From a virus (taxonomy: Duplodnaviria; Heunggongvirae; Uroviricota; Caudoviricetes): 64,000 nt of DNA. The notes below the pieces were generated by a model. That model ran no database searches and had not been told where the DNA came from. It worked only from the letters and a program-made list of their open reading frames with translations. Of the stretch, positions 1-64,000 are shown one piece after another. The position numbers and the translations under genes are program-made. Each line of letters starts with the position of its first letter. Within the stretch, counting starts at the first letter, position 1. The stretch is taken from the IMG/VR virus record IMGVR_UViG_2778261505_000002, one strand, 5' to 3'.

Positions 1-8
1 TTCCGTGG

Positions 9-500
9 ATGATTCTGGCTATTCGCAAGAATGTTGAGGGAGATGCCCCTTTCCATTTTAGCGAGATGAATGTGATCACACCTGATGGTTTCGAAATGCC
101 ATACCTGGGTAGACCGTATGTATTTGGCGTATTCGATTGCTGGATGTTGTGTCGGGACTATTTGAAGCGTGAGTTTAACGTCGAACTAAACCCGAACGCA
201 CACCTGCATATTCCATCGTGGTACACCGGCGATAACGACATTCTCGATCAGAACTACCGTAACGAGGGATTGGTACGGCTTGCACCCGGAACAGAGCCTC
301 AACGTGGGGACGTATTCTTTATCCAATACGGGAAAATGCCTGACCACTGCGCGGTTTATATCGGCGATGGAATGATTCTTCATCACCAGATCGACCGCCT
401 AAGTTGTCGTGCTTATTACGGCGGAATGTATCAGAAACATACGACGCATCACTTGCGTCACAGAGACTTGCTCAAGGGAGATGAGACGTGTCTGAGTTAG
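9..500 (+). CDS. Tail tip assembly protein, lambda gpK-like (NlpC/P60-type); probably 5'-truncated by the window edge
   Basis: NlpC/P60-like Cys motif (FDCWMLCRDY) and a His-containing C-terminal half; reading frame is open to position 1; sits directly upstream of gpI-like and gpJ-like genes. Confidence 0.65.
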   Translation: MILAIRKNVEGDAPFHFSEMNVITPDGFEMPYLGRPYVFGVFDCWMLCRDYLKREFNVELNPNAHLHIPSWYTGDNDILDQNYRNEGLVRLAPGTEPQRGDVFFIQYGKMPDHCAVYIGDGMILHHQIDRLSCRAYYGGMYQKHTTHHLRHRDLLKGDETCLS

Positions 501-1078
501 TTCATGTGCAGCTTGGCGGCCCTATGGCCAAACATTTTGGCCGCCACTGGCATCTAAAGGTGCGTAATACAAAACAAGCTCTGGATTTAATTGAGGCCAA
601 CAAGCCTGGGTTTAAAGCATGGATGAAGCGCAATATCAAAACCTATGACAGATACCACATCCAGATCACCAATAAACAGGGCCACAAGTGGTCTGTGGAC
701 GAGAGTGAATATCAGATGATGGGGCAGTCTGACAATATTGCAAAAATCCGCATTACACCTGTTCCGCGAGGAAGCGGTGGATCTGCTTTTGGATGGTTTC
801 AGACGGTTGTTGGAGCAGTATTAATGGTTGCCTCGATATGGGTGCCCGCTCTTGCGCCTCTCGGTTTGTCACTGATGATGGGCGGTATAGCGCAAATCAT
901 ATCTCCGCAAGCCACTAACGAAAGTGTGAGGCAGGCGGATAACTCGAACTCTTATTACTTTGATGGACCTCAAAACACAACAAACCAGGGGAACCCTGTA
1001 CAGCTTATCTATGGCGAGGAAATTTTAGTTGGCTCACAGGTCGTGAGTTCTTCTATCACCATCGACCAGCTTATGTAA
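488..1078 (+). CDS. Tail assembly protein, lambda gpI-like
   Basis: Position between K-like and J-like genes, 13-bp overlap with the upstream gene, Gly-rich hydrophobic C-terminal half typical of gpI. Confidence 0.6.
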   Translation: MSELVHVQLGGPMAKHFGRHWHLKVRNTKQALDLIEANKPGFKAWMKRNIKTYDRYHIQITNKQGHKWSVDESEYQMMGQSDNIAKIRITPVPRGSGGSAFGWFQTVVGAVLMVASIWVPALAPLGLSLMMGGIAQIISPQATNESVRQADNSNSYYFDGPQNTTNQGNPVQLIYGEEILVGSQVVSSSITIDQLM

Positions 1079-1089
1079 TCAAGGATTTT

Positions 1090-4000
1090 TTGGACATGGA
1101 ACAGTTCAAGAAGAAAAAATTACCGCTTCTTATTGCCGGTGCTGGTGGCAAGAAAAGTAAAAGCTCCAGCCGTACCCCGGTTGAAGCTGATGATACTGTC
1201 AATTCTCGTGCTATGGCAGCCATCCTCGACCTTCTTGGCGAGGGGGTTATCGGTGGCCTGGTAAATGGCGCAAAGTCGATCTTCATCGACGATTTACCGA
1301 TCTTGAATGAAGATGGCTCTTCCAACTTCAGCGGTATTACATGGGATTTTCGTGACGGCTCACAAGACCAGACGCCAATGGCTGGTTTTGATTTTGTTGA
1401 AACGCCTAAGTCCGTAAATATTCAGCTTAAAAAAACACACGACGTTACGGTTTCAATCGATAACGATGAAGCTGATCGCGTTCGTGTCATCATGAAATTC
1501 CCCTCTTTACGTAGCGTTGATAAAAGCTCTGGCGATACAAATGGCACTACGGTGAAGTACAAATTCCAGATCGCCAACGCAGACGCAACATTTTCTGATG
1601 TAGTGGCAGAAGGTGAGAAAAGCGTTGATATCACGCTAACGGCAAAGAAAACCGGCGTGTATTACCGTAGCTATGAGCTGAAACTGCCTAAGCCTGGTCG
1701 TGCATACAAGGTTAGGGTGATTCGTCTTACAGATGATAATAGTAGCCAGTACCTCTACAACGACACATGGGTTGATTCCATCGGTGAGATTGTCGACACG
1801 CCAATGAACTACCCTAACTCTGCTCTTGTTGGCTTGAAGGTCAATTCAGAGCAGTTTGGTAGCACAATGCCTTCCCGTTCGTATTTGGTGCGCGGTATCA
1901 AAATCCGAGTACCGTCAAACTACAACGAATACACCAATACTTATGTCGGCGTATGGGACGGTACTTTTAAGCTGTTGTCTTCTTCAAACCCTGCGTGGAT
2001 TCTCTACGATTTGCTTACCAATACTCGGTATGGTCTTGGGCAATTTGTGTCGGAATCCATGATTGACCTCGGCCAGCTCTACCAGATTGGTCGATATTGT
2101 GACGAAGAGGTCGATGATGGCTTTGGGGGTAAAGAGAAACGCTTTGCAATCAATACGCAGATCACCAGTCGACAAGACGCATACCGATTAATTCAGGATA
2201 TTGCCGGTGCATTCCGCGGCATGGTGTTTTGGGCTGGTGGCATGGTTAACATCATGCAGGATAGCCCATCAGATCCGGTAATGATGTTTACCAACTCCAA
2301 CGTCAAAGATGGACTGTTTACCTATAAAGGTTCTGCGCGTAAAGATCGCCCATCCGTTGCGCTCGTAACCTACAACAACAAGGAGGACGGTTATAAGCAA
2401 AATATCGAGTACGTTGAAGATCAGGACGCAATGCGCCGTTATGGTGAGCGTAAAACAGAAGTCGTAGCATTTGGATGTACAAGCCGAGGCCAGGCTCACC
2501 GAGTTGGTTTGTGGCTGTTGTATACCGCCAGAATGGAGTCGGATGTAATTACATTTACTGCCGGCTTAGACGCCTCATTTCTGATGCCTGGTGAAACCGT
2601 TCTGATTCAGAACAAATATCGTGCAGGTAAACGTAACTCCGGTCGAATTGTGGAGTTTACCAAAAACAGCATCACTCTCGATGCGCCTGTGTCGTTAGCT
2701 AAAAGCGGCAGCTTTATTCGGATATTGAATCAGGAAGGCAAAATCGTTGAACGCGATGTTCTTGAAACTGGCGAAAACATAACAAAGGTTACGTTTTCAA
2801 AAGCCCTGTCGTCAGCGGAAACGCCTGTTTTGAACGGTGTCTGGACAATTACAGAACCAGATCTCGAACCTATGCGCGTTCGCATCGTTAACATCGCACA
2901 GGGGGAAACGTCGGGTAGCTTTGACATCACCGCTGTTGAGAACAATCCGTCTAAATATGAGGCAATCGACAATGGTGCAACGCTGATCCCGCAGAATACG
3001 ACGGTATTGGACCCAACTTACTCCAAGCCATCTAATCTGCAAATCACTGAAGGGACTTATCTCTCAAGCCCGGGCAACCTGTCAGTAAAACTGACTGCAA
3101 CATGGGAAGGGAAATCTCCAGAGTATTGGATCAGTTGGCGACGTTCTGATGAAAACAATGTATCGAACTGGCAATCGGCGCGTGTAACCGAAGAGCAATA
3201 CGAAATCGTTAATGTCGCGGAGAATGGACGCTACGACTTCCAGCTGTATGCGGTTTCATTCAACGGTAAAAAAACAGAGATTATCAGTACCGTTTATCAG
3301 GTGTTGGGCACAATGACACCGCCTGATGCCCCAACGTCATTAACGGCCGTTGGAGACTATCGTAATGTGATACTGAATTGGGTTAATCCAGATTCGGTAG
3401 ACCTTGATCACATTAATGTTTACGCATCCCAGACCAACAATCTGGATACGGCGAAACTGATCGCAGAGTCTGCAAGCACCACCTTTACACATGCTGGTCT
3501 TGGGGATAGCGAAACGTGGTATTACTGGGTTCGAGCATCGAACAAGCGAGGTATGTTAAGTCCTCCGAACTCAAACTTGGGTACAGAGGCGACAACTCGC
3601 GATGTACTGTCGTTCCTGACTGGCAAAATTACATCTTCCGAGCTTGGTCAGGCTCTGCTTGAGGACATCAACAGCAAAGTCTCTCAAGAAGCAGTTGACG
3701 AGTTAAATGAGCATATCAACCAGAGCGTCGAATCTTTAGAGGGGGCGGTAAACGACGTTAAGGAAGATATAGCTGAATTAGATAAGCAGTTCAGCGATAA
3801 CCTCGCGGGTTTTGAAATAAAATTCAACGAGCGTAGCGATGCTTTGGAGAACGCACAAACCGAGCTTAAAGGTGAGGTTTCGGCAACGATTAACAAGGTC
3901 AATGAAGCGTTTGAAAAAATTGATGCTACTGATGCTGCAATTGTTGAAATCGAAAACACCGTATCTGAACACGATAAAGCTCTCGCTAATACAGTCGAGG

Positions 4001-5820
4001 CAATAAAGGCTGCAAGAGATGAAGCGGCGGCTCTTATTGCTAAGGAAAGCGAGGCTCGTGTTGAAGGTGATGCTGCAAACGCTAAACAACTGGAAGTGTT
4101 GCAGTCAACGGTAGAGGAAAGCTCCGCTGCCGTTGAAGAAATGAAAAAGACGGTTGCAGAGGTCGATCGTGCCAGTGCAGAACTGACTACGAACATTGAG
4201 GCTTTGGCCAAAACAAATATTGACCTGGCTCTTCGTCAAGATGAAGACCAGCACAAGCAGATGGTCAATAACGCGAAGATCGCAACAACACAGAAAACCT
4301 TTGCTGATGATATGTCTGCAATGGCCACGAAGGTTGAGGAAATTCGCGTAGAAATTGGCGAAGATATTAAGGCCAGTATTCTGGAAGAGTCCACCGCTCG
4401 TGCCGATGGCGATGAAGCGTTGGCAAAGCGTGTCACTCAGCTGCAATCTAAGTTTGAAGGAGATATCAGCGCGGCGATTAGTACAGAGCAGGAGGCTCGT
4501 ACATCTGCCGATGAAGCTCTGACGACACAAATCACTCAGCTTGAGTCGAAAGTAAGCAACGATATCGTCGCAGCTATTAAGGAAGAGCAAGAAGCCCGAG
4601 CAACGGAAGATTCGGCTCTGGCAAGCCAGATCACCCAACTTCAGGCAAAGGTTGATGATGATATTTCTGCTGCAATACGCAGTGAGCAGGAGGCCCGAGC
4701 AAGCGGGGACTCTGCGTTAGCCAAACAAATAAACCAGCTTCAGTCAAAGGTTGACGGTGATATATCCGCTGCCATCACTCAGGAGCAGGAGGCCAGAGCA
4801 AGTGCTGACCAGGCGCTCTCACGAGAAATTAACAGCCTGCGAGCACAAACCGGAACTGATATTGCCGCAGCGGTTGCTGTAGAGACAAAAGCAAGGACTG
4901 ATGCCGATAGTGCATTGTCTACCCAGATTACGTCTCTTACAGCAAAAGCTAATGATCTCAAGGCGTCTCTTGCCAGAGAAACAACGGCTCGTGCAGATGG
5001 TGATACCGCTTTAACAAAAGAGGTTTCAAGTTTAAAAGCACAGACAGCGAAAGATATTAGTGCGGCCGTTGCAGTTGAAACGCAGGCTCGAACTGATGCT
5101 GACTCGGCGTTGTCGTCTCAGATCACCAAGCTGACCTCTCAATACAAAGAGGATATTAAAGCGGCTGTAGCAACCGAAACGAAAACGCGTACAGAGCAAG
5201 ATGCTGCATTGGCGACTCAAATCACAAACTTAGAGTCTCAAACGGCAGCCAACATTTCCGCGGCGGTCACAACTGAAACGAAAGCGAGAACGCAGGCAGA
5301 TAATGCTCTGAGTGGGCGAATCGATACTCTGAAAGCAGAGGTGAATGGAAATACCGCGACAATTCAACAGCAGGCAACAGCTATTGCTGATACCAACAAA
5401 AAAGTGTCAACCGCGTGGACGTTGAAAATGGAGACTTCAACGAGCGGAGGGCAGAAGTATGTTGCCGGTATTGCGCTTGGTATTGACACCACTGGGCTAT
5501 CTCAGTTTTTGGTTCAGGCGGACAGGTTTGGTTTGGTCAACTCTGTTAACGGGAAGATCACAACGCCATTTGTTATCGAAAACAGTATCGCCTATATGAA
5601 TGGAGCGTATATCAAGGATGGCACAATCACCAATGCAAAAGTAGGCGATCTGCAATCTACCAATTTTGTTAGCGGTAGATCTGGATGGCGGTTCGGCAAA
5701 AATGGAACGCTTGAGATCAACGGTAATAGCGGCGGCAATGGGCGATTGGTTATAAATGGTCAGCGGATTGACGTTTATGACGATAACAACGTCTTACGAG
5801 TAAGAATTGGCCGTCTGTGA
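1090..5820 (+). CDS. Tail tip / host specificity protein, lambda gpJ-like (central tail fibre), with a coiled-coil tandem-repeat domain
   Basis: 1576 aa; N-terminus resembles lambda J; FN3-like middle section; about ten tandem ~33-aa repeats (EQEARxxxDxALxxQIxxLxSKVxxDIxAAI) between ~4380 and 5340. Confidence 0.8.
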   Translation: MDMEQFKKKKLPLLIAGAGGKKSKSSSRTPVEADDTVNSRAMAAILDLLGEGVIGGLVNGAKSIFIDDLPILNEDGSSNFSGITWDFRDGSQDQTPMAGFDFVETPKSVNIQLKKTHDVTVSIDNDEADRVRVIMKFPSLRSVDKSSGDTNGTTVKYKFQIANADATFSDVVAEGEKSVDITLTAKKTGVYYRSYELKLPKPGRAYKVRVIRLTDDNSSQYLYNDTWVDSIGEIVDTPMNYPNSALVGLKVNSEQFGSTMPSRSYLVRGIKIRVPSNYNEYTNTYVGVWDGTFKLLSSSNPAWILYDLLTNTRYGLGQFVSESMIDLGQLYQIGRYCDEEVDDGFGGKEKRFAINTQITSRQDAYRLIQDIAGAFRGMVFWAGGMVNIMQDSPSDPVMMFTNSNVKDGLFTYKGSARKDRPSVALVTYNNKEDGYKQNIEYVEDQDAMRRYGERKTEVVAFGCTSRGQAHRVGLWLLYTARMESDVITFTAGLDASFLMPGETVLIQNKYRAGKRNSGRIVEFTKNSITLDAPVSLAKSGSFIRILNQEGKIVERDVLETGENITKVTFSKALSSAETPVLNGVWTITEPDLEPMRVRIVNIAQGETSGSFDITAVENNPSKYEAIDNGATLIPQNTTVLDPTYSKPSNLQITEGTYLSSPGNLSVKLTATWEGKSPEYWISWRRSDENNVSNWQSARVTEEQYEIVNVAENGRYDFQLYAVSFNGKKTEIISTVYQVLGTMTPPDAPTSLTAVGDYRNVILNWVNPDSVDLDHINVYASQTNNLDTAKLIAESASTTFTHAGLGDSETWYYWVRASNKRGMLSPPNSNLGTEATTRDVLSFLTGKITSSELGQALLEDINSKVSQEAVDELNEHINQSVESLEGAVNDVKEDIAELDKQFSDNLAGFEIKFNERSDALENAQTELKGEVSATINKVNEAFEKIDATDAAIVEIENTVSEHDKALANTVEAIKAARDEAAALIAKESEARVEGDAANAKQLEVLQSTVEESSAAVEEMKKTVAEVDRASAELTTNIEALAKTNIDLALRQDEDQHKQMVNNAKIATTQKTFADDMSAMATKVEEIRVEIGEDIKASILEESTARADGDEALAKRVTQLQSKFEGDISAAISTEQEARTSADEALTTQITQLESKVSNDIVAAIKEEQEARATEDSALASQITQLQAKVDDDISAAIRSEQEARASGDSALAKQINQLQSKVDGDISAAITQEQEARASADQALSREINSLRAQTGTDIAAAVAVETKARTDADSALSTQITSLTAKANDLKASLARETTARADGDTALTKEVSSLKAQTAKDISAAVAVETQARTDADSALSSQITKLTSQYKEDIKAAVATETKTRTEQDAALATQITNLESQTAANISAAVTTETKARTQADNALSGRIDTLKAEVNGNTATIQQQATAIADTNKKVSTAWTLKMETSTSGGQKYVAGIALGIDTTGLSQFLVQADRFGLVNSVNGKITTPFVIENSIAYMNGAYIKDGTITNAKVGDLQSTNFVSGRSGWRFGKNGTLEINGNSGGNGRLVINGQRIDVYDDNNVLRVRIGRL

Positions 5821-5913
5821 TGGTGGAAAAAAAATTTTATATCGGTAAAAATAGGTAAGTATCTACTTAATGGCGGGCAAGGATAGCCCGCCAAATCAAG
5901 GAGCATATTCAAC

Positions 5914-8900
5914 ATGTGGTACAGGGAAGGTACTATCACATTTACACAGGGCAGCAATACTCTGGTTGGGGCAGGGACAGCCTGGAACGTAACAGCTAAT
6001 GGTGTGTTGCCGGGGATGATCGTCATTGGCCCCGACAATAAGCTGTATGAGATCAAGCGCGTAACCAGTGATACGAACATTGTTCTCTCAGAACCTTATA
6101 CCGGCGAAACTCAGTCTGAAGTTCCGTGCCGAATCATTACGACCTATGAAGGCGACTTAACACAGTTTAGCGCGCGCTTTACTGCGCTAATGTCGCGTAT
6201 ATCGGCTGATTCCAAGTCCATACGCAGTTGGTTGACTGCGCTGGATGAGGTGACAATCGAGCGTGAAGACGGTACAGAAGTGACCGTTAAGCCGCTAATG
6301 CAGATCGTCAACGAGCACAACGAAAACGTTGAGTGGTATAAAAATAACACTGACGCGATTGATGCTGCTGGCGACAAAGCTCGTGAGGCGGCGGCCAGTG
6401 CTGCCGCAGCAGCAAAAAGCGCCAATGCCGCTGGAGAAAAAGCCTCTCAAGCGTCTCAAAGTGCATCCGCTGCGGCATCCTCACAAAGTGCCGCAAGTGC
6501 GAGTGCAACTGCTGCGAAAAAATCTGAAACGAATGCTGCAGCGTCACAAAAATCTGCAGCCACTTCTGCATCCACCGCGACCACGAAGGCGTCAGAAGCT
6601 GCCACCTCAGCCCGGGATGCGGCGGCCTCAAAAGAGGCAGCGAAATCATCAGAAACGAGCGCAGCCTCGAGCGCCAGTAATGCCGCTTCCTCGGCAACGG
6701 CGGCAGGAAATTCCGCGAAGGCGGCAAAAACGTCCGAGACGAACGCCAGGTCTTCTGAAACGGCAGCGGGACAGAGCGCCTCGGCTGCGGCAGGCTCAAA
6801 AACAGCGGCTGCGTCGTCTGCCAGTGCCGCGTCAACAAGTGCCGGGCAGGCCTCAGCCAGTGCCACCGCCGCCGGAAAATCGGCAGAAAGTGCCGCATCG
6901 TCTGCTTCAACTGCCACAACGAAGGCTGGCCAAGCCACTGAACAGGCCAGCGCAGCAGCGAGGTCTGCTTCCGCAGCGAAGACATCCGAAACGAACGCGA
7001 AAGCGTCGGAAACCCGTGCAGAATCCTCAAAAACGGCAGCCGCATCGTCCGCCAGTTCGGCGGCGTCATCGGCATCATCGGCGTCTGCTTCAAAAGATGA
7101 GGCGACCAGACAGGCGTCAGCAGCGAAGGGCAGCGCCACGACGGCATCCACGAAAGCAACAGAGGCGGCAGGCAGTGCGACGGCAGCATCTCAGAGCAAA
7201 ACTGCTGCTGAATCCGCTGCGACCCGTGCGGAAGCTGCTGCTGATCGTGCTGAAGAGATTGCCGGTGCAGTTGCGATGGAAGACGCAAGCCTTACAACTA
7301 AAGGTGTTGTGAAACTTAGCAGTGCTGTCGACAGCACCAGTGAATCGCTGGCCGCAACGCCAAAAGCAGTTAAAGCAGCCAATGACAATGCGAATAGCAG
7401 GGTGCCATCTAACCGAAAAGTTAACGGTAAAGCACTGACTGCGGATATCAAATTAACGCCGAAAGATATTGGTACTTTAAATTCAGTAACGATGTCTTTC
7501 TCTGGCGGGGCAGGGTGGTTCAAACTGGCTACGGTTACCATGCCACAAGCGAGTTCCATCGTTTACATCGCATTGATTGGTGGCGCTGGTTACAACGTCG
7601 GCTCCCCACATCAGGCAGGCATTTCAGAACTGGTTCTACGAGCAGGCAATGGAAACCCCAAAGGGATTACAGGTGCTTTGTGGAAGCGTACAGCTGTCGG
7701 ATTAACGAATTTCGCCTGGATCAACACATCCGGCGATACATATGATATTTACGTTGAGATTGGCAATTATGCGACTCGTGTAAATATCCATTGGGATTGT
7801 ACTGCAAATGCGACAGTTTCTATTTATACCTCGCCAACATATTCAGCGAGTAAGCCTTCCAGCGTTACCGATGGTGTTGTTTATACGATGTATAGCACAC
7901 ATCAGAAACCGACGCCGTTAGATATTGGAGCACTGCCAACAACCGGAGGAACAGTTTCAGGTCCGTTGTCTGTTACAGGTGGATTAACTGGTTCATTGAA
8001 TGGTAATGCAAGTACAGCCACGAAATTGCAGACGGCAAGATCTATCGGTGGAGTTGTTTTCGACGGTTCTGCAAATATTAACCTTCCAGGTGTAAACACT
8101 ACGGGTAATCAGAACACCACTGGTAATGCTGCAACTGCTACAAAACTTCAGACGGCAAGAACTATCGGCGGCGTGAGCTTTGATGGTACTGCGAATATTA
8201 ATTTGCCAGGTGTTAATACGACTGGTAATCAGAACACAACGGGCAACGCGGCTACTGCTACGAAGTTGCAGACTGCGCGTACTATCAATGGGGTGTCGTT
8301 TGACGGCTCGGCAAATATTGCCTTGTCGCCAGCAAATATAGGTTGCCCGGCATCTCCTACTGGTTGGTTAACTACAGGAAGTAATGGAGGAGCAATAACG
8401 ACAGCCCAGTTAGTTACTTTGTTGCAAAATAACGGGGCATTCAGTACGAAAGCATGGATCGCTCGTTGTGCATGGGCGTATGCGAATAGTGCATCCATAC
8501 CAGACAGTGAAACTGGTTGTGGCATTATTCCACTGGCGGGTGCTGTGATAGAAGTATTCAGCAATAATACCAACAATTACACCATTCGAATAACAACGGC
8601 CACTACGACAAATGTCTCTGGTGCACTCACTAATGCGGAGTTTATCTATGTGTCTAATGGCTCAAGTTATTCACCTGGATGGCGCAGAGCGTATAACACT
8701 AGAAACAAACCAACAGCTTCTGATGTAGGAGCATTACCGCTTTCAGGTGGCACATTATCTGGAGGGTTAACGTCTTCTGGTGAGATCGTTTCAAAATATG
8801 CAAATGGTTTCCGCATTGCTTACGGTAACTTTGGGTTCTTTATCCGTAATGATGGGGCGAACACATATTTCCTGCTAACAGCATCAGGAGACACATTAGG

Positions 8901-10065
8901 TTCATGGAACGGTTTGCGACCTATTACAATTAATAATACCAGCGGTGCTGTATCAATTGGTAATGGACTAAATGTGACTGGTGGCGTAAATGGTAGTTTG
9001 AACGGTAATGCTTCAACAGCTACGAAGTTGCAAACAGCGAGAAACATCAATGGTGTTAAGTTTGATGGTTCAGGCGATATCAATATTAATACATTGGTAT
9101 CTCGTGGCCGAGTTACGGCGTTAAGCGGCTCTACTCAAGGCACTGCTGGCATTCAAATGTATGAGGTGTACAACAATAGCTACCCGACCACGTATGGCAA
9201 CGTATTGCACATGAAAGGTGCGAGTGCTGCTGGTGAGGGCGAGTTGCTTATTGGCTGGAGTGGTACGAGCGGTGCACATGCGCCGGTTTTCATTCGCTCC
9301 CGAAGAGATTACACAGGTGCGGCATGGTCAGCGTGGGCGCAGGTATATACATCAAGGGACTCCATTCCTGGTGTGAATGCCACTGGTAATCAGAACACTA
9401 CTGGTAATGCCGCAACCGCCACAAAATTGCAGACAGCAAGGAAAATTGCTGGTGTGGCGTTTGATGGCTCTGCCGATATAACTTTGACTGCGGCTAACCT
9501 TAATGCTTACACGAAAACAGAGGTAGCAAACCTTCTAAGTTCCTATGCAAGCAGATCATCACTGACAGGCTATAGTGGCAACCTGGATATTGTTGCTGAA
9601 ACACTGGTTGTCAAATCAGGCGGTAGTGGAGGGTTTGCTATATGGGATATTGGCACAACTACTAGCGGTGCCAATATGTACATTGATCCAAACCCAGGTA
9701 TCAATACAGTTTGGCGTTCAACGTCTTCAAGGCGCTATAAAAAGGATATTGAAACATTACAAGATCGATATGCTGATGAACTTTTGTCATTAAGACCTGT
9801 TTGGTATCGTTCAATTTGTCGAGGTGACCGAAAGGATTGGGGGTATTACGGCCTTATTGCTGAAGAGGTTGGTGAGATTGCCCCGCAATATGTCCATTGG
9901 CGTGAACCAACAAATAATGATTCTCCAGAAGATATTTCCTCAAATGGTATGGTCGCTGAAGGAGTGATGTATGAGCGTTTGGTTGTACCACTCATTCATC
10001 ATATTCAGCAATTGACCAAAAGGGTTGAGGAGCTTGAAACGAAGTTAAATTCACCTAAAGAATAA
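5914..10065 (+). CDS. Tail fibre protein with C-terminal intramolecular chaperone (peptidase S74-like) domain
   Basis: 1383 aa; Ala/Ser-rich repeats (SETNA...); repeated NTTGNAATATKLQTARxIGGVxFDGxANI modules; C-terminal segment (YKKDIETL...GLIAEEV...ELETKLN) typical of the auto-cleaving chaperone domain of endosialidase/T5 pb1-type fibres. Confidence 0.8.
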   Translation: MWYREGTITFTQGSNTLVGAGTAWNVTANGVLPGMIVIGPDNKLYEIKRVTSDTNIVLSEPYTGETQSEVPCRIITTYEGDLTQFSARFTALMSRISADSKSIRSWLTALDEVTIEREDGTEVTVKPLMQIVNEHNENVEWYKNNTDAIDAAGDKAREAAASAAAAAKSANAAGEKASQASQSASAAASSQSAASASATAAKKSETNAAASQKSAATSASTATTKASEAATSARDAAASKEAAKSSETSAASSASNAASSATAAGNSAKAAKTSETNARSSETAAGQSASAAAGSKTAAASSASAASTSAGQASASATAAGKSAESAASSASTATTKAGQATEQASAAARSASAAKTSETNAKASETRAESSKTAAASSASSAASSASSASASKDEATRQASAAKGSATTASTKATEAAGSATAASQSKTAAESAATRAEAAADRAEEIAGAVAMEDASLTTKGVVKLSSAVDSTSESLAATPKAVKAANDNANSRVPSNRKVNGKALTADIKLTPKDIGTLNSVTMSFSGGAGWFKLATVTMPQASSIVYIALIGGAGYNVGSPHQAGISELVLRAGNGNPKGITGALWKRTAVGLTNFAWINTSGDTYDIYVEIGNYATRVNIHWDCTANATVSIYTSPTYSASKPSSVTDGVVYTMYSTHQKPTPLDIGALPTTGGTVSGPLSVTGGLTGSLNGNASTATKLQTARSIGGVVFDGSANINLPGVNTTGNQNTTGNAATATKLQTARTIGGVSFDGTANINLPGVNTTGNQNTTGNAATATKLQTARTINGVSFDGSANIALSPANIGCPASPTGWLTTGSNGGAITTAQLVTLLQNNGAFSTKAWIARCAWAYANSASIPDSETGCGIIPLAGAVIEVFSNNTNNYTIRITTATTTNVSGALTNAEFIYVSNGSSYSPGWRRAYNTRNKPTASDVGALPLSGGTLSGGLTSSGEIVSKYANGFRIAYGNFGFFIRNDGANTYFLLTASGDTLGSWNGLRPITINNTSGAVSIGNGLNVTGGVNGSLNGNASTATKLQTARNINGVKFDGSGDININTLVSRGRVTALSGSTQGTAGIQMYEVYNNSYPTTYGNVLHMKGASAAGEGELLIGWSGTSGAHAPVFIRSRRDYTGAAWSAWAQVYTSRDSIPGVNATGNQNTTGNAATATKLQTARKIAGVAFDGSADITLTAANLNAYTKTEVANLLSSYASRSSLTGYSGNLDIVAETLVVKSGGSGGFAIWDIGTTTSGANMYIDPNPGINTVWRSTSSRRYKKDIETLQDRYADELLSLRPVWYRSICRGDRKDWGYYGLIAEEVGEIAPQYVHWREPTNNDSPEDISSNGMVAEGVMYERLVVPLIHHIQQLTKRVEELETKLNSPKE

Positions 10066-10077
10066 ACAACTTCAATC

Positions 10078-10105
10078 GGGGCTGGAGCTAAACCAGCCCC
10101 TGCTT
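10078..10105 (+). terminator. Candidate terminator hairpin after the tail fibre gene
   Basis: GGGGCTGG-(7 nt)-CCAGCCCC stem-loop directly after the stop codon; T-tract is weak. Confidence 0.4.
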
Positions 10106-10125
10106 AAAAGTATAAGGATATATTT

Positions 10126-10380
10126 ATGAGCTATGGTGCACAGGTTTGGTCGCCATCAAGACAGGAGATGGTCAATGCGTTGGCCCCTGTTTATTACCTC
10201 GATTATTTTACTCCCTCTGGTTCAGGAAGTAGAACATATGAGGTTGAGGCGGGATTGGGAATCGACTATTACATAATGGACGTAACCAATGGAAAGTACA
10301 CAAGTCTTACGGTTTCTGGAAATACCATTTCGTGGTCTGGAGCTAGTGGTAATTTAAACATATTGGTTTTTCAAAAATAA
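10126..10380 (+). CDS. Hypothetical protein (tail-fibre-adjacent)
   Basis: ORF with upstream AAGGA RBS; no recognisable motif. Confidence 0.4.
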   Translation: MSYGAQVWSPSRQEMVNALAPVYYLDYFTPSGSGSRTYEVEAGLGIDYYIMDVTNGKYTSLTVSGNTISWSGASGNLNILVFQK

Positions 10381-10988
10381 TGTACGGAAGCAAGATATAT
10401 CGATCTGACGGGAAGGTCTGGATGTCTCCTTCTTTGTCTCCTATCGTTTTTCAGAGAAAGCAGGTTGTTTCTTTGTCCGGCGGAACAGAGTTTAACACCA
10501 AAATATCTCCAGATCGTTCACCGATTATTTTTGTTGCCTATTCGAAAGCTGTTTCATTAATAGCCAACAGAATAGTGCGTAACAACCAGGTGATTTACAG
10601 TTTCGGAGGTCAGGGTAGCGACTCTAGTGCCACGATATACGTATTTTCGAAAGGTATAGCCAAAAAAGAAACTTGGGGCATGAGTTTTTTCAATGCACAA
10701 GGGGAGGAAATCTATAATACGGCAAATATCCCACTTTCATTTACCTTTCTTAATAATACAGAGTGGAACAGCTCTGGAGGGCATGTTTTTGATTACCCTC
10801 CAGCGATAATCCCAACATATGCGAATGTGTTCGCTGTTCCAGTACCGGGCGGAGCCATGACAATGGTTTATGGATATGCGGCATATGGAAATACTGTTAG
10901 CTCGATATTCGTAAACCAACTTAATGGCGGCCATAGTTTTAGCGTAAATGGCAGAGTACCGGTAATAAATAGAAATCTGTATAACTGA
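10380..10988 (+). CDS. Hypothetical protein (tail-fibre-adjacent, possible fibre accessory or assembly protein)
   Basis: 202-aa ORF whose start abuts the upstream stop; Gly/Ser/Asn/Tyr-rich composition. Confidence 0.4.
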   Translation: MYGSKIYRSDGKVWMSPSLSPIVFQRKQVVSLSGGTEFNTKISPDRSPIIFVAYSKAVSLIANRIVRNNQVIYSFGGQGSDSSATIYVFSKGIAKKETWGMSFFNAQGEEIYNTANIPLSFTFLNNTEWNSSGGHVFDYPPAIIPTYANVFAVPVPGGAMTMVYGYAAYGNTVSSIFVNQLNGGHSFSVNGRVPVINRNLYN

Positions 10989-10995
10989 TGAGTAA

Positions 10996-11229
10996 ATGAT
11001 GAAAAGATTATTTCTAACAATAGCTGTTGTTCTCTCTCTTACTGGCTGCCAGAAATTGCCGACACCTATATGTTATGGTGAAGCTATCATTGGTGGACAG
11101 GAGACAGTCATACCCATATATGCTGTTAAAAAAGTGAACGACTATACCTTATACAAAGCGGGTAGCATCTATAACTGGCGATGGGTTGGAGTAGGTGCTT
11201 TCTCATCAATCGGTTGCAATGCTGAATGA
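10996..11229 (+). CDS. Small lipoprotein; candidate Cor/Llp-like superinfection-exclusion protein
   Basis: Signal peptide with lipobox (LSLTG|C); 77 aa; located immediately downstream of the tail fibre genes. Confidence 0.5.
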   Translation: MMKRLFLTIAVVLSLTGCQKLPTPICYGEAIIGGQETVIPIYAVKKVNDYTLYKAGSIYNWRWVGVGAFSSIGCNAE

Positions 11230-11298
11230 TAGGTAAGTACACACCTACAACAAAAGGGTGAAATGTGATATAAATCCGCCATCCCGATTTGACTTTTC

Positions 11299-11634
11299 AT
11301 GGAGGAAAACATGTCGAACGAGATGGCGGGCGTTACAACAGAGCAAGTTGAGCGTATTGCCGCGATCGTTGCTCGGGAGGTTGTTGGCAAATTAGGTAAA
11401 GAGCTACGTGAAGAAATTGGCCAGGAGGTCAATGATCAGCTGAAAACCTACTTTGGTGATATGACCCCGGCGCAACATAGTATTCAACACTCCAATCTGG
11501 ACAAACTCCTTAACCGGTTAGATTCCATCTCAAGTGGGTTCTTTGGCGGCATTGTTTCTAAAATAACGTCGTTCATTATTACCGCACTGCTTTTGGGGTT
11601 AGCCGCGTATGGCGTAAAAAGTGGACTGCAATAA
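11299..11634 (+). CDS. Hypothetical membrane protein; candidate holin
   Basis: 111 aa, soluble N-terminal part and one C-terminal TM helix; first gene of the putative lysis cassette. Confidence 0.35.
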   Translation: MEENMSNEMAGVTTEQVERIAAIVAREVVGKLGKELREEIGQEVNDQLKTYFGDMTPAQHSIQHSNLDKLLNRLDSISSGFFGGIVSKITSFIITALLLGLAAYGVKSGLQ

Positions 11635-11647
11635 CAGGAGATCAAGG

Positions 11648-12340
11648 ATGAAGACTCCGAGAGGCATTCGTAATAATAACCCCGGTAATCTTGATAAAGG
11701 ATCACCGTGGCAAGGTCTGGTTGCGAATCCAGACGAACCGCGCTTTTGCACGTTTAAAGACCCTGTTTGGGGGATTCGTGCGCTGGCGGTGACTCTAATT
11801 ACCTACCACGACAAACGTCGCGCAAAAGACGGCTCAAGTATCGATACCATTCGTGAAGTTATTGAACGTTGGGCACCGCCGAATGAAAACAATACTGACG
11901 CCTACATTAATGAGGTGTCTAAAGCCGTTGGTGTAACCGCAGACATGATCATCGATCTGCATGATTACGACATCCTTCGACCTTTGGTTGAGGCAATCAT
12001 TCGCCACGAGAATGGCCGAGGCCCGCTAAAAACGCTGAACACCTGGTATGCGGCAGAAGTTATTGAGGAAGGTCTGCGTCGAGCTGGCGTTGTTAAGCCG
12101 GTGAAAACCGTGAAGGCTGTTCCTGTAACTAAAGAAACCGCAGGCGCAACTGTTACAGCAGGTATTGGTCTGGCGCAGCTGGCCGATGTTATGCCGCAGG
12201 TTTCCGCTGCTATGGATAAAGCACAAGGTCATATCTCTAGCGGGGATACAGTACGCATCATCTTCGGTATTGCCACTATTGTTGTGGCAGGATTCATTGC
12301 CTGGTCGCAGGTAAGAAAACACCAGAAAGGGATGGTCTAA
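11648..12340 (+). CDS. Hypothetical protein with C-terminal TM anchor; candidate endolysin by position only
   Basis: Start chosen at the ATG preceded by AGGAG (the track ORF begins 27 nt earlier at 11621); conserved-looking N-terminal RNNNPGN motif; lies between the holin candidate and Rz/Rz1. Confidence 0.4.
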   Translation: MKTPRGIRNNNPGNLDKGSPWQGLVANPDEPRFCTFKDPVWGIRALAVTLITYHDKRRAKDGSSIDTIREVIERWAPPNENNTDAYINEVSKAVGVTADMIIDLHDYDILRPLVEAIIRHENGRGPLKTLNTWYAAEVIEEGLRRAGVVKPVKTVKAVPVTKETAGATVTAGIGLAQLADVMPQVSAAMDKAQGHISSGDTVRIIFGIATIVVAGFIAWSQVRKHQKGMV

Positions 12341-12341
12341 T

Positions 12342-12593
12342 ATGCTAGGCAGCCTGATGACAAAGCTAAAAGTTGCTTTGATTACGCTGGCTGCCGTTCT
12401 TTTCGTTCTTGTCGGCGCTTACACGATGGGCGGGAATGCGGCGCGACGAGCAATGGAAGAGAAGGCAAAACAGGAAGACAGAAAACGACTTCAAAGCACA
12501 GTGGAAGTGGTGAATGAGACGAGCAATAAAATACGTCAGAAAGATGCTTCTGCCGTTCATCGTGAGTTGTATGATAAGTGGGTGCGTCATTAA
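12342..12593 (+). CDS. i-spanin (Rz-like)
   Basis: N-terminal TM helix followed by a charged coiled-coil region; a +1-frame lipoprotein ORF overlaps its 3' end. Confidence 0.7.
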   Translation: MLGSLMTKLKVALITLAAVLFVLVGAYTMGGNAARRAMEEKAKQEDRKRLQSTVEVVNETSNKIRQKDASAVHRELYDKWVRH

Positions 12594-12729
12594 ACCACAA
12601 ACCGCCAGCGTATTGTTCTGCGATGGAGCTGGGCCTATCTATATCAGCAATAATGATGTGATGACCGAAGAAACCGAACGCCAAATCCTTTTTCACAATA
12701 CGATGGGAGAGAGAGTTTGCGGTTGGTGA
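12544..12729 (+). CDS. o-spanin (Rz1-like outer-membrane lipoprotein)
   Basis: Lipobox (MISG|C) in an ORF overlapping the 3' end of the Rz-like gene in another frame; start set at the internal Met before the signal peptide (track ORF begins at 12514). Confidence 0.65.
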   Translation: MLLPFIVSCMISGCVIKPQTASVLFCDGAGPIYISNNDVMTEETERQILFHNTMGERVCGW

Positions 12730-12738
12730 TGCGAAGTT

Positions 12739-12754
12739 CCCCTCACTTGAGGGG
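12739..12754. terminator. Hairpin between convergent genes (candidate bidirectional terminator)
   Basis: CCCCTC-ACTT-GAGGGG stem-loop between the Rz1 stop and the stop of the minus-strand GNAT gene. Confidence 0.4.
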
Positions 12755-12760
12755 AGTACA

Positions 12761-13282
12761 TTATTCTTCGAACAATTTTTCGATAGATTTTGTAGGATAG
12801 AACAAAGAACGCTCGTTGTTACCAACCAGCTGGATAAAGTCTAAACTTTTATAAAACGCCTTGGCTTTGTCATTTAACGCCTCAACGAAAAGTCCATGAA
12901 TGCCTACAGCAAGAGATGCATTGTACACAACGCGCATTGCATGTGTTACAAGCATTGAGCCAAATCCTTGACCTTGAAGGGACTTGTCCAAAGCCAGCCT
13001 ACCCAAAGTAACACTTGGAACATTCCGATAAGGTACCTTCTTTTGCTGGCTTCTTGAAGGTAAGGACTCCTTTTCAAAGCAGCTACCTGACAAAGTGTAA
13101 TACCCTAACACTTTTGGTCTGCCTTCTTTCGTGCAAAGCACATAAGCGCGAAGAATTTTTCCCTCATGCTGCCTTTTTAAGTGGTTGGTTAAAAAGGCAT
13201 TTAGTGATTCTTCACCGCAATCAAAACCATTCAAATCATAATCTTTCTCTCCAGAGAAAATTTCTATCTTTATATTATCCAC
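12761..13282 (-). CDS. GNAT-family acetyltransferase toxin (TacT/AtaT/KacT-like)
   Basis: GNAT fold motifs (QGQGFGSML, acetyl-CoA binding region); 173 aa; immediately downstream of a DUF1778-type RHH antitoxin gene. Confidence 0.8.
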   Translation of the reverse strand: MDNIKIEIFSGEKDYDLNGFDCGEESLNAFLTNHLKRQHEGKILRAYVLCTKEGRPKVLGYYTLSGSCFEKESLPSRSQQKKVPYRNVPSVTLGRLALDKSLQGQGFGSMLVTHAMRVVYNASLAVGIHGLFVEALNDKAKAFYKSLDFIQLVGNNERSLFYPTKSIEKLFEE

Positions 13283-13289
13283 GAGTAAA

Positions 13290-13559
13290 CTACTCCATGC
13301 TTTTCAGACGATCAGCAGCTCGTTTCAGCTTGTCGTTCGGTGCCGGAGGATTGCTTATAGCGTCCATAACCAGATTCCAGGATTCTTCATTCAGAACTAG
13401 TCTACGGTGTTGCTCTATAACTTTCACGGCACGTTCAGATGCACTGCTAACCATAAACTGAGTAATGCTCTGGTTAGACATTGCGGCAGCTTCCTCGATG
13501 ATGCTTTTATCGTCATCGGTTAATCTCAAATCGATGCGCTGCTTTTTTAGTGCTGACAT
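13290..13559 (-). CDS. RHH antitoxin (TacA/DUF1778-like) of the GNAT toxin
   Basis: About 90 aa; start set at the ATG preceded by AGGAGG (track ORF extends to 13598); operonic with and upstream of the GNAT gene. Confidence 0.75.
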   Translation of the reverse strand: MSALKKQRIDLRLTDDDKSIIEEAAAMSNQSITQFMVSSASERAVKVIEQHRRLVLNEESWNLVMDAISNPPAPNDKLKRAADRLKSME

Positions 13560-13877
13560 GTATTCCTCCTGATGGCCGTGATGTAGGAAGGCCATCAATC
13601 TCCTCTGTTCAAACTGAGTTTTCGACTCAAAAATTACTTTAAAAGGCTATAGCCCATTACGTGTGCATTATCAAATTGTGTACGGCATATCACCGTACTT
13701 GTAATATAGAGGTCATTGTTACTTTTTTCAACAGACAAATACAAGCTATGTTTGCCAATTGTTAATCACAACCTACCATTTAACCTTTACACCGCAGCCG
13801 TAGGCATTTAGGCTATATCACATATAAGAAAACAAGTTGTTTCAGACGATAATTATATACGCAAAGGGAACTCTCCA

Positions 13878-14546
13878 ATGACCAAGATCTTTGTGGTTGG
13901 CGGCACAAAGGGCGGGCCTGGCAAATCCACCGTTGCCCAGCAAATTGCCGTTTGCCTGAAAGTCAAAAAGAAGAAGAAGGTTTATATTACCGATATAGAT
14001 ATTCAGCGCACGACAACGAGCTGGTGTGAAGACCGTCGACAGAACGAAGACCTTGAGCTGATTCCTTTTGCATACGTTCAGGATGACATCATTAAGCACC
14101 TAAAATCGCTTCAGGGTAGAGCTGAGTTTGTAGTGGTAGATGCTGGTGGCTTCGACTCCGAAATTCAGCGACAAGCGATGCTGATGGCTGACGTTATCAT
14201 TATCCCGCTGCGTCCTAAGCGTCGTGATTTGAAATCTTTACGTGACATCGATCCTATTATCGACAATGTTCGCAATGTAAACGATAAAGTGAAGGTCCGC
14301 GCGGTCATGAACCAGTGCCCGGCTTTGCCATCACAAGTGTCTCGCATTCTGGCGGCTAAAGAGATTGTTGAGACGTTTGGAATCGAGTCTGCGCCAGTCA
14401 ATCTATATAACCGCAACGTCTATGATGATGCGGAAGAGTCTGGTCGTTCTATCTTTGAAATGACCGGTAGCGAGCGCGACAAAAAGGCGGAAGCCGAGTT
14501 TGAAGAATTTGTAGATTATCTGTTGAGTCTGGAGGAAGAAGAATAA
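13878..14546 (+). CDS. parA: ParA-family partition ATPase
   Basis: Deviant Walker A (GGTKGGPGKST); 222 aa; followed by a small basic ParB/ParG-like gene whose start overlaps the parA stop. Confidence 0.85.
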   Translation: MTKIFVVGGTKGGPGKSTVAQQIAVCLKVKKKKKVYITDIDIQRTTTSWCEDRRQNEDLELIPFAYVQDDIIKHLKSLQGRAEFVVVDAGGFDSEIQRQAMLMADVIIIPLRPKRRDLKSLRDIDPIIDNVRNVNDKVKVRAVMNQCPALPSQVSRILAAKEIVETFGIESAPVNLYNRNVYDDAEESGRSIFEMTGSERDKKAEAEFEEFVDYLLSLEEEE

Positions 14547-14905
14547 TGTCCATGAAAATGGGTGACCTAGCAAAGCGCAAAGAGCCTGATGCACCGGCTA
14601 AGAACACAACTCCTTTGCGCCAACCAGTCAGACCACAGGGACGCCCGACTCGTGGCAAAGAGAAAATTAAAAGCCGCACAATGTCACTGGAGGACGAATA
14701 CTTCGAACTGCTGGAGATGATGAAGTTCATCCCTCGCTTCGAGAAGTTCACTCGTTCTGACGTGATTCGAGCAGCCATTTTCCATCTGGCAGAGAAGTCA
14801 CCGCAGGAAATCGAGGACATCGTGAAATTGAATGAGGCGATCACCGCTGCCGATGTCACGATGCGTACCGATGAAATCAAACGAGAGTTGATGAAGAAAG
14901 GTTAA
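14546..14905 (+). CDS. Small centromere-binding partition protein (ParG/ParB-like, type Ib)
   Basis: 119 aa, basic N-terminal tail, operonic with parA (overlapping start/stop). Confidence 0.6.
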   Translation: MSMKMGDLAKRKEPDAPAKNTTPLRQPVRPQGRPTRGKEKIKSRTMSLEDEYFELLEMMKFIPRFEKFTRSDVIRAAIFHLAEKSPQEIEDIVKLNEAITAADVTMRTDEIKRELMKKG

Positions 14906-14910
14906 AAATC

Positions 14911-14941
14911 ATGCATTGGCGCGTACATTGCGCCAATGCAT
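14911..14941. terminator. 12-bp perfect hairpin between convergent genes (terminator or protein-binding site)
   Basis: ATGCATTGGCGC-GTACATT-GCGCCAATGCAT; a T-run follows on the minus strand. Confidence 0.5.
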
Positions 14942-14957
14942 AACTACAGTGTCAGCT

Positions 14958-15725
14958 TTATGCCGCGCTAACACTATGTTCAGTCCTAACCACCCCAACC
15001 TTCACAAAAGGGCTACCGTAGCTTGGTGGCTTCTTGATTAATTTGCCTACATACAGTTTTCTAATATGCTCATCGGCTATTCTGCCAACAAATTCATAAC
15101 GTTTTGTGTCGGGGCCAAGAGCTATATCCCTTGTAAAGTACTGCTGAGAACCGGCTTTGACCCAGCATTCAATCTGATAAACTTCCATTATCAGCCCACC
15201 ATATGTAGCGTAGGCATATTTGAGATTCTCGTCTCTTGGAACCTTTGCCCATACGCCACGCGTAGCTTCATATAATGCCAGAGCGGACATTCCTGACTTG
15301 TAGGTGCTGTTTAGCAGGAAGGCAAGACCGGCGTGCTCAGGAGCAATTTCAGTTTCCTCTTGCAGCACTAAGTGATGGTAGGCGTCTAGTGATATTCTGC
15401 CCATCATGGAACCACTTCCTCGTACCTTATTCGTAAGCTCTCCGACCCCCATAAGGTCGATGCATGTCGCCTCAACAAGTTTGGCTGTGGTTTCATCCAT
15501 ACCATGACGAAGTATATCTATGCCTAATTTTTTATTAGCCAAAAGTTCTTTGATCCGCATGGATTTGGGAGAGTCATCGGGATACTTGATGTGATCGAGA
15601 CAACGAGTCGATTTGCCTTTTCCTATGTAAAACGGTCTTTTCATCTTGTCTTCTGTATCATAGAGACAGTAAACATAGTATTTAGCCTTATCCAATGATC
15701 TCGCGTATACCGATAAATCGTCCAT
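14958..15725 (-). CDS. GIY-YIG nuclease-domain protein
   Basis: N-terminal YVYCLYD...PFYIGKGK motif (GIY-YIG); 255 aa; isolated on the minus strand. Confidence 0.6.
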   Translation of the reverse strand: MDDLSVYARSLDKAKYYVYCLYDTEDKMKRPFYIGKGKSTRCLDHIKYPDDSPKSMRIKELLANKKLGIDILRHGMDETTAKLVEATCIDLMGVGELTNKVRGSGSMMGRISLDAYHHLVLQEETEIAPEHAGLAFLLNSTYKSGMSALALYEATRGVWAKVPRDENLKYAYATYGGLIMEVYQIECWVKAGSQQYFTRDIALGPDTKRYEFVGRIADEHIRKLYVGKLIKKPPSYGSPFVKVGVVRTEHSVSAA

Positions 15726-15837
15726 TATTGCATCTCTTTGCTACTGACTAATGCGTTCTATTTTACACATAAGTTTTTAATCAATTTAACAGGCTCAAAG
15801 TGTAGAGCTTCTGGGCGTCTAAGACGACAAGTTATGC

Positions 15838-15892
15838 CTGCTTCCGTATATATAAATAATAAGTAACTTATTAAATATATACGGAAGCAGGT
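15838..15892. repeat. Large palindrome (17-bp inverted arms around an AT-rich palindromic core)
   Basis: CCTGCTTCCGTATATAT ... ATATATACGGAAGCAGG; a near-identical element recurs at 61770-61825. Confidence 0.7.
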
Positions 15893-15998
15893 CTTTTAAA
15901 AGACACCACCAGAACAACTCCCTTCCGTTTCCACTTCCAAAAACTGCCACCAGTCGCTATCATCCGCTCATTGTGATAAGTAAGTAACTACCTACCAG

Positions 15999-16748
15999 GT
16001 GAGCCACATGAGCCAAATCTTTTTCGATACCATCGACAACGACCAGTACGACTTCATGACAGAGTGGAATACCGCTGTTATGGACAAGTGGGTCGCTGAA
16101 AACATTGGTTTGTCGCGCTGTAAAGACGAGGCTGAACTCTTCGAGACGAAGTGGTTTGATTACCGCGACATGCATCCTCTCATGGCCACCTGTCTTTTTA
16201 CGGAGGCATACAAACGTCAGTACTCAAATATCATGCTGACGCACGGTCGCGAACACTTTGAAACAGCTCCGTTCACCACCGGGTTAAAACGTCTGCCTTA
16301 TCAGGAGTTGTCGACTGCCAATAAAACGTCGCTATGGAAAGCACGCCAGTTTGCGGATCGCTATTGCTGCTCATACGACTACTTTATCTCCACCGTTCTT
16401 TCCGCAGCTGCACGACGGCTGTGGGACAAGCTGCCGCGCCCACAGCATTTATGGCAGCCAGAACTGATTGAGATATTTGAAGAGAAATTAGCCAGACGCG
16501 CAACAACCCGTCTGGATGACTCTCTGGTTAGCTTTAAGCATATGGGAGACATGCAGTTCAACCCGATTCAGGAAAGCTATTTTGAGTGGATTCTGGAGCG
16601 TTTGCGCACCATCCCTCGCAGCAAGCGCATACGCGCAATTTTCTCCGCTATCTGGCTAATGGAAATCGTTCCAGAGCGCCTTATTTCCGCCCACTTTCCA
16701 GAAGAACTGGAAGAAGCACGGCGGTTTATTGATCCCCTATCTAATTAA
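15999..16748 (+). CDS. Hypothetical protein (first gene of the replication block; possible helicase loader)
   Basis: 249-aa ORF directly upstream of the DnaB-like helicase; no motif recognised. Confidence 0.4.
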   Translation: MSHMSQIFFDTIDNDQYDFMTEWNTAVMDKWVAENIGLSRCKDEAELFETKWFDYRDMHPLMATCLFTEAYKRQYSNIMLTHGREHFETAPFTTGLKRLPYQELSTANKTSLWKARQFADRYCCSYDYFISTVLSAAARRLWDKLPRPQHLWQPELIEIFEEKLARRATTRLDDSLVSFKHMGDMQFNPIQESYFEWILERLRTIPRSKRIRAIFSAIWLMEIVPERLISAHFPEELEEARRFIDPLSN

Positions 16749-16791
16749 CTAATACTAGAAAACAATTTGTTTAAAAAACAAAGGAAAGCAC

Positions 16792-18132
16792 ATGACCGAA
16801 CTTTGCCATACAGGACGCGGGCTGTCCGAAGAATTTGATGAAGATTTCCAGAACAGACTGACGGCATATTTTTGTCGTGATCACGAGTTTCTTACTCGTG
16901 CGGGAGATCTGGTTGTGCCTAGCCAGTTTGCCAATGCGGCCAATGCCATATTGGTTAATATGGTTTCGGGCTATTACCGTATGTACAAGAGCGCGCCCTC
17001 TTCATCTGCAATTCTGGATATGCTTAAGCGTGCGAAACGCGATAAGACTATCCGTGAGGAACTATTCGCCGATGTTGTTGCTGCGTTTAAGCGCATCCTT
17101 GCAGAAAAATTGTCCGATACCTCGTACATGGTTGACCAGGTATCAACCTTCGCAAAAAGTGTAGCGTTTGATGATGCTCTGATTAAGGCTGCTGAACTGA
17201 AAGAGAAAGGCGACTTTCAGGGGGCGATGGCAATCATGGCCAAGGTTCAGCAGATTGGATCGAACGAAGCGACCGGAATCTATGACTACTACACCTCCGC
17301 AAGTGAGCGATTGAAAGCGCGTGAATATGAGGCTTCAGAGGAGTATGTACCAAACAGTATTACAACTGGACTCCCTCTTCTCGATAGGTTGCTGTACCAA
17401 AAAGGCTGGGCAAAGCGCGAAATGGTGCTCTTCATGGGGTTCGCTAAATCCGGTAAATCGACCGCAATGGGGGAGTTTTCCATAAACGCAACACTTGCTG
17501 GCTACAATGTTCTGTATCTCTCGCTGGAGGTTCACACCACCATTTTATCCGACCGTTTTGATGCAAGATTGTCGGAGACGGAAATGTCCAAGTTGGTGGA
17601 ACGGCGCGATGAAGTTCATCGTAAGTTGGCAGAGTTGGGAGCCTCTAAGGGGATTGGTAGTTTGTGGGTTGTTGAGCGTCCGTCAGGAAGTATGTCACCG
17701 GCAGATCTGGACCGTATGCTTAACAGTATGAAAGCCAATGGCATGGTGCCTGACATGGTTGTTGTCGACTACGCAGATTTGATGCGTGCCAGTTATGACC
17801 TTCGTGATGATCGCGCCAACATTCGTAGTATCTACACCGATTTACGTGCTCTTTATGACAAGCATAACGTTGCTGGGATCACGGCATCGCAGACAAACCG
17901 TGAAGGTGGCGCGTCAGAAGTTGCCACAATGATGCACGCTGCCGACAACATCGAAAAAGTACGTATTGCTGACCTGGTAATAACGATCAACAAAACCGAA
18001 GAAGAAGAAGCGAAAGGAGAGGCTCGTCTCTACTTTGCTGGTTCACGTAACCAGCAGGGAGGGATCAGCATTCGCGTTAAACAAAACCTCGAACAAATGC
18101 GCTTCATTGAGCGAATCTTAGACGTTACCTAA
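16792..18132 (+). CDS. Replicative DNA helicase (DnaB-like, RecA-fold C-terminal domain)
   Basis: Walker A GFAKSGKST, Walker B VVVDYADLM, and arginine-finger region (ASQTNREG). Confidence 0.8.
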   Translation: MTELCHTGRGLSEEFDEDFQNRLTAYFCRDHEFLTRAGDLVVPSQFANAANAILVNMVSGYYRMYKSAPSSSAILDMLKRAKRDKTIREELFADVVAAFKRILAEKLSDTSYMVDQVSTFAKSVAFDDALIKAAELKEKGDFQGAMAIMAKVQQIGSNEATGIYDYYTSASERLKAREYEASEEYVPNSITTGLPLLDRLLYQKGWAKREMVLFMGFAKSGKSTAMGEFSINATLAGYNVLYLSLEVHTTILSDRFDARLSETEMSKLVERRDEVHRKLAELGASKGIGSLWVVERPSGSMSPADLDRMLNSMKANGMVPDMVVVDYADLMRASYDLRDDRANIRSIYTDLRALYDKHNVAGITASQTNREGGASEVATMMHAADNIEKVRIADLVITINKTEEEEAKGEARLYFAGSRNQQGGISIRVKQNLEQMRFIERILDVT

Positions 18133-18213
18133 AAAATAAGCGTGGAGAACACCTCCACGCTTGATTCATTGGTGAAACAACTTTTCTTTTGCCAAACCAC
18201 AAAAGAAAAACAC

Positions 18214-19395
18214 ATGAGCCTTTATGTTATATCAACATTTAGGTTGGTCACAATATTGCCTGTTAAAAGTGGAATTATCGTGAGCGAGCTGAAAGAGCTA
18301 ATTACCGAATTAGATTTTGAACAATGGTTGGATACTGAAGGTATCGTTTATCGACGTGGAGGCGTGAGTGCTCGCGGTCGTGAAGTGAATATCAAGGAGT
18401 GTCCGGTATGCGGCAGCTCCAACTGGAAGGTATATTTCAATCTGACCAGTGGCGTCGGTAAATGCTTCGCTGGTGATCATCCCGAAGAGATTCAGTTCAA
18501 TAAGCTGGTCTTCCTCAAGCACTACAGCGGCAAATCACGACGACAGTTCGAGGAATATGTGCAGAACGCCCTTCTTTCCCAGGGGTGGGCACCAAAGAAA
18601 GAAGAGCTAGTGCTTGCAAGCACAGTCGAGTTAGAGGGGCCAGTTGCACTCCCTCGTCATTACGAGCTTCCTATAGATGGTCGTCTTCCAGACTATCTGG
18701 TTGAACGAAACATATCGCCTGAAATGGCAAAGTATTTTGACCTACGATACTGCGTCGAAGGCAAGCACGCCTATGTAGATCCGTATACAGATCAGGTTAA
18801 AGGACAGATATTCGATATGCGAATACTGATACCGGTTTACGATCTGGATGGGGTAATGAAGACATTTCAGGGACGAGACATTACCGGTACAGCAGAACGC
18901 CGCTACCTCTTTCCTATGCAGCTTCCAGCTTCAGGTAAATTTCTCTACAACGGCCATAATGCAGTCGGCAAACAGACTGTAGTTGTCTGTGAGGGTGCGT
19001 TCGATGTTATGGGGGTCAAACGAGCTATTTTCGACGAAGAAACATTACGTGATTACGTGGAGCCAATAGGAACGTTCGGGATGCATCTATCTGGCAACAC
19101 CACTCAGGATGCAGAAGATCAGTTGGGCGCGTTCCTGACGCTCAAGGCGCGTGGATTACGTAATGTGATCATGATGTGGGATAGTGAAAAGCAAGCTATA
19201 CGCAACACGATGGCCGCAGCCAGGCGACTGACCAGTATTGGTCTTAATGTCAAAGTGGCGTGTTTGGGCGAGGAAGGACTCGACCCGGGCGATGCAACGC
19301 CAGAGCAAATCATCAAAGCCTATTATCGGGCAAAACCGTATACCAAGCAGTTGGAGTTGCAAAGCAAGGTTTTGGGCATTAAGGCTCTATCATAA
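18214..19395 (+). CDS. DNA primase (zinc-binding + TOPRIM)
   Basis: CPVCGSS...CFAGDH zinc-ribbon-like motif and TOPRIM-like VVVCEGAFDVMG; start ambiguous (track ORF starts at 18142; 18214 carries the conserved AAAGAAAAACACATG context). Confidence 0.7.
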   Translation: MSLYVISTFRLVTILPVKSGIIVSELKELITELDFEQWLDTEGIVYRRGGVSARGREVNIKECPVCGSSNWKVYFNLTSGVGKCFAGDHPEEIQFNKLVFLKHYSGKSRRQFEEYVQNALLSQGWAPKKEELVLASTVELEGPVALPRHYELPIDGRLPDYLVERNISPEMAKYFDLRYCVEGKHAYVDPYTDQVKGQIFDMRILIPVYDLDGVMKTFQGRDITGTAERRYLFPMQLPASGKFLYNGHNAVGKQTVVVCEGAFDVMGVKRAIFDEETLRDYVEPIGTFGMHLSGNTTQDAEDQLGAFLTLKARGLRNVIMMWDSEKQAIRNTMAAARRLTSIGLNVKVACLGEEGLDPGDATPEQIIKAYYRAKPYTKQLELQSKVLGIKALS

Positions 19396-19470
19396 CAATC
19401 ACCTTCAAAATAAGTAGATGATTACTTATCTTTCTGTGAGAATACTTTCATCTGTTAGCTAGGAGTTGGT

Positions 19471-20253
19471 ATGAAAGACGAAATTCAGAAATTAGCCTGC
19501 GACATCATTGATAAAACTGGTTTAGAAATCAGCGAGAGCAATCGGCTAGACATCATTGAAAAAGCCGTAAAAACAGCAATGGATCATATCGCCACTCGTT
19601 TGGTCGAGATCCCGCTACCGGGGCTACCTTATCTGAAGGTTAAGTTACACGTATGGGGTGAACCTTCTTGTGCACGGCGTTCTGCATTAGTTGTTTTTAT
19701 TAGCAAAGAAAACCCGATCAGTCTTAAAGTGCAGGTTGGGGCATGGATGGATGGCAAAGTGATCTACACAAATACCGTTTTTTGTGCGTCAAATGACAGT
19801 ATTATTGAAGAGGCTATTCAAGAATCACTTCTAACTATGCATAGCTTATTTTTGCTGGAAGACAAGCAAAACTACGAAGAGTACTTACGGTCGATAAAAG
19901 GTGAGAGAACATTGTCACTTAAAGCCGATTTCGTTACCCCGACAAACCTGTTGGAAGTCTTGCTTAATAAAGGGGCTAATGATGCCGTAAATGTAATCAG
20001 AGAGAGTGAGTATGCGTCTCTTTGCGACATGTGCAAAAGCCAGTTGGATCTGGTGCATATCGTTATTGATGCTGGGAAGGCATGTGATGGCGTAATGGCG
20101 GAGTTTGCTGGGAAGATGGTCAGGATTGCTAACGAATTACCGATGATAGAGCAAGAGGCTAAATCATACGCCACCAATCATGTCACAGAGCTTCTTGTCC
20201 CCTATCGCTTAGAAAGCGATCAGCGCAAGATGATTAGCTGGGGAAGTTGGTAA
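19471..20253 (+). CDS. Hypothetical protein
   Basis: 260-aa ORF with upstream palindromic motif and GGAG RBS. Confidence 0.45.
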   Translation: MKDEIQKLACDIIDKTGLEISESNRLDIIEKAVKTAMDHIATRLVEIPLPGLPYLKVKLHVWGEPSCARRSALVVFISKENPISLKVQVGAWMDGKVIYTNTVFCASNDSIIEEAIQESLLTMHSLFLLEDKQNYEEYLRSIKGERTLSLKADFVTPTNLLEVLLNKGANDAVNVIRESEYASLCDMCKSQLDLVHIVIDAGKACDGVMAEFAGKMVRIANELPMIEQEAKSYATNHVTELLVPYRLESDQRKMISWGSW

Positions 20254-20308
20254 GCTCTCAGTGTGTCGTTTTTTACGCAAATAATGATAGGTAAGCACAA
20301 GATTATTT

Positions 20309-20791
20309 TTGGCGGTAATTGTGAAAGCTGATTTGTCAAAAATCCCCTCTATTTCAGGAAATAATGGTTATTCACTTCGTTGTGAGGAAGTAAAGATAAA
20401 CGGTGAGTCGGCATATTGCAGCTACTCCGTTTGCCAGCACACCATTCTTGCCTTCAAAGAAAACCGTCTTCCTCGAACTTCATTCCAGTCGTGCGCAACC
20501 GCTATCAAAGCAGGCAAATGCAAGGCGTTAAAAATGATGGTTGAAGAGATTCGTAAAGGAGAATCTCTGTATTTCGAAGATATGACCGCGCTCATTAAGG
20601 AGGTTGAAGAACGGAATAAACAAGCCAGAACTTTAAAACGAAAACGTGACAGTGTAACGATTAATAGCATGGTTAAGAAGAGCGCCACATCACAAACAGC
20701 GATCACTGACGTGTATGCGGCGTTGCTTGAAGAAACAACAAAAGAAACACATGAGCAAATCGATCAACATATGGAGGTAAAACAACAATGA
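20309..20791 (+). CDS. Hypothetical Cys-rich protein
   Basis: 160-aa ORF; several Cys in the N-terminal half; 3' end overlaps the ligase start. Confidence 0.4.
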   Translation: MAVIVKADLSKIPSISGNNGYSLRCEEVKINGESAYCSYSVCQHTILAFKENRLPRTSFQSCATAIKAGKCKALKMMVEEIRKGESLYFEDMTALIKEVEERNKQARTLKRKRDSVTINSMVKKSATSQTAITDVYAALLEETTKETHEQIDQHMEVKQQ

Positions 20792-22110
20792 AAAAGTTGA
20801 TCGCACTTAAGCATAAGCTGGACGAAATGAAAGTTATGGGCACCAATGCAAAAAAAGAGGCATTGGCCAACATGGATGACTTTGAACAAAGCATGGTTTC
20901 ATTGATGCTCAACCCTTTCATCCGTTTTGGGGTAAAGAAATACAAAGTGGCAGAGCCGCTTAGTGAGTCCATCCCAAGTGACGAAAAAGCCATTGATGTA
21001 CTGAATAAGCTGGCCTCTCGCGAGCTAACGGGGAACGCAGCAATAGCAGCTGTTGAGTCTATCGTGGCGTCAATGTGCGCCGATGGGCAGGACGTGTTCC
21101 GTCGTTTCCTCTTAAAAGACCCGAAAGCTGGCGTTGGGATTAGCCTATGCAACAAGGTTTTTGAAAATCCCATTCCGAAATTCGAGGTGCAGCTGGCGTC
21201 ACCGTATAAAGAAAAAGGCGACAAATACCCCTTCAAGCCAAATCCTAAAGCAAAATGGCCGATGATTGGCAGTCTTAAGCTCGATGGTTTGCGAGTAATT
21301 TGCGAGGTTATTGTTGACGAGGAAGAGGTTAACTTCCTTTCTCGTACTGGTAATCCAATCACGTCTCTCGATCACCTAAAGCCAGCCATGCTCGAATTAG
21401 GCAAACTTTCAGGCCACAAACACATCTTCTTCGATGGTGAAGGAACTGCCGGTTCATTTAACCAGTCCGTATCTGCATTGCGCAAAAAGAACGTGCAGGC
21501 AATTGGCGCTATTTATCATGTTTTCGACTTCTTCCTACCGGAATGGCGAGCACAGGCTAAATCCAAAGAGTATGCAAAGACAGGTATGAAGCTGAAAGAG
21601 CGCCTGGCTATGCTGGTGGCGTTGTTCAAAAACGATCGCAGTGAAGGCTACACACAAGACATTCACCTGCATCCGTTCTATATCATCCATAGCCACGAAG
21701 ACTTCATCGAACGCTTCATGAAACGCCTGGACGATAACGAAGAAGGGGAGATGGGCAAAGATCCGAACTCTGTTTACGAGTTTAAACGTACCCGCAGCTG
21801 GTGGAAGTTAAAAGACGAAGATTCAGAAGATGGTGAAATTATCGACTTTGAGCCGGGCGACCCGGACTCTGGTTTTGCCAACACACTTGGAAAAATTGTT
21901 ATTCGTCTTGAAAACGGCGTCATCGTTCGTGCGAGCGGCATTAAGCATAAATATCTGGATGAGATCTGGAACAACAAAGAGAAGTACCGTGGTCGTATTG
22001 TCGAGGTTCATTGTCACGAGAAAACACCGGACGGCAGCTTACGCCACCCACGACTGAAATGGCCGCGTTGCTTACGCGATACAGAAGATCGAATCGGAGA
22101 TAAAGAATGA
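20788..22110 (+). CDS. ATP-dependent DNA ligase
   Basis: Adenylation motif I (KLDGLR) and downstream nucleotidyltransferase motifs; 440 aa. Confidence 0.8.
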   Translation: MKKLIALKHKLDEMKVMGTNAKKEALANMDDFEQSMVSLMLNPFIRFGVKKYKVAEPLSESIPSDEKAIDVLNKLASRELTGNAAIAAVESIVASMCADGQDVFRRFLLKDPKAGVGISLCNKVFENPIPKFEVQLASPYKEKGDKYPFKPNPKAKWPMIGSLKLDGLRVICEVIVDEEEVNFLSRTGNPITSLDHLKPAMLELGKLSGHKHIFFDGEGTAGSFNQSVSALRKKNVQAIGAIYHVFDFFLPEWRAQAKSKEYAKTGMKLKERLAMLVALFKNDRSEGYTQDIHLHPFYIIHSHEDFIERFMKRLDDNEEGEMGKDPNSVYEFKRTRSWWKLKDEDSEDGEIIDFEPGDPDSGFANTLGKIVIRLENGVIVRASGIKHKYLDEIWNNKEKYRGRIVEVHCHEKTPDGSLRHPRLKWPRCLRDTEDRIGDKE

Positions 22111-22269
22111 TGCTCGGCTGGATGATTGCATTTTTAGCAGTTGGTTTTTTCATAGGTATTGTGGTGATGTCCAGTTGCATCAATGACTACATTAAAAGCG
22201 GTGTTATAGAAAGACGCGGTCGTATTTATCGCATTGTAGAAATAACCAACACCCTGAAGGAGATTAAGG

Positions 22270-22485
22270 ATGATCGTATTAAGTAAACGGGAGAAGGAAA
22301 CGCTTCATGAAATCAGTAAGTGGCCGGAGTTCCCTGAGTACTGGAAGCCTAAAACGCGAGCTAAGTTAGAGCGTTTAGGGTTGGTTGCAAACGTTTCTGA
22401 AACGTGGTGTTCGGCCAACTACCAGTTAACTGATAAAGGGAAAGTATTGCTACAGCAATTAGTAGAATCAGGAGCGTTAAAATGA
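22270..22485 (+). CDS. Hypothetical small protein
   Basis: 71-aa ORF with AAGGAG RBS. Confidence 0.4.
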   Translation: MIVLSKREKETLHEISKWPEFPEYWKPKTRAKLERLGLVANVSETWCSANYQLTDKGKVLLQQLVESGALK

Positions 22486-22630
22486 TTCCATACATCTCAT
22501 TAGCTTTTATGGGTGGCTTCCTTATCGGCTTCGGCATCTGTCGTGATTTAATTAAGCAGGAACTTAAAACCAAAACACTGTGCATCGGAAAGCGTGTGTA
22601 TCGGGTAGTTCATGAAACAAAGGTGAAAAT

Positions 22631-22921
22631 ATGAGCAATTTAACTTCTTGGGAATGGTGGTTGGCCACCTATTTCTTAGCGGCCGGAGTCGCATTCGCCT
22701 TTTACGTAGGTCAGTTAGTCGTAAAACTGTTGCTGATTAAATTTGCTAGTCATAAACGTATCGATGATGGTCTGTGGCGTCTTGGCACCCTGGTGGAAAC
22801 TCGCTACGGGCAACTTAAGGAGAACGAAACCATTACTATCCAAGCGAAACGATTCACTGCCACCATTACAAGAACACCTAGTCGTAGAGTGGCCTTGATC
22901 AAAAAAGTCACAACCGAATAA
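22631..22921 (+). CDS. Hypothetical membrane protein
   Basis: 96-aa ORF with an N-terminal TM helix. Confidence 0.4.
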   Translation: MSNLTSWEWWLATYFLAAGVAFAFYVGQLVVKLLLIKFASHKRIDDGLWRLGTLVETRYGQLKENETITIQAKRFTATITRTPSRRVALIKKVTTE

Positions 22922-23699
22922 AAACATATTGATAAGTATTTACTTACTTATCTTTTATGTATAAGATGACTTTGTTTTCGTTGAGACGCGACTGTTTGAA
23001 CTTAAATACAAGTGCAAACGAAGAAGTCTATCTGGCAGTAGCCTAATAAGCCAAACACCAGCGAGGTCAGTTTCCAGCCTCGTTACCGAAATGGGACACA
23101 CTGAGCGAGTGTGATTGCAGAACGCAGGAGGGAACATTCATGTTCCCTCCGATGAAGTAACAGAATGGGCGGTTGGTATATTTTCAACTCCATATGACTC
23201 CCGGATTCTTAGCCACTGACCGCCCATCCTGTTACGTCATTTTGTTCAATTATGTCGTTTATACTGGGTTAAAAAGCGGCGACGTAGCCCGGCTGGTATG
23301 GTTAGCCAGCACACAACGTTGAGGCCATTACATTTTTATCAATTCTAAGGTTCTATTCACAGAGATACCGGCGAGCGTTGATATGTAACATGTTGGGCAA
23401 ACATTCAATCGGAGTAGTGGCCTCAACGTTGTGAAGACAGGATTGTTGTGTAGGTTTAACCACTGTTGCCATTGGTGCCTGTTTTCACAACAAATGATTC
23501 CATACATCACATTGTATAAATTACAAAGTAGGTGCTGTCCTCAGAAACATCATCTACTTAAAGATTTTGCCTTCTACTATTGAGCGAAGTCGAAAGCGTC
23601 TGGCACTAACGAAAAGTGCAAGTAGCGGTGCGTTTCCTGGCAGAAACTAAACCGTCGCGATTGGCACTGTTGAGTAATAAATACTGGCAGTGCTGAATT

Positions 23700-23774
23700 G
23701 ATGGTGTAGCTCAGCGGTAGAGCAGTTGGCTGTTAACCAACTGGTCGGTGGTTCGAATCCACCCACCATCGCCA
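23700..23774 (+). tRNA. tRNA-Asn (anticodon GTT)
   Basis: Cloverleaf folded by hand: 7-bp acceptor stem GATGGTG/CACCATC, anticodon loop CTGTTAA, GGTTCGAATCC T-arm, encoded CCA. Confidence 0.85.
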
Positions 23775-23779
23775 ATTTA

Positions 23780-23866
23780 GGGGAGTTAGTCCGTAGAGGT
23801 AGCGGTGTAGACTGTAAATCTACTGTCATTGCGACTCGGGTGGTTCGACTCCATCACTCCCCACCA
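23780..23866 (+). tRNA. tRNA-Tyr (anticodon GTA), long variable arm
   Basis: Acceptor GGGGAGT/ACTCCCC, anticodon stem-loop GTAGA-CTGTAAA-TCTAC, long variable arm, T-loop TTCGACT, CCA; D-arm pairing is atypical. Confidence 0.75.
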
Positions 23867-23870
23867 AATT

Positions 23871-23946
23871 GCCGGTTTAGCTCAGTTGGTAGAGCGCCTG
23901 CCTTGTAAGCAGGATGTCAGCGGTTCGAGTCCGTTAACCGGCACCA
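23871..23946 (+). tRNA. tRNA-Thr (anticodon TGT)
   Basis: Acceptor GCCGGTT/AACCGGC, D-arm GCTCAGTTGGTAGAGC, anticodon loop CTTGTAA, T-loop TTCGAGT, CCA. Confidence 0.85.
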
Positions 23947-24163
23947 ACACAACAGGAAAGAGCATTGAAAACCGCCGAGACTGCCCTGTTTTAAGCGTAA
24001 GTCCGTGCAAACGTCATACAGTGCTCTTTTCGTTGTGGTTGATGCGCAGACTGATGCGCGGAAAGAAATGCCCCAGCGACACACGAGGCGAGTTCACACA
24101 CTGCAATGCAGTCAGTAGCCGGGGTCGCTAAGCCGGAGATCAGTACCGGTAACCACAACAATT

Positions 24164-24250
24164 GGAGAGTAGGGAGCATGGTGCTCAAGCGGTCTTGAAA
24201 ACCGTCCCATTGTGCAAGCGATGATGGTTCGATTCCATTACTCTCCGCCA
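24164..24250 (+). tRNA. tRNA-Ser (anticodon TGA), type II with long variable arm
   Basis: Acceptor GGAGAGT/ACTCTCC, anticodon loop CTTGAAA, 17-nt variable arm, T-loop TTCGATT, CCA. Confidence 0.75.
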
Positions 24251-24405
24251 GACACAGCGTTGAGCGGTTTGGCCTTTTAATCACCCAGATTAAGACTCCG
24301 CTAACATAAACCAGACCGCTCAACGCTGTGATAGACAATTACGGCAGACGTTCTTAACCATAGCTTGCTAACATCCTAGCAACACTTTTTTTCAGCGCAA
24401 AATTC

Positions 24406-24428
24406 AAAGGGGCTTCGGCCCCTTTTTT
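24406..24428 (+). terminator. Rho-independent terminator
   Basis: AAAGGGGC-TTCG-GCCCCTTTTTT: GC stem, tetraloop, T-tract; closes the tRNA cluster. Confidence 0.85.
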
Positions 24429-24471
24429 GCAACTGAAAGAGTCAAGTCTACGAACTTTGTAGGAAGAAATA

Positions 24472-24822
24472 ATGACCAGCAAAGAGAACACACCACTAAA
24501 AGTCACCCCTGAACACATTGAACAACTCATTCAAAGTGAACATTATTTCACTGCATATGATGCCAGCCACGGGGATAACTTCATCTCTGTTTACAATTCA
24601 AAAACAGATATCGACAAAGGTCATGAGTCGTTAAAACTCTTAACGTTCTGCGTTATGGTTCTCAAAAATGGATATACCGTAACGGGAAAATCTGCGTGCG
24701 TAAGACCAGAAATCTTCAACTTTGATGTTGGTCGCGAGTACGCTCGAAAAGATGCTATCGATCAAATCTGGCCCCTGGAAGGCTATCTCCTGAAGCAAAA
24801 GTGGCATGAGGCAAAGCAATGA
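24472..24822 (+). CDS. Hypothetical protein
   Basis: 116-aa ORF; stop overlaps the glutaredoxin start. Confidence 0.45.
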   Translation: MTSKENTPLKVTPEHIEQLIQSEHYFTAYDASHGDNFISVYNSKTDIDKGHESLKLLTFCVMVLKNGYTVTGKSACVRPEIFNFDVGREYARKDAIDQIWPLEGYLLKQKWHEAKQ

Positions 24823-25064
24823 CGATCACTATCTACGGACGAGATAACTGCTCATACTGCAAACGTGCGGTCGAGCTGGCGAAGCAACTAAAGGGACATG
24901 GCTACGGTGATTATGAGTACATCGACATCACCACTGCCGGTATCGACAAGGAAAAACTAAGTGAAATTGTTGGTAAACCGGTAGAGACTATCCCCCAAGT
25001 GCTGATCGATGGCCAACCGATTGGCGGATACACTGAACTGGCTGCATACGTCAGCACCCTCTGA
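24819..25064 (+). CDS. Glutaredoxin (NrdH/NrdC-like redoxin)
   Basis: 81 aa with CSYC redox motif near the N-terminus and TIPQV...G motif; thioredoxin-fold size. Confidence 0.8.
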   Translation: MTITIYGRDNCSYCKRAVELAKQLKGHGYGDYEYIDITTAGIDKEKLSEIVGKPVETIPQVLIDGQPIGGYTELAAYVSTL

Positions 25065-25066
25065 TT

Positions 25067-25095
25067 TTAACGGCTCACAGGAGCCGTTTTTATTC
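25067..25095 (+). terminator. Rho-independent terminator
   Basis: AACGGCTC-ACAG-GAGCCGTT followed by TTTTATT. Confidence 0.75.
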
Positions 25096-25274
25096 CCACC
25101 AAACTCACTCCCGTTTCCCTTAAAATTCAAAAAACAACGTCAAAATGATTCCATACCTACTATGTATGGAATCATTACTGAAAATGAGTTACTTTTACTC
25201 TTGATCCTATAAGAATCTATGCCTAATATACTGTTTACTTATACAGTGAATCGGCGTAACTCGGTGATTGTCAT

Positions 25275-26378
25275 ATGAAAAATAGCTTTGACAGAGCACG
25301 CGCTGCGGAGAACACCTCAAAAGAGGCGATTGAGTATCTCGAAAGAGCATCTCAAATGCAGGCCGTTATGATCTCGCAGGTTAGCAATGATATGAGATTC
25401 TCGGACGCATTCATGTTATTTACTCGCTTATCTCTGCTGATAACCAGACGTCGGCCAGAGATCGCTGTTCATTGTATTTTGATACATGTTTTGCCGCACA
25501 TTGCCGATGTAAAAGTAAGTGACATTAATAGGTTCATGGTGAACCAACTGGTCAACCCACTAATACTGGATGGCAAAATTGTTATGGGCCGCCGCGTTTT
25601 CTCTCTGATGAAGCAGTTCCTTAGCTGGTGCGCCTTCCAGGGGATGATAGACGTGTCACCGTTAAACGATATGTCACTTAACAAAGTTGCCGGTGGCGCA
25701 AAGCCCACACCTCGCGAGCGGAAGCTGACCGACGCAGAGGTATGGGTGTTCTGGAATATATGGGACTACTTCAATGTGTGCGCTGGTACAAAATGGGCGG
25801 CCAGGCTGTGTCTTGTATCCGCAAGACGACCTGACGAAGTACTGCGGGCTAAAAAAAGTGAGTTCAATCTTAAGCGTGGGGTTTGGAATCAAGGCAAGAG
25901 GAACAAATCTGCCCGTGAGCATTCGCTGCCTTTAAGCACATTAATGCGCACATGTATTGAAGAGTTGTTCGAATACGGTAAAGGCAGCCAGTGGCTCGTG
26001 CCTTCGAATAAAAAAATCGGGAAAGACCTTCCTATGTCTAAAGTGGCAATAGCCCAGGCATTACGTCGTATTCTGGAACGACCAGAACTGATGGAGCTTG
26101 AGCCATTTACACCCCGAGACTTGCGCCGTACTGCGCGTAGTTACTTCCCAGCATTAGGCATAAGCCAGGAGGTATCACGTAAAATCATGAACCACAGTCT
26201 TGAGGGGATAGATCGAGTCTACGACCGGCACGATTATATGGACGAGATGCGAGACGCCTTAGAAAGTTTCTCGACGTACATCGCATCAATCGTAGAGCAA
26301 CCGGATTTAGACGAAATTGACCACAAATTCAAGGGAGATCGTCTATCAACAGAGCTTATTCGTGTAAATTTTTCATAG
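25275..26378 (+). CDS. Tyrosine site-specific recombinase (integrase or resolvase)
   Basis: C-terminal catalytic-domain pattern (…RRPDEV…, FTPRDLRRTARSY, MNHSLEGIDRVYDRHDY) consistent with the R-H-R-Y signature. Confidence 0.7.
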   Translation: MKNSFDRARAAENTSKEAIEYLERASQMQAVMISQVSNDMRFSDAFMLFTRLSLLITRRRPEIAVHCILIHVLPHIADVKVSDINRFMVNQLVNPLILDGKIVMGRRVFSLMKQFLSWCAFQGMIDVSPLNDMSLNKVAGGAKPTPRERKLTDAEVWVFWNIWDYFNVCAGTKWAARLCLVSARRPDEVLRAKKSEFNLKRGVWNQGKRNKSAREHSLPLSTLMRTCIEELFEYGKGSQWLVPSNKKIGKDLPMSKVAIAQALRRILERPELMELEPFTPRDLRRTARSYFPALGISQEVSRKIMNHSLEGIDRVYDRHDYMDEMRDALESFSTYIASIVEQPDLDEIDHKFKGDRLSTELIRVNFS

Positions 26379-26759
26379 AGACTTTATGGCCTCAACAACC
26401 TTTTGTGATGCGCCTTTCTCTTTACCGAATCGCTCGTTATATGCAGCAAGAACCTGTTTTTCGTCCTCGTTAAGAGGAGCGGTGCCTTCTTTGTATAAAA
26501 ATGCTGCGAGTTCAGGTTGGCGTTCTTCCAGCACCATCATCATAAGACGACTTGGCTCAATACCCAGCGCCAGCGCCAACGGACGAACCTTATCGATAGG
26601 CAAAGGAATTTTGCCACTTTTAATTAAAGAAAGGTTGTTGGCATTTTTATAACCAATAAGTCTGGCTATTTGGGCCTGACTCATAGGTGAGGATTCAATC
26701 AGCCCTGCGATAAAAGCAGCATAGCGACTTTCTATAAATTCAATCTTGTTGTCAGACAT
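26373..26759 (-). CDS. XRE-family helix-turn-helix transcriptional regulator
   Basis: HTH segment (MSQAQIARLIGYKNANNLSLIKSGK); start set at internal ATG (track ORF extends to 26789); divergent from the downstream AT-rich region. Confidence 0.65.
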   Translation of the reverse strand: MSDNKIEFIESRYAAFIAGLIESSPMSQAQIARLIGYKNANNLSLIKSGKIPLPIDKVRPLALALGIEPSRLMMMVLEERQPELAAFLYKEGTAPLNEDEKQVLAAYNERFGKEKGASQKVVEAIKSL

Positions 26760-27010
26760 TGTTACAACCTTTGCGCGTTCAATTCTCACTGGTAAGTGCT
26801 TACCGATATTACATCAAAGGTTAGGGTTGTAAAGCTATTATCATTTTTTTCGATAGGCACTTAAAAGACCGGTTAAAGGCCATTGCACGGAGAAAAATTA
26901 GCCCAAAACAGGTAAGAAAATTAACTTGTATATGATATGAATGTATTCAGTATTGATATAAATTTTAGTAGTATTCCTTACCATAGTATAAGTTAGAATG
27001 GATTGATTGA

Positions 27011-27223
27011 ATGAACACCACTATTTCCAGCCTAATCGCTCTTGAGATCGGACACGTACAGAAATTAGCTGATGAGTGTGTAGCTGACATCCTCACCGAT
27101 CTACCGAATGAGCAGATTCAGGTTGGTGTGAATGACACAACTGGCTTTATATTCGAATTTAACAACAAACGCTTCACGCTTCTCAATACCGGCTCCGGGT
27201 CTTTAGCCGTCAGAATCTGTTAA
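27011..27223 (+). CDS. Hypothetical small protein
   Basis: 70-aa ORF followed by an inverted repeat (CTGCGCGAA...TTCGCGCAG). Confidence 0.35.
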   Translation: MNTTISSLIALEIGHVQKLADECVADILTDLPNEQIQVGVNDTTGFIFEFNNKRFTLLNTGSGSLAVRIC

Positions 27224-27321
27224 CCCCTCTTCTCCCTGCGCGAATGGCTTAGTTCCCTGTTCGCGCAGTGCTACATTAAACACACTAGTAAATAATTTGT
27301 TTTCATAACAAAGGATTAGCC

Positions 27322-29430
27322 ATGTCTAAAAAACGTTCCATCAAAGAGGTTCAGGACTTCCGTGACAGTGTAAAACGAGTAGTCGCTCTCCTTTCAGGTA
27401 AAAACATCCCTGTTGCAGAACGAGGGGACGACGCTTATGTTCGCTATAACGATGATGGAGAGCCAATTCTCGTAAACATCCCATCAATCCCGGATAACGC
27501 AACACCGGCATTGATGAATGCTGTGCGCGGATTTCTCGATCATGAGGTTGCTCACATTTTGTTTACCGATATTCGTGTGTCCAACAAAATGAGAGAAAAA
27601 GGACGCGTTCCTTCCTGGTCGCTATGGAATGCCTTAGAAGACGTGTTCATCGAGCGAAAAATGGGTCAGGTCTTTAACGGAACAAGACGTAATCTGATGG
27701 CAACTCAGCGCCTTATAATCGAAAAAGTCTTTAAACCAAAGGCTTCAGAGGCTATTGCTTATTGTGGCAAAGATCAGCGCGCGCTTTTTCTAAACTTCTT
27801 TCTCTGTCCGGTTGTAAGAGCCTGGGATGGCCAAGCACCGTTCGTAGATTTCATGGATGAATATTGGCCTGTCATTGAGAAACCAATTTCATTATTAAAA
27901 GAACATGGTATCGATGTGGCCGTGCGTAACATGTCTTGCACCGAGGATTGTGTAAAGGTGGCTGCGACCATAGCTAAGATCCTCAAAGACACTGAAAGTG
28001 AAAGCAAAGGTAAGGAGTCAGCTCCGGGAAAAACTTCCGATCCTTCAGACGCTGACCAGACGGATGCCTCTGGAGAAAACAGTGAAGACAACGAAGATCA
28101 TGAGACACCCTCAGTGTTAGATAATCACAAATCTATCAAATCAGAATCACACAGTAAGCACAAACATGATAATAACGACAGTGATGATTCAGATAATTCT
28201 GAATCATCAGAAACAATATTCGATGATACAGAAAATGATAAAGAGGTATCAGATTCTGATGCTTCTGATAACGCGGCGTCAGAATCATTAACCGCTGACC
28301 ACGAAAAAAGAAAAACGACAGAAGACGGCTCTTCAGATATCCCAACTCCGTCAAAAATGAGTCTGGAAGAGGCTTTAGAGGAGTTGGATAGCATGGAAGA
28401 TGAAGTCGGAGGCATGACAGAAGATGCGCTATCCGAAACGATTAAAAGCGAGTTAACAGAAAGCTCGAAAAGCGAATACAGGCCATACAATCGCTCATAC
28501 GACTTCATCGGCTCGATTGATCAGGCAGAAGCCCATATCAAACGGCTTATTAAAACATTCTCCGATATTGATTTGGGAGGATATCCAATCAGCCGCTATC
28601 GCATCGTTCCTGAAGGCAACCAGCTCTTCGACAAATATATTGAAAAGCATCTTTCGTCAGGTGTTTCGTCGACGCTGGCAAAAGACCTGGAGCGAGCAAT
28701 AGCAAGCAGAAACAGAGTTCAGTTTATACCGGGCCAGCGTCGGGGGCGCATTCATGGTTCTAGTATCTACAGATTAGCAATGAATGATGCTCGCGTGTTT
28801 CGTAAAAAAGAAGAATCTAAAGCCGTTAACGCCTGTGTTCAACAAGTGATTGATTTATCAGGTTCAATGAGTGGTATAACGATACAATTGGCTCTTGCAA
28901 GTGCATATACCATCGCCGATGCCCTTGATCGAATAAATGTTCCCAACATTATCACCGGCTTCACTACATTTGGTAGTCATATGGCGGCAGGAGAACTTAA
29001 GGCTGTCAAGTATGAGTTCTCTCGCTTTGAATCTTTAATGCTACCTATCATCAAAAATTGGAATGAAAAGGTAAATTCTCGCGAAGTTCGCTCACGTATG
29101 GGGTGCGTAGGCTACACATTCCCACTTCTTAATAACGTGGATGGTGAAAGCATAGCCAGCCTTGCATCGTTATTTTCCGGTCGCTTGGAGGACAGGAAGA
29201 TCATGCTTGTTCTGAGTGATGGCGCGCCGTGGGCTGTTGGGAGAGGTTTTGACGCTCATTTGCGTTCAGTTGCGAAGCAAATTGAAACGCAGACTGATAT
29301 TGATTTGATGGCAATTGGCATCATGACTGACGCACCGGAGAGATTTTACTCAAATCATGCCCTGGTAACGAGCGTTGATAGTCTTGGTTCATCTGTAGTT
29401 ACTGAACTATCTCGTATCATTTTAAAGTGA
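27322..29430 (+). CDS. vWA-domain protein with acidic Ser/Asp-rich linker (CobT-like partner of an AAA+ ATPase)
   Basis: C-terminal MIDAS-type motif (VIDLSGSMSG ... LVLSDGAP); ~130-aa low-complexity acidic stretch (SDDSDNSESSE...); directly upstream of a MoxR/CobS-like AAA+ gene. Confidence 0.65.
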   Translation: MSKKRSIKEVQDFRDSVKRVVALLSGKNIPVAERGDDAYVRYNDDGEPILVNIPSIPDNATPALMNAVRGFLDHEVAHILFTDIRVSNKMREKGRVPSWSLWNALEDVFIERKMGQVFNGTRRNLMATQRLIIEKVFKPKASEAIAYCGKDQRALFLNFFLCPVVRAWDGQAPFVDFMDEYWPVIEKPISLLKEHGIDVAVRNMSCTEDCVKVAATIAKILKDTESESKGKESAPGKTSDPSDADQTDASGENSEDNEDHETPSVLDNHKSIKSESHSKHKHDNNDSDDSDNSESSETIFDDTENDKEVSDSDASDNAASESLTADHEKRKTTEDGSSDIPTPSKMSLEEALEELDSMEDEVGGMTEDALSETIKSELTESSKSEYRPYNRSYDFIGSIDQAEAHIKRLIKTFSDIDLGGYPISRYRIVPEGNQLFDKYIEKHLSSGVSSTLAKDLERAIASRNRVQFIPGQRRGRIHGSSIYRLAMNDARVFRKKEESKAVNACVQQVIDLSGSMSGITIQLALASAYTIADALDRINVPNIITGFTTFGSHMAAGELKAVKYEFSRFESLMLPIIKNWNEKVNSREVRSRMGCVGYTFPLLNNVDGESIASLASLFSGRLEDRKIMLVLSDGAPWAVGRGFDAHLRSVAKQIETQTDIDLMAIGIMTDAPERFYSNHALVTSVDSLGSSVVTELSRIILK

Positions 29431-29525
29431 ACAAAACAGCCTTAATGATAAGTAACCACTTACGATAGATGATGATATATTTATATAAGAAGTTGAACGC
29501 TCATTAGAGAACAAAGGAAAAACGC

Positions 29526-30761
29526 ATGACGACTACTGCACTGCAAAATGAAAAAAATCCTTCTGATTACCTTGTTTGCAAGTGGTGCGGCAAATCATTT
29601 CACTATTTTAAGTCCCATGTAGCCAATGGTAATTGCGAGGGCATTCCTGAGTCAGTAAAAGATGCCGATCCTGACACCGTACTGAAAATGTACACAACGC
29701 AGTTTCCAGATGAACCAACGCTATCGAAAAAGGCACTTGATGCAATTCAAGCTAAACGTGCCGAGCAAAAAAGCGAAATGGCCAAATCTTCTGGCTTGAC
29801 CAGTAGCCCTGGCTACACAGGCACAGTTGAGTACAAGACAGATCTGGTCGCAGCTCACGAACTGCTAAACGTAACGGTGGAAGAACTCGGAACAAAACGT
29901 GGGACGCCGCTCATGGTTAGCGTCAACGTCAATACGCCGTATCCAGAGTTCGTTCCCGAAGTGAAGAAAGGCTACGTATATGGCGACTTCGAACTGATCA
30001 AAGATATTTTCATGATGCTTGAACTTGGCATACCTGGCTATTTGTGGGGTCATGCAGGAACAGGCAAATCGTCATTGCCTACACAGCTATGTGCTTTGCT
30101 CAATCGTCCGTTGATCCGTGCCCAACATACAGCATCAATGGAAGAGGCACATGTTACGGGGCAAATTCTGGCGCGTGATGGCTCTACGTATTTCGAACCT
30201 GGCTTGCTTGCGCTCGCAATGAAGCATGGCTGGGTTTACCTCGCGGATGAATACGACTTTGCGTTTCCACAAATTCTTGGCGTGTATCAGCCAGTGCTGG
30301 AAGGTGAAGCGTTGGTCATCAAAGAGGCAACTCCAGAATGGCGTCGCATTACTCCGCATGAACGGTTTGCTTTCATTGGCACTGGCAACACGAACGGATC
30401 TGGTGATGAAACCGGCTTGTACCAGGGTACAAACATCCAGAACGCCGCGAACTTTTCGCGTTTTGGCATCGTTTCGAATGTGAAATACATGAGCAAAGAC
30501 GCAGAGATCAACATGCTGACAAATGCAGGCATCGTGGATGAATACGCTGAAAAGATGGTTAAGTTTGCCGGTATCGTTCGCGATGGATACGAAGAACACC
30601 TCATTAGTCAGCCAATTGGCCCTCGTGAACTTTTGTTGTCGGCCAAGATTGGAATGATGCGAGGCGACTTTGTGACAGGTATTGAGCGTTCTTTCATTAA
30701 CAAACTCCCTTCAGCTTCTGCACAAGCGGCTCGTGAAGTTGTTCAAAAAATATTTGGTTAA
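29526..30761 (+). CDS. AAA+ ATPase, MoxR/CobS-like
   Basis: Walker A GHAGTGKSS, Walker B (WVYLADEYD), sensor region; N-terminal Cys/His cluster (CKWCGKSFHYFKSH). Confidence 0.7.
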   Translation: MTTTALQNEKNPSDYLVCKWCGKSFHYFKSHVANGNCEGIPESVKDADPDTVLKMYTTQFPDEPTLSKKALDAIQAKRAEQKSEMAKSSGLTSSPGYTGTVEYKTDLVAAHELLNVTVEELGTKRGTPLMVSVNVNTPYPEFVPEVKKGYVYGDFELIKDIFMMLELGIPGYLWGHAGTGKSSLPTQLCALLNRPLIRAQHTASMEEAHVTGQILARDGSTYFEPGLLALAMKHGWVYLADEYDFAFPQILGVYQPVLEGEALVIKEATPEWRRITPHERFAFIGTGNTNGSGDETGLYQGTNIQNAANFSRFGIVSNVKYMSKDAEINMLTNAGIVDEYAEKMVKFAGIVRDGYEEHLISQPIGPRELLLSAKIGMMRGDFVTGIERSFINKLPSASAQAAREVVQKIFG

Positions 30762-30941
30762 TCGTGCGTAAAGGATGTTTCGGCTCTCTTATCGCTGCTT
30801 CTGAAACTGGTAAGGCTTGTCTGGTGTGTCCAGACAAGCCCGATTGTCACCAATCAGCAAAAGAAGTTGCGATTTCGATGCATGGGAAGTTCGTAGGCTT
30901 CCCCAATGACAAAATCAAAAAAACCAGAAAGGTAAAAACAC

Positions 30942-33900
30942 ATGAAGGCACTGATGGTTCGAACTGACTTCTCACTTGGGGAGTCGGCTCTAAAAGCAGA
31001 AAACGCGGTGAAGATTGCCAGAGAAGCTGGCTACACCGCTGTAATTTCAGCAGATAGCATGAATATTGCGAGCGTTATTCCACTACAACGTGCCGCTGGT
31101 GACGACATGGCGGTTATTTGTGGTGTGAAACTAAACATTGTTGATGATCCCACATACGAGCACCGGGCTAAACTTGCTAAAGAATCTATGAGATGTATGG
31201 AATCATTAGAGCGAGGACGTAACTACTCGTTTACCGCTCTAATTAAAAATGAGAAAGGATATCGCGACATCTGCGAACTAATGACGGCGGCCAACACACG
31301 AGAACAGTTCTACTTTGTACCGCGTCTCTCGCTCGAACAGTTGGTTTCTACATATGCCAAAGGCAACATCATCCTGCTTACTTCCGACATCGGTAGCGTG
31401 TTCCAACGCAACGATTTTGCAAAAATCATAAGCACACTGATTACAGCGGGTGGAAAAGACAACTTCTATAGTGTGGTTTATCCGCACCCTACCCCATTCT
31501 ACGACCAGATTAACGTCCGGGCGATGAAAGTCGCCAGCGCATTGAAAATAGAGCCAGTGGCGTTCTATCCCGCTTATTACGAATCGATCGACGATGCAGA
31601 CATTAAAGACATTGCGCACATGGTTACGAACAACATCAAAATCGACCAGCCGCATCGTCTGCGTATCCCCCACCAGCGAGATAACGCCGTCAATGGTCGC
31701 CGCCATCTCCTTGAGGCGCTTAAAGCCTTCTCCGTTCGCATGGATGTGCCGGTAACAGCTGCAATGGCCTCAACAACGCAGGATACCATTATCGATGCCT
31801 GCACATGGCGCTGGCATGAATTGCCGCCAGCACTGCCAAAGATGGCAGACGACGAGCCTGCAACGCTGATGAAACTGGCTGTTGCAGGGCTGCGTAAACG
31901 TCTTACCACAAAAGAGTTTGGATACACACCACCTGCTTCTGAGAACAGGGTTTATGTTGAGCGGCTAAAGTACGAAATGGACACGCTGACTCGCCTGGGA
32001 TTCTGTGGTTACTTCCTGATGGTACGCGATCTGATGAATCACAGCCGTGAAACTGGCATTCCTGTCGGGCCTGGTCGTGGTTCCTCCGCTGGATCTCTGG
32101 TGGCATGGTGCATAGGCATAACCAACGTCGACCCAATCCGTCACGGTCTTCTGTTTGAGCGTTTCATCAACCCTGAGCGTCTCGACTTGCCAGATGCGGA
32201 TTTGGACTTCAGCCAGGCACGTCGCCATGAGGTGATCGAGTATCTGAATGAACGATACGGCGAAGATTACGTTGCAGGTATTCCTAACTTCACATATCTG
32301 GGCGCAGCCTCTGCACTACGTGACACCGCTCGTATTTATGGTGTGGAGTCCGCAGATATGGCGGTATCAAAAGAGCTGAGGAACGTCGAGGATGATAGCC
32401 TTCCATTGGAAGAGCTGCGCGAACAACTGGCAAGTCTCGACAAATACGCGACAAAATACCCTGATGCATTCAATGCAGCCTGCAAGTTACAAAGCCTTAT
32501 GCGTGGCTTTGGTAGACATGCGGCAGGGATGATTGTAGCAGGTGTTCCTCTGACAGAACGTACACCGGTTGAACGACGTGGTGACGCGCGTTGTATCGCA
32601 TTTGACAAGCGTTACTGCGAGGCTATGGGCCTAATTAAGCTGGACGTGCTTGGCCTGGCAACTCTCGATTTGCTCGATAGTGCAAAACGCTACATAAAAG
32701 AGAACACAGGTGAAGATATCAATCTTGATGCCATTTCTCTTGAAGATCGCAAGGTGCTGGATGGTTTTGCTGCTGGGTACACTCAAGGTGTTTTCCAGCT
32801 TGAATCAGGCCCAATGCGCAAGCTGCTTAAAGATTTAGGTGGTGGAATTGAGCCAATGAGCTTTAAAACGGTCGTTGCTACGACTGCGCTCTTCCGGCCG
32901 GGGCCAATTCAGTCAGGCATGTTGGATGATTATGTTTCTGTCGCCAAAGGCTTTATGACGCCGGAATCATTACACCCCGTTCTTGATGAACTTACCGCAG
33001 AAACAAATGGCGTGATTCTTTATCAGGAACAGACGATGAACGCGACTCGATTGCTTGCTGGCTTCACAATGGCTGAAGCTGACGGCGTTCGTAAAGCGAT
33101 CGGCAAAAAAGACATGGAGAAAATGAAGAGCATGGGTGAGAAGTTCATCGTTCAGGCTCAAGCTGGCTGGATAGACGTTGAGCTGGAAGATGGCACTACA
33201 CAGCGCATTCACCGTGCGGAACATTTTAAATGCGAAGACGGAACACTGAAAACTGTCGAAGAGGCACTTGAGTACGGCGCAAAACTACCTATAAACGCAG
33301 TACGCGTTACAGCGTCACATCCAGGGCTATCAGAGATGAAAGCGAAGGAGATCTGGACCGCATTCGAAAAGAATGGTGCCTACCAGTTCAACAAATCACA
33401 CTCTGTTGCTTACTCCTTAATCAGTTATCAATCTATGTGGTTGAAAACTCATTATCCCGCAGAGTTTTTCGCTGCTGCTCTCACTATTCTTGGCGAAGAT
33501 AAACACCAGGGGCTGGTTAAAGATGCGCTGACCTATGGTATTCGCGTATTGCCACCAGACGTTAACGTGTCATCTAACCGAATCGAGATCCGCACGCTTG
33601 AAGATGGCAGCCAGGTGCTGTATGCGCCCTTCTCTGCTGTGAAAGGGTGTTCTGAGAATGGCTGCCAAGCCATCATGAGAGCGCGAGAAAAAGTTGGCGG
33701 CAAATTCGAGTCACTGGCGCAATTCGAAGAAGCTGTCGAGAAACGTGCCTGTAATAGTCGAGTGCGCGAATCACTGCAAAAAGTAGGTGCGTTTGCATCC
33801 ATCGAGCCAGGTAGTCTGCCAGCAACTGATCCAGAGCGTCTCCGCGACCAGGCTGAATTGATGGGAAACCTTGTCATAGACGCAGTTAAAGCCTCACGTC

Positions 33901-34460
33901 CGTTTGAGATGAACCCCAAACGTTCGGCTGAAATTAACGCACTCATGACACGGATGGCGGCTGAAATGGGCTTAGGTGATGAACTAATCCGCCCCAGCAT
34001 TGGTATTAAGCCGAAAATCATGATCATTCTGGACAATGCGAACGGCAATGATGCTCGAACCGGTTACTTCATGGAGAACGGATACGACGACTTTAAGGCC
34101 AAGCTATTGACGGCTGGAGATTTACGCATGGGCGATCTCTATGTCACAGGCGTTTGCAAGAAGGTTAAAGACAAAGAAAAAGACTACACCAAAGACGAGA
34201 TCGGCCAGTTCACCGACTTTATACGTGAAGAGATCAATCTGGTGCGTCCGACCTATGTGCTGACGTGTGGCAGCCGGGCAACGGCATTGTTTAACAACAA
34301 AAACAAGCCATCCGATTTGGTCGGCAGGAAGGAGTATCTTCCAGACCTTGACGTTACTGTCTTTTACGGGTTTAACCCCAACATTCTTTACTTCAGACCT
34401 GAAGAGGGAGAACGACTAGAAGCGATATTAGCCGACGTAGCAGAAACTATTAAGACGTGA
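30942..34460 (+). CDS. dnaE: DNA polymerase III alpha subunit (DnaE-type, with PHP domain)
   Basis: 1172 aa; N-terminal PHP-like start, polymerase core motifs GPGRGSSAGSLVAWCIGITNVDP and FERFINPER...DADLDF, downstream HhH-like segment. Confidence 0.9.
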   Translation: MKALMVRTDFSLGESALKAENAVKIAREAGYTAVISADSMNIASVIPLQRAAGDDMAVICGVKLNIVDDPTYEHRAKLAKESMRCMESLERGRNYSFTALIKNEKGYRDICELMTAANTREQFYFVPRLSLEQLVSTYAKGNIILLTSDIGSVFQRNDFAKIISTLITAGGKDNFYSVVYPHPTPFYDQINVRAMKVASALKIEPVAFYPAYYESIDDADIKDIAHMVTNNIKIDQPHRLRIPHQRDNAVNGRRHLLEALKAFSVRMDVPVTAAMASTTQDTIIDACTWRWHELPPALPKMADDEPATLMKLAVAGLRKRLTTKEFGYTPPASENRVYVERLKYEMDTLTRLGFCGYFLMVRDLMNHSRETGIPVGPGRGSSAGSLVAWCIGITNVDPIRHGLLFERFINPERLDLPDADLDFSQARRHEVIEYLNERYGEDYVAGIPNFTYLGAASALRDTARIYGVESADMAVSKELRNVEDDSLPLEELREQLASLDKYATKYPDAFNAACKLQSLMRGFGRHAAGMIVAGVPLTERTPVERRGDARCIAFDKRYCEAMGLIKLDVLGLATLDLLDSAKRYIKENTGEDINLDAISLEDRKVLDGFAAGYTQGVFQLESGPMRKLLKDLGGGIEPMSFKTVVATTALFRPGPIQSGMLDDYVSVAKGFMTPESLHPVLDELTAETNGVILYQEQTMNATRLLAGFTMAEADGVRKAIGKKDMEKMKSMGEKFIVQAQAGWIDVELEDGTTQRIHRAEHFKCEDGTLKTVEEALEYGAKLPINAVRVTASHPGLSEMKAKEIWTAFEKNGAYQFNKSHSVAYSLISYQSMWLKTHYPAEFFAAALTILGEDKHQGLVKDALTYGIRVLPPDVNVSSNRIEIRTLEDGSQVLYAPFSAVKGCSENGCQAIMRAREKVGGKFESLAQFEEAVEKRACNSRVRESLQKVGAFASIEPGSLPATDPERLRDQAELMGNLVIDAVKASRPFEMNPKRSAEINALMTRMAAEMGLGDELIRPSIGIKPKIMIILDNANGNDARTGYFMENGYDDFKAKLLTAGDLRMGDLYVTGVCKKVKDKEKDYTKDEIGQFTDFIREEINLVRPTYVLTCGSRATALFNNKNKPSDLVGRKEYLPDLDVTVFYGFNPNILYFRPEEGERLEAILADVAETIKT

Positions 34461-34468
34461 TCCCATAA

Positions 34469-34495
34469 ACATGGCCTCTATGGCCATGTTTTCCC
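34469..34495 (+). terminator. Rho-independent terminator
   Basis: AACATGGCC-TCTAT-GGCCATGTT followed by TT run. Confidence 0.6.
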
Positions 34496-34585
34496 TTATC
34501 CCCTCATATCCCCTATCCTCGAACTCCTTGCCTTATCATCACAATGATATAATCAATATAAGATGATAAGTAAAAAGGAAAGCAC

Positions 34586-35017
34586 ATGATCACCGATATT
34601 TACGAGAAAATAATGTCTGATCTCGAGTTTGACCGAGACAATCTGGAGGAAGTCTGGCGTAGACAACCCCGCCTTTTAATGGAGTATGGCTCAAAACTCG
34701 CTCATGCAGAAAGAAGTGTCGCAGAGGCAAAACTTAACCTTGAAGCTGTTGAAGCAAAGCTATACGACACAGAGCGTAAGAACTTGAGTATGAACGGCAT
34801 TAAGTTCAACGAATCTGTACTGGACGCTAAGGTTAAAACAAACCCACAGTATCTGTCTAAACGGCAGAAGTTGGATGAAGCACGGCACATCGCAGACATA
34901 TACAAACATGCTGTCGCCGCCTTTTCGCATCGCCGAGACATGATCGTTCAGGCGTCAAAGATGGCCATCGTTGAATTAGAGCGATTAGGCTCTGAACGCT
35001 TTATTACTCCCCGTTGA
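34586..35017 (+). CDS. Hypothetical protein; possible recombination mediator (UvsY-like)
   Basis: 143-aa mostly helical ORF directly upstream of the gp32-like SSB; UvsY-like size and charge pattern only. Confidence 0.3.
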   Translation: MITDIYEKIMSDLEFDRDNLEEVWRRQPRLLMEYGSKLAHAERSVAEAKLNLEAVEAKLYDTERKNLSMNGIKFNESVLDAKVKTNPQYLSKRQKLDEARHIADIYKHAVAAFSHRRDMIVQASKMAIVELERLGSERFITPR

Positions 35018-35134
35018 TTTTTGATAGATAATAAGTAAGTACTGATCTATCATTTAACAGCTCGAAAGAGCCACGAATGAACGAAAGCCCAACGCGCATA
35101 GCGCCATCGGCCAAATCACAACAAGGAGAAACAC

Positions 35135-36163
35135 ATGTCTAAGACATTACTTGATTTGCTTAACAAAACTCGTGAAGACATTGCCGCCAAACGTGGTAAC
35201 AACGTTGATCTGACTCGCTTAAAAGACGGCGTCAACTATATTCGCATCTTCCCGAATAAAGACGACCCAAACGGTAAGTTCTTCCAGACTTTCGGTATGC
35301 ACTACGTTAAGTATCAGAACGAGGAAGGTAAAGAAGCAACCAACGCTTATATTTGTGAGCAACATACTCACGGTCGCGCTTGTCAGCTATGCGAAATGGT
35401 GATGGAAGGTCGCGCTCGTCACAAGGGTAACAAAGCAATGGAAGAACGCATCGGTCAAATGCGTGCCACTCCTCGCTACCTGGTCAACGGCATTCTTTCT
35501 GCTCGTGAGGATTTCGCAGATGCTGAGAAATGCCAGTTAATCGAGCTGCCGTCTACTGTATTCGATGATATCTGCAAAGCAATCACCGAAGACATCGCTG
35601 ATGATATCGGCAATCCACTGAGCAAAGAGGAAGGCTACGCATTCCTGATTAAACGTACTGGCTCTGGTCGCGATACCAAATATGACGTCTCGCCTAAGCG
35701 TAAAGTCTACAAAGGCGATATCGAAGATAAATTCTGGAATACCCAGCATGATCTGATCGCATACGCAAATCAGGCTGATGAAACTCGTCTTCTGTCGACA
35801 GTTCGCACTATGGGTCGTCTGATTGGCATCGCTGCACCAACTGCCGCAGCATCTGCACCAGCAATTTCCTCAACCGCGAAAACATCGGCTGCGGCACTAC
35901 CTGGATTTGGCTCTGTCACTGGTCATACGGAGGGTGCGACTGCTGTAGCTACCGCTCATACCCCAGCTTCTGAACCAACCAGTCTGGTTGATGAAGAAAT
36001 CCTCCGTGCCGTTGAAACTGAATTTAAACCAGAAGCAAGTCCCGCTGCCGTTGCAGTATCAGTCAAAGAGTCTGAAGCAGTCGCAGCGACATCTGTAGCA
36101 GCCGCATCTGCGACGGAAGATGAAGGTCTGGATGACCTACTGAGAGAGCTGGACTCTCTGTAA
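35135..36163 (+). CDS. Single-stranded DNA-binding protein, T4 gp32-like
   Basis: IRIFPNKDD motif and His/Cys cluster (CEQHTHGRACQLC) matching the gp32 zinc-binding subdomain; acidic C-terminal tail (EDEGLDDLLRELDSL). Confidence 0.75.
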   Translation: MSKTLLDLLNKTREDIAAKRGNNVDLTRLKDGVNYIRIFPNKDDPNGKFFQTFGMHYVKYQNEEGKEATNAYICEQHTHGRACQLCEMVMEGRARHKGNKAMEERIGQMRATPRYLVNGILSAREDFADAEKCQLIELPSTVFDDICKAITEDIADDIGNPLSKEEGYAFLIKRTGSGRDTKYDVSPKRKVYKGDIEDKFWNTQHDLIAYANQADETRLLSTVRTMGRLIGIAAPTAAASAPAISSTAKTSAAALPGFGSVTGHTEGATAVATAHTPASEPTSLVDEEILRAVETEFKPEASPAAVAVSVKESEAVAATSVAAASATEDEGLDDLLRELDSL

Positions 36164-36177
36164 TCCCATTACGTGAC

Positions 36178-36208
36178 CAGTAAGGCGTCTACGGACGCCT
36201 TACTTTTT
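36178..36208 (+). terminator. Rho-independent terminator (GGCGTC hairpin family)
   Basis: TAAGGCGTC-TACG-GACGCCTTA followed by CTTTTT. Confidence 0.85.
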
Positions 36209-36223
36209 GGAAGGAATGTACCG

Positions 36224-37168
36224 GTGAATTATCTCTTCGTAGATGGCAATAGCCTGGGTTATTACCACCAACAATCTGACAAATTGCACAACGGCGAAAT
36301 GGAAGTACAGGCTGCTTTCGGCTTTGTTAAGAACGTCCGTCGTTATGCCTCCATCCTTCATGCCCGACCTATGATTCTTTGGGATGGATTTAGTGACAAG
36401 CGTCGCGACTTTTACCCGGACTACAAAGCAAATCGCGACGACGATCCTGATATGAAAAAGATGAAGGAAGGCTTTGCTATCCAGAAGCCATACATCCTCA
36501 AAATGATGACCGCGCTTGGAGTTACCCAACTCATTGCAAAAGATGCAGAAGCGGATGATCTGGCCGGGCTGCTGGTAGCCAGCATTGCACCGCAGCCAAT
36601 CGTTGAACACATCTATCTGTTAACAGGCGATAGCGACTGGCTTCAGTTAGTTCGCGAAAACGTAAGCTGGGTAAGCCTGCGCGAAGACGCCAAAAACAAG
36701 CAGGTTAATTTTGAGCAATTTGCGGAACTGACAGGATTCGCTACTCCTCGCGCATTTTTGGAAGCAAAAGCATTACAAGGCGATAACTCGGACAACATTA
36801 GCGGTGTTGGTGGCATTGGTGCTGGCGGTGCGAAAGAGCTGCTGCATGAATGGGGAAGTGTCGCAACGATGGTACGCGGCATCAACGACGGCTCAATCGT
36901 GGTTAATAAAGGGCGTCATAAGACCGCCTTCAACAAACTAGCGAAGAATGCCTTCAACGAGAAAACAGGCTGTCGAATGCTCGAAGCGTTCAAGAGAAAC
37001 ATCACGCTAATGAACCTGATTGAGACGAAGTTTCCGCCTACCGAAATCGAAACAATCAAAGGCAATCGTGACGTGAAAGCATTCGAGCAACTGTGCTACG
37101 AGCTGAATTTCCGTTCGTTCCTTGAAGACCTTGAAGTGTTTGTTCTTCCATTCGAAAGGTATTGCTAA
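36224..37168 (+). CDS. 5'-3' exonuclease / flap endonuclease (FEN, RNase H-like)
   Basis: LFVDGNSL, AKDAEADD and LLTGDSDWLQL acidic motifs; start set at GTG after GGAAGGAA RBS because the track ATG at 36173 lies inside the upstream terminator. Confidence 0.75.
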   Translation: MNYLFVDGNSLGYYHQQSDKLHNGEMEVQAAFGFVKNVRRYASILHARPMILWDGFSDKRRDFYPDYKANRDDDPDMKKMKEGFAIQKPYILKMMTALGVTQLIAKDAEADDLAGLLVASIAPQPIVEHIYLLTGDSDWLQLVRENVSWVSLREDAKNKQVNFEQFAELTGFATPRAFLEAKALQGDNSDNISGVGGIGAGGAKELLHEWGSVATMVRGINDGSIVVNKGRHKTAFNKLAKNAFNEKTGCRMLEAFKRNITLMNLIETKFPPTEIETIKGNRDVKAFEQLCYELNFRSFLEDLEVFVLPFERYC

Positions 37169-37434
37169 TGCTTAAATCGATTATCAATGGCGCTACAACC
37201 ACCCCTGCCCAACTGGCAAAAGAGATTGTCTTTTATCACGGTGAGTACGCTGTCATCGCACTGCCGTCAATTCTAGGCGCTGCCGGAATGAAAGCGACAG
37301 ATCGCGAGTTTGGATTAGTCAGCGAGCAGGTCGTAAAAATCCTCGCTCGTGTATCCAGACTCCTTAACCACGATGCGATTGTATTCGATGAATCCGCCGC
37401 TTTAAAACGAATCAACGAAACAAAAGGAGCCTGA
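37162..37434 (+). CDS. Hypothetical protein
   Basis: 90-aa ORF overlapping the FEN stop; AAAGGAG RBS precedes the following gene. Confidence 0.4.
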   Translation: MLMLKSIINGATTTPAQLAKEIVFYHGEYAVIALPSILGAAGMKATDREFGLVSEQVVKILARVSRLLNHDAIVFDESAALKRINETKGA

Positions 37435-37436
37435 TC

Positions 37437-38510
37437 ATGGCAAAAGGAAAATCCGCACTGGCACTTGCTCTGAAAAAGAAAATCGGTAGCAACGACGAAA
37501 TTCAGAAAGTAACTCATTGGATTGATACAGGCTTTCCACCGTTAAACAAAGCTATTTCTGGTCGTTACGATGGCGGCTTCCCATGTGGTCGTATCGTCGA
37601 AGTATTCGGTCCTCCAAGTGCAGGGAAAACGTTCCTTGCAACAGCAGCGATGATCTCCGCTCAAAAACAAGATGGTCTGGCGGTATTCCTCGATCATGAA
37701 AACAGTTTTGACGTTGGCCTGGCTGTCGCCAATGGCCTGAACGCAGATGAGGATGACGGTCAGTGGGTATACAAGCAGCCTGACACCTTCGAAGACTCTG
37801 TAGAGTTGATCGGCACAATACTTAAATTGGTACGTGATGAAGAGCTTATCCCTGAATCAGCACCTATCTGTATCGTGGCTGACTCACTTGCGTCTATGGT
37901 TCCGAACTCCAAAGCCGAGAAGTTCGAAAAGATGGCTGAAGGCACTGCCAAAGACAAAGATCAGCTAAACATGAACGACAATACGGCACTGGCTCGTGCG
38001 ACAAGTGCGAACTTCCCTACTCTGGCTTTGTGGGCACGCAAATACAACGCCTGCATCATCTTCTTGAATCAGGTTCGCACAAAAATCGGTGTAATGTTTG
38101 GCGACCCTACTACGTCGCCAGGTGGAGATTCACCGAAGTTCTACGCTTCTGTACGTATCCGTCTTGGTGCATCGGTGATGAAGGATGGTAAAGAGAAGAT
38201 CGGCCAGGACGTAGGCGCAGAATGCATCAAAAACAAAGTTGCACCACCGTATGGCAAATGCACCTGGAAATTCTACTTCGATCCTACTCGTGGCCTCGAC
38301 GTTATCGAATCGCTCGTCGAGTACATGCTGGAAGAAGGATACCTGCCAAAGAACGCCAGCGGGCGAGTTGAAATTGGTGACAAGAAATACACCAAATCAC
38401 AGATCGTCGAGATGTATCGGGAGAAGCCACTGGCTGAAATCATTGCGGCTTTGCAGGCAATCGACGACCGAAGAGCAAAAGACAACCCCACCGAGTCAGT
38501 AGAAGAGTAA
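37437..38510 (+). CDS. RecA/UvsX-like recombinase
   Basis: Walker A (FGPPSAGKT), Walker B-like IIFLNQVR, and RecA-signature GGDSPKFYASVRIRL. Confidence 0.8.
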   Translation: MAKGKSALALALKKKIGSNDEIQKVTHWIDTGFPPLNKAISGRYDGGFPCGRIVEVFGPPSAGKTFLATAAMISAQKQDGLAVFLDHENSFDVGLAVANGLNADEDDGQWVYKQPDTFEDSVELIGTILKLVRDEELIPESAPICIVADSLASMVPNSKAEKFEKMAEGTAKDKDQLNMNDNTALARATSANFPTLALWARKYNACIIFLNQVRTKIGVMFGDPTTSPGGDSPKFYASVRIRLGASVMKDGKEKIGQDVGAECIKNKVAPPYGKCTWKFYFDPTRGLDVIESLVEYMLEEGYLPKNASGRVEIGDKKYTKSQIVEMYREKPLAEIIAALQAIDDRRAKDNPTESVEE

Positions 38511-38514
38511 ACAC

Positions 38515-38541
38515 AAGGCGTCCACAGGACGCCTTTTTTAT
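38515..38541 (+). terminator. Rho-independent terminator (GGCGTC hairpin family)
   Basis: AAGGCGTCC-ACAG-GACGCCTT followed by TTTTATC. Confidence 0.85.
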
Positions 38542-38602
38542 CTCTTGAAAATATATAAGTACTTACTTATTATTTTCGCATAACAACCACATAGGAAAAC
38601 AC

Positions 38603-38803
38603 ATGATCAAAATCTATCTATTGGCAGTAGCCACAGGCGTTTCAGTGGCTCTCATCTACGGTTTACTGGTTCCGTCGCTGATTTCTACCAAGAGTGATTT
38701 AGCCGTCATGTTTGGAGTTATCGTTGGTTTTGGTGCTCCTGTAATCGGTCTTATTGCTGGTCGTAAGTTTATCAACTCATTAATCAAAGCAAAGGGGAAA
38801 TAA
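38603..38803 (+). CDS. Small membrane protein
   Basis: 66 aa, two predicted TM helices; AGGAAAACACATG start context. Confidence 0.5.
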   Translation: MIKIYLLAVATGVSVALIYGLLVPSLISTKSDLAVMFGVIVGFGAPVIGLIAGRKFINSLIKAKGK

Positions 38804-38806
38804 GTA

Positions 38807-39637
38807 ATGAAGAAAGGTTTACTTGCAGTTGCTCTGGCGGCTATTTGCACAATGGGTCTTACTGGCTGTGATCGCGTGGAGCCTGGATACGTTGGCATCA
38901 AAGTAAACAAATTAGGTGAAGACAAAGGGATCGGTGAAGTGGTTGGCGTTGGGCGCCAATGGACAGGTCTTAACACCGAACTTTACGTATTCCCGACCTT
39001 CAAACAAATGAAGACCTACGACGAACCGTTCACATTCCAGATGAGTGACGGTACTGCTATTGGTCACAAAATTGGCGTTGCGTATCTGGTTAATCGTGAC
39101 AAGGTAACGACGGTGTTCCAGACCTATCGCAAAGGCGTAGACGATATCACCGAATCAGATCTGCGTCAGAAAATTGCCGACTCTCTAAACCGTTTGGCCA
39201 GCCGTATGACCACTGACTCATTTATCGACGGTGGTAAGGCGCAATTGCTGGACAACGCACTGAAAGATATTCAGAAAGAGATGTCTCCGGTTGGTATTGA
39301 GGTACTGAGCCTGTCATGGGTTGGAAAGCCTGATTACCCAAAAACCGTCATTGAATCTATCAACGCCAAAGTAACGGCTAACCAGCGTACTCTGCAACGT
39401 CAGCAGGAAGTTGAACAACGTAAAGCTGAGGCGAATATGCTACGTGAACAGGCTAATGGTGAAGCTGATGCTATCCGTGCTCGCGCGCAAGCAGAAGCCG
39501 ACGCCATTCGTCTGCGCGGTGAAGCTCTGCGTCAAAACCCGAACGTTATGGAGCTGGAAGCCATCAATAAATGGAATGGCCAGTTACCGCAGTACATGAC
39601 TCAAGGGGCTAACACTCCTTTCATTACAGTGAAATAA
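38807..39637 (+). CDS. SPFH/band-7 domain lipoprotein
   Basis: Lipobox (GLTG|C) then a prohibitin/HflK-like core and a C-terminal coiled coil (EADAIRARAQAEADAIRLRGEA). Confidence 0.6.
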   Translation: MKKGLLAVALAAICTMGLTGCDRVEPGYVGIKVNKLGEDKGIGEVVGVGRQWTGLNTELYVFPTFKQMKTYDEPFTFQMSDGTAIGHKIGVAYLVNRDKVTTVFQTYRKGVDDITESDLRQKIADSLNRLASRMTTDSFIDGGKAQLLDNALKDIQKEMSPVGIEVLSLSWVGKPDYPKTVIESINAKVTANQRTLQRQQEVEQRKAEANMLREQANGEADAIRARAQAEADAIRLRGEALRQNPNVMELEAINKWNGQLPQYMTQGANTPFITVK

Positions 39638-39653
39638 CTCTCATTAAGAAGAT

Positions 39654-39682
39654 CAGGCGTCCAGTTGGACGCCGTTTTATTC
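39654..39682 (+). terminator. Rho-independent terminator (GGCGTC hairpin family)
   Basis: CAGGCGTCC-AGTT-GGACGCC followed by GTTTTATT. Confidence 0.85.
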
Positions 39683-39732
39683 TCGTTATTATCACACACA
39701 AGAAAACAATTTGTTAAAAGGTTAAGTTAATT

Positions 39733-40557
39733 ATGCCCAACCACATTACAAACGAAATCCGAGTCATAGGTGGTACAAATAAACAACGCTTAGATTTCAT
39801 ACGTGCCATAACTAACAAAAAAGGTCTAATTGACTTTAATACCATTTGCAGACGTCCGAAAAGTATAGAAATGGAAGAAAACAATCATATCAGGCGCATG
39901 GCCTCTGCAATGGCGGGCGAAACAGTTTACGACCACATGTTCGGTGAATTAAAAACTCCAGAACAGGTCGAATTAGCTATGCGTGAATCAGGAATGACAC
40001 GCAAGGAAATTCGCAAAATCAAAGAGCAGGCTCTTATGCGGCTTGAGAATTATCGTCGCTATGGCTATTACTCATGGTTTGACTGGTCGCGAGCTAATTG
40101 GGGAACAAAATGGAATGCCTACAACATCGAAATGCCCGTAAAACGTATCCCTACACGTATTAAGTACGGCCATAATTTCCGCCATACACACGTTCGAGCA
40201 TATGCAAAACGAATCTATAAAAAACGTCTTGCAAGACATGCCGCAACTGGTGGTGAGTTGGTGATTCGCTTTGAAACAGCATGGTCTATGCCAAAACCAA
40301 TTTATCAGGCGATGGCTAGAAAGTTCCCGCACCTTGAGTTTGTAATACGTTATGCAGACGAAGACTTCGGCAATAACTGCGGATTCATTTTACTTCGCAA
40401 CGGCAAATGGGAATATGACTACATTGCACCGGCGAATAACGAACAATCGTCAGAAGAAAAAATCAAATGGTGCAAGTTCGCCTTTGAGTTATGTTGTCCT
40501 GGTATCACTCCACAAGAATACGGTCTAAATGAAAAATACGAATACGCCGGATATTAA
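39733..40557 (+). CDS. Hypothetical protein (Trp-rich SWFDWSRANWGTKWNA motif)
   Basis: 274-aa ORF preceded by the AAAACAATTTGTT palindrome; family not recognised. Confidence 0.45.
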   Translation: MPNHITNEIRVIGGTNKQRLDFIRAITNKKGLIDFNTICRRPKSIEMEENNHIRRMASAMAGETVYDHMFGELKTPEQVELAMRESGMTRKEIRKIKEQALMRLENYRRYGYYSWFDWSRANWGTKWNAYNIEMPVKRIPTRIKYGHNFRHTHVRAYAKRIYKKRLARHAATGGELVIRFETAWSMPKPIYQAMARKFPHLEFVIRYADEDFGNNCGFILLRNGKWEYDYIAPANNEQSSEEKIKWCKFAFELCCPGITPQEYGLNEKYEYAGY

Positions 40558-40589
40558 TGCTTTACGCACGAAGCATAGAGGTTAAGAAG

Positions 40590-41330
40590 ATGAAAAGAAA
40601 AATTGAAGAACCAAAAACGACCCTTAATAAACATGGGGAAAAAATTCAAACACACCCAGCGTTCGGTCTTGTGAAAACAAGCCGTGTTAGCACGACTGGC
40701 ATTCGTCTATTTGATTCAGAACTGGAACATAGAGACTATATTGAAATAGGCGTTTACGAGGCTGAACTATCCTTGGATAATGAACGAACCCGGCCACAAA
40801 GGAGTAGCAATAGACGGCCTTTAGTTGAAATTAGACTTAGCCAGGCACAATGGGCTGCTATGGTTAGCAGTTTTGGTGTGGGCGAAGGTGTGCCATGCAC
40901 TATTTCATATAAAACCATTGGCGACTCAATTAGAGTTCATGATATTGCCGAGCAAAAAAGTATTCGACAAAAATTCAACGATCAAATAAAGGCAGCTACG
41001 AATAGTGAGATTGATCGACTTAATCAGCAAGTATCAGAGCTAGGTGAGCTTGTGAAAAAAGGAAGAGCTGGAAAACGTGACCTTGAAGAACTATATAGAA
41101 AACTTGCATCTGCTGTAGCTAACCTTCCTGAAAATCTGTGCTTTGCTACCGAATTAATGCAGGAGCAAATGGATGAAATTGTCTCATCTGGAAAGGCGGA
41201 GATTGAGGCGTATGTTGCAGGCACTGTTATGCGTAAAGGGTTAGCAGCATTAGGCACAGAATCATGCATTAACGATGCTCCTACTGTCTCTATCACCAAA
41301 ATGGAAAGCGGTAAAGAATTACTGCCATAA
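40590..41330 (+). CDS. Hypothetical protein with central coiled coil
   Basis: Start set at ATG after GAGG RBS (track ORF begins at 40557); no motif recognised. Confidence 0.4.
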   Translation: MKRKIEEPKTTLNKHGEKIQTHPAFGLVKTSRVSTTGIRLFDSELEHRDYIEIGVYEAELSLDNERTRPQRSSNRRPLVEIRLSQAQWAAMVSSFGVGEGVPCTISYKTIGDSIRVHDIAEQKSIRQKFNDQIKAATNSEIDRLNQQVSELGELVKKGRAGKRDLEELYRKLASAVANLPENLCFATELMQEQMDEIVSSGKAEIEAYVAGTVMRKGLAALGTESCINDAPTVSITKMESGKELLP

Positions 41331-41398
41331 ATGTATCTGAGGTACTGACAATGCTTTTAATTCAACCTGGGTTCGGTTTAAAGATAAAAAAAGGACAT

Positions 41399-41740
41399 AT
41401 GTTCGGTTTCAAAGAATCGAAACGAAAAATTCTGTCCATTAGATTGCCGTTTATCACCATTCATTGGTTAAACAGAGAGTCAACCGATTATTGGTATAAA
41501 TGTGCTCTGGCCGCATTTAACGACCCTGACTGGTTTATAGAAAACCACCATGCTGTTCGTCAGGCAAAGAGAAAAGCTAATACGACATACATGAAGGCGT
41601 ATCGGAAGGCATGGAAAGAACACCGCGATCGATACCAAAAAGACATGGAGAAACTTGAATTGGAAAATATGGATCTAAGAAGGAAGCTCGGTGAAGCACG
41701 GCGAGATATTGAAGCATATAAACGTCTTGTATCGGAGTGA
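41399..41740 (+). CDS. Hypothetical basic protein with C-terminal coiled coil
   Basis: Start at ATG after AAGGA (track ORF begins at 41351). Confidence 0.35.
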   Translation: MFGFKESKRKILSIRLPFITIHWLNRESTDYWYKCALAAFNDPDWFIENHHAVRQAKRKANTTYMKAYRKAWKEHRDRYQKDMEKLELENMDLRRKLGEARRDIEAYKRLVSE

Positions 41741-41873
41741 ATATGACTTTACATTGTTTTTTCAAAGGGCATTGCTTTTCACTATACAGAAACAGAAATA
41801 ATAATGGGGCATTCTACATATGTAGTAAATGTGGGAGGACAAAATATCTTCCAGATGTCAAATTTGAAGGTCC

Positions 41874-42320
41874 TTGAATGTTTGCATTAAATGGGCAATA
41901 CAGATGATCACAACAGACTTTTCTAAATTAAGTGATTTTGAAATTAACAGACGAGTATGTGAGGCTTTAGATATGGAGGAGTATTTCTTCATACCTGATG
42001 ACGAAGCAGATTTCGATTCGGAGATCCCCACTGACGAAAGAGGTCCTGTTTGGCAGACGTCAAAAAGGGATATTAATGGCTTCCGTGCTTCAAACGGAAA
42101 TTGCTTCAATCCTTGCAACAACCCGGCGGACGCAAAGCCCATTATCGTAGAGAACAGAATTGGCATTATTCCTGCGCCAGAAAATGGATTATGGAAGGCA
42201 GCGCATAGAAAGATTGGTAACGATAATACTCCATACCATATGACTCAAAATGTAAATCCACTCCGCGCCGCCATGATTGTCTTTCTGATGATGAAAGAAA
42301 GTGAGAGTTGTACCGATTAA
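41874..42320 (+). CDS. Hypothetical protein
   Basis: 148-aa ORF; no motif recognised. Confidence 0.35.
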   Translation: MNVCIKWAIQMITTDFSKLSDFEINRRVCEALDMEEYFFIPDDEADFDSEIPTDERGPVWQTSKRDINGFRASNGNCFNPCNNPADAKPIIVENRIGIIPAPENGLWKAAHRKIGNDNTPYHMTQNVNPLRAAMIVFLMMKESESCTD

Positions 42321-42619
42321 TGAATATATACGATTTTTTTAAAAAACCTAACACATGTGTCAGAAAAGGGTATAAACCGTCAGTCATCGATTGCTGGTCG
42401 CTATCAGCAAATAATCTCAACAATGTATTCAAAATGCATTGGGAGTTTCTTTGTGAAGCGCGCGGCGTTCTCGACATGACAGTCAGAGAAGCAATTATCT
42501 GGATTCTTTGGTTTCCGGTAAGAACATTTATGACTCTGACGTACCCATTTACCTTCTGGATTTGGGGAACCGTCCTTTATTTCATATTAAAAGGAGAAGT
42601 AAAACATGGCAGCAATTAA
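42308..42619 (+). CDS. Hypothetical membrane protein
   Basis: 103 aa; Trp/Phe-rich predicted TM segments. Confidence 0.35.
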   Translation: MYRLMNIYDFFKKPNTCVRKGYKPSVIDCWSLSANNLNNVFKMHWEFLCEARGVLDMTVREAIIWILWFPVRTFMTLTYPFTFWIWGTVLYFILKGEVKHGSN

Positions 42620-43031
42620 GAAACTCTACGATGCCGCAAACGCGGCTCTGGATGTTATTGATGATGAAGTATCAAAAGGCTTTCCTGAACCTGATTGGGC
42701 GCATCAGCTACGAAACGCTATCGCCGAAATGAATCCACCAGATCCGACCACCGACGAGACAGACTGGCAGCGATTTATCCGTATGTACGCTCAGGAAATA
42801 GGTCCAACGCCAACGGCAGAGCAAGCAATGCTGCTGAAATACTTCAAAGAGGCGGGAGAGGATTTACCAATTGATGACTCAGCATATTGGTTCCACTGCG
42901 CATGGCGTAAGTATGACGTGATATTCACACAAGGCATGGGAAGCAAAGATATGGTTGTGTGGCATCTACTCCATATAGACACAGCCGTTGACAGAGTTAT
43001 TGAACAGTTTTTCCCTAACCAAGAAGATTGA
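42606..43031 (+). CDS. Hypothetical protein
   Basis: 141-aa ORF with GGAG RBS. Confidence 0.4.
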   Translation: MAAIKKLYDAANAALDVIDDEVSKGFPEPDWAHQLRNAIAEMNPPDPTTDETDWQRFIRMYAQEIGPTPTAEQAMLLKYFKEAGEDLPIDDSAYWFHCAWRKYDVIFTQGMGSKDMVVWHLLHIDTAVDRVIEQFFPNQED

Positions 43032-43086
43032 TCGCCTATTCATAACTAACAAAATAAGTAAACACTAACCACAAAAGGAAAAACAC

Positions 43087-43362
43087 ATGAGAGTTTTAGT
43101 TCGAATCGTTACCAGCACTGTCTATGACGTGTTTCCGCTTTTTATGGTCAAAGTCGATGGCCTTAACGATGAAGAAACTGACGCGCTGATCCAGCGTACT
43201 CTTGTTGAATATACAGGTCATGACGCTGATTCAGTGATGGTTGATGATGATGGTGTTTGTTGGCATAACGGCAACTGTTGGTACGTAGAAGAGACTCAAC
43301 AAATCAGTAATGAAGATGCTGAACATCTTGAGCGTATTTTAAGCATCAGCACTTTTGAGTGA
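43087..43362 (+). CDS. Hypothetical protein
   Basis: 91-aa ORF with the conserved AAAGGAAAAACACATG start context. Confidence 0.45.
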   Translation: MRVLVRIVTSTVYDVFPLFMVKVDGLNDEETDALIQRTLVEYTGHDADSVMVDDDGVCWHNGNCWYVEETQQISNEDAEHLERILSISTFE

Positions 43363-43577
43363 GTTTACAGTAAAGTTTATATAAGTTAGTATCTACCTAT
43401 CATGAAGATTTTTATTGAATACTTGTTACTCATCGTTTCAATAGCTTTTGTCATCGACTGCATTTTCACTGGTGTCATTCGTAAAGTCTTTTCCCCGGTG
43501 CACGACGTAGTCATAAACGCTTTGGCTATCGTGCTCGTATTTAATTCAGCATTTGATGTAATCAAAGAGGTGGCAGC

Positions 43578-43913
43578 ATGAAGACCATCCCATTCGCGCT
43601 GTTGTTTCTTTCTTCGATCGTTGTGGCCGACACCACTGTTTATCAGTGTGAAATGTCTGTAGCCGACGTTAAGAATGGCACTCTTACCGACGTCATAAAA
43701 GCACCATATGGAGCGATGGTCGTAGACAGCGGCGACCAGTTCTATGTTGTGCGTGACGATCGAGTGTTGTCATCCCCATATCTCACAAATCGTAATGGCA
43801 AATTAACCGGCGTCGGAGAAGACCACTTCGTATACAACAAATACAAGGGCTTCTATGGCGTTCACGCTTCTCAGCAAAGCTACCTTTTCGATGACTGCAA
43901 GGAGGTTGGGTAA
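43578..43913 (+). CDS. Hypothetical secreted protein
   Basis: N-terminal signal peptide (MKTIPFALLFLSSIVVA); 111 aa. Confidence 0.45.
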   Translation: MKTIPFALLFLSSIVVADTTVYQCEMSVADVKNGTLTDVIKAPYGAMVVDSGDQFYVVRDDRVLSSPYLTNRNGKLTGVGEDHFVYNKYKGFYGVHASQQSYLFDDCKEVG

Positions 43914-44125
43914 TGGCATTAACACTGGCAGGTCTGGAAATCGAGAAAACAAGCGGCTACTGGCGTGCTAAGGGTTTCAAGCAGCCTGGCATTCTTGAGC
44001 GTCTGGAACGTGAAGATGGGTATATCGTCCACCAGCGGCGTGAATGGCGTATGTACGATCCAGAAACAGGAAAACTGACTACAAAAGCCGGAACACTTTG
44101 GGGTCTGTTAAAGAAAATACACTAA
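43913..44125 (+). CDS. Hypothetical small protein
   Basis: 70-aa ORF whose start overlaps the upstream stop. Confidence 0.35.
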   Translation: MALTLAGLEIEKTSGYWRAKGFKQPGILERLEREDGYIVHQRREWRMYDPETGKLTTKAGTLWGLLKKIH

Positions 44126-44172
44126 ATGCAAACTGACTGCGGAACGTGCCGCAGTCATATTTCATAGTCGTC

Positions 44173-44705
44173 ACCGCTGACAGCATACACAATCAACTAC
44201 CGCTGATAGCATATCGAGAGTCTATCTCACCGCTCACAGCATACATTACTCGATTTTTTACCGCTGACAGCATACTTAAGAAATTGCATGAATAATGTGT
44301 CCCGGTATGGGTATAACCAGAACAAAATTACCGCTGGCAGCATACGAATGTCTGACATATACCATTAATTACCGCTGATAGCATATCCAAACAAAAATTC
44401 CTCAATAAAACACCGCTGACAGCATACATTCTATCAGAGAGTAGCAGGCAATAAATGCCTTTCACTACAAGCAATCAGCGCAATAGCAATAGAATGTTAG
44501 TGAGCGCAAACCTATATGGAATGCACTCTTCGAGGTTAGTAACCACTGGGGAGGTATGACAGAGCATTGAGTGGTGATAGATGATTTACCGCTCACAGCA
44601 TACGTTCATCTCACTATACCGCTGGTAGCATATCTTTAACCGTTCACAGCATACTTTTCAGAAAAATAGCCGCTGATAGCATACATTTCACCGCTGACAG
44701 CATAT
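44173..44705. repeat. Iteron array downstream of repA (incA-like), about 12 copies of a 16-bp repeat
   Basis: ACCGCTGACAGCATAC and close variants at about 44173, 44199, 44228, 44259, 44329, 44370, 44411, 44587, 44618, 44639, 44668, 44690; variable spacing; ends at the rep stop codon. Confidence 0.85.
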
Positions 44706-45799
44706 CAAAGCAGTTTGAGACTATTGGAAAGGATCTCAATCATCTTGATATTTTCAGGCGTCAAATTCTGCGAAAGTTCGGTTATCTTGTTGATAATGTT
44801 CTGTTTGGCATCAATTTCCCCAGCTTTCTCATCTGGTTTTTTGGGTTCGATGTCTTCAGGTTTTGGCGGTGCGACTTTGAGTTTTGGATTGCGGCTGTGA
44901 ATCTGGATATAGATCGACCGCCCACGCTTAATCTCGCTGTATTCGAGATAGCCCAAATCTTGGAGAGCTTTTAAGCCGTTACGTATAGTCTGATTCTGCG
45001 AGCTGACATTCCTGCTACTCAAATTGAGTCGCGCACGCAATCGAGCAAGCGATACCGGCGCAGGCTTGGTTGGAAGACTTTCGATGAAGGTGTACAGAGC
45101 CTGTGCTGTTTCTTTGCGTGGTAGCTTATTGATAACCTTTAACTGCAAAAGAACCTTATGGTCAAAGCGATATAGTTCGGCCAGCTTCGGTTCTGCATAG
45201 AACACCACCGTATCTTTCTGCTCGTTGTAGTCCACGCTATTGATGAGGTGCACCATCAGAAGCGAGATCTTGTTAGAGCCGTCGACGTTCTTTTCTTCAT
45301 ACGTTCTCTGGAAAGACAGAGTTGTACGCATGATCTTCAAAAGACTGTTTGTAAGCCGGTCGCGGAGTGTTTTGCGGATCTGTGACGATGGATAGCCACA
45401 AAACTTAGCAAATTTCGTGATACTTAACTCGACACGACCGTTAGGTTCGCCGTATTCTGCCAGCGAACGCACAACGCCCACCCACGTTTTGAAATCATGA
45501 TCCATGTCGAGACGAGGACCGGTTATCTTGATATCGGAATAGCCTTCAGAACGGGCTACTTCGAGCTGGACAAGCTCCTTTGAAGCATCGATCTCATTTG
45601 GCTTGTTACGTTTACTGTATTTTGTTCCCTTAAGCGTGGGGACGAACAACCCCAGTCGCATCAACGCAATTGGTTGGACTGTATTGTTGCTATTAGGGAC
45701 AAGTTCCCCTGTGTACAATTCAAGGGAACCTTCTTCAAAGTTGTCGATGTTATCTTCTACTTCTTTGTTATTTTTACCTTTTTTATTTTTTGTGGACAT
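44705..45799 (-). CDS. repA: Plasmid-type replication initiator (RepA-like, iteron-binding)
   Basis: Flanked on both sides by arrays of the same 16-bp iteron; start set at ATG after AAAGG RBS (track ORF extends to 45919 across the upstream iterons); basic protein of RepA-like size. Confidence 0.7.
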   Translation of the reverse strand: MSTKNKKGKNNKEVEDNIDNFEEGSLELYTGELVPNSNNTVQPIALMRLGLFVPTLKGTKYSKRNKPNEIDASKELVQLEVARSEGYSDIKITGPRLDMDHDFKTWVGVVRSLAEYGEPNGRVELSITKFAKFCGYPSSQIRKTLRDRLTNSLLKIMRTTLSFQRTYEEKNVDGSNKISLLMVHLINSVDYNEQKDTVVFYAEPKLAELYRFDHKVLLQLKVINKLPRKETAQALYTFIESLPTKPAPVSLARLRARLNLSSRNVSSQNQTIRNGLKALQDLGYLEYSEIKRGRSIYIQIHSRNPKLKVAPPKPEDIEPKKPDEKAGEIDAKQNIINKITELSQNLTPENIKMIEILSNSLKLL

Positions 45800-45819
45800 G
45801 TGGACACCTTTGTCATTCA

Positions 45820-45921
45820 ACCGCTGACAGCATACTTGATTTGCCGCTGACAGAATACCAAAAACAGTTGGCAGCATACGGTGAACCGCTGACAGACTAT
45901 CAATTACCGCTGACAGCATAC
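45820..45921. repeat. Iteron array upstream of repA (incC/origin-like), 5 copies at ~21-23 bp spacing
   Basis: ACCGCTGACAGCATAC-type repeats at 45820, 45843, ~45864, 45885, 45906, overlapping the presumed rep promoter. Confidence 0.85.
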
Positions 45922-45959
45922 ATGAACATGACTTCAGACCAGTCGTGGCGCGGCTTACA

Positions 45960-46040
45960 GCGATCGGGGATCTTATTTGATCTATATAAGGATCTATCTA
46001 TGGATCTCTTTATTAGGATCTATCCTGTGGATATGTGAAT
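45960..46040. promoter_or_regulatory. Candidate replication origin core: GATC cluster in AT-rich DNA plus DnaA-box-like site
   Basis: Six GATC sites within ~60 bp (45962-46020) and TGTGGATAT (46026-46034, 8/9 match to the DnaA box complement) immediately beyond the upstream iterons. Confidence 0.65.
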
Positions 46041-46120
46041 AATTAAAACAGGCATTTACTACCTTCGGCGCACCTGGTGGGTTATCGTTGCCTCGGCTAA
46101 CAATCACAGAAAAATGACAT

Positions 46121-46765
46121 ATGGATCTAAAACGCACGCGCTGGGTTCGTCGTCTTGAAGACGGCTCCTACACTATCGAATCAAATTCCAACCTGAATAA
46201 GCAGAAGTTGCTTTGTGACATCTGCGGTATAGCGGCGAAGTGCCCGATCTACGAAACCAGAATTAAACTTGATAAGGCTGGTGTGAATTTTCATTTAAAC
46301 AGTTGCATCAGGTACGTTCCATTACTCGCATTTCGTAAACCGATCATCGGATTGGATGCCCCCTACTTCAACACACTCCGTTCAGGTGTGACGTGGCGAG
46401 ATCGTTTATCACCAGACAAGCTGATTTGCCTCGTATCCGCAGACACAGGGAAAATCATCCGTTTTGGGAAAGTAGACAAGGTTTACTCAGGCCCAGTAGA
46501 CGAAATGTTGCGGAAACACAGCCGGTTTAATCATCTCTGTATGGGTGGTGAGAAAATCGAGAAGGTAGAAGAAGTGATCCGCAAATCCTACGGACACTTT
46601 CTGACCAAAGATAGCCTGCTCACCGCAATCTACATCAGACATGTAAAACGTGAGTTCGACCTCGAATACCACAGCGAAGAAGAGCTTAACCTTGTTGACC
46701 CACGTCCAAAAGCTGGCGTCATAAGCATAAACGCAGCGCGTAAAAAGCCCACTGACGCGCTGTAA
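46121..46765 (+). CDS. Hypothetical protein
   Basis: 214-aa ORF adjacent to the origin region. Confidence 0.45.
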   Translation: MDLKRTRWVRRLEDGSYTIESNSNLNKQKLLCDICGIAAKCPIYETRIKLDKAGVNFHLNSCIRYVPLLAFRKPIIGLDAPYFNTLRSGVTWRDRLSPDKLICLVSADTGKIIRFGKVDKVYSGPVDEMLRKHSRFNHLCMGGEKIEKVEEVIRKSYGHFLTKDSLLTAIYIRHVKREFDLEYHSEEELNLVDPRPKAGVISINAARKKPTDAL

Positions 46766-47019
46766 CCCTCCAGATCGTATATTGGCGTAGATAGAATCTA
46801 CGCCTCCTCAAAATAGCTCTCATAGCGTTCTACAGTGATCCTGTCTTATTTTTAGTCATACAGACAAGCAAAGTTGCGCCACAATAAATAGGTATATACT
46901 TACTTATAAATTTTGTATATTAAGACGCTCGTTTCATTCCTAACATACCGTTATGCATAGTTGTTTACCTTCTCATTGCTCTTAAAATTTGTATCAAAAT
47001 AACCACAAAGGAAAAACAC

Positions 47020-48105
47020 ATGACTTTGCCATACGGCGTCATTTCTGACTGCCACTACCACAAATGGGATGCGTTCTCCACGACGAACGCAGAGGGGCTT
47101 AACTCCAGACTTGAAATACAGTTGGAAGCAACGAAAGAAGCAGCCATCGCCATGAAGAAGGCCGGTTGTAAGTACATGTTGGTTGCCGGTGATACATTTC
47201 ACGTCCGAGGAACTGTGTCCCCTTCTGTTTTGCATTACGTAACTGAAACGTACAAGTGGATTATCAACGAGCTTGATCTGACAGTAGTAATGCTGGCCGG
47301 TAATCACGATCTTGAAACCAACGATTCAGTATATAGCGCCAACGCAGCAGCATCGCTGAGTTCTATCGGCGTGGTAATCGTATGTGGCAAACGCCCACAC
47401 TCAATAAAAATTGGTGATGTGACTGTCCACCTGATTAGCTGGCGTAACAATCATGCGGAGCTTATCAGCGATCTGAAAGCATTACGTAAGAGCGTAGAAG
47501 GTGATAATCATGACGTTGTTATCCATACATCCATTAACAAAGCCATTCCAACAATGCCTGACGTCGGTATCGATGCGCAGGAGTTAAAGGATATCGGCTT
47601 TCGTCTCGTGCTTAGTGGGCATTACCACAACCACAAAGAGGTCATTCCTGGAGTTATCAGTGTCGGTGCGCTGACCCATCAAAATTGGGGAGATGTTGGA
47701 TCTCTGGCTGGTTACATGATCGTAAACCCGGACGGCAGTTTCAGTCACTACGAAACCAGTGCGCCTAAATTCATTAACCTGGAAGATTATGTTGCCGATG
47801 ACCAAATTCGCGGCAACTACGTGCGTTTCCGCGCCGTAATTGAGAACGATGAAGAAGGCATTAAGTACCAGAACATCCTCAAAACAATGGGTGCAAAAGG
47901 TGTCGTGTGCAACTTCATCCGTAAGTCATCAATGATGGAAGGGACAGCAAGCACAACGGAAACCAGCAAAATCGATAGCCTGGGAGAGTCGGTATCTGCT
48001 TATTGCAAGATTGTCCACGATACTGACGGCGGATTTGATCTGAGCAAGTTGGATATTTTGTGTCAGGAAATCCTCACCGAAGCGGAGAGTTCGGAGGCTG
48101 TGTGA
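47020..48105 (+). CDS. SbcD/Mre11-like nuclease (calcineurin-like phosphoesterase)
   Basis: Metallophosphoesterase motifs (VAGDTFH, LAGNHD, GHYH); followed by an SbcC-like gene. Confidence 0.8.
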   Translation: MTLPYGVISDCHYHKWDAFSTTNAEGLNSRLEIQLEATKEAAIAMKKAGCKYMLVAGDTFHVRGTVSPSVLHYVTETYKWIINELDLTVVMLAGNHDLETNDSVYSANAAASLSSIGVVIVCGKRPHSIKIGDVTVHLISWRNNHAELISDLKALRKSVEGDNHDVVIHTSINKAIPTMPDVGIDAQELKDIGFRLVLSGHYHNHKEVIPGVISVGALTHQNWGDVGSLAGYMIVNPDGSFSHYETSAPKFINLEDYVADDQIRGNYVRFRAVIENDEEGIKYQNILKTMGAKGVVCNFIRKSSMMEGTASTTETSKIDSLGESVSAYCKIVHDTDGGFDLSKLDILCQEILTEAESSEAV

Positions 48106-48334
48106 GGCAAAGTCGTTATGGGAGCTTTCGAGACTTTGCCATCACGATGAAAAGACTTGAACGAGGCCAGACGGTGATGTTTCACAAGCCCTACCCGCCA
48201 CAAGGAAATCCCGTAGCGTTTTATCTTGGAAGGTTAACCAGAAAAGGCGTATTGAGGCGCAGATCCTTCCCGGCGCATACGGAGTTCAGATTGAAAGAAG
48301 GTCAAAAGCTAACACACGGTATCAAAGGTGTTAT

Positions 48335-50251
48335 ATGAAGTTTTTAAAGCTCCAGGTTGAGAATTTTATGGCTATCGCCAGCGCGGAGGTCGAGTTAGAT
48401 CAGCGTGGTTTAGTGCTCATTCAGGGTGTTAATAGTGATGATAGTTCCGCATCAAGTAATGGCTCTGGAAAGTCAACGCTAATGAATAGCCTGATGTGGT
48501 GTCTTTATGGCGAAACAGCTCATGGTGTGAAGGGTGACGATGTGTTGTCTACCGACCATGAAAAGAACTGTCGTGTTGCAGTAACCATCGAGGATGAAGG
48601 CAAGAGATATGCGATCATTCGTCACCGTAAACACAAAGAGTTCAAAAATCGGCTTATCGTTCGTGGTGAAGACGGCGATATGACGAAAGGCAAAGATGCG
48701 CTGACGCAAGAGTTCGTCGAGCGTCTGATCGGTGCATCTAAAGAGGTTTTCATGGCTTCCATCTATGCGAGCCAAGAAGCTATGCCAGATTTACCTGGAA
48801 TGTCCGACAAAAACCTCAAAACCATCGTAGAAGAAGCCGCTGGCGTTGACAGACTGACACGCGCCTACGCTATTGCTCGTGAGCGAGCTAATGCAGCTGC
48901 CGCACGTATGGATGTGGTTAAAACCAAATTGGAGTCGACAATCTCGACCATTGAGGCAACACAGTCAGAAATTGAGTCAGCGAAAGCCTCCTCTGAATCA
49001 TGGGAGCAAGAGCGTTCTAAACGTTATGACGATGCCCTGGCTGGGCTGGCCAGTGCCGAAGTTGAGTTAACGGAAGTTGAACTTGAGATCCGCACTCTTC
49101 CCGAACAGATCCGTGATACCGAGAAGGCAATCGAAAGTGAGCGCAAAAAGTTAGCCTCAAAAGAAGAACATGACGCCAAGTTGCTCAAAGTTCGTGGTGC
49201 GATAACTGATATTCGGGCAAGCATCAAAGCTACAGAAAATAGTCAGGCTGATGCAATGAGCCGCGCGCGTAATTTTAAGACCAAAGCAGAAGAGGTTGGT
49301 ACTAAAGTGGGATCACCATGCCCTACTTGTGGCAAAGCCTACTGCGAAGAAGATCTATCAACGGTGAAGGAGAATTTCATTGAACAAGCACGTCAGGAAA
49401 TTGGTCAGGCGAAGACACTTGCAGAGGCAATGGCTAAACACAAAACGAATCTTGAGAAAGCGTTAAGCATTGAGTCTGCCCTTGTTAAAACGACACCTGA
49501 TGTAACGGCTATCATTGCCCGGATTGAAGAGCTTACGAAACAACTCTCATCTTTGCGTCATCGTGAGAAGGAGGTTGTTGCTATTGAGTCTCTTGTGACT
49601 CGTGCTCGTACTGAGGTCGATCGTATATCAAAAGAGATTAATCCGTTTATTGCTCTTATCGCCAGACACGAAGATAACCTGGTATCCAGTAAGTCTACCT
49701 TCAAGTCCTTAAAAGATGAGTTGAAGGCTATTCAGGAACAAACGTTGCTATTGGAAAAAGCTCGTCAGGTCTACTCTCCTGCCGGGGTGCGTTCTCATAT
49801 TTTGACGTCTGTTACGCCTTTCCTGAATACACGCACTGCCGAGTACCTCAATACGTTGTCTGACGGGAATATTACTGCTGAGTGGTCGACGATGGATGTC
49901 ACCAAAAAAGGTGAGTATCGCGACAAATTCAACATTAGTGTGCAGAAGAAAGGTTCAAGTAAGTCGTTCCAGACCCTCTCTGGTGGTGAGAAGCGGAAGG
50001 TTCGCATTGCGTGTTCTTTGGCATTGCAGGATCTGGTTAGTAACCGGGCGAGTAAAAACATCGATTTGTTTATCGGCGACGAAATTGACGATGCACTCGA
50101 TACAGCCGGTCTTGAACGCCTCATGGGTATTCTGGAGTCCAAAGCTCGCGAGCGAGGTACTGTGCTGATTATCTCCCATAAAGAGATGAAGTCATGGTTC
50201 CGGGAAACTATTACGCTGGAAGTTAAAGAGGGGCGCAGCTATGTCGTTTAA
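48335..50251 (+). CDS. SbcC/Rad50-like ATPase
   Basis: N-terminal Walker A (GSGKSTLMNSL), long coiled coil with CPTCGK zinc hook, C-terminal ABC signature (LSGGEKRKV) and Walker B (LFIGDEID). Confidence 0.85.
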   Translation: MKFLKLQVENFMAIASAEVELDQRGLVLIQGVNSDDSSASSNGSGKSTLMNSLMWCLYGETAHGVKGDDVLSTDHEKNCRVAVTIEDEGKRYAIIRHRKHKEFKNRLIVRGEDGDMTKGKDALTQEFVERLIGASKEVFMASIYASQEAMPDLPGMSDKNLKTIVEEAAGVDRLTRAYAIARERANAAAARMDVVKTKLESTISTIEATQSEIESAKASSESWEQERSKRYDDALAGLASAEVELTEVELEIRTLPEQIRDTEKAIESERKKLASKEEHDAKLLKVRGAITDIRASIKATENSQADAMSRARNFKTKAEEVGTKVGSPCPTCGKAYCEEDLSTVKENFIEQARQEIGQAKTLAEAMAKHKTNLEKALSIESALVKTTPDVTAIIARIEELTKQLSSLRHREKEVVAIESLVTRARTEVDRISKEINPFIALIARHEDNLVSSKSTFKSLKDELKAIQEQTLLLEKARQVYSPAGVRSHILTSVTPFLNTRTAEYLNTLSDGNITAEWSTMDVTKKGEYRDKFNISVQKKGSSKSFQTLSGGEKRKVRIACSLALQDLVSNRASKNIDLFIGDEIDDALDTAGLERLMGILESKARERGTVLIISHKEMKSWFRETITLEVKEGRSYVV

Positions 50252-50984
50252 ATTAAGCCGCTCGCAGTTTTTGCAGGTATTTGCAGTGATGCAGTCGATA
50301 AAACTGATCAATGGGCATACTTCCAATGGTGCGGCTCCACGTATTCTGTGGGGCAGCAACAATATTGACGGAGTACAATTTGCCGCGTTGCTTGGTCTAA
50401 TATCCGAGACGCCATTGATGCAAAGTTTGAAATCACTACCACCTGGATGTATTGCGCCGATCCTGATTAATCCTTTTGTTGAGGGGGGATATCTTCCCAA
50501 CGTCGGGCCTGGGTTTATTGCATCCCATGAAAATGAAGATCTTAACATTAATAGCGAAGGGTTCTTTGGGGGAATGGGTGCGCATCACTGTATGGCTTTC
50601 ACGAACCTTATTCGACTTGCCAATAAGCGGGTGGATAGTTTGGCATCGCCAGGTGATGCTTTTACTGGTTTCCTTATCCAAAGGAGGGATAAAAAGTACA
50701 GTGCGGACAAACTACAGTTTGTTGGTAAGTATGGAGAAATGGTAGAAATCGAACTTCAGCTCCCGCATGTTTTAGCAAACGATAGTGCAGACAGTCGGAG
50801 GCTGTTGGGCATCATGCGTCATTTCATAGCAAGTGGCGTTAAACATGCCGTAGATAAACGTGTCACGCAGGAAAATGAGTATTCAGACTTTGCAAACTCT
50901 CCCCAACCAACGTTGCAAACGGCAATAGTAACCAATTCGTTGGAGGCGAGATTATTGGAAAACCCTATATGGGGAACATGGTAA
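50241..50984 (+). CDS. Hypothetical protein
   Basis: 247-aa ORF overlapping the sbcC stop. Confidence 0.45.
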   Translation: MSFKLSRSQFLQVFAVMQSIKLINGHTSNGAAPRILWGSNNIDGVQFAALLGLISETPLMQSLKSLPPGCIAPILINPFVEGGYLPNVGPGFIASHENEDLNINSEGFFGGMGAHHCMAFTNLIRLANKRVDSLASPGDAFTGFLIQRRDKKYSADKLQFVGKYGEMVEIELQLPHVLANDSADSRRLLGIMRHFIASGVKHAVDKRVTQENEYSDFANSPQPTLQTAIVTNSLEARLLENPIWGTW

Positions 50985-50993
50985 GGAGACTAT

Positions 50994-51563
50994 ATGAGTA
51001 AAAAAATCAGCGTAGTTGGTGTTGATCCCTCAATGAGCAACTTTGGGCTTGCTGTGGGCACTTTAGACCTTGAGACGGACGAACTTGAGATTCACGGCCT
51101 TACTCTTGTTGAGACTAAAGCGGGGAGTAACAAAAAGACCGTTCGTGTGAACAGTGACGATCTGCGCCGAGCCAGTGAAATATGGCGTGTTGCGAAGCCA
51201 ATCATTGATAAGGCAAATATGGTTTTTTGTGAGCTACCGGTTGGGAGCCAAAGCTCTCGTTCGCAGACGTCTTACGGTATTTGTATCGGTGTACTTGCGT
51301 GTGTGGATAAGCCATTGATCCAGGTTACTCCAAACGAAATTAAGCATTTTGTCGGCAATAAACTTACTACATCGAAAGAAGAGATTATCCAGTGGGCTAC
51401 GAAAAAACACCCTAAAGCACCGTGGCTGCGTCGTAAGCAATCTGGACAGGATGTTCTCGTGAACAAAAACGAACATTTGGCTGATGCGGTGGCTGCCATC
51501 CATACCGGTATGCAAACAGATCAGTTCCGCCAGGTGCGCGATGTTCTTAAGTCTCTCATTTGA
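50994..51563 (+). CDS. RuvC-like Holliday junction resolvase
   Basis: N-terminal VVGVDPSMSNFGLAV (RuvC-fold first strand with catalytic Asp) and size ~190 aa. Confidence 0.55.
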   Translation: MSKKISVVGVDPSMSNFGLAVGTLDLETDELEIHGLTLVETKAGSNKKTVRVNSDDLRRASEIWRVAKPIIDKANMVFCELPVGSQSSRSQTSYGICIGVLACVDKPLIQVTPNEIKHFVGNKLTTSKEEIIQWATKKHPKAPWLRRKQSGQDVLVNKNEHLADAVAAIHTGMQTDQFRQVRDVLKSLI

Positions 51564-51636
51564 TTTCATTGATAGGTAAGTACTTATCTATTAACATGGG
51601 CCACTATATTTAGTGGCCCTCTTTATTTGGTGATAC

Positions 51637-53952
51637 ATGATAAGCATCGTAAAACGTAACGGCCAAACAGAGCCGTTATCCGAAGAAAAATACAACCGCG
51701 TCGTAATGTATGGCGTAGAAGGCATTCGTGGTGTAAGCGCATCCGCTGTAGCAATGGGAGCTGCGGCCAGCATTTTTGATGGGATGACCACCAGCCAGTT
51801 GCATGAGGCTTTGGTTAAATCTGCCGCTGATTTGATCTCACCAGAAGCACCAAATTACTCACAGGTGGCTGCCCGCCTGAACATTTTTAAAATCCGCAAA
51901 GATGCCTTCGGTCGTTACGACTATCCGAACTTCTACCAACACATTGTCAAGAACGTTAACAAGGGCGTTTATGACAAGGATTTGCTGACACATTATTCGT
52001 TTGAAGAGATCGAAGAACTCGGCAATTACATTAAGCCTAAACGTGACGATCTTTTTGGCTATGCAGCTACGGTGCAGTTGCAAAGCAAATACCTCGTTCA
52101 AAACCGTGTTACTGGTGAGATTCATGAGGGGCCGCAACATATCTATATGCTGGTAGGCATGTGTCTGTTCCAGAATTGGGAAGACGACTGCGCTGGCAAA
52201 ACACGTATGGAGATGGTCAAAGGTTTCTATGACGTTACAAGTACGTTCAAACTGTCTCTGCCCACACCAATCATGGCCGGCGTCCGTACTCCAACCCGTC
52301 AGTTCTCCAGTTGTGTGCTGATTGAGTCTGGCGATAGTCTGAAAGGGATTAGTGCAGCTTCAGCCGCAATTATCGACTACGTTTCACGTCGTGCTGGAAT
52401 TGGTATTGGTTTTGGCCGTATCCGTGCGCTGGGCAGCGAGATCCGCAATGGTGAAGCCACCCATACCGGAGTTATTCCATTCCTGAAGCATTTCCAGACA
52501 GCTGTTAAATCTTGTTCGCAAGGTGGTGTTCGTGGTGGCGCAGCAACAGCGTTTTACCCGATCTGGCATCTTGAAGTTGAAAGTCTGCTGGTGGTGAAAA
52601 ATAACCGTGGTATTGATGAAAACCGCGTTCGCCATCTTGATTACGGCGTCATGAGTAACCGTCTAATGTACCGTCGACTCGTCAGAAGCGAGAACATCAC
52701 TCTGTTCAGCCCGCATGATGTGCCTGATATGTACGAAGCCTTCTTCACAGACCAGGAGCTGTTTGAAAAGCTGTACCATAAATACGAAGCCGATGATTCA
52801 ATTCGCAAGAAGTCAGTACCTGCCATTGAGCTGTTCTCATCTCTGATGCAGGAACGAGCGTCCACGGGCCGAATTTATATTGCGAACGTCGATCATATTA
52901 ATGAGCATGGCGCTTTCATTCCTGCTCTTGCACCTGTCCGCCAGTCAAACCTGTGTATGGAGATCACCCTACCCACCCGTCCACTGGCATTTACCGACGA
53001 CCCGAACGGTGAGATCGCGCTATGCACTTTATCCGCTTTTAACCTCGGAGCCATCCGTTCACTGGAGTCTCTTAAAGAGGTGGCGTTCTATGCCGTTGCT
53101 GCACTGGATTCGTTACTGGATTATCAAGACTATCCGATGGAGGCAGCCGAAGTGCCTGCCAAAGCTCGTCGTAGCTTGGGAATTGGTGTAACCAACTTTG
53201 CTTATTACCTGGCAAAGAATGGCGTTCGTTATTCTGATACCGCTGGTAATAAACTGGTGCATGAAACATTCGAAGCTATCCAGTATTACCTTCTTGATGC
53301 CAGCTGCCGACTTGCTGAAGCAAAAGGTGAGTGTGACTGGTTTGAGCAGACCAAGTACGCAATTGGTCAGTTGCCGATCGACCATTACCGTTCTTCATTA
53401 GACGAAAGTGGCGAAACCAACTTTGAGTTAAAGATGCCGTGGGAAGAACTGCGTGAACGTATTGCAAAATACGGCCTTCGCAACTCCACACTGACGGCAC
53501 AAATGCCATGCGAGACTTCCAGCCAGATCACTAATTCCACCAACGGCATCGAACCGCCTCGTGGCCCGGTGTCGGTGAAATCTTCTAAGGACGGCATCGT
53601 TAAGATGGTCGTGCCTGAGTTTGAAAAACTGAAGGAACAGTATGAATACCTGTGGGATATGCCGGACAACCGCGGCTATCTGACAAAGGTGGCGATCATC
53701 CAGAAGTTCTTTGACCAGGCTATTTCAGCCAATACCAACTATGACCCTTCTCGCTTTGAAGGCGATAAAGTCCCAATGATGACGCTACTGTCAGATTTGC
53801 TTCTCGCCTACAAGATGGGAGTTAAAACGCTTTACTACCACAACACCAGAGATGGTGCAGGAAAGCGTGATGACGACGAACCGCAGAATCCACTGGCGCA
53901 AGCTGTAGCCGTCGAGCCAGAAGATGAGTGCGACGGAGCCTGCAAAATCTGA
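51637..53952 (+). CDS. nrdA: Ribonucleotide reductase class Ia large subunit
   Basis: N-terminal ATP-cone, active-site regions (SSCVLIE, NLCMEI, ETSSQ), C-terminal redox CxxC-type tail (ECDGACKI); strongly resembles enterobacterial NrdA as I recall it. Confidence 0.9.
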   Translation: MISIVKRNGQTEPLSEEKYNRVVMYGVEGIRGVSASAVAMGAAASIFDGMTTSQLHEALVKSAADLISPEAPNYSQVAARLNIFKIRKDAFGRYDYPNFYQHIVKNVNKGVYDKDLLTHYSFEEIEELGNYIKPKRDDLFGYAATVQLQSKYLVQNRVTGEIHEGPQHIYMLVGMCLFQNWEDDCAGKTRMEMVKGFYDVTSTFKLSLPTPIMAGVRTPTRQFSSCVLIESGDSLKGISAASAAIIDYVSRRAGIGIGFGRIRALGSEIRNGEATHTGVIPFLKHFQTAVKSCSQGGVRGGAATAFYPIWHLEVESLLVVKNNRGIDENRVRHLDYGVMSNRLMYRRLVRSENITLFSPHDVPDMYEAFFTDQELFEKLYHKYEADDSIRKKSVPAIELFSSLMQERASTGRIYIANVDHINEHGAFIPALAPVRQSNLCMEITLPTRPLAFTDDPNGEIALCTLSAFNLGAIRSLESLKEVAFYAVAALDSLLDYQDYPMEAAEVPAKARRSLGIGVTNFAYYLAKNGVRYSDTAGNKLVHETFEAIQYYLLDASCRLAEAKGECDWFEQTKYAIGQLPIDHYRSSLDESGETNFELKMPWEELRERIAKYGLRNSTLTAQMPCETSSQITNSTNGIEPPRGPVSVKSSKDGIVKMVVPEFEKLKEQYEYLWDMPDNRGYLTKVAIIQKFFDQAISANTNYDPSRFEGDKVPMMTLLSDLLLAYKMGVKTLYYHNTRDGAGKRDDDEPQNPLAQAVAVEPEDECDGACKI

Positions 53953-53957
53953 CATAT

Positions 53958-53984
53958 GGTGGGGGATATCCCCACCTTCTCTTT
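53958..53984 (+). terminator. Rho-independent terminator
   Basis: GGTGGGG-GATAT-CCCCACC followed by TTCTCTTT. Confidence 0.7.
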
Positions 53985-54058
53985 GATTTGTAAGCCTTGT
54001 TTAAACACATAAGATAACAACTTGTTTAAACGCACCAAAAAAGAAAAAGGAAAAACAC

Positions 54059-55201
54059 ATGTCATATTCAACGTTCCGTTTGGGTGCTAATGATGCAACC
54101 AAAGAGCCTATGTTCCTCGGACAATCTGTCAACGTGGCACGTTACGATCAGCAAAAATACCGTGATTTTGAAAAGTTGATTGAACGTCAATTGTCTTTCT
54201 TCTGGCGGCCGGAAGAAGTTGATATTTCGAGCGATCGTATCGACTTCAACACGAAGCTGCGGGACCACGAACGTCACATTTTTCTGAGCAATCTCCGTTA
54301 TCAAACGTTACTCGATTCAGTTCAGGGACGTAGTCCAAATGCAACGCTGCTGCCGCTTATCTCTATTCCTGAACTGGAAACGTGGGTTGAAACGTGGTCT
54401 TTCTCTGAGACTATCCATAGCCGCAGCTACACCCACATTATTCGTGGCATGGTGGACGATCCGAGCATTGTTTTTGACGGTATTGTTACGGATGAAGAAA
54501 TCATCAACCGAGCGATCAGTATCTCTGCTGAATATGACAGGCTTTATGGGATGACCTGCGAGCGCCAGTCGTTAGGTGAGAAGGAATTTGAGCGTCTGTA
54601 CGTAAATGAATATGGCTGGGAGCCATACCCTTTGCATCGTCAGCTTTTCCGCACGTTGGTGTCCATTAATGCGCTTGAGGCGATCCGTTTCTACGTAAGT
54701 TTTGCATGTACGTTTGCCTTTGGTGAACGGAAGTTGCTTGAGGGTAACACCAAAATTATGCGCTTTATTGCCCGTGATGAAGCTCTGCATTGCGAAGGAA
54801 CTGAACGCATGATCCGCTTCATGCGTACCGGTCGCGAAGGTTTATTGTGGAAAGAGATTGCTGCTGATGAAGAAAACGTCATTTACGACACCATGAAATC
54901 AGTCGCCGAACAAGAAATGAACTGGGCAGACTATCTCTTCAAAGACGGTTCGATGATTGGTTTAAACGCGGATATTCTCAAAACCTATGTAAAATACCGC
55001 ACCAATCTGGCTATGAATCGTCTTGGCCTGAAGGCTTTATTTCCAGAAGTTACCACTGATCCGCTGGTCTGGATGAACAAGTGGTTGTTAACCGACACAC
55101 TGCAAATTGCGCCACAAGAGGCAGAGCAAAGCACATATCTGGTAGGTCAGATCGATTCTACCGTGGATAAGGCTTCTCTAAGCCAGTTTGCAGACCTGTA
55201 A
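54059..55201 (+). CDS. nrdB: Ribonucleotide reductase class Ia small subunit
   Basis: Di-iron/tyrosyl-radical motifs ([23 protein letters not shown]); N-terminus closely resembles enterobacterial NrdB as I recall it. Confidence 0.9.
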
Positions 55202-55278
55202 ACCGATACAAAGCATTATATGGCCTGGCAACGCTGGGCCACAATGGATCACAAGAATTAAGAAGGAGCAAAACTAGC

Positions 55279-56148
55279 ATGAACTTTACCAAACTGACTG
55301 ACCACCTGAAACTTGCCACCGATCGACTCATTGGATTTAAGCCAGAACCATATGAGTTGCATGAAGGCCATGGTGTAGCCACTGAAAGTATTTACAAGAT
55401 GGTCGATCAGTTTCATGAACTCTTCCAGCATCCGAGACGCGTTATGCCGACACCAGAGCTGCTTCGTCTCCGTGCAAGCCTGATTCATGAAGAAGCTGTA
55501 GTGGAAGGTATTCCAGCCGCAATGAATGGGGATATTGAGCAACTGCTGGATGCAATGGCCGACTTTTTATACGTTGGTGTTGGTACGATGGTCGCCATCA
55601 AAGGTGGTATTTCTACCGGCATGACTTATTACACGCAGGAACAGAGCATTGATCGCTTTATGCAGACAATTTTTGTGCCTGGTAACACTGTTTTCGATGA
55701 TATGGCAATGCCATTTCAGGAAGCTCGTGAGGCGTCATGTATGCTCGAAGAGCTGGCAGATAAACTTGAGAAGAAGACTGTTAAGGATTCTGAGCTGATT
55801 CAGGAACTGCGCCGTGTAATGAACAAAATCTATGTGGCGTGCATGATGACTTATCGACTGGCTGATTTTCTCGGTATCAATGTCGTCGAGCTGGTTGGCG
55901 AAATTCATCGGTCCAACATGACAAAATTATGGCCTGCAGATGCCGAAGAGCGTCGCCATGCTGTGGCCAACTGCAAATACGACTCTTCTGACCTGGGATT
56001 TCGCCATGCTGATGGCACCGATAAGATGATCGGTTTTCGAATTTCCGATGGAAAGATTCTGAAGTCTCCAACCTATAGTGATGTCGATTTATCCTCCTTT
56101 GTTGAGCAAGCTAAAGCCTCAGCAATGTACGGAATGATCAAAAAATAA
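55279..56148 (+). CDS. Hypothetical protein; possibly MazG-like all-alpha NTP pyrophosphohydrolase
   Basis: Helical protein with EExxE...D acidic pattern (LIHEEAVVE...DAMADFLYV); weak assignment. Confidence 0.3.
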   Translation: MNFTKLTDHLKLATDRLIGFKPEPYELHEGHGVATESIYKMVDQFHELFQHPRRVMPTPELLRLRASLIHEEAVVEGIPAAMNGDIEQLLDAMADFLYVGVGTMVAIKGGISTGMTYYTQEQSIDRFMQTIFVPGNTVFDDMAMPFQEAREASCMLEELADKLEKKTVKDSELIQELRRVMNKIYVACMMTYRLADFLGINVVELVGEIHRSNMTKLWPADAEERRHAVANCKYDSSDLGFRHADGTDKMIGFRISDGKILKSPTYSDVDLSSFVEQAKASAMYGMIKK

Positions 56149-56292
56149 TTGTAGGTAGTTATCTATCTGTGTATATTGCGCTGGCGCGTTAAATTTCTGA
56201 AACAACTATTCGTTTTTGGTGGCCTATGGCCACCATTTTTTTATCTGTCTGGTCTTGTTCTCTCAATAAATGTAAACTCACGCAATGAATAA

Positions 56293-57423
56293 GTGGTTAC
56301 TTATCTTTGTGAGGTTTTTGTGTCACTCCTTTTGAATCGTGAGCATACGAACGGTCAGGTAACAAACGCATCGTATGCAAAAGTTATTGAGACGGTGCTT
56401 AAAAGCGGCGTGCAGGCTGATGATCGCACAGGCACTGGTACTTTAAGCACCTGCTACGTTCCCTCTTACTACATGCTTACTGGTGGGACTGTGCCGCTTA
56501 TTTCTGGAAAGGCGGTAAATCTTAAGCCACTGCTTGTCGAACTTGAGTGGTATCTGAAAGGCACGGGCAACATCCAATTTCTCAAGGATAACGGCGTTAA
56601 GATTTGGGATGCATGGGCCGATGAGAATGGCGATTTGGGGCCGGTTTACGGTAAGCAGTGGCGTCGATGGGAAGATACCCGCATCGTGAGCCATAGTGAA
56701 TATCTGAGCAAGATCGCTACTTTCCGTGAACGCGGGTACAAAGTCGAGGGATACCTGGGTATCAGTGAAGATCGCGTAGTGCTGTCCCGTGAAATCGATC
56801 AGCTACAGCGTATTGTCGATACACTGCGCACGAACCCTACCGATCGTCGCATCATGCTTAACGCATGGAACGTAGGCGAGCTTGAGGATATGAAACTGCC
56901 ACCTTGCCACTTTGTCTTCTCTTTGTGGAGTCGTGAACTGGATTTTGAAACCCGTTTAACGATGGCAACTGACATTGGTCTTCAACACAGTCGCCTCGGT
57001 TACGAGTCTATCTACACCAAGATGCTATACGATCTGGAGATGGACGGCAGTGTTACTGAAACTGAACTGGATGAACTTGGAATCCCCAAACGCATCCTCA
57101 ACTCCTGCCTCGTACAGCGTAGCGTAGACACTTTTGTTGGTATGCCATTCAATATTGCTGGCTATGGCATTCTCACTCATTTTCTCGCGAAGATTACGGG
57201 TCACATGGCCGGTGCATTTGTGCATTTTGGCTTTGACGTGCATTTGTACAACAACCACATGGAAGGTGTGTGTGAGCTAATGCAACGACAGGCTCCAGAG
57301 CATTCAGATCCGGTCGTTATATTCCCTAATGAATGGTCTGAGCTGGATGATTTCAAATGGGACGAGATTCTTATTCTTGGCTATGCCCCTCTACCGTGGA
57401 TCAAGGTTCCAGTGGCGGTGTGA
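56293..57423 (+). CDS. thyA: Thymidylate synthase (ThyA family) with internal insertions
   Basis: DRTGTGTLS, IWDAWADENGDLGPVYGKQWRRW, RRIMLNAWNVGEL, LPPCH, PFNIAGY motifs; ~45-aa insertion after the PCH active-site segment; start may be the GTG at 56320. Confidence 0.8.
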   Translation: MVTYLCEVFVSLLLNREHTNGQVTNASYAKVIETVLKSGVQADDRTGTGTLSTCYVPSYYMLTGGTVPLISGKAVNLKPLLVELEWYLKGTGNIQFLKDNGVKIWDAWADENGDLGPVYGKQWRRWEDTRIVSHSEYLSKIATFRERGYKVEGYLGISEDRVVLSREIDQLQRIVDTLRTNPTDRRIMLNAWNVGELEDMKLPPCHFVFSLWSRELDFETRLTMATDIGLQHSRLGYESIYTKMLYDLEMDGSVTETELDELGIPKRILNSCLVQRSVDTFVGMPFNIAGYGILTHFLAKITGHMAGAFVHFGFDVHLYNNHMEGVCELMQRQAPEHSDPVVIFPNEWSELDDFKWDEILILGYAPLPWIKVPVAV

Positions 57424-57424
57424 T

Positions 57425-57838
57425 ATGGCAAGAGGTATGTATGTCTTATGCGAAATTGAAGGTGTGCTGGCAAATACCAGCCATCGTAAATCTGTATCTG
57501 ACTCGGATGCAGGCCAATTCATTGCCGGTGATGAACTCATTTTCCCCACCAGCCGTATGTTGCGTGGTTTTGCTCGCTCAGGGGCTGAAGTGGTGCTTAT
57601 CAGTAGCCGCTCTGAAACTCTTGAAGCGCCCACTAAACGATGGCTGAAAGATTTTGGTGTTGATTACGACTGGCTTCACCTCGTACCGAATAGCACTAGT
57701 TATGAGAAGCATATTAAGCGCACATTAGCGGAGCATAAAGGCGATCTGCTTATCGCTGCGCTGGTGCACGATCCTCGACTCCGTGCCGCTTTAGCTGACT
57801 CTCATCATAGACCGGTCATCTATGAGGTGAGCAAATGA
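57425..57838 (+). CDS. Hypothetical protein
   Basis: Start set at ATG overlapping the thyA stop (track ORF begins at 57329 inside thyA); 3' end overlaps the DHFR start. Confidence 0.4.
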   Translation: MARGMYVLCEIEGVLANTSHRKSVSDSDAGQFIAGDELIFPTSRMLRGFARSGAEVVLISSRSETLEAPTKRWLKDFGVDYDWLHLVPNSTSYEKHIKRTLAEHKGDLLIAALVHDPRLRAALADSHHRPVIYEVSK

Positions 57839-58311
57839 AGATGATAGCTGCTGTTGGCCGTAACTATGAGATCGGCATAGCGAACGAACTGCCCTGGCGT
57901 TGTTCTACCGATCTGAAGCTATTTAAGAGACTCACCAAAAACGCCACTGTCGTTATGGGGCGTAAAACGATGGAAAGTCTCAAACGCCCTCTTCCAGAGC
58001 GTCATAACCTCGTTTTGACGCGCTCTCATGGCTTTGTACCAAATGGATTCTACCCTGCTGGTGTGGATGATGTGTTGCGATTACCAGAGCCTGTGTGGGT
58101 GATTGGCGGGGAACAAATTTACTCGCTATTCATGCCGCATGTTGAAGAGATTTGGCTCTCCCACATCGGCGTTGATGTGCCAAACGCCGATGCATTCTTC
58201 CCGGCAAGCATGATGCGTAATTTAGGCTTTGTGCCTGTTGAAACAGCTTATACCCAACGAGCCAGCGAGGAAGAGCCTGGCTTTTCGCAGATCGTATACA
58301 GAAGGTCGTAA
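57835..58311 (+). CDS. Dihydrofolate reductase
   Basis: DHFR motifs (IAAVGRN...LPW, VVMGRKTMESL, VWVIGGEQIY); 158 aa. Confidence 0.85.
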   Translation: MKMIAAVGRNYEIGIANELPWRCSTDLKLFKRLTKNATVVMGRKTMESLKRPLPERHNLVLTRSHGFVPNGFYPAGVDDVLRLPEPVWVIGGEQIYSLFMPHVEEIWLSHIGVDVPNADAFFPASMMRNLGFVPVETAYTQRASEEEPGFSQIVYRRS

Positions 58312-58955
58312 TGGATTACCGGATTGGGATCACTGGTGCTCAGGGCAGTGGGAAAACAACCCTGGCTAAATATATCGACAAACATTACGGAATCCCTTAC
58401 GTGGATGCTGGTGTCGGAAGTTTGATGAGCCGCCTCGGTGTTCGAGTAAGTGATTCTATGCCTCTATATGAGCGGCTTCAGATTCAAATGGAAATAGCAA
58501 AGCATATAGAGCTACTTACGCGTGGTGCTGAAGGCTTTGTTATCGATCGCACACCTGCTGATGTTATGGCCTACACGTTGGATTTGGTCGGCCATACAAA
58601 TGAAGATCGGTGTATTGAGTTAGCCCTCGATATCGAAAAGTTTTGCCACAAAACTGCTATTTCAAACTTTAACGCCATTGCTGGCCTACGCCCGGGGGTC
58701 GCTCTCTCAGAGCGAGATTACTTGCGGTCACAACGAGCATCATTAGACCGTCTGTATGTCGCTCGTATTGATGCGTTGATGTGCGGGGAACTGACAAAAA
58801 TTCACCTGCATCCGCAAAGGGGAGATCTGCAAACCTTCGTCGTTTCCAACCGGTATCGCACAGTTGAAGCAAGAGCCAGATCAGTGATGAGAATGCTAGA
58901 TAACGCTGTAGAAAAGATAGAAAACCGGTTCTGTGGCCGAGTGACCGTTCATTAG
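58311..58955 (+). CDS. P-loop kinase (putative nucleoside/nucleotide kinase)
   Basis: N-terminal Walker A (GITGAQGSGKTTLA); size and context within the nucleotide-metabolism cluster. Confidence 0.5.
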   Translation: MDYRIGITGAQGSGKTTLAKYIDKHYGIPYVDAGVGSLMSRLGVRVSDSMPLYERLQIQMEIAKHIELLTRGAEGFVIDRTPADVMAYTLDLVGHTNEDRCIELALDIEKFCHKTAISNFNAIAGLRPGVALSERDYLRSQRASLDRLYVARIDALMCGELTKIHLHPQRGDLQTFVVSNRYRTVEARARSVMRMLDNAVEKIENRFCGRVTVH

Positions 58956-59016
58956 AAATTGTTCGCCTCTTCGACATTGCGACAATAAAACTCTCAAAAT
59001 GGGTTAAGGATAAAAA

Positions 59017-59436
59017 ATGTTTAGTGAAATGTTGCTTGAAGATGAACTGGATCGGAAAACAACAGAGGCTTTGATTCGTGTAGCGGACGAACATTCCCGG
59101 TCGCTTATGAGCGATCGAGAGGCTCGTCTGGCTATTCGTGCCATATTCGAAACTGCGCAGGGGCTTGTTGGTACACAAGTGGGTGAAGCCATTAACATCG
59201 CCATGTCTCAGTTCAGTGAAGGCAGTAAAAAGCCTCTGTTTCCTATGCATTTGATGCTGGCTGGTGGCACGGTGCTTTATATCTCTGTTTGTCTGGATAG
59301 CAACCAAATCAATATTCTCAACACTGTGTCAGGTAAGTGGAAAGATCCGATTGTCTGTGAAACCAGTGAAGAAACTTTGAAAAAAGCGGCTCAATTTGTA
59401 CGTAGCGCACTACTTAAGGGCGCTAAGAAGTTGTAA
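59017..59436 (+). CDS. Hypothetical protein
   Basis: 139-aa ORF. Confidence 0.4.
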   Translation: MFSEMLLEDELDRKTTEALIRVADEHSRSLMSDREARLAIRAIFETAQGLVGTQVGEAINIAMSQFSEGSKKPLFPMHLMLAGGTVLYISVCLDSNQINILNTVSGKWKDPIVCETSEETLKKAAQFVRSALLKGAKKL

Positions 59437-59445
59437 GGAGTTCTG

Positions 59446-60003
59446 ATGACAACGATTGTTGCAGGCATCGATATCGAGTCTACGGGACTGGATTTCCTTG
59501 CTGGTCATAAAATTATTGAAATCGCAATTACCCGCTATGAACTGGAGACACAGAGACATATTGATAGTCTGGAGATGCGTTTTAACCCTCGCAGAAACAT
59601 AGATCCGAAAGCTCAAGCCGTTCATGGCATTTCATTGGAACAGCTCGCAGCTGAACCTTTGTTGTCAAATCATGCCAGCGAAATTGGCGCTTATATGGGG
59701 GCATGTAGTGTGTGGGTTGCTCATAACGGCGAAGCATTTGATATACCATTTATTCGACACGAGTTTTCAGGGTATGGAGTAAGACTGCCAGAAGTTCCTG
59801 TTATAGATACTATGTTATCGGGATTTTGGGCCACAGAAGACGGTAAACGTCCCCGCCTTGAAGAGTTGGCCTTCTCTCTTGGCTTTATATACGATCATGC
59901 CAAAGCACATAGTGCCTTATATGACACAAACTTAATGATGCAATGCTTCTTTAAGGCACGTAATAAGTACGGATTTTTTAAATTACCCTCTGAAATTGTG
60001 TAA
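59446..60003 (+). CDS. DnaQ-like 3'-5' exonuclease (DEDDh family)
   Basis: Exo I (GIDIESTGL), Exo II (VAHNGEAFDIPFI), Exo III (HSALYDT) motifs. Confidence 0.8.
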   Translation: MTTIVAGIDIESTGLDFLAGHKIIEIAITRYELETQRHIDSLEMRFNPRRNIDPKAQAVHGISLEQLAAEPLLSNHASEIGAYMGACSVWVAHNGEAFDIPFIRHEFSGYGVRLPEVPVIDTMLSGFWATEDGKRPRLEELAFSLGFIYDHAKAHSALYDTNLMMQCFFKARNKYGFFKLPSEIV

Positions 60004-60007
60004 AACA

Positions 60008-60046
60008 AAAGCCTACTTTAAAAAGTTTAAAGTAGGCTTTCTTTTA
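60008..60046 (+). terminator. Rho-independent terminator
   Basis: AAAGCCTACTTTAAA-AAG-TTTAAAGTAGGCTTT followed by CTTTT. Confidence 0.8.
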
Positions 60047-60161
60047 AAGAACAGTCGCCTTTCAATCATTTCCTGCCTGTATTTAATACTTTTCCGCCTG
60101 ATAGGTTTAGTCAAAATGCAGCCATCGAAACGCAAATGTAACCAAACAGAAGGAGACTTAC

Positions 60162-60971
60162 ATGAGTTCGGTTGAAAATGTAATGACAAATGATGATCTG
60201 GACGAGCTGACAGCCATGTTGCAATCACTTGATGAACCAGTAAAAAAAGCTGCACAGGTTGAAAATACTGATGATATTGACGATCTGCTGCTCGGCCTAG
60301 ATGCTGGCGTAGCCATGAGTTCTGATGATGTTGCCGAAGAACTGTTCAATGAAGAAAAAGCAGGTGATTTCAGCTCTGCTTTAAATGAGTTGGAGTTAGC
60401 GCATGAGCCTATAAACGTAATTAACGCTGAAAGTGTTGAAGCTGCCGAAAACGAGCCAGAACAATTGGGATTTATTGAGGTTGAAGAGTGTGTTGAGGTT
60501 AATGATGAATTAAAAGTTCAACAGTCAAATGATAGCAATACAAATAAAAAAGCTCGTACTGCAAGAGGTCCTCGTTTTACTTTAAGTGATAAAGATGATT
60601 CGTTTTTCAATAAAGCGGGCTTAGAAAAAGATATTTTCTTAGACGCTTACGATAACGCGCCTGTCAAAGCAAAGGATAAGATATTAAACCTTCTTAATTG
60701 GTTTAGCGGAGGTCCAGATATTAGTGTTTACACGGTAATTTCCATGAGACACCTTCTCACAGAAAAGAAGGCTACAAGTAATAGTATTAAGATTGCTTTA
60801 ATGAGCAATCCAGAAAAACCGTATCCGCTTAATACTGCGTCAACTCAGGCTGGGCAAATGATGGCTGTATTTCCAGCGACAGGAATTGCCGTTAGAGACG
60901 GTGGAAATCTAACATTGAACGAAGAATCACCGATCGTTAAGAAGTTTGTCGCGGAGTACACTATTGGATGA
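60162..60971 (+). CDS. Hypothetical protein with strongly acidic N-terminal half
   Basis: 269 aa; D/E-rich N-terminal ~110 aa; immediately upstream of the Dam-family MTase gene. Confidence 0.45.
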   Translation: MSSVENVMTNDDLDELTAMLQSLDEPVKKAAQVENTDDIDDLLLGLDAGVAMSSDDVAEELFNEEKAGDFSSALNELELAHEPINVINAESVEAAENEPEQLGFIEVEECVEVNDELKVQQSNDSNTNKKARTARGPRFTLSDKDDSFFNKAGLEKDIFLDAYDNAPVKAKDKILNLLNWFSGGPDISVYTVISMRHLLTEKKATSNSIKIALMSNPEKPYPLNTASTQAGQMMAVFPATGIAVRDGGNLTLNEESPIVKKFVAEYTIG

Positions 60972-61154
60972 CGTTCCCCTACTTAAAATAAAGCCCATAG
61001 AGAGCTTTATAGTACTGGGTAAGCCAATCACATACCCAGCACCACAAAAACGCGCTAGAGAGCTTCTCGTTTGCATTTCTGGCGCGTTTTATTTGATTGC
61101 CAGACATAAAATCAAATGCAAAAATAGGTATATACTTACCTATCGAGAAAGAAG

Positions 61155-61748
61155 ATGATTGCAGCCGAAAAAATCAAACAGCGAAAGCGCGACAACTCTC
61201 TTCGTGACCTCTGGAGAACACCTGACTGGCTGTTTTCTGCCATTCAACGTTATCTTGGAGTGACATTTGATGTTGACGTTGCCTGCAACAAGGACAATGC
61301 AAAGCTGCCTAATTTCATAGGCGTTGAGCGTGATGCTTTGAAATCTGAATGGGGACAGCCAGGTACAATTGCCTTCCTCAATCCACCCTACTCCAAAATC
61401 TACCCCTGGATTGATGCGGCTATACGTGAGCAGGCTCGCGGAGTTACAACAGTGATGCTAATTCCTCAATCCCTAGATACAAAGTGGTATGAGCGTGCAA
61501 CAGAGTGTGCGAATGAGACGATTATTCTGTCTGGTGGCCGCGTAGCGTTTGTCGAGCCTGACGTAAATCTGGGGCAGGTAGAAGTAAACATCAACCCAGG
61601 TGGCAGTATGCTCGTTGTTTTTCGAGGATTCTGTCAGGACGCTGGGCACTCTATAAGCAAGATCCCTTTGGACGTCATGAAAAGTCTGGGAGGGTATGAT
61701 CCTGCGAATGTGATCAGGAAAAAAAGACCATCAAAGAAGGCTGCTTAG
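61155..61748 (+). CDS. DNA N6-adenine methyltransferase (phage Dam family)
   Basis: Catalytic NPPY motif (IAFLNPPYSKIYPW) and T1-Dam-like architecture; 197 aa. Confidence 0.8.
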   Translation: MIAAEKIKQRKRDNSLRDLWRTPDWLFSAIQRYLGVTFDVDVACNKDNAKLPNFIGVERDALKSEWGQPGTIAFLNPPYSKIYPWIDAAIREQARGVTTVMLIPQSLDTKWYERATECANETIILSGGRVAFVEPDVNLGQVEVNINPGGSMLVVFRGFCQDAGHSISKIPLDVMKSLGGYDPANVIRKKRPSKKAA

Positions 61749-61769
61749 TTTGTTCTGGCGTCTGTAATT

Positions 61770-61825
61770 AGCCTGCTTCTGTATATATAAATAACTACAT
61801 ATTAATTATTAATATACGGAAGAAG
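61770..61825. repeat. Second copy of the large palindrome (CTTCTGTATATAT ... ATATACGGAAG)
   Basis: Near-identical in arms and AT-rich core to the element at 15838-15892. Confidence 0.65.
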
Positions 61826-61933
61826 GCTGTTTTGTATCAGAGACTCCAGACCTGAACATCACTACAGAATCCACTAGAACCCCTTCCCAGACGCTTTAAA
61901 ATCGATTTTATGAACCACTTTAAGGAAACCAAC

Positions 61934-62164
61934 ATGTCATACCCGACTAATGTCGTTGCGCTCGTAGAGAGCGATTTTCTGGCCCAGGCTCGTGAAATGA
62001 TGAAAGATCGTGAGCAGGCTTTCAACTTGTACGAATGGGCAATTAAGTGCTTGCATCTTGGCGAGCATCGCGAACTTGTTGAACAGCTTTTAGGTGAGTT
62101 GATCAATGAGGTGTTTGCCTTGAATGTTCAACTACATGGTAGAGAAAATAATCAATCACAATGA
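61934..62164 (+). CDS. Hypothetical small protein
   Basis: Start at ATG after AAGGAAAC (track ORF begins at 61910). Confidence 0.4.
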   Translation: MSYPTNVVALVESDFLAQAREMMKDREQAFNLYEWAIKCLHLGEHRELVEQLLGELINEVFALNVQLHGRENNQSQ

Positions 62165-62747
62165 TAGATAAGTACAAACTATTCATAAAGTGAATTGTAA
62201 GTGCTAAGATCTGATAGTTTCCAGTCGTAGACTGGAGACTCGACCTGATGGGTGGGGGTAAGCGTCACTGGCGTCAGGTTTAAAAAAAGCTCACTACCAG
62301 CGTAGAACTGGTGCCGTTTAGGTGTCGGGGAAGGGGGAACCAAAGTGAGCAGAGACAAGGGTCACTTTATGATTGTCGAGTCTGGGGTGTTTCGAGAGGT
62401 TGAATCCAGTACTCCCCTTCATAAAGTGTGGGAAGATCTCGGTTCTGGGGTGCTGTCATCCATAACTTCCCAAGTCTAAGCTGGCAGTAGACTTAGACCA
62501 TAACTTTTCAGGTTATGAAACGACCAGGTTGGTGAGAGATTTTTATACTCACCTCCCTGGGAGAGTATTACCTGAAAAGACAACCTCTCACTTCGTTCGA
62601 GGTGAACTTCACTCACTTCGTTCGTTCAGTTCAGGTTTATAAAAACCTGTTCTGGGAAGTAATTTGTTTATTTTAATAATTATTAACACGCACGCGTGTG
62701 CGCACGCGCGAGGAAAAATCGGCGCGGCGCTTGATTCAGGAGTTTAT

Positions 62748-63338
62748 ATGACGACGAAGACACCAGCCCGATCGCAAGCAAAAACTCGCAAAAAAGCCAA
62801 AAACAAAAATTCCCCCCGCACCAATCCCACAACGCCTGTCGTAGAGTTCAATCCCCAGCTTAAAACCGTGAAAATCTTTAGTGATGGCTCTTGCCTTAAA
62901 AATCCGGGTGGCCCGGGCGGTTACGGTATCGTTCTCCAGTATCGTGGTGAGGAACGCGAGTTCTCAGATGGTTTTCATAGCACCACCAATAACCGCATGG
63001 AGATGATGGGGGCACTTATCGGGCTGGAGCGTTTGAAATATCCATGCAACGTTATTTTGCACTCTGATAGCCAGTATCTGAAAAACGGCATGACACAGTG
63101 GATGAAATGGTGGAAACGCAATGGATGGATGACTTCTGACAAAAAACCAGTAAAGAATGTTGATCTGTGGAAGCGTCTGGATGAGGCCGCAAGTCGACAT
63201 AATGTTCGCTGGAAGTGGGTTAAAGGTCACGCCGGGCATCGTGAAAATGAAATATGTGATCGACTCGCGAAGATCGCAGCTTTTTCAGCAGCAGATATGC
63301 CTCACAAGAAAGATATTGGTTTTGTTTATAATAAATAG
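62748..63338 (+). CDS. rnhA: Ribonuclease HI with a basic N-terminal extension
   Basis: [60 protein letters not shown] closely match the enterobacterial RnhA motifs as I recall them; start set at ATG after GGAG (track ORF begins at 62664). Confidence 0.85.
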
Positions 63339-63486
63339 TAAGTAAGTGTTTACCTATCATTTTAAATCATGTATCTTATCGGCGTCAGGATGACAATGTG
63401 TCGGTAAGACACAGTTCCAGGATGGAACGAGAAAGGCGGCTGGCAATCGCCAGCCGCAACTCTTTCTGACACTGGATGGAGTCCAC

Positions 63487-63981
63487 ATGGCACGTCAAAC
63501 CTATTTCACTTCTGTAACTAAACGTCCTCGTTCTTTACGTCAAATTTTGGCCGAATTATTTAGCGGTCGGGTTATGTCACGCCTTGATGAACTAGAGACT
63601 ACCGTTCGGTTGCTGAATGAACGTTTAGATAATCAAGCGTCAGTTGTTGCGAACGTGGGGGCGATTGTTGCCTCTGGTTCTTCACGCGAAGCGAAAAATG
63701 CACGGCCTTTAGTGAAGGAGAAAAACAACAAGGACAGTTCGAATGGAAAATTTTCAAAGAAAGAGGCTGAAACCAATGGCCTACGTTCTCATTATAGTTT
63801 CACTGGCGACGGTAGCCGTTCCAGCCGGTCAGAGCCTTTTGATGCCGGATTCATCCATCACCACACCTTCGTCGACGACAATTACCACCACTCCAGTGGA
63901 GCGTCCTGTCACTCTGGATGGGATGGCGGTGGATGCGATACCTCAAGTTCATCCAGTTACTCAGGATCATGCTGTGACTAA
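63487..63981 (+). CDS. Hypothetical protein with Ser/Cys-rich C-terminus
   Basis: 164-aa ORF near the window edge; an alternative-frame ORF (63743-63994) with a TM helix overlaps it, so the true frame is uncertain. Confidence 0.3.
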   Translation: MARQTYFTSVTKRPRSLRQILAELFSGRVMSRLDELETTVRLLNERLDNQASVVANVGAIVASGSSREAKNARPLVKEKNNKDSSNGKFSKKEAETNGLRSHYSFTGDGSRSSRSEPFDAGFIHHHTFVDDNYHHSSGASCHSGWDGGGCDTSSSSSYSGSCCD

Positions 63982-64000
63982 GGCGGTTGTATGAACTGGT

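Follow-up and report, generated by a model that had tools for sequence, protein, structure and literature searches.

A modular and probably metastable repeat shaft in the gpJ-type tail-tip protein of an SSU5-like phage-plasmid

A tail-tip protein encoded in the 64,000-nucleotide stretch of Caudoviricetes DNA analysed here (IMG/VR record IMGVR_UViG_2778261505_000002; the whole stretch is termed the window) contains an array of ten tandem 33-residue units. The array makes up the distal ~330 residues of a helical shaft of ~560–570 residues that lies between FNIII domains and a beta tip domain. The best explanation of the whole is a modular, probably metastable, trimeric coiled-coil shaft that would collapse to a beta-prism on receptor contact, a reading that is considered probable, if short of firm. 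The locus puts a particularly long and clearly modular version of a fold-switch-type shaft in a widespread E. coli element, with a putative switching segment in which each repeat unit corresponds to a single hairpin. Some natural alleles have no difference but the number of units (10 vs 9, and 10 vs 1 on identical hubs) and lend themselves to asking whether the length of the shaft determines reach, stroke, or stored energy. The determinants of host reach in SSU5-like phage-plasmids are of practical interest, as these elements are frequent in clinical Enterobacteriaceae and may carry resistance genes.

The Tail-Tip Protein and Its Element

The gene occupies positions 1096–5820 of the plus strand and encodes 1574 residues from an ATG at 1096, with an in-frame TTG at 1090. 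An identical 1574-residue protein is present in NCBI, labelled DUF1983 / phage tail protein, and the PHROGs label is "central tail fiber J". The label "DUF1983 protein" hides an uncurated repeat family found in thousands of protein clusters. Pfam detects FNIII-A_GpJ (PF24801, E = 1e-29) and Phage-tail_3 (PF13550, E = 2e-35) in the N-terminal hub, as well as fn3 (PF00041) and Phage_Tail_Tip (PF09327). The hub and FNIII part (1153–3672, plus strand; residues 20–859) is colinear with lambda gpJ 3–836. PDB sequence searches align the hub with lambda J (8iyk_J; query 20–859 to chain 3–836, E = 2.6e-127), the F2 pyocin fibre (25vf_A; 19–858 to 9–843), and T1 gp33 (9l9p_S; 14–828 to 7–814). At the other end lies the central-straight-fibre/tail-tip domain PF09327 (5359–5763, plus strand; residues 1422–1556; Pfam E = 1.4e-41), which is all-beta and forms beta strands in both AlphaFold2 models. 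Its PDB matches are lambda J 840–971 (to residues 1418–1546), F2 pyocin 1075–1193, and T1 gp33.

Phage Cyrano (95% identical) and PhiR41_1 are annotated with the gene order tape measure, M, L, K, I, J, and side fibre. In the window, an I-like ORF (488–1078) lies upstream of J and a 1383-residue fibre ORF downstream. Hub, tip domain, and gene order all fit, and by these sequence features the protein is a gpJ/TipJ tail-tip protein of lambda-like siphophage tails. The host element is an SSU5-like E. coli phage-plasmid, DNA-injecting and temperate. That the repeats occupy the last third of a J-like protein had been stated in the initial annotation, which agrees with the Pfam domains and with the position of the array at residues 1098–1426 of 1574. 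A search of the SSU5 tail literature found nothing on the J shaft.

In lambda gpJ (PDB 8IYK, 8XCG–8XCK), the hub, FNIII, and PF09327 parts are colinear with those described here, and the M-L-K-I-J order is the same. However, lambda gpJ has no helical shaft; its residue 836 runs straight into the segment homologous to residue 1418 here. The helical segment at residues ~860–1417 is thus without a counterpart in lambda gpJ, while its flanks match lambda 3–836 and 840–971. Lambda gpJ also differs in having a C-terminal domain that binds LamB.

Anatomy of the Repeat Array

The ten units span 4387–5373 on the plus strand (residues 1098–1426), each of 99 nt except unit 6 (32 residues, 96 nt), and start at 4387, 4486, 4585, 4684, 4783, 4882, 4978, 5077, 5176, and 5275. 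Glu1, Arg5, Asp9, Ala11, Leu12, and Leu19 are invariant in the unit. Both the count of about ten tandem 33-residue repeats in essentially this place and the consensus proposed for them in the initial annotation are therefore correct. Protein identity at a lag of 33 residues is 0.48, against 0.10 ± 0.017 in shuffled sequences (z = 22.6), which rules out a chance or low-complexity origin of the periodicity. In the DNA, identity at a lag of 99 nt reaches 0.526, whereas codon shuffles give 0.29 (z = 15.8).

The units had also been described as near-perfect 99-bp repeats, and this does not hold. Identity between units averages 51% in DNA (range 38–69%) and 47% in protein (maximum 76%), and no two units share an exact DNA word longer than 12 nt. 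Tandem Repeats Finder, at default settings and at a minimum score of 30, detects no array of 99-bp period, and a gapless repeat finder picks up only 3–4 units at 62–74% identity; with these two results, a near-perfect repeat at the DNA level was dropped. Third codon positions at a lag of 99 nt are only 35.5% identical. Together, the low DNA identity of the units, the 12-nt words, and the third positions point to old duplications that have diverged in sequence and are kept alike by selection on the protein. Units 3–5 (4585–4881, plus strand) are the most alike in the identity matrices (up to 69% of nucleotides and 76% of residues) and are the site of all three one-unit deletions described below. 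Pfam, run on the array alone, yields nothing beyond coiled-coil noise below the gathering threshold (Mitofilin at 23.5 bits, with the cut-off at 27.4 bits), and the 33-residue unit has no curated Pfam family.

Layout of the Shaft

Proximal to the array is a non-repetitive part of the shaft (3598–4386, plus strand; residues ~835–1097), which is helical in AlphaFold2, has a hydrophobic period of 3.56, and contains no proline. These proximal ~260 residues are without a tandem repeat. A solitary degenerate unit (nt ~4045–4137, plus strand; residues ~984–1014) is matched by the unit HMM 114 residues upstream of the array, and a 7-residue indel separates alleles within residues ~835–1097.

The shaft has a predicted helix break, RQDEDQHKQMVN (4255–4290, plus strand; residues ~1054–1065), adjoining the conserved NIDLALRQDEDQHKQ. 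It is the sole non-helical, low-pLDDT stretch of the shaft in AlphaFold2, and its sequence is kept in all SSU5-like alleles, including the 1-unit forms. The F2 pyocin shaft docks its side fibres at a kink (PMC13455828), and on this analogy the break beside NIDLALRQDEDQHKQ is a candidate kink or side-fibre docking site.

Relation to Known Shafts

As judged by sequence similarity, the helical segment is homologous to the shafts of F-type pyocin central fibres and of T1 gp33. In PDB sequence searches, the distal units and tip align with the F2 pyocin fibre (residues 1274–1546 to 927–1193, E = 2e-22) and with T1 gp33 863–1168 (E = 8e-28). Homology to an F-type pyocin fibre is judged here on the F2 sequence; the criterion in the F7 paper is a BLAST E < 1e-6 for the part of F7 from residue 816 onward (PMC12874032). 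In the solved F2 pyocin shaft (PyoF10, PDB 25VF), three strands form a coiled coil, and side fibres attach where it kinks (PMC13455828). In the F7 pyocin, a 163-residue coiled coil turns into a beta-prism, and mutations at the S positions of its motif block killing (PMC12874032). For 21 of 24 central fibres of siphophages a comparable switch is predicted; lambda and T5 have none and, according to the authors, function without a large fold switch (PMC12874032). The F7 switch is described in one 2026 preprint on a Pseudomonas tailocin, and its generality rests on predictions (PMC12874032).

The F-type pyocin fibre carries its shaft in the same place, between FNIII domains and a C-terminal beta-prism domain. 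The F2 fibre has the same unit sequence as the array (for example, "SEQTARANADSALAQRIDTVQAS..."), and F-type fibres have the SxSxxMxxLxS motif in common with it, the M position being Glu and an Arg following at i+4. AlphaFold gives either helix or beta for the pyocin segment; for the J shaft, two monomer runs that differ in construct length as well as in alignment depth give one state each. The two differ in size. The shaft is ~560 residues here and ~230 in F2; the F7 switching segment of 163 residues corresponds to ~5 units, against 10 clear tandem units here, and the present shaft is more than twice the length of that of F7. The tip domain here runs to the end of the protein, apparently without separate receptor-binding proteins of the PyoF11/12 type. 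The setting also differs, in that an F-type pyocin is a tailocin and the present element is an E. coli DNA-injecting phage-plasmid, in which fold switching is only predicted. In its modelled layout, a coiled-coil segment between FNIII domains and a C-terminal beta "seed", the shaft fits the fold-switch class. In the pyocin papers the region is not presented as a tandem repeat with varying numbers of copies, and the word "repeat" occurs 0 times in the F7 paper (PMC12874032).

T1 gp33 (PDB 9L9P) likewise has a gpJ-like hub, a long C-terminal extension, and a homologous tip domain. Its near-identical 33-residue repeats ("SREIDQLKAQIGDDIQASLTDIREVIATETEAL") align to units 3–5 here, but there are ~3–4 of them, compared with ten. 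The T1 gp33 C-terminus (821–1172) is unresolved and is represented by an AF3 model of a ~37 nm fibre (PMC11945409).

Helical and Beta Readings of the Shaft

The composition of the shaft is that of a helix. Hydrophobic periodicity in the array has a spectral peak at 3.65, i.e., 11/3, and the shaft has no proline over ~580 residues, 20% alanine, and 2.4% glycine. A monomer AlphaFold2 prediction of a ~745-residue construct with 17 sequences (run A) is helical at residues 834–1053 and 1066–1406, the latter with pLDDT ~60–79, and beta strands begin at residue ~1411. A second monomer prediction, of a 312-residue construct with 67 sequences (run B), instead gives a beta-meander over the array with two strands per unit. 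The strands are of 13–15 residues, with a mean pLDDT of 86.9 (range 75–94) and a pTM of 0.69. Runs A and B differ in construct length and alignment depth alike, so the helix/beta difference cannot be assigned to either one, and alignments of repeat arrays can be register-shifted, which may bias contact inference. Structure prediction, which had been proposed as a check on the helical rod, thus comes out helical in one run and non-helical in the other.

The SxSxxMxxLxS motif is found in both orientations within each unit. Positions 11–21 fit it forward at 100%, and positions 29–6' fit it in reverse at 98%, against a background of 0.41 ± 0.20 over all 66 registers and orientations. In the reverse motif, Glu1 stands at the M position with Arg5 at i+4 in all ten units. 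The strands of run B match both motif registers, and their turns fall at GD/ND/KD/AD positions. When the beta model is compared by Foldseek with a PDB set without the F7 post-ejection structure, the matches are the lambda central tail fibre (8xcj), the SU10 tip fibre, and generic beta-sheets such as porins and ApoB.

These features suggest a mechanism for the shaft. Three J chains would form a parallel three-stranded coiled coil in the assembled tail, as in the trimeric gpJ homologues. Each 33-residue unit, with 9 helical turns at 11/3 periodicity, would add ~4.9 nm, and ten units would reach ~49 nm. Each unit can alternatively be read as a beta-hairpin of two opposed 11-residue SxSxxMxxLxS motifs with G/N/D-rich turns between them; since both readings are available to the same residues, the shaft is probably metastable. 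On receptor contact, the coiled coil may collapse to a trimeric beta-prism, with the C-terminal beta domain as its seed, as experiments have shown for F7; the fibre would thereby become shorter and the tail tip would open. Against this reading count the length of the shaft, more than twice that of F7, the absence of the repeat from its proximal ~260 residues, the single preprint behind the fold-switch evidence, and the function of lambda and T5 without such a switch.

A static spacer is a rather unlikely alternative, in which a stable trimeric coiled coil without a fold switch sets the distance between tip and hub, with reach through O-antigen or capsule adjusted by the number of repeats. The helical features and the helix of run A are as expected of such a rod, and the solved F2 pyocin coiled-coil shaft doubles as a side-fibre scaffold (PMC13455828). 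Furthermore, whole-unit indels and the 7-residue indel all preserve the coiled-coil register. However, a purely structural coiled coil would be an odd place for conserved G/D turns and buried Glu1–Arg5 pairs, or for a fold-switch motif that fits in both orientations at 98–100%. The beta-meander of the same residues is also the more confident AlphaFold2 model, and the homologous F7 shaft switches and must do so for activity (PMC12874032). What had been proposed at the outset, a long alpha-helical rod, is consequently retained in part. The 3.65 period, the lack of proline, the helix of one AlphaFold2 run, and the homologous trimeric coiled coils (PMC13455828, PMC12874032) favour it, but a static rod is probably not the whole story in view of the confident beta-meander.

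The opposite extreme, that the array is never helical in the virion, is improbable. The shaft would then be a constitutive beta fibre, a long triangular beta-prism or beta-helix continuous with PF09327 as in the lambda central straight fibre. The AlphaFold2 model from the deeper alignment is all-beta (pLDDT 75–94), and its best structural matches are the lambda and SU10 beta fibres. Against this stand the 3.65-residue amphipathic periodicity, the 20% alanine, and the absence of proline, and two experimental pyocin structures show the homologous segments as coiled coils. For F7, moreover, AlphaFold run at full alignment depth yielded only the prism, although that segment is a coiled coil before ejection (PMC12874032).

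Unit Number Among Relatives

Copy number had been expected to vary, and among relatives it is not invariant. Counts differ by whole units (1, 4, 5, 6, 9, 10 or more) and reach 24 in the wider family. Close relatives carry three independent exact one-unit deletions, all within units 3–5, whose junctions in the DNA alignment have microhomologies of 3, 10, and 11 nt. One of these, the L006 type, is seen again in eight further protein records. In another allele, J is 100% identical over the first ~800 residues and yet has 1 unit rather than 10, a difference that looks, from the sequence, like exchange of the whole shaft cassette.

Within the allele group to which this array belongs, 10 units are present in ~160 of 166 plasmid records. 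In a spread sample of 60 of these records, the full 1187-nt span is seen in 58, and a further one is a single unit short. The known 9-unit junctions occur in 4 of 166 records (1 and 3) from 2 lineages, as counted with 80-nt deletion-junction probes of which only the ≥99% identity band is informative. Counts at a probe coverage ≥80% are unusable because units cross-align at ~88%, and span lengths in the spread sample supersede the probe counts. With nearly all records at 10 units, the locus is not hypervariable. A recent unit expansion was considered in the relative P0027/L008, where three units are ~90% identical in protein; their DNA is only 73% identical, so they are not recent even there.

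Slipped-strand or homologous recombination had been named as the source of variation, and this part of the proposal is not favoured. The DNA repeats are not near-perfect, which argues against RecA-type homologous recombination or contingency slippage between units, and the deletions lie at 3–11-nt microhomologies. Contingency loci are also in-frame tandem repeats in surface-interaction genes with whole-unit differences among strains, whereas the J array has diverged DNA units, near-fixed copy number, and rare microhomology deletions or cassette swaps. That the array is such a locus, a hypervariable tract with frequent slipped-strand changes and length heterogeneity within phage populations, is very improbable: the three independent deletions and the eight further L006-type records speak for it, but units share at most 12 nt exactly at 51% mean identity and escape Tandem Repeats Finder, 58 of 60 sampled records have the full span with 9-unit junctions in 4 of 166 only, and the most protein-similar units of L008 are only 73% identical in DNA.

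For a modular, metastable shaft, the unit would be the module of change. Shaft length would have altered through old duplications and rare in-register one-unit deletions at short microhomologies, and further through recombinational swaps of the whole shaft cassette between conserved flanks. A more tentative extension is that the 32/33-residue unit is perhaps the quantum of a tunable, ATP-independent spring, with alleles matched to the thickness of the host surface layer. Each unit would pass from ~4.9 nm of coiled coil to one beta-hairpin, or ~1 nm of prism height. Ten units would then contract by ~39 nm, pulling the tail tip onto the outer membrane and opening it. The J alleles with 1, 4, 5, 6, 9, and 10 units, whose hubs and tips are nearly identical, would make up an allelic series with stroke length and stored energy fitted to the thickness of host surface layers.

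Antisense Open Reading Frames

Several long ORFs lie antisense to the shaft (3684–4211, 3778–4089, and 4105–4638, minus strand). The initial annotation regarded the antisense ORFs as artefacts of the repeat; artefacts they are, but the long ones lie mostly upstream of the array, and within 4640–5340 the longest antisense ORF is 62 residues. Pfam finds no match in them. The ORF at 4105–4638 (177 residues, in the codon-complement frame) reflects a 204-codon stretch without the sense codons TTA, CTA, or TCA. In relatives of 98.9% identity its open frame is broken, and in those of 82% identity it is missing. The lack of a Pfam match, this broken frame, and the shuffle-like lengths led to the rejection of the antisense ORFs as real genes. 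Codon shuffles produce open antisense runs of similar length (P = 0.12–0.14; P = 0.12 for 4105–4638), which attributes these ORFs to codon composition rather than to the repeat.

The J Gene and Its Repeat Array

J, the gpJ/TipJ-type tail-tip protein of the window, is encoded by a single plus-strand ORF at 1096..5820 (1574 aa; in-frame TTG at 1090) and is classed as "central tail fiber J" by PHROGs. Pfam places FNIII-A_GpJ at J aa 101-235, Phage-tail_3 at aa 357-520, an FN3 domain at aa 744-823, and Phage_Tail_Tip (PF09327, formerly DUF1983) at aa 1422-1556. The J genes of Escherichia phages CMS-2020a and Cyrano are 95% identical to that of the window, ~110-kb non-mobilizable E. coli plasmids carry genes up to 99.8% identical, and SSU5 is a more distant relative. 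Cyrano is annotated with the gene order tape measure, M, L, K, I, J, side fibre, and the exact J protein is known in NCBI on 35 contigs as "DUF1983 domain-containing / phage tail protein". On the basis of these relatives, the gene order, and the NCBI record, the element is identified as an SSU5-like phage-plasmid and the gene as a gpJ homologue.

Ten tandem 33-aa units occupy J aa 1098-1426 (nt 4387-5373), with unit 6 one residue short. E1, R5, D9, A11, L12, and L19 are invariant in all units, and A4, I16, D26, I27, A29, A30, and I/V31 are nearly so. At a lag of 33, protein identity is 0.48 where shuffled sequences give 0.10 ± 0.017 (z = 22.6), a result that establishes the protein repeat that the initial annotation had proposed. 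The near-perfect 99-bp DNA repeat it also described does not exist: units are on average 51% identical in DNA (maximum 69%) and 47% in protein (maximum 76%), the longest exact word common to any two is 12 bases, and Tandem Repeats Finder (TRF) reports no 99-bp array in J. In DNA, identity at a lag of 99 is 0.526 where codon-shuffled sequences give 0.29 (z = 15.8), and third codon positions are 35.5% identical. Judged from this divergence, the units are old duplications kept at the protein level. The interpretation built on the repeat is partly supported.

Relationship to Central-Fibre Shafts

Lambda gpJ residues 3-836 align to J aa 20-859 and residues 840-971 to aa 1418-1546. The matches end at aa 859 and resume at aa 1418, and therefore ~560 aa of J have no counterpart in lambda gpJ. 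This insert is common to the F2-pyocin central fibre, whose residues 927-1193 align to J aa 1274-1546 (E = 2e-22), and to T1 gp33, which has 33-aa repeats of its own aligning to J units 3-5. In the F2 pyocin, the "alpha-helical shaft" is a solved three-stranded coiled coil with side fibres docked at a kink (PMC13455828), and the T1 counterpart segment is too flexible to resolve (PMC11945409). The J array belongs to this class of alpha-helical shafts of central fibres, described only recently, and is a long and modular example of it.

In the F7 pyocin, a fold switch of the central fibre opens the tip and drives out the tape measure protein (PMC12874032). The switching motif, SxSxxMxxLxS (S, small residue), alternates in orientation, with Glu/Asp at M pairing with Arg at i±4; Gln at the S positions blocks killing and leaves assembly unaffected. 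The same study predicts the switch for 21 of 24 siphophage central fibres, though not for lambda or T5, and gives no tandem-repeat description of the F7 switching region.

Helical and Beta Predictions for the Shaft

The initial annotation of an alpha-helical rod finds support in composition and in one of two predictions. The array is 20% Ala with zero Pro, and its hydrophobicity repeats every 3.65 residues (11/3; 33 = 3 hendecads), compared with every 3.56 in the proximal, non-repetitive shaft. AlphaFold2 on J aa 829-1574 with 17 sequences (mean pLDDT 65) yields helices at aa 834-1053 and 1066-1406, with one break at a conserved RQDEDQHKQ and beta strands from about aa 1411. With 67 more diverse sequences, aa 1263-1574 are instead predicted as a meander in which each unit supplies two antiparallel strands, 13-15 residues long (mean pLDDT 86.9, pTM 0.69), with turns at conserved GD/ND/KD/AD positions. 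The Foldseek matches of this beta model are the tip fibres of lambda and SU10, the remainder being generic beta-sheets.

When the published motif was scored against the ten units in all 66 registers and orientations, the fit was 100% at unit positions 11-21, forward (A-x-[AST]-x-x-[IV]-x-x-L-x-[SA]), and 98% at positions 29-6', reverse (A-x-[IV]-x-x-E-x-x-A-x-[AT]), against a background of 0.41 ± 0.20. In the reverse register, R5 lies four residues past E1. The predicted strands match these two registers. The helix-or-beta outcome mirrors the F7 report, with the caveats that both J models are monomers and that the runs differ in construct length as well as alignment. The J shaft is probably fold-switching.

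Three J chains would form a parallel coiled coil in which, at 0.148 nm per residue, the array would span ~49 nm and the whole shaft ~85 nm. This shaft is envisaged as metastable: on receptor binding it would collapse into a beta-prism, for which the PF09327 domain would act as the seed. Each unit would contribute ~3.9 nm of shortening, and unit number may be matched to host surface layers.

Over its ~570 aa the helix has a single predicted break, at window ~4234-4290 (J aa ~1047-1065; NIDLALRQDEDQHKQMVN), and this stretch is strongly conserved in all SSU5-like alleles, one-unit forms included. The F2 pyocin shaft offers an analogy, on which the break may be a kink or a place where side fibres dock.

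Variation in Unit Number

Array sizes counted with an HMM of the 33-aa unit differ among relatives by whole units, as had been anticipated. Ten units are present in the window J and in Cyrano/CMS-2020a; nine in PhiR41_1, CP081792, CP027358, and eight further protein records; six in Salmonella, Cronobacter, and Yersinia forms; five in another E. coli allele; four in an S. Typhi form; and one in the common 1228/1229-aa E. coli allele. Three nine-unit forms are independent exact 99-bp deletions, all inside units 3-5, the most alike of the array, with junction microhomologies of 3, 10, and 11 nt. Because the parental units themselves have diverged, sequence comparison marks the nine-unit forms as losses, not failed gains. 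The one-unit protein P0054 matches the window J at 100% identity across the first ~800 aa, at ~96% in the tip domain, and at only 45-80% in the proximal shaft. This pattern implies a mosaic, in which the shaft behaves as a cassette exchangeable by recombination.

Within the window's own allele group, unit number hardly varies. Of 166 PLSDB records, 60 were taken as a spread sample, and the 1187-nt span is intact in 58 of them and has lost 99 nt in one; the two known deletion junctions are present in 1 record and 3 records. In a relative, even the units closest in protein reach only 73% DNA identity. With unit number nearly constant in this sample and the units diverged, the array is not a contingency locus. 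Among 145 representatives (P0136-P0280) of a broader family, which comprises 2984 clusters (50% identity, E <= 0.001), proteins have 0-24 units and tandem runs up to 14, with spacings of 32 aa in 332 cases, 33 aa in 50, and 36 aa in 41; the 33-aa (3 x 11) period seems particular to SSU5-like and T1-like lineages. The array is chiefly of value as a natural allelic series with which the mechanism of the fold switch can be probed, in an E. coli phage-plasmid that is widespread.

Window-type J also differs from the CMS-2020a SCU-175/PhiR41_1 type by a 7-aa (one-heptad) indel, AVNDVKE, in the proximal shaft (window ~3745-3765; J aa ~884-890), a size that would keep coiled-coil register.

Antisense Reading Frames

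The minus-strand ORFs had been regarded as artefacts of the repeat. Artefacts they are, and the cause is composition: the long ones, 3684..4211 (-), 3778..4089 (-), and 4105..4638 (-), lie mainly upstream of the array, and the last of them occupies the codon-complement frame opposite 204 codons among which TTA, CTA, and TCA are absent. When the codons of the shaft are shuffled, open antisense runs average 154 and 137 codons (P = 0.12 and 0.14 for reaching the observed length). The minus-strand ORFs are rejected as genes, given these lengths, the lack of Pfam matches to the long ones, and the breakage of 4105..4638 in 98.9%-identical relatives. The frame of 3684..4211 (-) is open for 169-184 codons in 6/6 J alleles compared, some only 82% identical, a length inside codon-shuffle expectation (P = 0.14).

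Related Elements and Records

NC_011917.1 (E. coli LF82 plasmid) and OV696614.1 (phage Cyrano) are both 108,379 bp with the same ten-unit J, and the two appear to be one element; if so, an inducible representative of this J type is at hand. In PLSDB records NZ_CP035843.1 (H88) and NZ_CP124394.1 (H121), J is interrupted by IS100/IS21 family or ISEc23/IS66 family elements, so some phage-plasmids of this kind are probably tail-defective. Many NCBI and Logan J proteins of this type (P0078-P0120, P0001-P0008) are "partial": a contig end cuts them off, on either side, at various points within or close to the shaft, and some of these contigs are ~100 kb and whole-plasmid-like. Short-read assemblies seem often to break at the shaft, one possibility being sequence common to other J genes in the same genome. 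Downstream, the 1383-aa side tail fibre gene (5914..10065, +; P1 S-like fibre in the Cyrano annotation) contains a 120-bp (40-aa) tandem repeat at 8013-8319, with 2.2-2.5 copies at 74-76% identity, which, unlike the J array, is found by TRF.

What the first reader, a model, noticed from the sequence alone, without database searches (positions are those of the whole stretch)
7980..10065. Modular tail fibre: low-complexity Ala/Ser tract, repeated 40-aa receptor-binding-type modules and a self-cleaving chaperone
The fibre contains an ~330-aa Ala/Ser/Thr-rich tract (6330-7300), at least three tandem ~120-bp modules (NTTGNAATATKLQTARxIGGVxFDGxANI; 7980-8340, with two more copies at ~8990 and ~9360) and a C-terminal intramolecular chaperone domain. 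Internal repeats provide substrates for domain shuffling and host-range switching.
Basis: partly seen in the sequence, partly recalled or inferred. Interest (0 to 1): 0.45.

Follow-up and report, generated by a model that had tools for sequence, protein, structure and literature searches.

The report
Mosaic side tail fibre, self-cleaving cap
This is an ordinary, already catalogued side tail-fibre gene of an SSU5-like E. coli phage-plasmid: knob domains are strung between a conserved 40-residue connector repeat, and the fibre ends in a self-cleaving folding cap.

Summary
ORF 5914..10065 (+, 1383 aa) contains:
- a 300-aa Ala/Ser/Thr tract (6364-7263);
- five copies of a 40-aa unit, three tandem (7966-8325) and two dispersed (8968-9087, 9367-9486);
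- a C-terminal Peptidase_S74 intramolecular chaperone (9724-10062).

The chaperone is backed by a Pfam hit above threshold, an invariant Ser1271/Lys1276 dyad, and fold matches to the MyRF, GA-1 and K1F chaperone structures.

The window is an SSU5-like E. coli phage-plasmid. Identical proteins are already in NCBI, and PHROG 3299 covers this one end to end.

One label is wrong. The 40-aa units are not receptor-binding modules. They are the most conserved parts of the fibre. Their one studied homologue, the phage L Dec C-terminal spike, is a trimerisation element that is unfolded in monomers.

The shuffling idea holds at the level of module boundaries. Relatives lose exactly one unit, fuse unit 4 to unit 5, replace single knobs, or swap the whole distal end for another tip type. 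Most junctions fall in the units.

Within this gene, however, synonymous sites between units are saturated and exact nucleotide matches reach only 17 nt. The copies are therefore old.

Verdict: correct, ordinary, low novelty. The unit has no Pfam or NCBIfam model although it occurs in about 16,000 protein clusters.

The parts
5914..10065 (+). Side tail-fibre gene, 1383 aa, with AAGGAG RBS at 5898-5903
   Evidence: ORF list; sequence. 99.9% nt identity to E. coli plasmid NZ_CP023851.1, annotated 'tail fiber domain-containing protein'. PHROG 3299 covers it end to end.
5914..6363 (+). N-terminal anchor domain (aa 1-150), SSU5-family type
   Evidence: Only this part is shared (73-78% nt) with SSU5, Yersinia pestis pMT1-type, Enterobacter and Citrobacter phage-plasmids. 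It has no Pfam hit. In P0083/P0111 it is replaced by the lambda-type PF08400 domain.
6364..7263 (+). Ala/Ser/Thr-rich tract (aa 151-450)
   Evidence: 70-78% A+S+T. 54-72% identical to lambda Stf (orf-401) aa 205-352. 86-92% nt identical to many lambdoid stf genes. Relatives have length variants, e.g. a 105-aa deletion in P0043.
7288..7410 (+). PF03406 Phage_fiber_2 motif (aa 459-499)
   Evidence: Pfam E 2.1e-19. It aligns to Mu S 105-156 and lambda Stf 350-394. Homology with lambdoid fibres ends at aa 492-495.
7426..7899 (+). Knob module A (aa 505-662), followed by a KPTPLDIGALP linker at 7900-7965
   Evidence: It is replaced as a unit in P0094, between aa 493-507 and 670-684. A 64%-identical copy sits after unit 5 in P0044.
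7966..8325 (+). Three tandem 40-aa connector units (u1 7966-8085, u2 8086-8205, u3 8206-8325)
   Evidence: TRF period 120; unit alignment. P0039 and P0057 lack exactly 40 aa here.
8326..8733 (+). Knob module B (aa 805-940), homologous to the Mu S' tail fibre
   Evidence: PDB 8ju3 residues 187-329, domain E 1.3e-27. It is replaced in P0056/P0059. A related domain is the terminal domain of the Cyrano-type fibre P0079.
8734..8967 (+). Module C (aa 941-1018), T4 gp34 / Mu S trimer domain
   Evidence: PF21446 Gp34_trimer, E 6e-31. PDB 4uxe, 5nxf and 5yvq.
8968..9087 (+). Connector unit u4
   Evidence: High-identity homology with Cyrano, P1-like plasmids and CMS-2020a ends inside it.
9088..9366 (+). 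Knob module D (aa 1059-1151)
   Evidence: It is deleted by a u4/u5 fusion in P0084 (q1049-1182) and P0118, and replaced in P0057 and Cyrano. It has no Pfam hit.
9367..9486 (+). Connector unit u5
   Evidence: Alternative C-termini begin in it or within 27 aa after it in P0044, P0118, P0079 and P0099.
9487..9723 (+). Distal tip (aa 1192-1270), the presumed receptor-binding end of the mature fibre
   Evidence: It is more variable than the chaperone: 29-57% identity against 58-77% among the closer homologues P0123-P0156. The monomer model has low pLDDT here. The receptor-binding role is inferred by analogy with other S74 fibres.
9724..10062 (+). Peptidase_S74 intramolecular chaperone (aa 1271-1383); predicted cleavage just before Ser1271 (9724-9726); Lys1276 at 9739-9741
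   Evidence: PF13884, 30.6 bits against gathering 22. S1271, S1272 and K1276 are invariant in 47 homologues. AF2 pLDDT is 83-95 in this part. Foldseek: 7dc3 E 3.4e-6, 3gud prob 0.99, 3gw6 prob 0.85. Profile against PDB: 6f45 E 1e-7, 8hqz E 2.3e-7.

Best explanation
The gene encodes the homotrimeric side (lateral) tail fibre of an SSU5-like E. coli phage-plasmid.

Layout from N to C:
- an SSU5-type anchor that docks on the tail tip;
- a lambda-Stf-type Ala/Ser-rich stalk with the PF03406 motif;
- a 'beads-on-a-string' distal half, in which globular knobs (A; B, Mu S'-like; C, gp34-trimer-like; D) alternate with a conserved 40-aa unit;
- a short variable tip;
- a Peptidase_S74 intramolecular chaperone.

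Inferred mechanism: the three C-terminal chaperone domains associate and nucleate folding of the trimer from the C-terminus. The Ser1271/Lys1276 dyad then cuts the chain before Ser1271. That leaves a 1270-aa mature fibre and releases a 113-aa cap, so no separate Tfa chaperone is needed.

The 40-aa units are inferred to be short, inter-chain, beta-structured trimer clamps or shaft segments that keep the three chains in register between knobs.

The units are conserved across unrelated fibres (P1-like, T4 gp37, P2-like and others). With the Ala/Ser tract and the PF03406 motif, they are the joints at which modules and whole distal ends are exchanged, and that exchange changes host range.

Shown here: the anatomy, the homologies, the catalytic residues, the fold, and the positions of the module boundaries in relatives.

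Inferred: trimer state, cleavage, the role of the units, and receptor binding.
For: Identity and context:
- J lies immediately upstream (PF24801, PF13550, PF09327).
- 99.9% identical to a 110-kb E. coli plasmid; 531 plasmid records match.
- Cyrano and SSU5 are relatives.

Chaperone:
- Pfam PF13884 above threshold.
- Invariant S1271, S1272 and K1276 with the Ser(+5)Lys spacing. EndoNF S911/K916 and MyRF S587/K592 have the same spacing (PMC8326128).
- Fold matches to the MyRF ICA, GA-1 and K1F chaperones.
- Profile hits to S16 gp37 and a T5-like L-shaped fibre.
- No tfa gene downstream: the next genes are phrog_557, phrog_425, Cor and then the lysis genes.
- The relative L002, which has a different tip, does carry tfa.

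Units as trimer connectors:
- A profile of the units matches phage L Dec residues 97-131 (E 0.002) and PhiM1 fibre gp47 residues 314-353.
- Dec residues 99-134 form the trimerising spike and are unfolded in monomers (PMC11398494).
- The AF2 monomer model gives only periodic small hairpins, pTM 0.27.
- In 150 representative proteins the units are either tandem (spacing about 40) or separated by inserts of 60-300 aa.

Joints:
- P0039 and P0057 lack exactly one unit.
- P0084 fuses u4 to u5.
- P0094, P0056/59 and P0057 each replace one knob.
- P0044, P0079, P0113 and P0118 replace the distal end.
- 12 of 18 internal blastn endpoints in the distal half lie in units that cover 22.6% of it, binomial P = 8e-5.
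- P1-like IncY plasmids share the block from the end of u1/u2 through u4 to u5.
Against: - Cleavage, trimer state and receptor binding were not observed; they are inferred.
- The link between the units and Dec rests on a short match (E 0.002) that carries a 7-aa insertion, and the Dec spike itself has no experimental high-resolution structure.
- BLAST alignments run on through any conserved motif. Endpoints inside units therefore show that units bound the exchanged cassettes, not that crossovers happened inside them. The 18 endpoints are also not independent events.
- Inside this gene the units share at most 17 nt of exact identity, and synonymous sites are saturated. RecA-type recombination between copies would be inefficient.
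- About a third of the junctions lie elsewhere: the B/C linker near aa 933-937, inside knob D, and 13-27 aa after u5.
Confidence: 0.8

Rival explanations
1. The 40-aa units are themselves receptor-binding (for example carbohydrate-binding) modules, as the first reader labelled them. Extra copies would then add avidity.
For: The Dec authors speculated that the C-terminal spike might bind carbohydrate (PMC6449081). Copy number varies between relatives.
Against: The units are the most conserved parts of the fibre, with 21 of 40 columns invariant. They recur with the same core motif in fibres of phages with unrelated hosts, including Pseudomonas, Acinetobacter, Shewanella and cyanophages. Specificity-determining parts are expected to vary, as the tip and knobs do. 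The homologous Dec segment is required for trimerisation.
Confidence: 0.08
2. The tandem array is a recent duplication that works as a slippage- or recombination-prone contingency locus, tuning fibre length within a lineage.
For: Relatives differ by exactly one 40-aa unit (P0039, P0057). A u4/u5 fusion exists (P0084).
Against: u2 and u3 are 93% identical in protein but only 72% in DNA. 21 of 37 identical residues use different codons, against 24 expected for fully randomised codons. The longest exact nt run is 14-17 nt. The copies are therefore old or imported. u3 with module B is closer to P1-like plasmid genes (80-85% nt) than to its neighbour u2.
Confidence: 0.1
3. Receptor recognition is not confined to the 79-aa tip. 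One or more internal knobs (A, B, D) bind surface glycans side-on, which would make this a multivalent fibre.
For: A module-B-like domain is the terminal domain of the Cyrano-type fibre, which has no accessory gene. Module B is homologous to part of the Mu S' fibre, which recognises LPS core (PMC11821841). Module A occurs after the last unit in P0044. Knobs are swapped individually among close relatives.
Against: There are no binding data. The Mu S' residues that match (187-329) lie upstream of that fibre's own distal end. Knob swapping could be neutral hitch-hiking.
Confidence: 0.3
4. The S74 domain is a non-catalytic relic. The fibre stays full-length or needs another chaperone.
For: The Pfam score is modest (27-31 bits). 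No experimental data exist for this protein.
Against: The Ser/Lys dyad and the other core residues (RPV, YGLIAEE) are invariant. The model is confident and matches active chaperones. No tfa gene follows, whereas relatives with other tips carry tfa or a gp38-like gene. Cryo-EM of an S74-type BASEL fibre shows no density for the peptidase domain (bioRxiv 10.1101/2024.10.28.620165).
Confidence: 0.05

Closest known systems
Phage lambda side tail fibre Stf (orf-401/orf-314) with Tfa
   Same: The position after J is the same. The Ala/Ser-rich stalk and the PF03406 motif are homologous: 54-72% identity to orf-401 aa 205-394. Some relatives (P0083, P0111) even carry lambda's PF08400 N-terminal domain on this same fibre.
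   Different: This gene has an SSU5-type N-terminus with no PF08400. It shows no similarity to the distal half, orf-314. No 40-aa units were detected in the lambda Stf parts compared. Lambda needs Tfa, whereas this fibre ends in an S74 chaperone and has no tfa.
S74 intramolecular-chaperone fibres and spikes: K1F endosialidase, T5 pb1 L-shaped fibre, S16 gp37, GA-1 neck appendage (and eukaryotic MyRF)
   Same: The C-terminal domain fold and the Ser(+5)Lys dyad are shared. The arrangement is also the same: a variable distal part sits directly upstream of the cleavage site.
   Different: Everything upstream is unrelated. The pre-cleavage tip is only 79 aa. Sequence identity to solved chaperones is 11-21%.
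P1 S / Mu S and S' tail fibres, and T4 gp34
   Same: Module B is homologous to Mu S' (8ju3). Module C is homologous to Mu S (5yvq) and to the T4 gp34 trimer domain. P1-like IncY plasmids share the block from u1/u2 to u5 at 80-85% nt identity.
   Different: Those fibres belong to contractile-tailed phages. P1 and Mu switch distal ends by DNA inversion and use Tfa-type chaperones. No invertase or invertible segment is seen here.
Phage L decoration protein Dec, C-terminal spike
   Same: Dec residues 97-131 match the core of the 40-aa unit: NAxTAxKLxTARTI...FDGSANV. That segment drives trimerisation and is unfolded in monomers.
   Different: Dec has a single copy with a 7-aa insertion, sits on a capsid protein, and the match is short (E 0.002).
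Modular BASEL tail-fibre classes (TC12-TC14) with permutable pseudo-domains and a C-terminal S74 domain
   Same: The architecture is the same: mobile knob and gp34-type domains, a widespread beta-helical motif, an S74 cap that can be exchanged for other heads, and a published suggestion that mobile domains aid lateral transfer.
   Different: Those are fibres of virulent myoviruses, classified by predicted structure. No direct sequence comparison with them was made here.

Membership tests
Peptidase S74 / intramolecular chaperone auto-cleaving (ICA) domain | Sequence match to the family model above its curated threshold | tested here: met
   PF13884 at aa 1271-1327: 27.2 bits for the whole protein and 30.6 bits for the fragment, against a gathering score of 22. 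Profile against PDB: S16 gp37 6f45 E 1e-7, T5-like 8hqz E 2.3e-7, MyRF 7dc3 E 1.3e-3.
Peptidase S74 / intramolecular chaperone auto-cleaving (ICA) domain | Ser-Lys catalytic dyad with the Lys five residues after the Ser (endoNF S911/K916, MyRF S587/K592) | tested here: met
   S1271 and K1276 are invariant in a 47-sequence alignment. They align to the SDRRIK motif of S16 gp37. The dyad definition is taken from PMC8326128.
Peptidase S74 / intramolecular chaperone auto-cleaving (ICA) domain | ICA fold ending in a long C-terminal helix that forms the trimeric coiled coil | tested here: met
   The AF2 model has pLDDT 83-95 over aa 1271-1380 with a terminal helix at fragment residues 162-188. Foldseek: 7dc3 E 3.4e-6 prob 1.00; 3gud prob 0.99; 3gw6 prob 0.85.
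Peptidase S74 / intramolecular chaperone auto-cleaving (ICA) domain | Auto-proteolytic release of the domain after trimer folding | not testable with these tools
   This needs mass spectrometry or SDS-PAGE of virions or recombinant protein, plus S1271A and K1276A mutants.
Lambda-type side tail fibre (Stf) | Prophage tail fibre N-terminal domain PF08400 | tested here: not met
   No PF08400 hit in this protein. It is present in the relatives P0083/P0111, which otherwise carry the same fibre.
Lambda-type side tail fibre (Stf) | Ala/Ser-rich stalk followed by the PF03406 repeat | tested here: met
   54-72% identity to lambda orf-401 aa 205-394. PF03406 E 2.1e-19 at aa 459-499.
Lambda-type side tail fibre (Stf) | Separate Tfa assembly chaperone encoded immediately downstream | tested here: not met
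   The downstream genes are phrog_557, phrog_425 and Cor, followed by the lysis genes as annotated in Cyrano. There is no Tfa family hit.
Pfam PF03406 'Phage tail fibre repeat' as the identity of the 40-aa units | The units match the PF03406 model | tested here: not met
   The three-unit segment gives no PF03406 hit even at E<=10. PF03406 matches aa 459-499 instead. NCBIfam has no hit. A 9-copy protein, P0196, also has no Pfam hit on its units.
SSU5-like phage-plasmid tail fibre | The N-terminal anchor is shared with SSU5 and related about 100-110-kb phage-plasmids, and the gene follows J | tested here: met
   nt 1-513 are 77% identical to SSU5. The same segment is conserved in Yersinia, Enterobacter and Citrobacter plasmids. 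Synteny with Cyrano runs K, I, J, fibre, lysis genes.

The most novel reading that the evidence does not exclude
The 40-aa unit (core GNAxTATKLxTARxIxGVxFDGSxNI, with a longer variant carrying a 7-8-aa insertion) is an uncurated, pan-Caudoviricetes 'trimer-clamp' repeat. It would also be the main universal joint of tail-fibre evolution. It is kept nearly invariant in protein while its codons are fully scrambled, so copies within one gene rarely recombine, yet relaxed phage recombinases can still splice knob cassettes between unrelated fibres (SSU5-like, P1-like, T4-like, P2-like). If so, it could give a predictable grammar, and defined splice points, for engineering chimeric fibres.
Probability: 0.3. 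Interest if true: 0.45.

Novelty: already known. Interest (0 to 1): 0.22.

Why it matters
The practical value is modest. The map gives exact domain borders for a very common fibre of E. coli phage-plasmids, which also spread resistance genes.

It predicts the cleavage site (before Ser1271). It also shows where nature splices these fibres:
- the start and end of the Ala/Ser stalk;
- the end of the PF03406 motif;
- the 40-aa units;
- the KPTxxDxGALP linkers.

Those are candidate fusion points for host-range engineering.

It also flags a gap in curation. A 40-residue fibre repeat is present in about 16,000 protein clusters and in T4 gp37, P2-like and jumbo-phage fibres, yet it has no Pfam or NCBIfam model and no high-resolution structure.

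Tried and rejected
- **PF03406 as the identity of the units:** rejected. PF03406 hits aa 459-499, not the units.
- **Pfam and NCBIfam on the units:** nothing found, including on a 9-copy protein.
- **Single-sequence PDB search of the C-terminus:** only a weak T5-like hit, E 0.016. A 47-sequence profile and a fold search were needed.
- **AF2 monomer model of u1-u3:** pTM 0.27, showing only small periodic hairpins. It was too poor for a fold search, so none was run.
- **The tip (aa 1192-1270):** also poorly modelled.
- **Literature search for the motif strings (ATKLQTAR and others):** no relevant paper.
- **Lambda orf-314 against this fibre:** no similarity.
- **Recent tandem duplication:** rejected because synonymous sites are saturated.
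- **Long antisense ORFs over 6308-7312** (326, 327 and 231 aa): treated as by-products of the GC-rich low-complexity coding tract. They were not tested further.
- **Promoter and terminator scan across the gene:** no more sites than in shuffled sequence.

Full report
**1. What is there**

Window 5914..10065 (+) is one 1383-aa ORF. It has an AAGGAG ribosome-binding site at 5898-5903.

It follows directly after a 1576-aa J-type host-specificity gene at 1090..5820, which carries PF24801, PF13550, fn3 and PF09327.

At DNA level the gene is 99.9% identical to a 110-kb E. coli plasmid, NZ_CP023851.1, where it is annotated 'tail fiber domain-containing protein'. It matches 531 plasmid records, 90 of them over at least 80% of its length.

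Among phages the best match is Escherichia phage Cyrano (108 kb). SSU5 shares only the first ~510 nt. Synteny with Cyrano runs K, I, J, fibre, holin, endolysin, spanins, toxin-antitoxin, ParA.

The window therefore comes from an SSU5-like phage-plasmid, and the gene is its side tail fibre. Proteins 100% identical to it are in NCBI, UniRef and ENA, and PHROG 3299 covers it end to end.

**2. Checking the observation**

- **Ala/Ser/Thr tract.** It runs over aa 151-450 (nt 6364-7263), with 70-78% A+S+T in every 50-aa window.
- **Repeat at DNA level.** TRF reports a 120-nt period at 8013-8319, 74-76% matches, score up to 317.
- **Repeat at protein level.** There are five 40-aa units: u1-u3 in tandem (7966-8325), u4 (8968-9087) and u5 (9367-9486). 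21 of 40 columns are invariant, with the core GNA(A/S)TATKLQTARxIxGVxFDG.
- **No other copies.** A six-frame scan finds no further copy anywhere in the 64-kb window.
- **Two flavours.** The first 12 residues of the unit come in two forms. 'LxVTGGxxGSLN' follows a knob (u1, u4). 'PGVNxTGNQNTT' occurs in u2, u3 and u5.
- **Chaperone.** The C-terminus matches PF13884 Peptidase_S74 above the gathering score.

**3. Domain map (amino acids)**

| aa | Element | Evidence |
|---|---|---|
| 1-150 | SSU5-type anchor | no Pfam hit |
| 151-450 | Ala/Ser stalk | 54-72% identical to lambda Stf orf-401 |
| 459-499 | PF03406 motif | E 2e-19 |
| 505-662 | knob A | |
| 663-684 | KPTPLDIGALP linker | sequence |
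| 685-804 | u1-u3 | |
| 805-940 | knob B | homologous to Mu S', PDB 8ju3, domain E 1.3e-27 |
| 941-1018 | domain C | PF21446 Gp34_trimer, E 6e-31; PDB 4uxe, 5nxf, 5yvq |
| 1019-1058 | u4 | |
| 1059-1151 | knob D | no Pfam hit |
| 1152-1191 | u5 | |
| 1192-1270 | tip | |
| 1271-1383 | S74 chaperone | |

Lambda's distal half (orf-314) is unrelated.

**4. The chaperone**

- In an alignment of 47 homologues down to 27% identity, S1271, S1272, K1276, R1294-P-V and Y1312-G-L-x-A-E-E are invariant.
- Ser1271 and Lys1276 have the Ser(+5)Lys spacing of the catalytic dyads of endoNF (S911/K916) and MyRF (S587/K592) (PMC8326128).
- An AlphaFold2 model built on that alignment has pLDDT 83-95 across the domain.
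- Foldseek against the PDB returns only intramolecular chaperones as real hits: MyRF ICA 7dc3 (E 3.4e-6), GA-1 3gud (prob 0.99) and K1F endosialidase 3gw6 (prob 0.85).
- A sequence profile also reaches S16 gp37 (6f45, E 1e-7) and a T5-like L-shaped fibre (8hqz, E 2.3e-7).
- No tail-fibre-assembly gene follows. The next genes are an 84-aa and a 202-aa protein and a Cor exclusion lipoprotein.
- Relatives with other tips do carry tfa (L002) or a gp38-like 'receptor-recognizing protein' (L008, L009).
- Among the closer homologues (P0123-P0156) the tip is more variable (29-57% identity) than the chaperone (58-77%).

Membership in S74 is met on sequence, catalytic residues and fold. Cleavage itself cannot be tested here.

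**5. What the 40-aa units are**

They are not Pfam's 'Phage tail fibre repeat', and neither Pfam nor NCBIfam has a model for them. They are nonetheless very common.
- A profile of the five units finds 16,089 cluster representatives at E<=1e-3, and 812 at E<=1e-30, with up to 20 copies per protein.
- tblastn finds the unit in 335 phage records. These include T4, T6 and RB gp37, P2-like phages, the jumbo phage Goslar, PAK_P-like Pseudomonas phages, Acinetobacter T4-likes and a cyanophage.
- In the 150 best proteins the units are either tandem (spacing about 40) or separated by inserts of 60-300 aa. This is the same beads-on-a-string plan.

In the PDB the profile matches phage L Dec residues 97-131 (E 0.002) and the PhiM1 fibre gp47 residues 314-353 (E 0.012). 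Both carry a 7-aa insertion.

Dec residues 99-134 form the three-chain C-terminal spike. That spike holds the trimer together, is unfolded in monomers and assembles slowly (PMC6449081, PMC11398494).

My monomer AF2 model of u1-u3 shows only a small hairpin per unit (R-x-I / V-x-F) and has pTM 0.27. That is what a trimer-dependent fold would give, but it is weak evidence.

I conclude that the units are conserved trimeric shaft or clamp segments, not receptor-binding modules.

**6. Do the repeats mark shuffling points?**

*Protein-level comparison with 120 close relatives*
- P0039 and P0057 lack exactly 40 aa within the tandem array.
- P0084 lacks aa 1049-1182, which fuses u4 to u5 and removes knob D. 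P0118 has a similar deletion.
- P0057 replaces knob D between u4 and u5.
- P0056 and P0059 replace knob B, starting inside u2.
- P0094 replaces knob A, from just after PF03406 to just before u1.
- P0044, P0079, P0099 and P0118 diverge within u5 or 13-27 aa after it. P0113 diverges earlier, inside knob D (about aa 1123-1137).
- P0083 and P0111 carry lambda's PF08400 N-terminus, joined inside the Ala/Ser tract.

*DNA-level comparison with ten fetched loci*
- High-identity homology ends at the last bases of u2 in four loci: L002, L005 and L008 (SSU5-like elements) and L004, the lambdoid phage phi458.
- It ends in u4 for Cyrano and the P1-like plasmids.
- It ends or starts in u5 for L003, L009 and L010.
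- Twelve of 18 internal endpoints fall in units that make up 22.6% of the distal half (binomial P = 8e-5).

*Caveats*
- BLAST extends through any conserved motif, and the endpoints are not independent. The result shows that units bound the exchanged cassettes, not where the crossovers occurred.
- Other joints exist: the start of the Ala/Ser tract (aa ~175), the end of PF03406 (aa 492-495), and the KPTASDVGALP linker (aa 933-937).

*Recombination scar*

L002 retains the last 75 nt of the S74-type gene, 100% identical, just downstream of its tfa gene. This looks like a scar of cassette replacement.

**7. A qualification on intragenic recombination**

- u2 and u3 are 93% identical in protein but only 72% in DNA.
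- 21 of 37 identical residues use different codons, against 24 expected if codons were drawn at random from the gene's usage.
- The longest exact run between any two units is 17 nt.

The copies are therefore ancient or were imported separately. u3 plus knob B is closer to P1-like plasmid genes (80-85% nt) than to the adjacent u2. Copies within the gene are poor substrates for RecA-type recombination. Exchange between different fibre genes is what the data document.

**8. Comparison with what is known, and novelty**

The fibre combines parts that are each known:
- a lambda-Stf stalk;
- Mu, P1 and T4 gp34 shaft domains;
- an S74 cap, as in K1F endosialidase, T5 pb1 and S16 gp37.

A recent structural atlas of BASEL fibres already describes modular fibres with permutable pseudo-domains (pyocin knob, gp34-type, a widespread beta-helical motif) and exchangeable S74 or lectin heads. 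It suggests that such domains aid lateral transfer (bioRxiv 10.1101/2024.10.28.620165).

The exact protein is already in public databases. I rate it 'already known' and score interest low.

The only mildly new points are these:
- the very widespread 40-aa unit has no curated family and no high-resolution structure;
- its protein conservation coexists with saturated codon divergence;
- SSU5-like E. coli phage-plasmids mount at least four different tip systems on one proximal fibre.

Noticed in passing
window 1090-5820 (+), mainly about 3700-5300: The J host-specificity protein is 1576 aa. Between its fn3 region and the PF09327 tip domain it carries an insert of about 500 aa, made of about 11 degenerate 33-aa units (DISAAIxxEQEARxSADxALxxQITQLxSKV). 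It looks like a long coiled-coil extension of the central fibre. TRF sees no repeat at nucleotide level.
   Followed up: partly
window 10126-11229 (+): Three small genes lie between the fibre and the lysis cassette: an 84-aa protein (phrog_557), a 202-aa protein (phrog_425) and a Cor superinfection-exclusion lipoprotein (NF047972, E 9e-23). Cor hints that the J protein uses FhuA. Cyrano lacks all three genes.
   Followed up: partly
L002 (CP058914.1) 7889-7963, matching window 9991-10065: A relative whose fibre ends in a Tfa-dependent tip still carries the last 75 nt of the S74-type gene, 100% identical, just downstream of its tfa gene. This looks like a scar of cassette replacement. The left junction is the last bases of unit 2.
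   Followed up: partly
L001, L002, L008, L009, L010 versus window 9487-10065: Closely related SSU5-like E. coli phage-plasmids carry at least four distal-end systems on the same proximal fibre: an S74 self-chaperone, a Tfa-dependent tip, a gp38-like 'receptor-recognizing protein', and a module-B-like terminal knob with no accessory gene.
   Followed up: partly
proteins P0138-P0156: The tip plus chaperone (aa 1192-1383) has homologues at 48-57% identity that are stand-alone proteins of about 170-231 aa, on contigs of about 50 kb. Named examples are phages BEBK14, PeterMerian, Jahat_MG145 and orkinos. This suggests a split fibre, or a separately encoded tip, in those phages.
   Followed up: no
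window 6308-7312, both strands: Long ORFs of 231-327 aa in other frames and on the opposite strand overlap the Ala/Ser tract. They are most simply by-products of the GC-rich low-complexity coding sequence, not genes.
   Followed up: no
window 11621-12340 (+): The putative endolysin (239 aa) ends in a hydrophobic segment (IIFGIATIVVAGFIAW) followed by basic residues. That would be a C-terminal membrane anchor, which is unusual for an endolysin.
   Followed up: no
window 12761-13282 (-): A GNAT-type acetyltransferase ORF corresponds to the gene annotated as 'KacT acetyltransferase-type toxin', with an adjacent antitoxin, in Cyrano. This is a plasmid-maintenance module next to the lysis genes.
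   Followed up: no
window 7900-7965 and 8701-8763 (+): A second short recurring linker, KPTxxD(I/V)GALPxxGGTxSG, follows knobs A and B. The gp34 segment PQPSDIGALPSDNAT aligns to the copy after knob B. The copy after knob B is also a homology breakpoint (aa 933-937).
   Followed up: partly

Follow-up and report, generated by a model that had tools for sequence, protein, structure and literature searches.

A Cor-family lipoprotein gene, probably encoding a receptor-blocking exclusion factor, between the tail fibre and lysis genes of an SSU5-like Escherichia coli phage-plasmid

The window (the whole stretch of DNA analysed, 64,000 nucleotides in length) is an SSU5-like phage-plasmid of Escherichia coli. 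Many non-mobilizable E. coli plasmids of ~110 kb match positions 9800-11300 at 99-100% identity, and positions 11228-12800 are 98.5% identical to the phage-plasmid Cyrano (pLF82) and 82% identical to Salmonella phage SSU5. The genes follow the order J-like tail tip protein, side tail fibre, an 84-aa protein, a 202-aa protein, cor, holin-like protein, endolysin, Rz/Rz1, a GNAT toxin-antitoxin pair and parA (Table 1). The sequence-only reading had placed a small lipoprotein gene between the fibre module and the lysis genes, and this placement is confirmed, with two small genes intervening between the fibre gene and cor.

Table 1. Features of the cor locus and its surroundings, in window coordinates.
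Feature	Coordinates	Strand	Basis
J-like central tail tip protein	1090..5820	+	Pfam FNIII-A_GpJ, Phage-tail_3, Phage_Tail_Tip
Side tail fibre, 1383 aa, C-terminal intramolecular chaperone	5914..10065	+	Pfam Gp34_trimer, Peptidase_S74
Partner gene 1, 84 aa, phi80 gp22 / N15 gp22 homologue	10126..10380	+	PHROG 557, E 2.4e-24
Partner gene 2, 202 aa, phi80 gp23 / N15 gp23 homologue	10380..10988	+	PHROG 425, E 5.8e-49
cor, 77-aa Cor-family phage exclusion lipoprotein precursor	10996..11229	+	ORF, PHROG 1119, NF047972, RefSeq
cor signal peptide, residues 1-17, ends L-T-G	10996..11046	+	lipobox pattern TIAVVLSLTGC
Cys18 codon, lipid-attachment cysteine	11047..11049	+	invariant, alignments A1 and A2
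Cys26 codon, presumed disulphide partner of Cys74	11071..11073	+	invariant in 113 sequences
Cys74 codon, presumed disulphide partner of Cys26	11215..11217	+	invariant in 113 sequences
Lysis cassette (holin-like, endolysin, Rz-like, Rz1-like)	11299..12729	+	PHROGs 5093, 873, 1026, 1275; Cyrano and SSU5 annotation
Holin-like gene	11299..11634	+	PHROG 5093
Endolysin	11621..12340	+	PHROG 873, E 6e-89
Rz-like gene	12342..12593	+	PHROG 1026
Rz1-like lipoprotein gene	12514..12729	+	PHROG 1275
GNAT acetyltransferase toxin (173 aa) and DUF1778-type antitoxin (102 aa)	12761..13598	-	between lysis genes and parA

We made several observations on the neighbouring genes. The side fibre contains an Ala/Ser-rich low-complexity stretch at about residues 150-450 and at least 5 copies of the motif 'GN(A/Q)..TATKLQTAR..G..FDGS..I', in addition to the Gp34 trimerisation domain and the terminal S74 chaperone. 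In a relative that lacks the 84-aa gene, the 202-aa gene and cor (RefSeq NZ_CP058309.1), the side tail fibre gene (1784..5881) is labelled 'short-chain fatty acid transporter', an evident annotation error. The endolysin, which yielded no Pfam or NCBIfam domain above threshold, starts at a GTG inside the holin-like ORF, with which it shares 14 nt, and its C-terminus is a hydrophobic segment, IIFGIATIVVAGFIAW; it carries the RefSeq label 'membrane protein'. The GNAT/DUF1778-type pair, KacT-like in the Cyrano annotation, is likely to be a plasmid addiction module.

The cor ORF opens with an ATG at 10996 and closes with a TGA stop at 11227-11229, encoding a 77-residue product that begins MMKRLFLTIAVVLSLTGCQKLP. 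Two ATGs stand in tandem at its start (10996, 10999), and the 'MK[KR]' beginning of most homologues corresponds to the second. The N-terminus reads MMKRLFLTIAVVLSLTG-C18-QKL: K3 and R4 lie in the n-region, a hydrophobic core follows, and L15-T16-G17-C18 form the lipobox. Signal peptidase II is predicted to cut the precursor just ahead of Cys18. The PROSITE-type lipobox pattern was matched by this protein and by all 8 homologues checked, whereas the match to Pfam LPAM_1 was marginal (16.6 bits; cut-off 20). In Lol sorting, Asp at position +2 acts as an inner-membrane retention signal; because the +2 residue here is Gln and not Asp, the mature protein is predicted to reach the outer membrane. 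That a 77-aa lipoprotein is encoded here, as had been proposed from the letters alone, is agreed upon by the ORF, the lipobox and homology.

Some variation was noted within the gene. In plasmid p4_0.2 the stop codon TGA is changed to TGG, and the adjacent TAG ends the protein one residue later (78 aa). A run of six adenines (A6) lies at 11128..11133, and two database variants from read-archive assemblies (P0003, P0004) shift frame exactly at this run, with a third (P0001) shifting further downstream. These frame changes are probably assembly errors, but slippage is conceivable.

Small open frames are frequent by chance, with 72 ORFs of at least 30 aa within 6.5 kb around cor, and it is the family matches (E 8e-30 and 9e-23) and 353 homologues, and not the open frame alone, that identify cor as a real gene. 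Against the NCBIfam equivalog NF047972 "phage exclusion lipoprotein Cor", whose curated cut-off is 31 bits, the protein scored 80.1 bits, with residues 2-75 aligned to profile positions 1-77 of 78; it also matched PHROG 1119 "Cor superinfection exclusion protein" (E 7.8e-30) over residues 2-76. A Pfam search assigned it no family besides the marginal lipoprotein-signal match, because Cor is absent from Pfam-A. The window ORF is thus, as judged from its sequence, a homologue of cor and more than a gene of similar placement. The earlier proposal of a candidate Cor-like exclusion lipoprotein, which had been drawn from gene position, is therefore supported by homology to both profiles and stands on firmer ground than before, since the gene is a sequence homologue of cor and not a mere analogue.

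We identified homologues of Cor in a broad range of phages. Tblastn against 50,697 phage records matched 193, all at less than 60% identity, and most of the phage records among the matches listed are annotated as Cor or superinfection exclusion protein. The closest phage homologue among those matches is SSU5_025 (59% identity), followed by Stx phages (58%), HK75 and mEp phages (47%), ES18 (42%), phi80 (41.6%), and T1-like Drexlerviridae and Dhillonvirus (30-34%). A single-sequence search of a 5.8-billion-protein set returned only 4 matches, three of them frameshifted fragments, and a profile search of a large protein collection was needed to recover the 353 homologues, of which the named ones are called cor protein or phage exclusion lipoprotein Cor. 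Across 113 aligned sequences C18, C26, G56 and C74 are invariant, G17, G34, Y42, A55, P58, F59, W61, W63, V64 and F69 are conserved in at least 90%, and an NWxWV-type aromatic motif is near-invariant. The gene is already known: the original SSU5 record calls its ortholog Cor-like, and on ~110 kb E. coli plasmids the identical ORF already carries the name cor in RefSeq. The same ORF is unannotated in older PLSDB gene tables.

Cor closes a three-gene "extended cor cassette", consisting of the 84-aa gene, the 202-aa gene and cor, that we also found in phi80, HK75, ES18, T1-like grams, Dhillonvirus jat and SSU5, with the same triplet order in phi80 (gp22-gp23-cor), HK75 and SSU5 (SSU5_023-025). 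The position of the gene had been likened to that of cor in T1/phi80/N15-like phages, and this likeness is borne out by the homologues of phi80 gp22 and gp23 directly upstream (PHROGs 557 and 425). The 84-aa product is 68% identical to SSU5_023, and the 202-aa product, when extended upstream, is 76% identical to SSU5_024. The start of the 202-aa gene overlaps the stop of the 84-aa gene by 1 nt, as it does in phi80 and HK75. We found no signal peptide, lipobox or membrane segment in either product (max KD19 below 1.5), and in sequence the two look like soluble beta-rich virion proteins, a candidate receptor-binding protein and an adaptor, and not like membrane proteins; the 202-aa protein is the candidate receptor-binding protein. 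The two proteins additionally share a similar N-terminal motif, M-x-YG-x7-G-x7-P, which was also seen in phi80, HK75, ES18, T1-like phages and Dhillonvirus.

The gap between the 202-aa gene and cor is 7 nt, and cor is read in the same direction as the tail and lysis genes. A scan of 9900..11700 detected no promoter or terminator belonging to cor: promoter-like sites were fewer than in shuffled sequence, and no terminator follows the gene. The orientation of cor is not constant among phages, being opposite to J and the two partner genes in grams, jat and ES18, and the same in phi80, HK75, SSU5 and the window; thus, the transcriptional wiring of cor differs between lineages. A further arrangement was observed in the Stx podophage vB_EcoP_phi367, whose Cor is the closest outside the SSU5 group (58%): cor (locus 4986..5213) follows a tail fibre adhesin gene, and the homologues of the partner genes lie ~3 kb downstream of it, beside lom (8454..9355), so that the cassette is split, and in a podovirus.

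We modelled Cor with AlphaFold2 on the 113-sequence alignment. The model has a mean pLDDT of 85, with block values of 92-94 for residues 21-70 and lower values in the signal helix, and predicts a signal helix at the N-terminus and, after it, four beta strands, that is, an Llp-like small beta fold. Foldseek against the PDB recovered only weak, generic Tudor/chromo/SH3-like barrels (E > 0.3). Among predicted viral structures the best match was the Dhillonvirus Cor (E 2e-4), and the next were small proteins of T5-like phages, mostly named lipoprotein, with non-significant E values of 0.05-0.3. T5 Llp itself (PDB 8A60 with FhuA, 7QJF) is 11% identical to Cor in structural alignment. It was the top PDB match of a 9-sequence Cor profile (8a60_B), at a non-significant E of 0.011 that arises mostly over the signal peptide, and it matched the 113-sequence profile at E 0.39. 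The authors of the Llp study reported ~20% identity to Cor "including the intramolecular disulphide bond", which in Llp joins Cys11 to Cys58 and ties the termini (PMC9586334), and it has been concluded that Llp and Cor share a fold, with the mechanism of Cor not yet elucidated (bioRxiv 10.64898/2026.03.26.714494). Cys26 and Cys74 of the window protein fall at mature positions 9 and 57 of 60, to be compared with 11 and 58 of 61 in Llp, and by this comparison they are likely to form the corresponding bond.

We consider it probable (at roughly 70%) that cor of this SSU5-like E. coli phage-plasmid encodes an outer-membrane lipoprotein that blocks the terminal phage receptor from the periplasm and so brings about superinfection exclusion, with FhuA as the most probable target. 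The precursor would be exported, lipidated at Cys18 and cleaved by signal peptidase II, leaving a mature domain of about 60 residues that would form a small all-beta barrel with its ends joined by the Cys26-Cys74 disulphide. [quoted passage not shown] The expected outcome is exclusion of the same phage and of other users of the same receptor, and Cor may also save progeny from wasteful adsorption to lysing cells and debris. For the window gene, late expression that shields progeny in this way appears to be the safest reading, because cor shares the strand of the tail and lysis genes, follows the 202-aa gene after a 7-nt gap, and has no promoter or terminator of its own that the scan detected. 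Expression from the plasmid-prophage, that is, lysogenic conversion by analogy with phi80 and N15, is possible.

FhuA is our best guess at the target because cor ends a three-gene cassette that the literature ties to FhuA-using phages. Exclusion of FhuA-dependent phages and functional inactivation of FhuA have been reported for the Cor proteins of mEp167, phi80, N15 and T1 (PMC13164509; bioRxiv 10.64898/2026.03.26.714494), and the extended cassette has been described in T1, HK022, N15, ES18, phi80, and BASEL Drexlerviridae and Dhillonvirus phages, every one a FhuA user (PMC13164509). However, all three proteins of the window cassette are closest to those of SSU5 (with 59% identity for Cor, and the values given above for its partners) and next to those of an Stx podophage within the Sepvirinae; both partner proteins are remote from their counterparts in the FhuA-validated cassettes (phmmer E 1e-5 to 1e-8), and Cor is 31-49% identical to the characterised or FhuA-linked members (alignment A1). 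The receptor reported for SSU5 is the LPS core (PMC4138488). Because of these points, we infer FhuA as the target and do not take it as given. A literature search on the receptor of the SSU5-like E. coli phage-plasmids Cyrano and PhiR41_1 found none, and no protein receptor for the group. The C-terminus of J is not diagnostic of the receptor, because it matches 1,821 phage records from many hosts and with many receptors.

The same divergence leaves some room for a Cor-family exclusion lipoprotein aimed at an outer-membrane protein other than FhuA, such as another TonB-dependent transporter (for instance BtuB), LptD, BamA or OmpC, that the divergent partner proteins would recognise. The window Cor and its 84-aa and 202-aa partners group with those of SSU5 and of phi367, the Stx podophage, in a subclade distant from the FhuA-validated cassettes, and the literature search on SSU5-like phages found no protein receptor. 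Cor-like lipoproteins accompany BtuB-using phages, there outside the full cassette (PMC13164509), and the locus downstream of gpJ, which has been read as encoding a receptor-binding protein, accessory proteins and a cognate exclusion lipoprotein, occurs in alleles that track FhuA, BtuB, LptD and YncD (PMC8594841; bioRxiv 10.64898/2026.04.02.716166). We nonetheless regard a non-FhuA target as unlikely. Every phage of known receptor that carries the complete cassette of PHROG 557, PHROG 425 and Cor uses FhuA (survey in PMC13164509), and it is exactly these three families that the window proteins match; the best structural match of Cor is the FhuA-binding Llp, and the structure of the LptD-blocking lipoprotein Rtp45 (PDB 9RPS) was unmatched by Cor in either sequence profile or fold search. 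A broader and similarly unlikely proposal would see the SSU5-like and Stx-phage Cor subclade, with its divergent partners, as a portable 'receptor-binding plus self-exclusion' module directed against a protein other than FhuA, whose presence or absence would switch these plasmid-prophages between two adsorption modes.

It is also conceivable that Cor is an accessory of the adsorption apparatus, needed by the receptor-binding proteins of the tail tip, encoded just upstream, in order to assemble or work, and not an exclusion factor. The close packing of cor against the two upstream genes, with a 7-nt gap to the nearer one and no separate promoter found, would suit such a role, and joint action of the three proteins has been speculated upon (PMC13164509). 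We consider this very improbable: a lipoprotein signal peptide would route Cor to the host envelope and not to virions assembling in the cytoplasm, the inverted orientation of cor in T1-like phages, Dhillonvirus and ES18 makes it an independent unit there, and Cor alone has been linked to exclusion and FhuA inactivation (bioRxiv 10.64898/2026.03.26.714494). Finally, a small lipoprotein encoded 70 nt upstream of a holin-like gene could in principle be a lysis protein, the outer-membrane (Rz1-like) spanin of the adjacent cassette, but this we find barely credible and reject, as the lysis genes end in a complete pair of their own, Rz-like and overlapping Rz1-like, Cyrano has the same lysis cassette without cor, and the cor ORF matched no spanin family, is not nested in an i-spanin gene or paired with one, and lies ahead of the holin gene.

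We investigated the distribution of the Cor cassette among E. coli plasmids. Of 5,426 complete E. coli genomes, 66 contain the complete cassette (query 10100-11300), in each case on a plasmid. In another ~104 SSU5-like plasmids the match is confined to the ~70 bp that immediately precede the holin gene. The cassette is present in about 40% and absent from about 60% of the E. coli SSU5-like phage-plasmids. Cyrano, whose J is 98.9% identical to that of the window over the portion compared (window J residues 324-1576), is without the cassette: its homology to the window ends in the fibre gene at about residue 1217, and resumes at 11228, exactly in the cor stop codon. As Cyrano-type relatives lack the whole cassette, it is dispensable for maintenance and for virion production. 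The fibre tip and the cor cassette are a natural presence/absence polymorphism of a receptor and exclusion module. The fibre tip of the window (9566-10065) occurs in 48 genomes, and is therefore not strictly linked to the cassette. Among PLSDB plasmids, Cor homologues of the window type were found in Escherichia (73) and Enterobacter (45), and also in Klebsiella, Salmonella, Citrobacter and others.

The extent of the missing segment was noted in several records. The fibre tip together with the whole cassette (~9565..11228) is missing or replaced in Cyrano (locus 7509..8060), in PhiR41_1, in two CMS-2020a records and in about 100 E. coli SSU5-like plasmids.

As an identification this adds little that is new, confirming that SSU5-like E. 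coli phage-plasmids carry a classical Cor exclusion module, which RefSeq already says. Strains with such plasmids may resist FhuA-dependent phages (T1, phi80, T5) and FhuA-dependent antimicrobials, which would matter for phage therapy and typing. For a phage group with the LPS core as its sole reported receptor, the cassette additionally suggests a protein receptor that could be tested, and the presence or absence of the cassette among otherwise near-identical plasmids provides natural isogenic pairs for a test of that receptor.

Comparison with known systems places the window gene within the Cor family proper. The Cor proteins of phi80, N15, HK022, mEp167 and T1 belong to the same HMM family, are of the same length (72-80 aa), and share the lipobox, the three invariant cysteines and the NWxWV-type motif; their genes likewise follow the tail-tip genes, behind homologues of gp22 and gp23. 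In contrast to these classical phages, the window cassette is separated from J by the 1383-aa side fibre gene and has very divergent partner genes, and its cor is located on a plasmid-prophage with the lysis genes immediately downstream, whereas the classical cor belongs to an integrated lambdoid phage and is found close to its att site. The nearest counterpart, SSU5_025 ('putative phage superinfection exclusion protein Cor-like protein'), occupies the same place in a syntenic series of J, fibre, 84 aa, 202 aa, cor, holin, endolysin and Rz/Rz1, but differs from the window Cor at 41% of residues, with DNA too dissimilar for megablast, and SSU5 carries an extra tail fibre adhesin gene (SSU5_022) ahead of the cassette.

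A similar logic without detectable likeness to Cor, by sequence profile or by fold search, is seen in Rtp45 of phage Rtp. This small lipoprotein, whose gene neighbours the receptor-binding locus downstream of gpJ, faces the periplasm and blocks the receptor that its own phage uses (PMC12685063); its action is steric, through displacement of LptD loops, and does not involve allostery in a TonB-dependent transporter. T5 Llp, to which the placement of the gene had also been compared, is an early gene of a virulent phage and lies beside pb5, to which the 84-aa and 202-aa proteins bear no relation. Llp binds the periplasmic face and the plug of FhuA, and refolds its loops EL7 and EL8.

Follow-up and report, generated by a model that had tools for sequence, protein, structure and literature searches.

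Gene content of the cassette

Four co-directional genes occupy the + strand between positions 11311 and 12729 of the window, by which we mean the entire 64,000-nt stretch of viral DNA that was analyzed (IMG/VR record IMGVR_UViG_2778261505_000002). All four ORFs are as described in an earlier note made from the sequence alone, and they encode, in order, a 107-aa protein with a C-terminal transmembrane (TM) helix, a 230-aa endolysin, an 83-aa Rz and, in the +1 frame, an overlapping lipoprotein Rz1. The features are as follows:

11311..11634, + strand: first gene of the lysis cassette, 107 aa, phrog_5093 (ORF, Shine-Dalgarno site, hydropathy and PHROG profile)
11648..12340, + strand: Enc34/M4Lys-type endolysin, 230 aa (PDB 7Q47 match, phrog_873, AF2 model)
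12342..12593, + strand: i-spanin Rz, 83 aa (N-terminal TM helix at residues ~8-30; phrog_1026 "Rz-like spanin", E = 9e-25)
12514..12729, + strand, +1 frame: o-spanin Rz1, 71-aa precursor (lipobox ISGC; phrog_1275, E = 2e-24)
12736..12757, strand not given: GC-rich hairpin GTTCCCCTCACTTGAGGGGAGT, a terminator-like site directly 3' of Rz1

Genes 1 to 4 match PHROG profiles with E-values of 2e-68, 3e-88, 9e-25 and 2e-24, respectively, the cassette DNA is 98.6% identical to that of phage Cyrano, and the cassette is present in 382 PLSDB plasmids. Based on these profile matches, this identity and this recurrence in plasmids, we conclude that the four ORFs are real genes and not chance ORFs. The cassette was also found in 236 of 5426 complete E. 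coli genomes, and was plasmid-borne in every case. When all four proteins were compared to Pfam and NCBIfam, there was no match above threshold. A scan for sigma-70 promoters returned none 5' of the cassette. At the other end, the GC-rich hairpin faces a convergent toxin gene and is the probable terminator closing the cassette, the terminator-like site being a consensus match only, with 1 found versus 2.2 expected in shuffles. In the literature, we found no experiments on the lysis genes of SSU5 or Cyrano, and the Cyrano paper makes no mention of a holin, endolysin or spanin.

The spanins

The periplasmic domain of Rz is short, charged and helical and lacks Cys; the protein is 78% identical to SSU5_028. 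Rz1 overlaps Rz by 80 nt and has a basic n-region followed by the lipobox I-S-G-C with Cys24. The residue at +2 is Val, which points to outer-membrane sorting. The mature lipoprotein comprises 48 aa and ends in ERVCGW; ATG 12544 is an alternative start. Rz1 is 51% identical to Chi gp40. SSU5 itself is listed in the SpaninDataBase with an overlapped architecture, and its o-spanin was grouped in the Chi family (PMC6139136). Rz and Rz1 of the window are an overlapped two-component spanin, with an o-spanin of this same Chi family. Both had been called correctly from the sequence, and the Rz1 proposed in that way is better than the one in the Cyrano record, where the CDS is truncated after the lipobox.

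The 230-aa endolysin

The start codon of the second gene, ATG 11648, is preceded by AGGAG; the ORF itself opens at GTG 11621, which lacks a Shine-Dalgarno site. The N-terminus of the protein, MKTPRGIRNNN, is hydrophilic, with no N-terminal signal or SAR sequence, and residues 8-14 form an RNNNPGN motif. Residues ~1-150 constitute a PHA02564 all-helical glycosidase domain, which is followed by a basic, Lys/Val/Thr-rich linker (~150-162), a weakly hydrophobic amphipathic helix rich in Gly, Ala and Thr (~164-190, mean KD 0.8), a strongly hydrophobic TM helix (~199-221, KD 2.07) and, at the end, the tail VRKHQKGMV, which is basic with a charge of +3. The protein had been described as ending in a single C-terminal TM helix, which holds for the strong helix at 199-221 but leaves out the weak helix before it. 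This C-terminal module is conserved: P159, T161, A167, G174, Q177, A188, S198 and Q221 are invariant in homologs, whose modules have a mean tail charge of +2.2 and a helix A that is 52% Gly/Ala/Ser/Thr. We considered a SAR endolysin and rejected it, given that the hydrophilic N-terminus carries a catalytic-domain motif and the hydrophobic segments are C-terminal.

[quoted passage not shown] W75, Y86 and E121, which do not vary among 38 homologs, align to Trp79, Tyr95 and Glu131 of Enc34, which were named as its catalytic residues (PMC8943055). In GH73 and GH23, a catalytic Glu and an aromatic Trp/Tyr pair take the same spatial position on a core that resembles the lysozyme alpha-lobe (PMC8943055). 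In other words, a catalytic signature common to GH73/GH23 is present in a protein in which no glycosidase motif had been recognized at first. The protein furthermore matches phrog_873, "endolysin" (E = 3e-88), and is 94% identical to SSU5_027, which RefSeq labels "endolysin", and 55% identical to Chi gp38 over its full length, including the TMD. Judged by sequence comparison and the structural model, the product of the second gene is an endolysin of the Enc34/M4Lys type, and its N-terminal all-helical domain has the fold of PDB 7Q47, which resembles the lysozyme alpha-lobe. The earlier note had proposed a C-terminally membrane-anchored endolysin outside the classical lysozyme and amidase families, and was right in this, the protein being without a match in Pfam and NCBIfam.

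The novelty it implied does not apply, as the endolysin family is already known. It was flagged in 2019 in the Siskin paper (PMC6498227), M4Lys was shown in 2020 to have muralytic activity and to suffice on its own for lysis (PMC7143992), and the structure of the Enc34 endolysin was published in 2022 (PMC8943055), its entry 7Q47 having been in the PDB since 2021. A muralytic enzyme with a new fold, unrelated to anything characterized, which would be the note's suggestion in its strongest form, has therefore a negligible probability: a domain 59% identical to this one has a crystal structure (7Q47), and the activity and catalytic signature of the family have been published (PMC8943055, PMC7143992). 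It is also highly improbable that the protein is a virion-associated peptidoglycan hydrolase acting in DNA injection rather than an endolysin. Such a role would agree with the label "virion protein" that NCBI CDD gives PHA02564, and with the occurrence of the domain in T7-like internal core proteins (PDB 9VVP Gp29, E = 5.6e-22, and Kayfunavirus matches) and in tape-measure or tail proteins (phrog_2276, phrog_7182). However, the gene lies outside the structural module, between a gene for a small membrane protein and Rz/Rz1, and its product is a stand-alone protein of 230 aa with a conserved TM helix, which virion lysins lack. Moreover, proteins of orthologous architecture lyse from within (PMC7143992), and no alternative endolysin was found: none is annotated across the whole SSU5 genome, and tblastn with five other types (including M15, T4-type lysozyme, SLT-like and Mu gp22) returned nothing in the window or SSU5. 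The absence of peptidoglycan-degrading activity together with a canonical endolysin elsewhere had been named as grounds for dropping the endolysin call; instead, homologs 55-59% identical are muralytic (PMC8943055, PMC7143992), and neither the window nor the SSU5 annotation holds another endolysin.

The 107-aa upstream protein

The first ORF opens at 11299 (11299-11634, 111 aa), and its first four codons contain the Shine-Dalgarno sequence GGAGGA, immediately 5' of ATG 11311. The product is therefore likely to be 107 aa long (11311-11634), in agreement with the SSU5 and Cyrano annotations and with the extent of the phrog_5093 profile. The possibility that Met1 and Met5 form a dual-start holin/antiholin motif was rejected, as the pair is absent in the Xenorhabdus homolog, which starts MANEVGK. 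The protein consists of an anionic helical N-domain, a YFGDMxPxxHxxQHxR motif and a C-terminal TM helix, the sole hydrophobic stretch (~77-102, KD max 2.0), followed by a 5-residue tail, KSGLQ. In phrog_5093, to which it belongs with an E-value of 2e-68 and which PHROGs label "unknown function", conservation lies in the soluble juxtamembrane motif and not in the TM helix. Across 57 representatives, G49, H56 and H60 are invariant. The C-terminal tails of the family measure 2-14 residues with about one positive charge. By the positive-inside rule, the tail (~+1.1 net) and the N-terminal flank (~+0.2) of the 107-aa protein do not settle its topology. The AF2 model shows two long helices (pLDDT 91), for which Foldseek against the PDB gave coiled-coil matches without meaning, all with E >3.

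To place the family in its genomic context, distant phrog_5093 relatives were located by exact-sequence look-ups, covering approximately nine independent metagenomic loci. In every locus with readable downstream sequence, the relative is the first gene of the lysis cassette. It adjoins Peptidase_M15_3 at two loci (L007, L010) and Phage_lysozyme at another (L017), while at L014, L019 and L016 it adjoins a holin-PHROG protein and then an endolysin; phrog_669 endolysins are also among the neighbors. Each of these cassettes also encodes a separate small protein with 2-3 TMDs, and almost always such a protein accompanies the distant relatives; three of them match holin PHROGs. Several of these multi-TMD neighbors carry no family assignment. 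A co-occurring small membrane protein also fits an arrangement in which the phrog_5093 protein is the holin and its neighbor the antiholin. Conversely, Enc34-type endolysins elsewhere are preceded by the unrelated Chi gp37, and in Aeromonas phage BUCT551 and a Pasteurella element they have no small membrane-protein gene upstream.

Role of the endolysin C-terminus and the upstream gene

Experiments on the homologs suggest how the endolysin may work. The Enc34 endolysin's catalytic domain has muralytic activity towards permeabilised cells of E. coli, P. aeruginosa and Hafnia, and the full-length protein is toxic (PMC8943055). M4Lys alone lyses E. coli, and azide does not block this lysis; deletion of the TMD or loss of the last 13 residues abolishes it, the TMD alone is bacteriostatic, and GlcNAc release was detected (PMC7143992). 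The lysis by M4Lys was seen under strong over-expression, which the Enc34 authors consider a possible expression-level artefact (PMC8943055). According to the authors of the Enc34 and Siskin papers, the C-terminal module has two helices (PMC8943055, PMC6498227), and its topology is disputed between N-in/C-in with two helices (PMC6498227) and N-out/C-in with one (PMC7143992). By analogy with these homologs, which are 55-59% identical, the endolysin of the window would cut the glycan strand, with N-acetylglucosaminidase as its most likely activity, and the full-length protein would be able to cause lysis with neither a separate holin nor azide-sensitive Sec export. By the same comparison, its TM helix and last ~13 residues would be essential for self-sufficient lysis, in which case the C-terminal module would supply a holin-type function of membrane lesion or access. 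Once the peptidoglycan had been degraded, Rz-Rz1 would disrupt the outer membrane.

The 107-aa protein can be fitted to this mechanism in different ways. Its gene neighborhoods suggest that it genuinely belongs to the lysis cassette, where it would set or modulate timing, and it may be a single-TMD holin. In a canonical holin-endolysin arrangement, it would be a true holin of a novel single-TMD topology class, hole-forming or depolarizing, and the C-terminal helix of the endolysin a mere tether holding it at the inner membrane until triggering, as a C-terminal analogue of the SAR endolysin and pinholin pair. We regard this as quite plausible, if somewhat short of even odds. The gene indeed sits in the holin position directly 5' of the endolysin, so that a small membrane protein adjoins the endolysin, and the SSU5-type cassette is without any other small membrane protein. 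Relatives of the 107-aa protein precede three unrelated endolysin types, a classic holin pattern; the SSU5, Cyrano and pJN2-26 records name it a holin or putative holin; and the Enc34 authors propose a pinholin-like scenario for the Enc34 cassette (PMC8943055). Nevertheless, a scan of all 43 phrog_5093 members found no described holin family (none in Pfam, sub-threshold noise in NCBIfam, and in PHROGs phrog_5093 only), and KSGLQ is not the highly charged hydrophilic C-terminal domain typical of holins. The conservation of the juxtamembrane motif rather than the TM helix, the separate multi-TMD proteins next to the relatives, the ability of M4Lys to lyse without a partner (PMC7143992) and the occurrence of Enc34-type endolysins without an upstream membrane protein likewise argue against a holin. 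Of the earlier placement of the 111-aa product in the holin position, the position stands, and its identity as a holin was a guess from that position which the comparative data leave in doubt.

A separate small multi-TMD protein stands beside almost all of the distant relatives, and endolysins of the Enc34 type occur and work in the absence of the 107-aa protein. For these reasons, we consider it at least as likely that this protein is not a holin but acts with the membrane-active module as its partner or regulator. A more specific version, which we put forward tentatively and hold to be rather unlikely, is that phrog_5093 proteins are not holins but a new type of single-pass helical-hairpin lysis regulator, akin to a mirror-image releasin or an antiholin. 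The YFGDMxPxxHxxQHxR motif, in which HxxxH is invariant, would act as a sensor or gate for a membrane-active partner, namely the separate multi-TMD holin in most cassettes and the holin-like C-terminal module of the endolysin in the SSU5-type. If true, the SSU5-type cassette would be "holin-less", with the hole-forming domain carried by the endolysin itself.

Overall, we estimate with a probability of roughly 0.85 that these genes are the late lysis cassette of an Enterobacteriaceae phage-plasmid resembling SSU5 and Cyrano, with an Enc34/M4Lys-type endolysin, Rz/Rz1 and a lysis-linked 107-aa protein. The initial reading of the region as a lysis cassette is borne out by the four genes in place and by the PHROG endolysin and spanin matches. 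For the endolysin, which adds one more member to a family of known structure and published activity and is already annotated in phage records, little changes. In the NCBI bacterial annotation pipeline, every gene of the cassette is a "hypothetical protein", in ~400 plasmids and ~4% of complete E. coli genomes, a gap that follows from the lack of a Pfam or NCBIfam model for the catalytic domain. Two questions about the family are how the N-terminal catalytic domain reaches the wall when the protein has just a C-terminal membrane helix, and what role the upstream gene plays. The SSU5-type cassette combines the same endolysin with an upstream protein completely different from that of Chi-like phages, and as Cyrano and SSU5 are inducible and tractable in E. 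coli and Salmonella, it offers a natural comparison for both questions.

Comparison with known systems

At the level of the fold, GH73/GH23 glycosidases and lytic transglycosylases (TM0633, phiKZ gp144, MltC) share the position of the catalytic Glu and Trp/Tyr with Enc34-type endolysins (PMC8943055), but differ in having no detectable sequence similarity, a permuted helix order and, in the Enc34-type, no beta-lobe. The Enc34 endolysin itself, ORF39 of a Hafnia phage (Cernooka et al. 2022, PMC8943055), has in common with the window endolysin the PHA02564 domain, the helical fold, the Glu/Trp/Tyr signature and the C-terminal amphipathic and TM helices, and is likewise followed by overlapped Rz/Rz1 with a Chi-family o-spanin. 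Two short insertions, one following PPN and one following HENG, are absent from the catalytic domain of the window endolysin, and Enc34 is a 60-kb Chi-like virulent siphovirus, whereas the window belongs to a 110-kb phage-plasmid element. The upstream protein of Enc34, ORF38, is unrelated and has its TM helix at the N-terminus, where the 107-aa protein has it at the C-terminus. M4Lys of Salmonella phage BSPM4, Chi gp38 and the Siskin endolysin have the same architecture as the window endolysin (PMC7143992, PMC6498227), in which the basic C-terminal tail essential in M4Lys is conserved. Their upstream protein (Chi gp37/BSPM4 ORF_37) has no BLASTP match to the 107-aa protein, and homology of phrog_5093 to Chi gp37 was rejected by hhalign (probability <1%).

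For the 107-aa protein, the putative likeness is to the releasin Mu gp25 (DUF2730; Chamblee et al. 2022, PMC9239132), as an analogy of mechanism only. Both have approximately 100 aa, one TM helix, an anionic helical soluble domain of ~75 aa and hardly any residues on the opposite side of the membrane, and both stand in a lysis cassette without a classical holin. Mu gp25 acts on N-terminal SAR endolysins, and its TM helix is N-terminal whereas that of the 107-aa protein is C-terminal, making the two mirror images. Homology to releasins was rejected based on the C-terminal TMD, the lack of a PF10805 match and an hhalign probability of 0.2% against Mu gp25. Orthologous cassettes are present in Escherichia phage Cyrano (CYRAN_22-25) and Salmonella phage SSU5 (SSU5_026-030), both annotated as holin, endolysin and spanins, with identities to SSU5 of 95% for the holin candidate, 94% for the endolysin, 78% for Rz and 74% for Rz1. 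Unlike Cyrano, which is without it, the window and SSU5 have a cor module preceding the cassette.

The lysis cassette and its setting

The lysis cassette described in the earlier note was borne out, as 4/4 of its open reading frames were confirmed on the + strand of the window and PHROG matches to an endolysin and to Rz-like spanins were obtained. The cassette genes and those that follow are:

11311-11634, +, 107-aa protein (ORF opens at 11299); phrog_5093, function unknown in PHROG, E 2e-68
11648-12340, +, endolysin, 230 aa (ATG 11648 the most likely start, preceded by AGGAG); phrog_873, endolysin, E 3e-88
12342-12593, +, Rz; Rz-like spanin, E 9e-25
12514-12729, +, Rz1; Rz-like spanin, E 2e-24
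12761-13282, -, GNAT acetyltransferase toxin, KacT/TacT-like, 173 aa
13290-13598, -, antitoxin of the GNAT toxin, 102 aa
13878-14546, parA, after the toxin-antitoxin pair

The first ORF had been read as 111 aa; it is present, but because the Shine-Dalgarno sequence GGAGGA directly precedes ATG 11311, the product is probably 107 aa, the same length as in the SSU5 and Cyrano annotations. At the DNA level the region shares 98.6% identity with Escherichia phage Cyrano, the E. coli LF82 phage-plasmid, and ~82% with Salmonella phage SSU5; both records already annotate all 4 genes, as holin, endolysin, Rz and Rz1. In hundreds of phage-plasmids (matches H79-H92, from plasmids and E. coli genomes), the NCBI pipeline (RefSeq/PGAP) gives every cassette gene the label "hypothetical protein". 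With coverage of at least 80% required, the cassette occurs on 382 PLSDB plasmids; 236 of 5426 complete E. coli genomes also have it, and its location is always a plasmid of ~110 kb.

The cassette is flanked by a tail-fibre/cor module on one side and by the convergent GNAT-toxin/antitoxin pair, then parA, on the other; a hairpin at 12736-12757 is common to this pair and Rz1. A 102-kb Xenorhabdus element shares this layout, with the order lysis cassette, TacT/TacA, ParA, and carries one 107-aa and one 218-aa gene between endolysin and Rz. Between tail fibre and cassette lie three small genes (10126-11229), which match phrog_557 ("outer membrane protein") and phrog_425 ("membrane associated protein") or encode a 77-aa Cor-type superinfection-exclusion lipoprotein with lipobox LTGC; as this block is in SSU5 and absent at the same position in Cyrano, it marks a mosaic joint. 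The tail-fibre protein itself (5914-10065, 1383 aa) is 61% Ala+Ser over residues 150-470 and contains the motif ATATKLQTAR three times, and several long antisense ORFs run across the low-complexity part of its gene. Peptidase_S74 is recorded for the 1588-aa protein upstream in the Xenorhabdus element, to which the C-terminus of the window tail fibre has an apparent resemblance.

The spanins

As a type, the Rz/Rz1 pair is unremarkable. ORFs, hydropathy and lipobox confirm the reported Rz with an N-terminal TM helix (83 aa) and the out-of-frame lipoprotein Rz1, which lies in the +1 frame with an 80-nt overlap and has a basic n-region, lipobox ISGC and Val at +2. Both subunits are short (~53 aa for the periplasmic part of Rz, 48 aa for mature Rz1); Rz lacks cysteines, and Rz1 has two besides the lipid-modified one. 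The SpaninDataBase paper (PMC6139136) places SSU5 with the overlapped two-component spanins; there its o-spanin is assigned to the Chi family and its i-spanin forms a family by itself, a grouping with which the 51% identity of the window Rz1 to Chi gp40 and the only marginal similarity of the Rz proteins agree. The Rz1 call of the earlier note is better than that of the Cyrano record, whose 39-aa CDS (7383-7502 of the Cyrano locus) begins at an internal GTG past the lipobox; since Cyrano retains the entire 71-aa ORF, signal peptide and lipobox included, the short CDS is an annotation error rather than a biological difference.

A membrane-anchored endolysin of a known family

Judged by its sequence, the 230-aa protein belongs to an already known family of unconventional endolysins that are membrane-anchored and unusual in fold. 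Pfam and NCBIfam scans gave no match, which accounts for the lack of a familiar motif in the earlier note; the RNNNPGN that it reported is indeed present at residues 8-14. A sequence search of the PDB returned the phage Enc34 endolysin catalytic domain (7Q47, E 2.6e-54, residues 3-151), followed by Gp29, a T7-like internal core protein N-terminus (9VVP, E 5.6e-22). AlphaFold modelling, suggested in the earlier note, points the same way: a model built from 38 homologs, confident over residues 21-150, has 7Q47 as its top PDB structure (E 3.9e-16, 59% identity, target-normalised TM-score 0.83), and beyond it only 9VVP was significant. No Pfam or NCBIfam model covers this PHA02564 catalytic domain despite the existing crystal structure.

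The Enc34 fold is all-helical and related to the lysozyme alpha-lobe; the truncated enzyme shows muralytic activity against permeabilised cells of E. coli, P. aeruginosa and Hafnia, and the full-length protein is toxic (PMC8943055). Its conserved catalytic signature, common to GH73/GH23, consists of Glu131, Trp79 and Tyr95 (PMC8943055), which correspond in the 7Q47 alignment to E121, W75 and Y86. These residues are invariant among the 38 sequences, as is the RNNNPGN core (G6, R8, N11-N14). Over its full length the protein also shares 55% identity with Chi gp38, and by similarity belongs alongside M4Lys of phage BSPM4, which represents that type. M4Lys alone lyses E. coli within 20-60 min, azide does not block this lysis, and deletion of the TMD or of the last 13 residues abolishes it; the TMD by itself is bacteriostatic, and the soluble domain releases GlcNAc from muropeptides (PMC7143992).

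A canonical endolysin elsewhere in the genome, which the earlier note had considered, was not found: no second endolysin appears in the complete SSU5 annotation, and Peptidase_M15_3, T4-type lysozyme, Mu gp22 and two SLT-like endolysins as tblastn queries had no match in the window or SSU5, where the Enc34-type domain occurs once. SSU5_101 (36898-37596 of the SSU5 locus) is annotated "lysozyme inhibitor LprI family protein". The proposal of a membrane-tethered enzyme of unusual fold was thus correct, but not its novelty, as a crystal structure, activity measurements and a lysis phenotype have already been published for the family, and the SSU5/Cyrano orthologs are annotated as endolysin.

The single C-terminal TM helix reported earlier corresponds to a strongly hydrophobic helix (~199-221) followed by the basic tail VRKHQKGMV, but a weaker Gly/Ala/Thr-rich helix A (~164-190) precedes it. 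In the family as a whole, Gly/Ala/Ser/Thr make up 52% of helix A, which has a mean hydropathy of 0.87 and a conserved acidic residue and Pro; the loop between the helices ranges from neutral to acidic, the mean hydropathy of the TM helix is 1.8, and the tail averages a net charge of +2.2. The order is that of a weakly hydrophobic SAR-like helix, a real TM helix and a basic tail. With P159, T161, A167, G174, Q177, A188, S198 and Q221 invariant in homologs down to 56% identity, the module is unusually conserved for a membrane anchor. We take its layout to resemble that of a two-helix holin or pinholin. A holin-like tail was also remarked by the M4Lys authors (PMC7143992). Model confidence is low here (pLDDT <50, residues 161-198), and published topology predictions conflict, with N-in/C-in for Siskin (PMC6498227) and N-out/C-in for M4Lys (PMC7143992).

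The 107-aa protein: hole-former or modulator

"Holin" for the 107-aa protein is the least secure annotation of the cassette, as Pfam, NCBIfam and the functional PHROGs give no assignment. Its only hydrophobic segment is C-terminal, as had been claimed, and is followed by 5 residues. Among deposited phages the protein is confined to SSU5-like phage-plasmids (12 records); a word-index search gave 30 close relatives, and HMMER, run exhaustively against 1.8 billion representatives, gave 57 relatives, all ~95-140 aa. In an alignment of 43 members, 43/43 of which match phrog_5093 only, three residues (G49, H56, H60) show no variation and three more (A21, R62, D71) almost none; they form a YFGDMxPxxHxxQHxR motif directly before a poorly conserved TM helix. 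The invariant His pair is spaced i, i+4 on the helix just before the membrane. Holins do not usually pair a conserved pre-membrane motif with a variable TM helix; the pattern suggests a metal-, pH- or partner-binding site. In the AlphaFold2 model (pLDDT 91) the GDMTP turn forms the hinge between two long helices, residues 10-48 and 53-105; the model has no structural neighbour in the PDB. No member has an N-domain net charge above 0 (mean -3), and the C-tail has 2-14 residues with ~1 basic residue. The positive-inside rule gives no clear orientation.

Distant members are the first gene of the lysis cassette in every metagenomic locus with readable downstream sequence:

L007/8/9, L010/11: directly upstream of a soluble Peptidase_M15_3 endolysin
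L017/18: directly upstream of a soluble Phage_lysozyme
L014, L019: followed by a small 3-TMD protein (holin phrog_8226), then a phrog_669 endolysin
L016: precedes a protein matching holin phrog_1528 / Pfam Holin_2-3

The family is thus clearly a lysis-cassette component exchanged between unrelated endolysins. Another small protein with 2-3 hydrophobic segments is encoded in every one of these cassettes and also on the short contigs L013 and L015; such a multi-TMD protein almost always accompanies phrog_5093, and holin PHROGs match three of them. The SSU5-type cassette departs from this pattern, its only other membrane-active element being the endolysin's own C-terminal module. Enc34-type endolysins, in turn, occur in three upstream contexts: behind Chi gp37, with an N-terminal TM helix; behind phrog_5093 in SSU5, Cyrano and the Xenorhabdus element (E 1.5e-33 against the family profile); and without an upstream membrane protein in Aeromonas phage BUCT551 (L004 1077-3444, a 453-aa soluble protein upstream) and a Pasteurella element (L022 2231-3432, an 85-aa non-TM protein). 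In both of the latter, an Rz-like gene lies directly downstream of the C-terminal-TMD endolysin.

Given these contexts and the M4Lys experiment, it is at least as likely, on a sample of ~9 loci, that the 107-aa protein modulates lysis timing in an antiholin-, partner- or releasin-like manner as that it forms the hole. The assignment may also be the opposite, with the 107-aa protein as the holin, as the SSU5 and Cyrano records have it, and the neighbouring small proteins as antiholins.

Comparison with known systems

Sequence and profile comparisons reject any relationship of the 107-aa protein to Chi gp37, whose gene lies upstream in Chi-like cassettes. In RefSeq, Chi gp37 (L003 2150-2488) carries the label "Rz-like spanin", probably a mis-annotation because the true Rz/Rz1 pair is gp39/gp40; it has its TM helix at the N-terminus and a coiled coil at the C-terminus, and is the putative holin (or "lysis protein B") of Chi-like phages. 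Homology to the Mu gp25 releasin was likewise rejected; Mu gp25 is strikingly similar in size, charge and "membrane-tethered soluble domain" design, although its helix lies at the opposite end (PMC9239132). What remains of interest is the role of the 107-aa protein and the export mechanism of Enc34-type endolysins, for which the SSU5-type cassette offers a natural comparison with Chi-like phages.
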